Shown here piece after piece: positions 1 to 64,000 of a DNA stretch of 64,000 nucleotides (position 1 is the first letter of the stretch; the number at the start of each line of letters is the position of its first letter). Below the pieces are notes generated by a model, which ran no database searches, had not been told where the DNA came from, and worked only from the letters and a program-made list of their open reading frames with translations. Where the stretch lies: positions 2,852,001 to 2,916,000 of the forward strand of contig CDPCPM010000074.1 of NCBI GenBank assembly GCA_976551045.1, read 5' to 3'. The translations under genes were made by a program, and so were the position numbers. This DNA comes from Glaucostegus cemiculus (lineage: Eukaryota).

Positions 1-94
1 CTAATCTTCCAAGATCACAGTCTTCAAAGCCATTGTATATTAATATTCTTAAAGCATTTATAAATATTTTAAAAAATTAACTGGTATATGTTGA

Positions 95-200
95 TGAAAT
101 AAAAACAGAGTGTACCAGTAATACTTAGCAGATCAGGCGGCATCTGTGGAGAAACGTTAACATTTCAGATCAATGATCTTTCAATAGAATGTCCTGATGA
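95..200 (-). mobile_element. Penelope pLTR-type fragment (further copies near 4580-4710, 7010-7075, 10230-10310 on +, 19080-19145, 20265-20500, 29010-29140, 41490-41580, 41870-42190, 56480-56625, 57410-57520)
   Basis: Recurrent motif 'aatactcagcaggtcaggcagcatctgtggagagagaaacagagttaacgtttcag'. Confidence 0.65.
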
Positions 201-749
201 AAGTCAGTATAATAGGGAGGGCTTCAGAGAGGTAGGCATTTGTGATGTCTTCAGGGACCAGTGAAATATGGGTGGAGAAGAGGGGTTGGGAACTATAATG
301 GTCCCAAAGTGATGGCAAAAAGAAGCAGTTAGATACTATATATGTTGTAGAGGAGAGAATATAATAACTGGTCCTGAGGGAATAGATTATGGAAGCATGT
401 CCTAGAGCAAAGAGTGGGCTGTGGTAGCTATTAACTTGCAGTTACCAAGTGTTGGAGCGAAGGGTGAGAGTACTAAGGTTTGGGCAATTTGCAGGTTTTG
501 GTGCAGAACTGGGAACATATTGGAGAAGTTGAATATTCAGTTGTTGAATGTGTGGATAAGGCACTGGTGGTGTTGGAGTATGATGGGGAGAGAGGAGGGC
601 AATGCTGTAGTTAGTGGACACAAGCAGATTTCTTGACGGGTGTTATCAACAGTCTGAAACTCAGCTTGGGATTGACACCAGTGGCTGTGGAGTTCCAGGG
701 AATTGGTGCATAACTGCAGTGGTATTATTACACCAGAAGTGTAACATAT

Positions 750-1335
750 AGAGACATACAGCATGGAAACAGGCTCTTCAGCCCAACTGGTCCATGTTGA
801 CCAAGATTCCCATCTAAGCTAGTCCCACTTACCTATATTTGGCCCATATCGCTCTAAACCTTTCCTATCCATGTACCTGTCCAAGTACTGTTTAAATGTT
901 GCTGATGTACCCTACCTCAACTACTTCCTCTGGCAGCTCATTCCATATACTGACCATCCTCTGGGTGAAAAAATTGCCCCTCAGGTTCCTATTAAATTTC
1001 CCCCCCCCCCCGAACCTTAAACCTATTCCCTCCAGTTCTTGATTCCCCAGCCCTGGGAAAAATACTGTTCGCATTGACCCTATATAGGGACCTTATGATT
1101 TTATCTCTATAAGATCACCCCTCATTCTCCTGTGCTCCAATGAAAAAAGACCCAACCTGCTCAACCTCTCCATAACTCTGTTCCTCAAGGCCCGGCAAAT
1201 CCTTGTAAATCTCCTCTGCACTCCTTCCAGCTTAATGGCATCTTACCTACAACAGGGTGAGCAAAGCTGAACACAATATTCCAAAGGTAGCGTTACCAAA
1301 GTATTGTTTAACTGCAACACAACATCCCAATATCT
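750..1335 (-). mobile_element. CR1/HER1-like LINE 3' fragment
   Basis: Minus-strand peptide ...GGKFNRNLRGNFFTQRMVSIWNELPEEVVE, the typical CR1 ORF2 C-terminus, followed by the conserved 3' tail. Confidence 0.85.
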
Positions 1336-2004
1336 CAGGACTGACTGTTTCACTGCCCAGGAGACACAAACCCTTTCATCCAGCTAACACCAAAGAACTT
1401 TATTCACTGTAAAATGGCATTAGTCATCTTGTTTACCACATTAGACAATGGTGTCACGAAATTAAATCCAAAATTTGGCAGGAACATTACAATGGTGAGA
1501 AAGTTATTATCATGGTCATCGTCTTTGATAATAGAAATTGCAATTAAAATTGTGAAAATTTGCAACTTGTGGTTCTTCATCTCCACACAGATGGTAGTTC
1601 AAATGTTACTTACTAACATTTGCAGAAAATGTTTGGTCTGCAACAGGAAGTGGTTAAACTAGAAATGTGGCCCCAACCATTCCCAGCTGCAAAACGACGC
1701 AGATGACAAGCAAATTGTCTGGTTTTCAAACAAGAATGTGCTGGATAAGCCTTTCTCAACCAGTGGAGTGACAAGCTGTAGAGAATTAAAAGTGGAGCCA
1801 AATGGGATTGCCCCTGAAGGAAGGTATAGAGTTCACCATACTTGATTAATCTACGCCTGTTCCGCCTGACACAGGCAGCATGTCAACTCTGTACTGCCTA
1901 CTCACTTGCACAATTAACACATGCAGCAAGAACTAACTCTCCAAATGAGTTGTGCACAACTCAGCAAAGGCTTAGGATCATTAGCTTAAAGCCAGCCTTC
2001 TTAA

Positions 2005-2990
2005 AAACATAAGAAATAAGAACGGGAGTAGGTCATCCAGACCTTTGAGCCTGCTCCATCATTCATCAAGGCTGGTCTTCTACTTCAGCACCATTTGCTT
2101 GCACTCTCCCCATAACTCTAGACTCCCTTAATATCCAGAAATCTGTTGATCTCTGCTTGAAATGGTTGAGCCTCCATAGCACTCTGGGATAGAGAATTGC
2201 AAAAATTCTGAATGAAGAGATTCCTCATTTCAGTCCTCAACAGACTCCCACTTATTCTGAGACAATGACCCCTGTTGCTAATACCAATAACTTTTAAGCC
2301 TCTTTCTTAGATTTAATGCTGTCTTTAACTTCTCGTTAGCCACAAATGAATCATGTTTCCTTCTGGCGGTTTGTGCCTTAAAGGGGTTTTTTTTTGCAAT
2401 GTATCTGTTATTTCTTTAAATGTCAAGCATTGTCTATCCACTGCCAGACCTTTTAATGTACTTTTTTAATCAACCATTGCGAACTCTTGCCTCATACCTC
2501 TTCATAGATTGTTAAGATTTAAAACCCAAGGTTTGGATTGAATGTCATTACCTTCAACCTCAATGCAACATTTTATTCAAGATTCAAGATTCAAGATTGC
2601 TTTATTGTCATTGAGCCGTTGAGACAACAGAACAACGAGATTTCATTGGCACTCCCATGTCAGACAATAGGCACAGTACTTAAATATTAAATAAATAGAG
2701 AATAAATCAGATTACGGTCACTCTTCCCATGTCAGACAATAGGCATGTACTTAAATATTAAATAAATAGAGAATAAATCAGATTATGGTCACTCTTCCCA
2801 AAAGCGCAGATCAACAATTAACCCATTCTCACTGACCTAAAATATCCTTCTCCCATGATGGTTCCTCCACATATTGATCTCTAGAAAATCATTTTGTGTA
2901 CATTCCATAGATTTATCCTTCAGTTTATGACTGCTAATTGTCCAATCTATATTTAAAGGGGAGATGAACTGAGGCTGTAAATGCAGGTGG
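2005..2990 (-). mobile_element. Old CR1-like LINE fragments interrupted by a (TTCAAGA)n-tailed LINE end
   Basis: 'aacataagaaataagaacgggagtaggtcatc..gagcctgctccatcattca' CR1 tail; ttcaaga repeat at 2576-2598. Confidence 0.6.
2653..2800. repeat. Tandem duplication, about 72-bp unit x2
   Basis: tcccatgtcagacaataggca..gtacttaaatattaaataaatagagaataaatcagatta.ggtcactct occurs twice. Confidence 0.95.
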
Positions 2991-3542
2991 GATTACAGGA
3001 GGACTGGACAGGAGGACAATGAAACACATAGGATACTGCCGACTCCAAGATTTTACGATGTTGTACTGGAGGCTTTGTGGGGAGAGAAGAGAGGATGTCA
3101 GATGTGCTCCTTCTGAGGAGGTCCAGGGAGCTGCCCACTTAAACTCCCCAAAGGCAGTGGAAGCAGAAGTAATAGAGGTCAATGCCTAGAGAGGAAACCA
3201 CGCTGCAATAAGTTCAGTGAGCCTACAGGGGTGGTTAATGTCTGTGAATCCACTTACAAATGCCTTGTCTTACCAAAGATTCTCCTCACAGCAGTCCAAG
3301 CAATGATCTTACTAATTGATTACTGAGATAACTGCATGTTTGGTACCACTGCATGTTTGGAAAGTGGATTGCAAAATGAAATCATCGCTCATGTAGACAG
3401 CAGCTAACCCTCATATTTCGGTGGTCACCCTTTCAAATTCAAGTTATACTTTATTGTCATTCAACCATATGCTATAAAAACACATGGAGGAACGAAATGA
3501 CATTTCTCCCAGACTCTCACAACAGAAGACATACATAGAACA

Positions 3543-3722
3543 GTAGCTGTGACACTTTACTCTGTACTGTTATTGTTCTTACCTGTAGTACATCAATGAA
3601 CTCTGCACTAACTCAATGTAACTGCACTGTGTAATGAATTGACCTGTACGATCGGTTTGTAAGACAAGCTTTTCACTGTACCTCGGTACAAGTGACAATA
3701 ATAAAACAATACCAATACCAAC
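3543..3722 (+). mobile_element. Rex1/Babar-like LINE 3' UTR fragment
   Basis: Near-identical to 12965-13139 and to the reverse complement of 24016-24180. Ends in AATAAA plus a (caatac)n tail. Confidence 0.7.
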
Positions 3723-4819
3723 ACAGACAAAAAAATTGTGCAAGTACAAATGGTACAAAAAACAATATATACAGAATACAAAATTAGTTCAGAGTTAGTG
3801 CAAAAGCGAGTTGGACGAAGAAAATACAGAACTCAGTGTATTGCACTAAATGTATAAACATGTTCAGCAGCAGCCAAAGTTCTTATATGTCATTGTGCAA
3901 ACCAGGACTTTTAACACAGCATTTGTCTGAAACTGCCTCCAGGGTATTCAGGAGCCTGACAGCCTGGAGGAGAAAGCAGTTCTACAGTCCAGTAGTTCTG
4001 GCCCGGATGCTCCGGTACCACTTGCCAAATGGCAGTGGGACAAATAGGTCAAGGGAGGGATGAGAAGGGTCATCTATAATTCTGCAGACTTTGCATGTGC
4101 ATTGTGTGTGGTAGATATCCAGGACGGAGGGAAGACGTAATATAAATTCAGATGGCATGGCTGACTGCTGTGAAATGATGGTGTCATGACTGCAGCCAGG
4201 CTACTGGACATTGAACTTCATGTTATATTACCCTTGGTCACATAACAGCTGGTTTTTGAGGGAGTGGAATCCCTCTGGGCTCTTGTGGATCTCAGAGTTG
4301 GCATGCAGTGCATGCCAAGAAGTATGCATGCAATCGATAGCACCTTGTATAAGGGGGGGGTGGGGAGGGGAGTGGGTTTGCATTCCTCACAGAGCTGCTT
4401 GGTCTCTCTATCTGCTGCTTCACTGCAAGAGAGAATGAAATAAAGTCAGATTTCTTGGAACAGCAGAAGACCACTTAAGCAACAGCAGATGACAACCTGG
4501 AACTTGCTGTAAATAACACCAGCTCAACGCCAAAAGGATGCTGATGCATTATAGTTCATGTAGCCTGTTACCTTGATAGTAACAAACAATCTGCTGGAGG
4601 AACTCCGCTGGTCGAGCAGCACCTGTGACGGAAAAGGAATCGTCGAAGTTTTGTGTTGAAACCTTGCATCAGGATCCAGCATCTGCAGCCTCTTGTGTCT
4701 CTGTTATCTCTGATAGTTACTGGCAATGCACTTCTTGCTCTCCTGTGAGATTGGAGACGGCTGAACCAGTTGGCAGACTTCAAAGAGAATGTCTTGATGT
4801 CTTACATATTAAGAAAAAG

Positions 4820-6240
4820 AGAAAAATTAGTAAATATTTAGCAGGTCAGGCTGCATCTGTAGGAAGAGAAACAGAGTTAATGTTTCAGGCTGAAGGTCTT
4901 TTGTCAGAACTGCAAAGGAGAGAAGTGAAGCTTGTTAAGCTGCAGAAAGGGTGGGAGAAGGAGGGATGTCTCTGATAAGGATAAACCAGGGTGATCATGT
5001 AGATCAGCTGTAAATCAGGTTATCTGGTTTAAAAAACAGAAAATGCTCAGCAGGTCATGCTACATCTGTAGGAAGAGTAATAGAGTCAGCATTTCAGGTT
5101 GAACACCCTTTGTCAGATCTGGGAAGAAGACAAAAGAAGCAGCAGAGAGGGTGGGAGAGGGCTGATGATGGAGTAAAATGTGGGTAACCATGGGGATAAG
5201 CTGTAAACAAGGTTCTCTGATCAATGAGTGAATGGGAACAGTTAGAGAATGAGAACATAGACAAAAGAATGGAGGAGTTGCAAAATGCAGAGCAGGAGGA
5301 CGTGCCCGGCAGGTCAGGCTGGACAAGTCCTCCGCTTACAGAGAGAAAAAAGGAAAAAAACAAACAAGTTTTCGAATTTACAGTAAAGTCGATCTACAGG
5401 CGTCTGTAAAAATGGAACCTGTTCATTACCCAGGAATTGCCTGTATCTTCAAATCATATTAGGACCTGTTTTTGACATACAACAATCACAAATGGATGAC
5501 TGATACAGACAGAGAAATACCTGAAGTTGTAGAATTCAATACTGAGTCCAGAAGACTGCAAAGTGCCCGGGCAGAAGGTGAGGTGTTGTTGCTCAAGCTT
5601 GCATTGGGCCTCATTGTAACAGTGCAGGAGGTCACAGATTGATAGGTCAGAGTGGGACTGGGATGGCGAATTAAAGTGGCAGGCTGCAGGAAGCTTAGGG
5701 TCACCCTTGCAAATGAACGCAGGTGTTCTGAGAAGCGATCACCGAATCTGCATTTGGTTTCTCCAGTGTAGGGAAGACCACCAAGTGCAGTACACTAGAA
5801 TGGAAGAAGTGCAAGTGAATCATTGCTTCACCTGGAAAGACTGTTTGGGTCCCTAGATGGTGGGAAAATAAGAGGTGAAAGACAAGTGCTGCATCACCTG
5901 TGGTTGCCAGGGAAGGTGCGGCAAGGGGCTGGGGCTTGATTAGTGAGAATGGAGGAATGGACCAGGGAGTCACAAAGGAAATGGTCCATGCAAAATGCTG
6001 AAAGGGGTGCAGACGGGTGTCTGGTGGTGGAGTTTCTTTGATGATAATGGAAATTGCTTAGAATGATCTGTTGAATCCAGAGGCTGGTGGGGTAATGGAA
6101 AGTGAGGACCAGGGAATGCTGCCCTTGTTCTGGAGGAGATGGGACAAGAGCAGAGGCTCAGGAAATAGATGAGATGCAGTCAAGGGCTTTGTTAAGAATG
6201 ATGAAGGGAAAACCATTGTTCAGGAAGAAGAAAGACTTTG
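4820..6240 (-). mobile_element. Decayed Penelope-like element (GIY-YIG endonuclease remnant plus tandem pLTR-type repeats)
   Basis: Minus strand about 5700-5850 translates PKQSFQVKQ*FTCTSSILVYCT/GLPYTGETKCRFGDRFSEHLRS. Repeated 'gcaggtcaggc..catctgt.ggaagag' units carry hammerhead-like cores. Confidence 0.8.
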
Positions 6241-6472
6241 TAAGATGTACAAAAAGTGATATGACTATTCTTCAGAGGAATACAGAGTTAGGAACAATCT
6301 GATTGAGATTTATAAAGTAATGAAGAGAATAGATTTCATCCAGTTGATTGCTTGTTCCATCTAAATAGATTAAACATTTTTAAGTTGCATAATGGAAGAT
6401 CTACTTAGATTTCATGAGGTGGTTCATTCCCGAGAGGTCTGGATTATGCAGTGAACACCATTTCATTAAGTA

Positions 6473-6560
6473 CAGGCCGTCCCCAGGTTACAAACATCTG
6501 TAAAATCGATCTACAGATATCTGTAAAAACGGAACCTGTTCATTACCCAGGAATTACCTG
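6473..6560. mobile_element. Tiny TA-flanked MITE (Tc1/mariner-pogo/Tigger type)
   Basis: TA|CAGGCCGTCCCCAGGTTACAAACA...TGTTCATTACCCAGGAATTACCTG|TA: degenerate 24-bp terminal inverted repeats with TA on both sides. Confidence 0.65.
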
Positions 6561-8059
6561 TATCTTCAAATCATATTAGGACCTGTTTTTGACATACAGA
6601 GATCACCACTTATTGAAGGTAGTAACTATTAGACTGGTGTCTTCCCCTGCCAATGTTTACAACAGGCCAGTAGTTGAATTACTGTTAGCTGTACAGAGGT
6701 CCTGATTAGGGAGTTATAGTAAATGACAAAATAGAATTATTTATTTTGTGATTAAATACCTTTTCTGGAGGTTGAGAGATTACGGTAACCTTAATAAAAC
6801 AACTGACAATAGGACACCCTTCATTTTCTCTCTACCTGCCCATGCGACAGACTGAATCACAACCATGCCCAGGGGTACATTAGCCAGTTGTTTGATGAGG
6901 CATGTCATCCAGTGACAGACCAAGTCACTTCTTCCTGACAACAGTACGCTACCATGAGCTCTTATTTTTAAGATAAAGTTCCACTGCCATTAACACTAGA
7001 AACTGTAGCAAAAACCTGCAGATGCTGGAAATCAGAAGCAAAAATGCTGGTGGCACTCAACATCTATGGGGAGAGAACCCACCATTCTACACAATGTAGG
7101 AGATTTCTTGTAAGGCATCATGTAGAGAGGCCCAGAACTGTCCAGACACAAAACATCTACTTCAGTAAGGCCACATGGAGGCACAACAGTTCGTGCTGCT
7201 GCCTCACAGCTCCATTGACCAGGTTGCAAAGTCAAAAGTCAAAGTTAAAAGTTGAATTTATTGTTATATGCACAAGTATGCACAGGTGCAATGAAAAGGT
7301 TACTTGCAGCAGCATCAGAGATAAATAGCATCATATAAACAGCATTCACAAGTAAAACATAAATTTAACATAAATTATACACAATTTTTACAAGAAAGAA
7401 CACAATTATAACAAAAGAAAACAAAGTCCATTGTAGTGCAAAGTGATCAAAGTGTTGCTAAACTGTAGTGATTAGGGTCATGGTTGAAGGGAAGTAGCTG
7501 TCCTTGAACTTGGTGGTGTGGGACTTCAGGCTTCTGTTGCTCCTGCCCAATGGTAGCTATGAGAAGGTGGCATGGCCCGGATGCTGTCTGCATTGCAAGT
7601 TCTCACCACTGCTGTGTGAGTTTTCTCTGGGTGCTCCGGTTTCCTCCTACATCCCAAACACATGTTGGTTGGGAGGTTAATTGGCCACTTCAAAATCATC
7701 TCCAGTCTAAGTGAGTGGGAGGAGAATCAGGAGGATGATCATGTGACAGAGAACCAATTATAGGGAAGTAAGTGGGGGAATGGGATTGATGGGATTGCTC
7801 TGAGACCTGGCATAGAATTGATGGGCCAAATGGCTTCCTTCAATGTTGTGAGAAATATGTATGTGCATTATAGCTCTATACTGTGCTCAATGATCATTTT
7901 GTCCCTTTGGCTGTATTAATTCTTGCATTTCTTATGCTGGTCAGGGGTATGCAAAAGTATCATGAGCCACTTGTGAAGGGAATGTCTCATGTTTCTTTCC
8001 CCACTGTGACCACCACACAGTTCCTGGAAAGACTGAATACTGAGTAAAATGATTAACAT

Positions 8060-8390
8060 TCACAGATTCACAGAAACCAGCCTCCCCTCCATGGACTTCA
8101 CGTCTCACTGTCTTAGTAAAGCAACCAGCATAATTAAAGAACCCACCCACCCTAGACATTCTCTCTTCTCCCCCATCCCATCAGGCAGAAGATACAAAAT
8201 CCTGAAAGCATGCACCACCAAGCTTAAGGACAGCTTTTGTCCCACTGTTATAAGACTATTAAACAGTCTCCCAATACAATAAAATGGACTCGACTTTACA
8301 ATCTACCTTGTTATGACCTTGCACCTTATTGTCTGCCTGCACTGCACTTTCACTGTAACTGTAACACTTTATTCTGCATTCTGTTATTAG
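8060..8390 (+). mobile_element. Rex1/Babar-like LINE 3' fragment
   Basis: Peptide TETSLPSMD...ATSIIKEPTHPRHSLFSPIPSGRRYKILKACTTKLKDSFCPTVIRLLN, a typical Rex1/Babar ORF end. Confidence 0.8.
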
Positions 8391-8924
8391 AATATAGAAC
8401 ATAGAACATTACAACAGAGTACAGGCCCTTTGGCCCACAATATTGAGCTGACATTTTATCCTGCTCTAATATCTAACATTTCCCTCCCACATAGCTCCTC
8501 ATTTCTCTATCATTCATATGTCTATTTCTCTATCATTCATTTCTCTATCATTCATGTGTCTAAAGATCATCACCAAAGGCACAGCAAGCTCTTCCCTTGC
8601 TTCCCGTAATAACCTTGGATATATCCTGTCCGGCCCCAGTGACCTTTCAAAAATTCCAGCACATCCTCCTTCCTCACATTGACATGTCCTAGTGTATCAG
8701 CCTGCCGTACCTCTGCTCCTGAGGAAGGCCCAATATGGAAGGAAGCTACGGCCTGGAACATGATTACAAAGCCAATTAAACTTGTTACCTGTTCAAGACC
8801 AATAGTTTTTAATACAACATTCACCTTAAAAAAGACTCTCTTATAAGTTCATTCTATTGCTTCTATGGGGACAATCAAGCCTTTAATATCCACCATAAAA
8901 AGATATAGTACGACTAGTTTGAAG

Positions 8925-9235
8925 AACATAGAAGATAGCACAGTACAGCACAGAACAGGCGCTTCGGTCCACAATGTTGTGCCAACATAGCTATTCCCTC
9001 CTACCTACAGAATGCCCATATCCCTCTATTTTCCTTTCATTCATGTGCCCATCCAAGCCGCTCTTAAGAGCCCCGAATAAATTTGCCTCCACCATCCCAT
9101 CAGGCAACACATTCCAGGCATCCACCACTCTCTCAGTAAAATACGTACCCCTCACGTCTGTTCTGAACCTACCCCCTCTCACCTTAACTGCATGCCCTCT
9201 GGTATTGGATTGCTCAATAATGGGGAAAAGATACT
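8925..9235 (-). mobile_element. CR1-like LINE 3' end
   Basis: Peptide SNTRGHAVKVRGGRFRTDVRGTYFTERVVDAWNVLP. Confidence 0.85.
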
Positions 9236-10761
9236 GCAGAAACAACATCCAGTTCAACTAGTCCTGGTAATCATAAAAGACAGCAGTAGTAGGTGGAATC
9301 ATCAGATGAGCAACTATTATTATTGTTTTCCCTTATACTCTCTCAATGCACAGATGTAATGAAATTATCTATATGGATGGCATATAAAGCAAAGTTTTCA
9401 CTGTACCTTGGTACATGTGACAATAATAAACCAATTTACCAATTTACCAGATTAAAGGCATCATGGCAGTTTCCTGAGATCCTTGTGTAAGAAATGGAGT
9501 GCCGTATCATTCAATTCCATGTCAGAGGGTGTTGCCAAGATAGAGGACAATTACATTGCAATCATGTGAGCAGCGCAGAAAAAGTCTTATAACATGGCTC
9601 ACCAAGAACTTACAGAATGTGACAAGGAGCATTTTATTTAAAGAAAGAACTGGATACAGCATAATGCAACATCCATGACCTTGTTTTGCAGGAAAACAAT
9701 CCAACAAAGGGGATAGACAGAATACTATCCCCTTCTATTGAATTCTTGGTCATTGTAACAAAAATAGTACATGTTGCATCTCATTTTCTGAACTTCCAAA
9801 TAAAAAGGTTCACTAAACATGCAAAGCATTTCTTTCCCAAAGATGTTCTCCATTAAAGGAAAATTCTAACCTTTTTCATTCCAGATCAGTGTTGGAATTG
9901 AATCGTGCTGAAATGTGATTTGAGACTGAACACATGAAATAATGTTCAGTCACCAAATACCAATAGTAATTGGAGTTTACAGCCTCCAACATTACTCCAA
10001 TAATGCTCAACTTAAGTTCAGGGAAAAATTCTCACTAGGGTACATTATGGTCAGAGACTGAATATTGAATTTTGAACCTTTCTTTTTTCTTCATCCTGTA
10101 CCTTTCTATTTCAATTTGTTTCATTTTTCTTTTCTGTCCCCAACTACCCCTTTTAAAAGTAACTGTTGTTTATCACAGACATTTTCTCTGTTCTCTCGAT
10201 TCTCCCTCTTTTGAAACTTAGAACACACTGGCCCTCTCAACTTTATAGTTCTGGAGATGACCCGAAATGTGAACTCATTTTCCCTCTCCAGTGATGCTGC
10301 TTGATCTCAGAGAGTCACAGAGAGTTAGACAGCAACGAAACAAGCCTTTTGGCCCACTAAATTCACTCTGACCATAACTAACACTAATTTTACACTAATT
10401 CCATTTTATTTCCCCTCACCCACACACACATTCCTGCTGATTTCTTTCACCATTTTCTTGTGCATAGAACTCCACTTCTGGAATTCAGTTCTATTGAAAT
10501 CAAAGGATCTGAACTACGTAAGCAAACTTCAATGCATATATGCTACTGTGTTGCACAGTTAGTATATGACCGATGATAAATTTATTTTCAGTACTAGTAC
10601 TAAAACACCTTTTCTCCTCCAATAATGGGATTCATTATGAGTACATATTGAAATAAGGCATTTGCTTCAAGTATTCAAAATTCCAGGCATGTTTGGAATA
10701 TCATGCAAATTTCTGAAGTAAAGATTAAGCGATAGTTTACTAACAGAAGATTACTCCTTTG

Positions 10762-10985
10762 CTTGTGAAGTTTGTACGTTCTCCTCGTATGTCTGCGTGG
10801 GTTTCCTCCATGTGCTCCGGTTTCCTCCCAGAGTCCAAAAACGTACAGGCTAGGTGCTGTGGGCATGCCATGTTGGCACCAGAAGAGTGGCAACACTTGC
10901 AAGCTGCCCCCAGCACATTCTCAGTAGCGCAAAAAGACACATTTCACTGTGTGTTTTGATGTACATGTGACTAAAGAAATAAATA
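10762..10985 (+). mobile_element. V-SINE (HE1-like), 5'-truncated
   Basis: V-domain-like 'gtttgtacgttctcc..gtctgcgtgggtttcctcc..gtgctccggtttcctccca'. Its tail is shared with the 41097-41363 copy. Confidence 0.75.
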
Positions 10986-12864
10986 TCTAAAGTGTCTAAA
11001 AACTGTTCCAAGTTGCTTCGTCAAGCTAATGGCTTGGTAGGACATTTAAATGGATATTCCTGATCAATCATTCAGCATGAAACTGGATTTGCATATCTGG
11101 CTAGACCAGTGAGTATGCTAGATTCTTCCTTTAGCAGGACCAGATTTTCTTCTTGTGCTTGCCCCAAACCAAATTTATTCTAGTATCAACTGTTTCATTA
11201 TTCAATCATATTTCAACTTTGTTAAAATATGTATAAATATTAAAGGAATATTTATAAATGATAATAAATAATAGGATTTAAAGTTTTCTGATGGCACAAA
11301 GATAGGTGGCATTGTAACCACTGTACAAGGAGATTTTGCAAGCACTGGTGAGCTACACATGATCATTGGTGCAAAAAGCCTGCACGATGCCCAGTGCCAC
11401 AAGGAACATAAAAGCCCTGCTCGCAAAATAGCCTAAGAAAACGTTGAAAGCAGCTAAACCAACCTGTCAAATTTTTATTCTTAATTTTCCTGAGATTTAT
11501 TTATATCGTCTATATTTTCAAATTCTCACAGAAAATGTCTAATCAATGGTTCATACTATAGCCACAGCATACCATGCAGTATTTGAAAACCACTGCATCA
11601 TCGGGGGTGATGCCTTTTTAGTGAGACCAGTTGAGATAAATAAAGGCACTGTCTGTTCTCTGAGGTGGAGATAAGCCAACATTTATTGCTCATCCCATTC
11701 ACTTGAGAAGGTGGTCATGATCCATCTACTTGAATTGTTGCAATCCTCCTAGTGAAGGTATCCCAACAGGGCTGTTGAATAGGAAGATGCATGACTTAGA
11801 CTCAGCCTTGTTGGAGAACTGAGGCATTGCAAGTACATGAGTAGACTGGTGAGACTGGGGGTTCTCCTTGGAATGATTAAAATGGAAATATTCCCAAGTC
11901 AGAATGCAGAACTTGCAAGTGGTGGTGTTCCAATGCACCTGCTGCCCTTTTCCCACTTAGTGGAAAGGATTGAAAGTTTGGAAGGTGCTATCAAAGCAGC
12001 ATTTTATAGAGGTTGCACACTGCAACCAGGATACACAATGGCAGGAATGAATGCACAGGATCAGTAGAATGAATGTATATTATCGCTTCTTCTCACTGTT
12101 ATTATCAGGTCCTGAAGTCCCAAACCACCAGGTTCAGGAACAGCTACTTTCCTACAACCTTCAGGTTCTTGAATCAACCTGCACAACCCTAATCCTACCT
12201 CAGCAATGGAACACTGCAGGCCACCTTGTACAATCATAGACTTGTCTCAGATTGTTTTTATTTGGAACCAATGTCTTGTTTTGCATGGACTATTTTTTTC
12301 ATTGTCTTGTATAACTTATGTTCTGTGTGTTGTCTGGATCTACATGCCCGTGATGCTAAAGCAAGTAAGTTTTTTTCATTATACCCGTGCCAATAAACAT
12401 TGTCAGTTATGACAGTAAACTTGACGGGGTACAGAAGCCTAAAGCCCCACACCATCAGGTTCAAGAACAACTACTTTCCTTCAACTATTCGTTCTTGAAC
12501 CAACCTGCACAACCCTAGTCACTACCTCAGTATAGCAATATTATGATCACTTTGATCGCATTGCACTACAATTGACTTTTATTTTGTTCTAATCGTGTTT
12601 TTCCTTGTAAAAATTGTGTATAATTTATGTTTTTTTCTTGTGAATGCTGCTTATCTGATTCTATGTGCCTGTGAAGCAGCTGCAAGTAAGTTTTTCATTG
12701 CACCTGGCTATATGACAATAAACTCGACTTTGACCTTATGATCAACATGCAGTTAAAATTAAGTACAATTTTGCTGTAGAACTTAAGATTTATAAGTGGA
12801 AAGACTTCTAGTGGAAGCTATATTTAACAGCTAGTTATGAATTGTAAATTGGAGCATTCTGCAA

Positions 12865-13139
12865 ACACAAGACTATTGAACAATTCCCTTATACGATGAG
12901 ATGGACCCTGACCTCACGATCTACCTTGTTGTGACCTTGCACCTAATTGCACCGCACTTTCTCTGTAGCTGTGACACTTTACTCTGTACTGTTATTATTT
13001 TTACCTGTACTACGTCAATGGACTCTGTACTAACCCAATGTAACTGCTCTGTGTAATGAATTGACCTGTAGGAGAGGTATGCAAGACAAGTTTTTCACTG
13101 TACCTTGGTACAAGTGACAATAATAAACAAATACCAATA
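12865..13139 (+). mobile_element. Rex1/Babar-like LINE 3' end
   Basis: Reverse complement of 24016-24280; ends aataataaacaaataccaata. Confidence 0.75.
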
Positions 13140-13235
13140 AGGAATACTTTCTCTTGGATGGTGTGCAATGTCCTGGAAGTACTTATGAATGGGGAGGGGA
13201 GGCTTCAGTGAGATAGGAGCAAGCCTCTGGCATGC

Positions 13236-14266
13236 TTTTTTTTAACAAAATAAACTTTATTCATAATAAAAGACAAACTATACACAATTATAAAACAGTG
13301 CAAACCTTTACATTCTTACAGGTCATTCATTAGTGTTACTTTTTTTATTTATAGAAAACAAAACAGCACCGATGCCACACATGTGGCTCCCTGGGGGCTA
13401 CCCGGTCCCGTATTTACAATACCTGGGGGCTTTCTTGCCTGACCCTGCCCCTCCCTCTGCAGTGGCAGAAGAACCCTAAACTGTAGTCCTTCCCCACCGA
13501 GCCTTTGCGTTGGCTGTACCTAGCACTGCATCTCTCAGCACGTACTCCTGCAACTTGGAATGTGCCAGTTGGTGGCATTCCCCTGCGGACATCTCACAGT
13601 GCTGGAAGACCAACGAGTTTCAGGCAGACCAAAGGGCATCTTTCACAGAGTTGATGACCTTCCAGCAGCAGTTGATATTCGTCTGTGTGTGTGTGCTCGG
13701 GAACAGCCCGTAGATCAGAGAATCCACTGTTACGCAGCTGCTGGGGATGAACCGTGACAAGGACCCTTGCATCTTTTGCCACACCCTCCTCGCAAACCTA
13801 CAGTCCACAAAGAGGTGGGCTACCGCCTCGTGCCCAGCACAGTCCTCCCAGGGGCAGCGCGCGCCGGGAGTGAGGTTCTAACTATAGGAGGGATCTGACT
13901 TGGAGGGCCCCTCTCACCGCCAGCCAAGCGAGTTCTTGCTGCTTGTTGGTGAGTTCTGGCGATAAGACATTCTGCCAGATGGTCTGGACAGTCTGCTCGG
14001 GGAACCACTCCACAGTATCCATTGAGTCCTTCTCCTGCAGTGACTGCAGGATGTTCCCTGCTGACCACTGCCTGATGGACCTGTGGTCAAAGGGGTTGGT
14101 CTGGAAGAACTTTCCCACGAAGGACAGGTAGCGCGGCAGCGTCCAGCTGACTGGGACGCCATGTGGCCACGGGGCCAGGTCCATCCTTCGCAACAGCGGG
14201 AACAGGTAGAACCTCAGCGCGTAGTGACACTTGGTGCCCACGTACTTGGGTTCCATTGAGCTTGTA
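13236..14266 (-). mobile_element. 5'-truncated Tx1/L1-clade non-LTR retrotransposon (ORF2 C-terminus with zinc knuckle, 3' UTR, polyA)
   Basis: Minus-strand peptides MEPKYVGTKCHYALRFYL...LAWLAVRGAL and CPWEDCAGHEAVAHLFVDC (CCHC, zf-RVT-like)...ARWGRTTV*, with a frameshift near 13882 and an in-frame stop at 13620. Minus-strand AATAAA at 13256-13261 and an A8 tail at 13236-13243. Confidence 0.85.
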
Positions 14267-14398
14267 AGGGGTGGGTGGGGAGGCATGTGTTGGCCGACAG
14301 GGGAGAGGGCAGTGCCCCTTTAAGAGGCGAGTGCGGCTCTGGCCGCGGCGCACGGCATGCTGGGAGCGCCAGCACCAACGGGAAACCTTCGCATCAAG

Positions 14399-14470
14399 AT
14401 GGCGGAGCGGGGAGCCGAGGGGTGGCGGTGGCCGCAGCAGCAGCTGCAGCGAGGTCCGGGCCGGCTGTAG
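14399..14470 (+). promoter_or_regulatory. Upstream ORF, 23 aa (MAERGAEGWRWPQQQLQRGPGRL*)
   Basis: ATG in strong AAGATGG context, TAG at 14468-14470, same frame as ATG 14684. Relevant only if the TSS lies upstream of 14399. Confidence 0.55.
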
Positions 14471-14683
14471 GAGACGTCCGGGGAGCCTGTCCTCCGCCTG
14501 CTCGGCAGCGTGAGCCGCGGGCACAGAGGAGAGAGAGAGAGCGAGCGAGCGAGCGAGGCAGAGAGAGACGGGGCCGGGGCTGGAGAGCCGAGGCTGCCCT
14601 CGCTACACCCAGCCCGCCTCCCGGCACGGCCTCCCTCACCCCCTCCCACCGCCGGCGCTGCCCCGCTTCCCACCCACTCTCGT

Positions 14684-52250
<37,567 letters not shown>

Positions 52251-54500
52251 AAGATGAATGTAAAGCGTGTGATAAAGAGTAAAATTATGGGTGTCAGTGT
52301 TCCTGTGTTTTTTTTAAAAAAGGCCATAAAGTATCTACAATAGTCAGCCATGACTCTGCCTCCCCTCTTGGGGATGTGGGGCTGGAACAGCAGATGTCAC
52401 TTGGGACACTGGGATGGAACAGCAGGTTTCAGCTACTTCTACAAACTTTTTTTGTTAGTGTGACTTTCATATCATTTGCTTGTATGTACAGTGAACTTTT
52501 TCTGAATATTTATTTTAAAGTTCCTGTGGGGGAGGGGGAAATTAATCATATGTTCCATTACTGAATTGATCCTTGAATGAATTTAAACAGGAGAAATTGT
52601 CCCAAATAACGTTCCTTGATTATCATCAATGTAATTTTTTTTTCACTACTTTGTTTCTTCTGAGGCACTCAGTTCTGGGAGCACTCTTCTCTTTCCCCCC
52701 ATCCCCATCAATGCTTTGGAGTTTAATAAGATTTAGATTGGTTTGGTGCAAGTGCTGCTGTTCTAGTCCCAGAGGGAGAATTTTTACTTACCTTTACATC
52801 TGATAAAGATGAAAAAGAACCTGGAATGTTAACTGCATTCTTAAGATCTTGCTTTAGTTACAGCACAAAAATTCTTGGGAAGATTTTAGAAAAAAATCTT
52901 CACTGCTCATTCTTGCAAGTCTGGAAATAAATTTCTGTTTAACTTTTCAACTCTTGCTGAATGTTGGAATGCTGGTCCACAGGATTTACTGACTTTTTAA
53001 TTCCACTGTTTATTTGACATTTTTGGAAACTCTCCCATACAATGGCAGAAAAGTTATTGACTTCATTGGGGGGGAAAAAAATAGAAGTGGAATAGTATGC
53101 AAAAGTGCCCTTGCAAGAATTGGAGCCAAAGTTTCCTCTTTTGTCTTTCCAACAGATTCAAAATTTACTGTGCTTTTTTTTAAAAAAAAACTTACTGTTC
53201 CTTCTCTTTTTATCTGCTGTACCTGAGCAATATATTCAGCAAGAACAACATTGTGCTTAATCCTATAGGCCTTTCATCATTTCTAATGGAGAAAAGGCTA
53301 ATTTGCATATGAGGTAATATGTGATATGCAGATTGTAGGTAGTGATAAGAAGGTATCAGCACTATTCAAACACTTTTTACTCATTGAGAAATGGACAAAG
53401 GATGTTAACAAGAATGATACTAAATAAAATGGAATACAACAATATCTTTATTGTTTACTGGCATGATAGGTAATCAGATTGAATGGTGTTCAGAATGTTT
53501 TATTGTGCAACTCTCTAGGTAAAACATAAGTCTACATATAGCTTGACAATCTATTTTTAAGCATCACTATCCTGTAGTTTTAAGCAACTTTTGTCCAGTT
53601 CAGATTTTAAAGTAATAGTCCTACCCATTGCTGAAAGGCATGAATCATACTGTTTGTGTATACCTCTCCCATAATTTTCCCAGTTTATTACCAATTTGGA
53701 CAGATTGATTCAATTTGCTGTTAAATTGTCTTTACAGAATACTGTATTGTAATATTACATAAAGAGCAATGGGCATTAAGAAATTTCCTAGAATTAAAGG
53801 ATTTTGTAAAAGGCCACCTAAAACCAGGCTAATGATGCTTTATGTTTTATCCAAACTTGAACAATTAGCGCAAGTTACTAATGTTTGCACAGACATTCTT
53901 TTTGGGGCTTCTGTATTTTTAGCTGCTAAAACAGCTAGTCCTTTTGGCTTTTTGCCCATGACCTGGTATTCTAATACAAGCAATTCGTATTTTAAAAAAA
54001 AGTATATCAGAAGCTTTTGTTGAGAGCTTATGCAAATGTTACATCAAAACAATTGCTTAAGTCGTGTTTGATAGGAAAGGGGTCGGATCTTAAATGGCAA
54101 GATCGCTGCCTTTATTGGATGACTTTAAATGAAAACTACCTTTTTGGTTTTTTTTGCATTACACATTATGTAATTTAGTTGGGTATCCAAATATAAAAAA
54201 AATCATGTGTAAGTGAATGTCTGTTAATTTTCCTTCCAAATTATTTATAGCTTAGTTTATTAATCCAGTTATGTTGAAAGTTCCTTTTAGTCTGACTGCC
54301 TTGCACATAAGTATCCATGAGACAAAACTGAAAATGAAAACTGTTTATTGACTGACTTAGATTTACTTCTGCTACTTGTATTTAATTCAGGTTACAGTTT
54401 AGTATAATATCCATGATAGATTTTAGAGTTGTGGAGCATTCTGAAAAATGCCTTAAAGATAGTGTGAAGCTATAAACAGTGATTCAACTTCCATTATCAT
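52251..54500 (+). other. Probable UBE3A 3' UTR (3' end uncertain)
   Basis: U/A-rich sequence after the stop with no recognisable retroelement until about 54800. AATAAA at 52926-52931 (followed by U-rich sequence) and at 53423-53428. Confidence 0.6.
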
Positions 54501-54799
54501 TCTTGCTATTCTTGGTTAAAATCTGCACTAATGAGGGTAGTCATCTGGAGCAACCCTTCTGATTTTGATCAGCCATTGACAGTTGTAATTGTTTTGAGTA
54601 CCCCATCCAACATAAATGTGTCTTTGAAGTGAGGAGTTGGTATCTCGTACATAGTGCATTACTTCATCAATCTTTTCCAGAAATGCATTATGTTTGTAGA
54701 GCTGGTTTCCTCCGGCTGAAACAGTTCCAAGCAGGACAAGGATGCTGGCAGCTGCTGCTATTAAAAACTGCAGCTATTTTGGCATTACATGAAAGTGAG

Positions 54800-55265
54800 A
54801 TTTTCCTGGCTATTTGGTCTTATATAAAGAAGGATATACTTGCATTAGAGGCAGTTCATTAAAGGTGCACTTAGTTGCTTTCTGGGTGAAGAAAGTGAGG
54901 TAAGTTAGGTGGGTCAGCCCTACATTCAGTGGCGTTTAGAAGAATGAGAGGTGAACATTGAAATATAACAGTATTCTGAAGGGACTTCACAGGGTAAATA
55001 CAAATAAATGTTTTCCTATGGGAAAGTTCAGAATAAGGGGATGTCTGTTTAAAATGAAAATTTCCAGATTTGTGAATCTGGAATGCTGTATCTCTAAGTG
55101 CTGGAGGCTTCATCATTGAATATATTGGGCAAGATTTTTGCTCTCTATAGGAGTTGAAGTTATTGGGAACAACAGAAAATTAAACTGATCCCATGACCAG
55201 GCCAGTCTTGATCTTATTTAATAGTAGAACAAGCTTAAGGTGCCATGTGTCCCAGCCCTCCTATT
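54800..55265 (+). mobile_element. Old CR1-like LINE 3' fragment
   Basis: 'aagaaggatatacttgcattagaggcagt...agaagaatgagaggtga' is a CR1 ORF2 end. Confidence 0.7.
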
Positions 55266-58200
55266 TATTTTTTCTCCCATATTGTGTAGGATTGCTGTTT
55301 CCTTTTTCAAATATATTAGGGGACCACTGGGCTGAAATGCTCTTAGAACTCTGGTTACTTTAGATGGAATTAAAAATGTGCTTCCTGGTGTAAGCATGTG
55401 AAAAGGACAAGGCTTTAAATATTTTCAAGATAGGAATTTTCACATCGCATGGTTTTCTCTAGAAACATAGTGTTGTGGGAGCAGCATAAGACATCTTTGA
55501 TGTATTTTGAAACCACTGAAGAATATTTTGGGGATGGTTTCAAACAGCAGTTCTTTATTTAGCCAATTAATATAAAACTAAGTATGAACCATGAAGATTT
55601 CTGATCTGGATCAGAACCACGGTGCTTCTAAACATTTGAGAGAATTTATTCAAGGGATTATTTTGGACCTTTTGTCAGGTTTAAAGGCTGAAATCATTCA
55701 AACTAACTCAGTTAAAATGGGAACTGAAACCTGAATCACAATGGTAACTGGTTCCCAACAGTTTTTAATAACATTAGATGGAATTTAAATAGCTTTCTTA
55801 ACTTTTTTAAATTTAATTTTTTAAAAATTTTATTTACAATGTGGTAACAGGCCCTTTCGGCCAGTTGGAGGGGGGAGGGACATCCTATATGCAATAAGTA
55901 TTTCTCTTGTTAGAGCCAAGGAGGGAAGCTGGAAAAATTTTTGGACACAAAAGGTGGAGATTTAAATAACATGGAGGTTTTGACCATCTTGGGAGCCCAA
56001 GCCAACTTAGAACAGCTGTGATTATTTTAAATGATGGGGCAGGCTTGAGGGGCTAGGTGGCCTCCTATTTTCTTGTATTCATTAGAATAAATTTTGCAGG
56101 GAGTTCAGGTGATCCTTAAAGATAGAGTAAACCAAATGATGGAAGTACCAGCTGTGTGGAATAAATGTTTGTCTCCTTCTATCCTAGTGGTTGTCTTTGG
56201 AGATACTGCTGAAATCTCAGTAAAAAAACAACCGAACTCCTTTATAAAGTAGCTTAGTTCCTAACAGTTCTCACCACCTTTTGGGCTTCCAGTACATGAT
56301 CACCTACAAATAATCCAAAATGTGGAAGTTAGTAGGTGATCTCCTGTTTCCAACAACCATGCAGCGAGCACAGCTTTGTGTGGCCCTGAAATCAACTGTT
56401 CTTGCATGAGGATATTGTGAAGCTTCTAAATTGATCTAACTGAAGGGAAATGTGTCTCAACTGAAATCAATGCTTGAAAGAACCACAAGAAACTGCAGTG
56501 CTCAAATCTGAAGCAAAAAACAAACTTTTGGAGAAACTTGAGTTGAGCAGCATCTTTCATGGGGGGGTGCAAAGTGTCAGGGTGGAGGAATTGACAACAT
56601 TTTGGATGGAAACCTTGCATTGATCGTAATTCTACGTGGGGAAAGAACTTCCTGTACCATGAGAACAAGTAAAGCTTTGAGGATGGACGTCACTGAATTT
56701 TTTTTTTGAAAATTAACATGGCACACCCAGAATTACCTGTAACAGTCCCCTATGAGGGTCAGTATAGGTAGACTTGATCAGCTGAAATAACTTCCTCCTT
56801 TGTTGTAAGGAAATCTGGAAGCTTACATTTAGTGTCTGTGTTTTAAACTAATAATGTGGGGTGATGTGATGGAAAGAGCCCTAAACACTAGTTGCTAATT
56901 TGTTGGTGTTCATAAAGACTTGGCCTTTAACCACACAGCGTGAGGCAATATGTGTACATGTGGTCCTGGACTGAGTAGACTGAGCTCATTAGGTGGTCAT
57001 GTTCAGCCAGCTCTTGTACCTATCAGAACCACAGTTCCGATGCTGTTGTGCACAGATTAGTGAAGGATATACCAGGTGACTAAGTTGTTTTTCTGGGAAT
57101 TTGAGTTTGGGTTCTGCATGAATTGTCCAATTGCCTTTTAAATTTACCTTTTTTTTAAAAACATTCTCACTGTCACGCCATGATTGTGAATACGACATCA
57201 TGGAAAATGCATGCTAAATGACATTGATGTTTGCAATTCCTCCAGTTTTAGTGTTAAAAGTTGGTTGGTACTGTTAATTTTATTAACATATTTCAGTAAT
57301 TTTTATCTCATTTCTGAAGCTGTGTCACAGGGTCAGTGTATTCAATAAAGTTCTGACTGGATATTTGATCTGGAAATAGAATTTGGGGGTTACAAAGCTT
57401 TATTCCTAGCCTAAAATACAATCAGAATGCTGGATATACTCAGGCCAGCCACATCTGTGGGAAGAGAAACGGCTAACGTTTCAGATAGAAGACCCTTTGT
57501 TCAGAACTGGGATGGAAACAAAAGAAAAGCTGCAGGGGGAGGAGTGAAGAGTTTCCATTGACTCTAAAGATTAGTTCCAGTCCTGTGGGAAGATAGTTGG
57601 AGGTGAGGTGGGACATTACTAAAATACTGCTTTTCATTTTTTTTTACATTTTACAATGACACAATCTTGTTTGCTACTTCCTTGAAAATGATTCTATTGT
57701 AGGCTTCTATGGTATCATGGACCAGGGGTAAGATGGAGATGATATTCTGTGGACAACCAGATTTAAGGAGAGTGTACTACAGGTTCTCCTGACTGGAGAC
57801 AAAGACTTTGAGGTTAGGAAAAGGCCATGTATGGTGCCTGGTGCTGCTTCCTGCATTTTTCTTGACGCTGTAGCTTGAAGGTAATGTCCACACTGTGAAT
57901 GAGCAGAATCTACACAGTGATTGGGAGAGTAGCTGTTTGGCCATGAGGATGGTGTATAGAGGAGGACCCTGGCAGTGACATTCCCAGTAGCAGACTGAAA
58001 TTACCACGATTGATCCTGACTCCTTTCTTAAAAATGATCTCAGTTACAGCATCCCTGAGGTCCCAGGGAATATCCTCCTTAATGCATGTATTCAGAGAAG
58101 GCTGTGGATTTGTGACTGAAACTCCTCATTGCTGAGTTTTGGGATTTCAGTTTGAATATCATCTGCTTCCAAGGCCTTGTTATTTTTGAGTTGGGATAGA

Positions 58201-59411
58201 ATACTTGAAGGTGACAATATTGATCAGGGATTTATTTTCTGTTTTAACTATCTGAAGTCAATGACACTCATTAAATCTCTGCAATCATAATCAAGAGCCA
58301 CTTGTTTAGGTTATTAACAGCACTATTCTGCTACTATTTGGTATGTACCATTGCAAGATCATCTGTCGACCCAGATTTAACTTAATTTTATCATTCTTTA
58401 ATGCTCGTGTGGTCTTTTGGTTGAGAATTGCAGGCACACCCTTAGTCAGCATTCGTTCTGACGAGCTGCAGATCTGATCACATCGCAAGTAGGAATTCAG
58501 TTTCTTCCTTTCCTCCACCCTCCTCTACCTATTATTAGCCTGACAGAATCTAAAATCCATCTGTAAGTAGTGCATGAGTGTTTACGGCTGCGTGATGAAC
58601 ATCAGTTAGAGCGCAGCCTGTCAAGTGCAAGCTCATATTTACATAAATGATTTTGAATATTCCAGAGCTTGGACTGAACACACAGACCTGTGATTGCAAT
58701 ATGATACTGTTTCTCATAAAGAGTATTAATCCCAAGGACGATCCTCTCAGATTTGGGTCTAGTTTGAGAGGAGCAGAAAAAGTAAGAATGATAACACTGC
58801 AGATTAGGCAGGCCATGATCCCTGCTTGCTAGCTTTCCCACAGAGAATCATTGAATATTCACAATTGGTTCCTGTCATTTTTTTAGGCAGAAAAAAAATA
58901 TTACTTTCTTTGCATTTTACATTTTAGTCATATAGCACAGAAACTGATTTAAGAGGTCAGATCAGCATAAGAGGACACCTTATATATTTGTACATCATTC
59001 CTCCAATTATATTAATAGGCAGCATGCTCTTCTGGTACCAAATGGTGCAATAGTTTAACTAAAGGTTTGATCCCTCATTAACTTAATCCTTGGCCTTAAC
59101 TTAATAGCTATAATTCCCGTGGAAAGGAATTTGCACGTCAGTTGAGTTTAGGGCAATGATAACAATGGCTCAATGACAAGACTTGTGGTACAGAAATTAG
59201 GTTCCAGTCCTAATCATTAGAGAATTCAACTAGGCTGATAATGCACTGTTACACTATAACATGTGTCTTTCATGTTAATGCCAATTCCTATTGATTTTGC
59301 ATTGTGGAAAAGATGTTGCACAGGTCTTTTTACTCTTGACTATCTGATCCATATAATTTAAAAGCCACTGCATGTTTGTGCAACCATAAATTTAACCTGT
59401 ACCCTGTAATA

Positions 59412-59688
59412 ACCACAAGAGGACATAGGTTTAAGGTGCTGGGGAGTAGATCTAGTGATGTCAGGGAAAAGTTTTTTTACTCAGAGTGGTGAGTGTGGAA
59501 TGGGTTGCCGAAAGCAGTGGTGGAGGTGGATACAATAGAGTCTTTCAAAAGACTGTTAGATAGGTACATGGAGCTAAGTAAGATAGAGGGCTATGGGAAT
59601 GCCCAGTAATTTCTAGGGTAGGGACATGTTCAGCACAGCTTTGTGGGCCGAAGGGCCTGAATTGTGCTGTGGTTTTTCTATGTTCTAA
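59412..59688 (+). mobile_element. CR1-like 3' end, same subfamily as 48047-48320
   Basis: Close match starting ccacaagaggacataggtttaaggtgctggggagtagat. Confidence 0.85.
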
Positions 59689-60209
59689 TAAAGCTGATAT
59701 ATTGTGTGTTTATTAAAGAAATCCCAAAGCTCAACGCATTTAATCTGCCATATAAATTCTGCCTAACTATCAAATCCACTGGAACTTTATAATATTTATG
59801 CTTTTTCATTAATCACTTATAACTAGTGGTCATTTTCCACAACATAATTCTTCCTTGGTCTGAAAGCTGAGAAGCAGTTACGGAGTCATAGTCGTACAAC
59901 ATGGAAACAGGTCTTCTGGTCTGACCATCAAGTGCCGACCCAAATTGACCCTACCCTAACCCCATTTTTTTACTCCCCAAATTTCCTCCCTTCCCCCCCC
60001 ACCAGATTCAACCACTCACCTACCAAATAGGTGCAATTTACATTTGCCAGTTAACCTACCACCTACCTGCCCGGTATGGGATATGGGAGGAACCCCGTGC
60101 AGTCACAAGAGCAAAGCAAATTGTGCATGGAAGGTACCATAGTTCAGGATTGAACCTGGGTTGCTGGCACTGTGAGGCACTGGCTCTTCTCACTGTGCCA
60201 ATGTTTCAC

Positions 60210-61880
60210 ATAGAAATGGTCAAATAGGAGTCTATATTAACACAAGTTCTTCAGCCTAATCCCACCTTCCAGCTCCAGATCTGCAGGTCTTGTCCCTTCA
60301 TATACACCTCCTAGTGCATCTTCTAAATATAACCCTCCTAAGCCATGAGTTCCTATTGCCCTTGGGGTAGGGAAAATTCCTTGTTTCCCCTTAATTCTCG
60401 CAATTATTTGAAATCTATACCCTGACCTTTGACCCCACTGCTTCAGGAAAATGGTTCCTATTTATTCTAAGTTCCTTAATTAAGTTTCCTCAAGCTCCTG
60501 CTCCAAAGAAAACAACCCTAGCTTATGAAACCTTTCATCATGGTTGCAATTTTTCAATCCCATCAACATCTTTCTAAATTTCCTCTGCATTCCCTCCAAT
60601 GGACTCACACCTGTCCTGGAATATAGTGACCAGAACTTTGCAGGATACTCAAGCAATGACCCAACTAGTGTTGCACAGGGCTGTAGCACAACCTTCTTGC
60701 ATTCTATGTTACAACCAAAAAGCAGTGGCATTTCACACCATTCTAACTACTTGTCCGGCTACTTCCAAGGTCCTGCTGTTCTTCTACACAACTCCTTATC
60801 CTTCCACTTATAACCCATTGTCCTCTCTTGGCTTGCTCCATCTCCCCAAATGCATTACCTCATTCATCATGATTCAATTCCATTTGTTATTTCATACCCA
60901 ACTGAGCAATACCCAGATATTCCTTCAGCTTAAATCTTACTTCCTTGCTCTCACCACATAATTTGTACCAACTGCAGATTTCTCTTATAATTAATGTACA
61001 TTGCCAAAGCCAAGTGATCATGCACTGAGCCCTGTGATACCAAATGGCATCTGACTTACACTCACAAAAACACACATTGCTTCCACCTACTAAGCCAAAG
61101 GTGGATCTAATTTGCCACTCTAAATCTCATAGGCTTTTACGTTATCAACCAGCATACCATGTGGGACCTTGTCCAAATCCTTGCTGAAATTAACGTAGAC
61201 TAAATGAAACTAACTGCCCTCTGGCATCTTCTGTGTTATTTCCCAAAGAGTTTAATCAAATTAGTAAATCACAACCTTAACTTAAATCCTGCGTCCTGGA
61301 TTAACCAATGCCTTTTCAAATAAGGTTTATATGGTCCCTTTAGAATGGCTTCCATGAAATTTTCCAGCCACCAAATTTAAATGAATTGGCCTGTAATTAC
61401 TAGATTTATCCCGTTTTGAAATTTAGGGCACAATATTAGCAGTCCTTTAACCTTCTGGCATCACTTTTGTAGATGACAAATCTATTAGAGCCTCTGCAAT
61501 TTCCTCTCTTATTTTAACAGCCTTGGGTATATTTCCATCCAGACCCGGTAATTGATCCATTTTCAATACATCCTCTCAGACTATGTTTATCCCTTCCAAT
61601 ATTTCACATTAATTCGCCTCAGTTACAACATTGACATTGGTGCCCTTTTATCTGAAGATGATTTGCAAAAATTCATTAAGTTTCTTCACCTTGTCCTACA
61701 CTTACACCCAGGTTACCTTCTTGGTTCCTAATAGACCCTACCTTTTCCTTGGTTATCCTCTTAGTCTTTATGTATTTAGTTAAAGCATCTTGGGATTTTC
61801 TTTGCTTTTACTTGCTAATAATTTTTCAGACCATCTTTTTGCTTTCCTGTTATACCTTTTTAATTTCACTTATACCAACT
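60210..61880 (-). mobile_element. Old CR1-like LINE remnant
   Basis: Minus-strand peptide LV..LLEYPAKFWSLYSRT...LEGMQRKFRKM...KLGLFSLEQ, plus an 'ataccatgtgggaccttgtccaaatccttgctgaa' RT signature. Confidence 0.7.
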
Positions 61881-61949
61881 TGCATATTAGGAGCAGGAAT
61901 CAGGCCCTCAAGCCTGCTTTGTCATATAATAAAGATCATGACTGAGCAT

Positions 61950-63545
61950 TATAAAGGGAAACCGAGAGTAGACATAAAGAGACCCTTTTTTTCCAATTGG
62001 CAAGACGTAATAACTCGTGTCGAAAGAATCAATGACCCTCAAATTTTGACAGTTTTTATAAATGATTTGGATGAAGGGACCGAAGATATGGTTGCTAATT
62101 TTGTTGATAATATAAAGTAAGGTAGGAATGTAAGTTGTGAAGAGGACACAAGGATGCTACAGTGGAATTTAGATTGGAAAAGACTTGTCAAATGGAGTAT
62201 AATGGGGAAAACATGAAATTGCCCATTTTTCCATAAAATATAAATAGGAATATTAACTCATTGCTGAGAGATCATAGAGATCTGAATTGAAGAGGGTGTC
62301 ATGGTGTGTGGTTTGCAAAAGGTAGGTATACAGGTGCATCAAGTAATTAGTAAAGCTAACAATGTTAATATTTATTCTTAGGGGAACTGAGTACAAAAGT
62401 AGGGAGGTTATATTTCAGTAATGTAGGGCATTGGTGAAATACATCTGGAGTAGTGTACAGAATCTGTCTCTTTATTTAAAGAAGGATGCACTGGAAGCAG
62501 ATCAGAGAAGGTTTACTTGTCTAATACCTGGAAATAGCACGTTGTCTTATGAGGAAAAGTTGGACAAACTAGACTTGTATCTGCTGAAGCTTAAAAGTAT
62601 GAGATGGACTGGATTGAAACAAATAAGATCCTGAGGAATCTGGAGAGGGCAGATGTGGAGATGTGCTTCCTTCAGCGGGAGAATCTGCAGTGAAGGATCA
62701 TTGTTCAAAAATAAGGAGTTGCCCATTTAAAACAGAAGTGAGGTGACCTTTTCCTCTGAAGGTTTGCTTCCTGTGTCCTTTAACAAAGAGAACATTTGAA
62801 TATTCTTTAGGCAGAGGGAGATCAATGTTTAATAAGCAGTGGGGTAACAAGTTACCACAGGTGGACAGGACTGCAGAGTTGAAGTTACAATCAGATCAGC
62901 CATGATCTTACTAAATGGCAAAGCAGACTTGAGGAACTGAGTGGTCTACTTCTGCTCTTGTATAAAACTTTGATTAGGCTGCATTTGGAGTATTGTATTC
63001 AGTTCTGGTCACCCCATTACAGGAAGAATGTGGAGGCTTTGGAGAGTGTGCAGAGGAGGTTCACCAGGATGCTGCCTGGATTGGAGAGTATTTGCTTAAA
63101 GGAGAGGTTGGACAAGTTGGATGGTTTTCTCTAGAATGTTGGAGACTGAAGGGAGACCTGATAGAAGTTTATAAAATTCTGAGAGGCGTGAATAGGGTAA
63201 GTAGTCAGAGTCTCTTTCCCAGGGTAGATATAGTGATTGAAATTGATAGTGATTGAAAATTCCTCAATAGAAATTGTCAAATACTAGAGGGCATAGAGGG
63301 AGAAAGTTCAAGGGAGATGTGCAGGGCAAGTCATTTAGTGGTAGGCGCCTGGAATGTCAGGGGGTGCTGGTGGAAGCAGGTACGCTAGTGGCACTTAAGA
63401 GGCATTTAGACACACATGAACACGAAGGGAGTGTAGAGATTGGATCATGTGCAGGTAGATGGGATAATGTTATTTGGCATTGTGATCGGCACAAACATCG
63501 TGGGCTGAAGGGTCTGCTCCTGTGCTGTACTGTTCTGTGTTCTAC
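61950..63545 (+). mobile_element. Two tandem CR1-like LINE 3' fragments
   Basis: Peptides FINDLDEGTEDMVANFVD and RLKGDLIEVYKILRG...SNTRGH; two CR1 tails near 62960 and 63540. Confidence 0.8.
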
Positions 63546-64000
63546 ACTCCTGATTCTAATTGGTATGTACAGTACATAATTGGATCTCCAGCAGTGAACC
63601 CTTGCTCTTCAGAATGTTCTACAGCCACTCAGTAATATTCTTAACCCTAGTATTAAGATCCTGATGCGCAATCATCTCAGAAACCATGGACACGTCAGTC
63701 TCCACCCCTAACAAAAGATTCCATTTTTATTGTTGCTCTCTTGGCCTTTCTCCTTCTCTCCCTGTACGGATAAGTTCTCTGTTGTATAGGTGCACTCCCC
63801 AAGGGAATCTTCTTCCCCATCAGCATTCAAACTGAATACTGGCTAAAGAACAAGATACACTCGGCACTCTGAACTGACGGCTTGCTCTTTTTTTGTTGCC
63901 TGCCTGGCTTTTTCTTTGCCCACCCAGCCCCTCTCTGACCGTATTTTCCCGAGCTGTAGGTTGACCTTGAAGCATGCTTTCCACATAGCTCTCAGCATTC

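Follow-up and report, generated by a model that had tools for sequence, protein, structure and literature searches.

The 3′ untranslated region (UTR) of UBE3A in the window analysed here, a stretch of 64,000 nt from Glaucostegus cemiculus (GenBank assembly GCA_976551045.1, contig CDPCPM010000074.1, positions 2,852,001 to 2,916,000 of the forward strand), contains a long-range RNA helix of 17 bp, the core of which is also present in a distantly related vertebrate. It is reasonably probable, with considerable room for doubt, that this helix is under selection as a long-range 3′ UTR duplex of the Staufen-bound kind, likely tuning mRNA stability and compacting the UTR. The helix itself is well supported, and its function is what we infer from it. 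All positions given below are those of the window, and the features are collected in Table 1.

The UBE3A Gene and Its Terminal Exon

The gene on the + strand of the window had been taken for UBE3A in an earlier reading made without database searches (the sequence-only reading), and this identity is borne out by the large exon, which matches human E6AP at 790 bits (E 5e-237), and by the stop codon, which ends at 52250. The 2.85-Gb genome also has a second UBE3A-like gene, located on contig C29 and scoring 530 bits to human E6AP; with 790 versus 530 bits, the window gene is therefore the closer of the two to human UBE3A. The C29 paralogue (L008/L002; 17223631–17224851 and 17240606–17240724) has an open large exon, 61% identical to that of the window, and an intact last exon, and it is probably an old duplicate that was lost in mammals. 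In humans, UBE3A dosage is tightly constrained: loss of the gene leads to Angelman syndrome, and its excess is linked to autism.

Contigs from related organisms place the helix within the transcript. Seven of 24 runs, from six of ten organisms, were compared, while organism A yielded no contigs in either of its two runs, a result that carries no weight in either direction. None of the runs is on record as RNA; three of them (X5, X7, and X9) were taken as RNA from an exon junction and by a guess. The contigs of these three runs, from three related organisms, join the upstream exon at 52128 and are therefore spliced; both arms of the helix are found together in each record, so that both arms lie within the 3′ UTR of one mRNA. 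The X5 contig extends to at least 53300.

Upstream of the terminal exon, the penultimate coding exon (50423–50566, 144 nt, in frame) is flanked by an inverted repeat of 27 nt (50090–50116 and 51897–51923; 89%, −31.5 kcal/mol). Judging by its placement, this repeat could loop out the penultimate coding exon; no counterpart of it was found in L006, the orthologous locus described below.

Table 1. Features of the UBE3A terminal exon and 3′ UTR in the window
Feature	Position	Strand	Remarks
Last UBE3A exon, coding part (end of HECT domain, stop TAA)	52130..52250	+	Spliced to upstream exon in contigs of 3 runs
5-bp hairpin just 5′ of the 5′ arm	52361..52374	+	Hairpin predicted at the same place in L006
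Tandem copy 1	52368..52399	+	27/32 identical to the single unit of L006
5′ arm copy 1, partner used in this genome	52377..52393	+	Core 52379–52393 identical in L006
6-nt helix extension, junction of the two copies	52398..52403	+	Fully paired in this genome alone among those compared
Tandem copy 2	52400..52431	+	28/32 identical to the single unit of L006
5′ arm copy 2, minor partner in this genome	52409..52425	+	Partly in a predicted local hairpin, P ~0.5; sole intact partner in organisms B, C, D, and probably I
Enclosed-loop motif with two UGUA	52479..52491	+	Identical in L006; core also in L003
Enclosed-loop AU-rich motif, AUUUA core	52502..52518	+	Identical in L006; core also in L003
Partner of the 6-nt extension	52749..52754	+	Differs in L006
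3′ arm	52755..52771	+	14/15 core bases as in L006; one change, G-C to G:U
First conserved poly(A)-signal position, 30 nt 3′ of the 3′ arm	52802..52807	+	GATAAA here; AATAAA in B, C, D, and L006
Second conserved poly(A) signal, AATAAA	52926..52931	+	Aligned with L006 position 3171

The Long-Range Helix

Three duplexes had been proposed in the sequence-only reading, and all of them were recovered as described. In the main helix, 52377–52393 pairs with 52755–52771 at all 17 positions (about −31 kcal/mol), with G:U pairs at G52381:U52767 and G52384:U52764, and 361 nt separate the two arms. After a 4-nt bulge, the helix is extended by 52398–52403, which pairs with 52749–52754 at 6/6 positions, bringing the whole duplex to −39.3 kcal/mol. 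A second copy of the 5′ arm (52409–52425) can pair with the same downstream strand (52755–52772) over 17 bp with one bulged G (−26.8 kcal/mol). The 6-bp extension requires U52402, a position occupied by C in all five organisms with contigs (B, C, D, H, and I).

No other uninterrupted helix in the first 737 nt of the UTR is as strong as the main helix (−30.6 kcal/mol), and none of 150 dinucleotide shuffles matches it; their best helices average −14.9 kcal/mol and reach −23.6 kcal/mol at the lowest. On the + strand of the 64-kb window, 274 helices have 13 bp or more and span no more than 1 kb; the main helix ranks third among them, and both helices that outrank it are intronic. The fold of 52350–52800 is also more stable than any of 100 shuffles (z = −2.93). 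As the wobbles of the helix are G:U when read on the mRNA, its sense-strand form is the more stable one (−30.6 versus −21.8 kcal/mol for the opposite strand in the window, and −28.4 versus −24.1 kcal/mol in L006). It is very likely that the helix forms in cells. A search of the window against Rfam at the gathering score gave no match anywhere.

Two intronic structures were observed as well: a perfect 23-bp hairpin with a 4-nt loop (33520–33569), present as a single copy in the window, and a 21-bp helix (41893–41913 with 42109–42129), which is probably repeat-derived, since its sequence has several look-alikes in the window.

Conservation of the Helix in a Distant Vertebrate

Orthologous terminal exons were sought in metagenome contigs with a degenerate last-codon pattern that is blind to the arms, and five loci were obtained; the last-exon pattern gave no locus in either genome contigs or viral contigs. 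At one of the five, L006, the last-exon peptide shares all of its residues with human E6AP (39/39), and the locus appears to derive from a bony vertebrate, probably a tetrapod. In the last exon, the window and L006 have the same base at 22 of 37 third codon positions, as compared with 21 of 37 for the teleost-like locus L003.

L006 has a single 5′ arm, identical to copy 1 at 15/15 core positions, and a 3′ arm identical at 14/15, with a spacing of 342 nt. All 15 core pairs are kept at the same place, and the sole difference is a G-C pair in L006 where the window has G:U. The helix is the best in its UTR (0/150 shuffles as good). The sequence enclosed by the arms is far less similar, being 49% identical over 52432–52754 and 37% over 52530–52740. 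The sequence-only reading had proposed two 15-mers, one for each arm, as present in the human UBE3A 3′ UTR, the comparison here being with L006 in place of the human sequence. L006 carries both of these 15-mers, with a predicted pairing probability of 0.86–1.0, so that the proposed deep conservation stands; its extension to jawed vertebrates at large does not, since the teleost-like L003 is without the arms.

L006, one of the five metagenome loci, is the only deep orthologue found to have both arms. In L003, L004, L005, and the paralogue L002, the arm cores match at no more than 10/15 and 9/12 positions; L004 offers 420 nt of UTR, too short for a 3′ arm, and L007 was judged by eye. Neither arm is present in L002 or L005. 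L003 retains both loop motifs in spite of having no arms, and no helix above chance was found in its UTR (103/150 shuffles as good). One duplex in L003 was considered as a substitute and discarded, as 80 of 100 shuffles gave one equally good. On the reverse strand of L007 (934–1452), a UBE3A-like coding sequence ends in ~42 nt, including the stop codon, that run on into the UTR as about 12 head-to-tail repeats with decay.

Could the two arms simply be separately conserved motifs, such as protein or microRNA sites, whose complementarity is irrelevant? We consider this unlikely. A two-sided change in register is seen at none of the pairs, which leaves covariation undemonstrated; there is one one-sided change, and the arms are near-invariant among the few sequences compared. 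Such a record is compatible with separate motifs, as is the fact that other blocks of 9–17 nt in the UTR are equally conserved without pairing. The 3′ arm also contains a 6-mer that is a putative match to the miR-214 seed; such a site, however, cannot explain 12–15 invariant bases. The window and L006 have eight exact colinear blocks of at least 9 nt in common, among which the arm blocks pair at −19.7 kcal/mol and the next best pair reaches −7.6 kcal/mol; none of 20,000 shuffled sets attains −19.7 kcal/mol. Moreover, the one tolerated change retains a G:U pair on the sense strand. The case for the helix thus rests on block complementarity, a wobble-keeping change, and sense-strand asymmetry, rather than on covariation. 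As judged from the compared sequences, the pairs are kept between distant vertebrates above background.

Duplication of the 5′ Arm

The two copies of the 5′ arm arise from a 32-nt tandem duplication (52368–52399 and 52400–52431). In this genome, the predicted ensemble is dominated by copy 1 in three folding windows (P = 0.97–0.998, versus 0.002–0.027 for copy 2), and the copy-2 fold, the helix of which has one bulge after 11 bp, lies ~4 kcal/mol behind.

The fate of the copies differs among related organisms. In B, C, and D (3/3 contig-yielding runs), both copies are present and copy 1 carries the same five substitutions (52377, 52378, 52384, 52390, and 52393), the last three of which affect core pairs and are derived when compared with L006; copy 2 and the 3′ arm are without change among the differences listed, beyond which C or D may have private changes. 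These shared changes represent one inherited set and not independent events. In run X5 of organism B, for which 40 of 66 places of difference are listed by position, apparently complete to 53006, substitutions affect 5/17 positions of copy 1, 0/16 of copy 2, and 0/17 of the 3′ arm, in which insertions may still be present. The excess in copy 1 over the rest of the alignable UTR (35/598) is significant (Fisher P = 0.003), and, at the background rate, 33 unchanged arm bases have P = 0.14. In silico, the B-type substitutions weaken the copy-1 core from −30.8 to −13.8 kcal/mol, and copy 2 becomes the partner through a bulged helix of −24.5 kcal/mol (P ~0.56 in the background of the window). An insertion that would make copy 2 a perfect partner in relatives was considered and rejected, there being no indel in 52369–52446 of B and I.

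Organisms H and I were compared at the 5′ arm region, and the 3′ arm was compared in B, C, and D. Organism I has eight differences in 52369–52438, as many as B, two of them among those listed. Organism H has nine differences in 52362–52544, of which eight are listed; none falls in copy 1, and a new break appears in copy 2 at 52412. The H-type substitutions bring the copy-2 helix to −17.6 kcal/mol in silico. In the last coding exon (52130–52250), no X5 substitution is listed, as against ~6% of alignable UTR sites; synonymous change in this exon would thus be unusually low in X5, the numbers being small.

The sequence-only reading had suggested that the two mutually exclusive folds might serve this lineage as a regulated two-state switch. 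Both copies can indeed pair with the same downstream strand, U52767 suits either of them (G:U with copy 1 and A-U with copy 2), and none of the changes listed for this genome and H falls in the 11-nt core of copy 2. The idea is nevertheless very improbable. The two folds are not similar in energy, nor are they both populated by prediction, with copy 2 at P ≤ 0.027 here and at ~0 when the H substitutions are modelled; the alternative partners are not both conserved, as B, C, and D have a broken copy 1, copy 2 is weakened further in H, and there is one copy alone in L006. The loops enclosed in the two states are also nearly the same, and no trigger is evident. Copy 1 was kept in this genome and in H, and copy 2 in B, C, D, and probably I, so that a single partner arm, and not two states, is what the element needs. 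Rather than a switch, the second 5′ arm is likely what remains of a duplication that gave redundancy: the 32-nt duplicate would have provided a spare arm, after which each lineage would have kept one copy. Keeping one of two copies would also be expected if a single motif were needed, as in the reading of the arms as separate motifs. In this RNA structure, the redundancy created by the duplication was resolved by the loss of different copies in different lineages.

Poly(A) Signals and 3′-End Formation

No AATAAA or ATTAAA is found 5′ of the 3′ arm in the window, where weaker variants occur at 52271, 52278, 52325, and 52576. Both conserved signals lie downstream of the 3′ arm, and isoforms ending at them would therefore include the whole helix. 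At the first of them, position 52802 is G>A in 3/3 runs (B, C, and D). Between the two signals, blocks 52822–52832 and 52860–52868 are identical in L006 and may, by their position, be downstream processing elements.

With regard to this arrangement, the helix might act in 3′-end formation and set the choice between a short and a long UBE3A tail, closing 30 nt 5′ of the first signal and drawing the UGUA of the loop nearer. This role seems unlikely, if less so than that of two unrelated motifs. The signal position is kept in L006, B, C, and D, and the loop holds two conserved UGUA; mouse Ube3a 3′ ends have been described as cell-type-dependent (PMC5898910), although the mouse clusters cannot be placed relative to the helix. 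A weak hint may be seen in the X7 contig, which breaks at ~52840 as depth falls from 31 to 17, whereas the X5 and X9 contigs cross the site unbroken, and contigs cannot show RNA ends. Against such a role, this genome combines the weaker GATAAA with the strongest helix.

Relation to Known RNA Duplexes

The closest known class is that of the long-range duplexes bound by STAU1. According to the main text of PMC10164587, these have a mean span of 252 nt and tend to be AU-rich and symmetric with ~20 bp (median of 20 paired bases, class median of 45% AU), and the transcripts that carry them tend to decay more slowly. The UBE3A helix is likewise an intramolecular 3′ UTR duplex near the start of the UTR, with a span of ~360 nt (above 100), and its stem is symmetric and unbroken for at least 12 bp (17 bp here and 15 bp in L006). 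It differs in having a GC-rich core of 15–17 bp, with five A-U pairs out of 15, which is below the class median, AU-richness in the STAU1 class being a tendency and not a rule. UBE3A is not named in the main text of that study, which contains no conservation analysis.

Conserved 3′ UTR helices with a Staufen2 signal have also been reported under the name RLM-Fam, such as an 18-bp helix in NUTF2 and an 11-bp helix in PTPRU (main text of bioRxiv 10.64898/2026.10.24.761493). Like these, as described there, the UBE3A helix is short, conserved, and located in a vertebrate 3′ UTR, with so little variation that covariation is weak. The RLM-Fam examples are backed in that text by binding or reactivity data, in contrast to the predicted helix of UBE3A. 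UBE3A was not found in the main text of that study.

In UBE3A itself, the alternative 3′ UTR of Ube3a1 in intron 11 acts as a microRNA sponge, as reviewed in PMC7279237. Both cases place regulatory information in the 3′ ends of the same gene; the sponge, however, has an intronic 3′ end and a sequence-based mechanism, whereas the helix lies in the UTR of the terminal exon. The portion of the KARR-seq data that was searched (PMC11255127) holds one UBE3A contact, between 130–196 and 425–533 of NM_130839; if these are transcript coordinates, as they appear to be, this contact lies near the 5′ end and is not the main helix. UBE3A is absent from the searched supplements of PMC8657808, PMC11310781, PMC3467077 (other than file 1), and PMC7566578 (other than file 3). 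In the papers and supplements searched, no binding, probing, or crosslinking record for the arm pair was found, and the arm motif occurred in the full texts of unrelated papers only. At the level of titles and abstracts, no structure in the terminal UBE3A 3′ UTR was found, and genome-wide catalogues and duplex tables, such as those from hiCLIP, may list the helix as an unremarked row.

Proposed Function and Implications

In the favoured reading of a selected, Staufen-bound kind of duplex, the helix would loop out a segment of ~360 nt that carries two conserved motifs. By analogy with the STAU1 class, a Staufen-type protein could read the helix and raise the stability of the mRNA, which we regard as possible but slightly less probable than the contrary. 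More tentatively still, the helix, kept since the split between cartilaginous and bony vertebrates, may be an unrecognised cis-element that sets UBE3A dosage, gating the enclosed AU-rich and UGUA motifs and the poly(A) signal behind them.

Long-range 3′ UTR duplexes are already common and known as a class, of which the UBE3A helix is a new member. With 15 bp, known coordinates, and very deep conservation, it is directly testable. If the proposed role in dosage is true, the reciprocal loss of duplicated arms would amount to a natural swap experiment that reveals selection for pairing, and the helix would be a point at which oligonucleotides could act on a gene that causes disease both when lost and when in excess.
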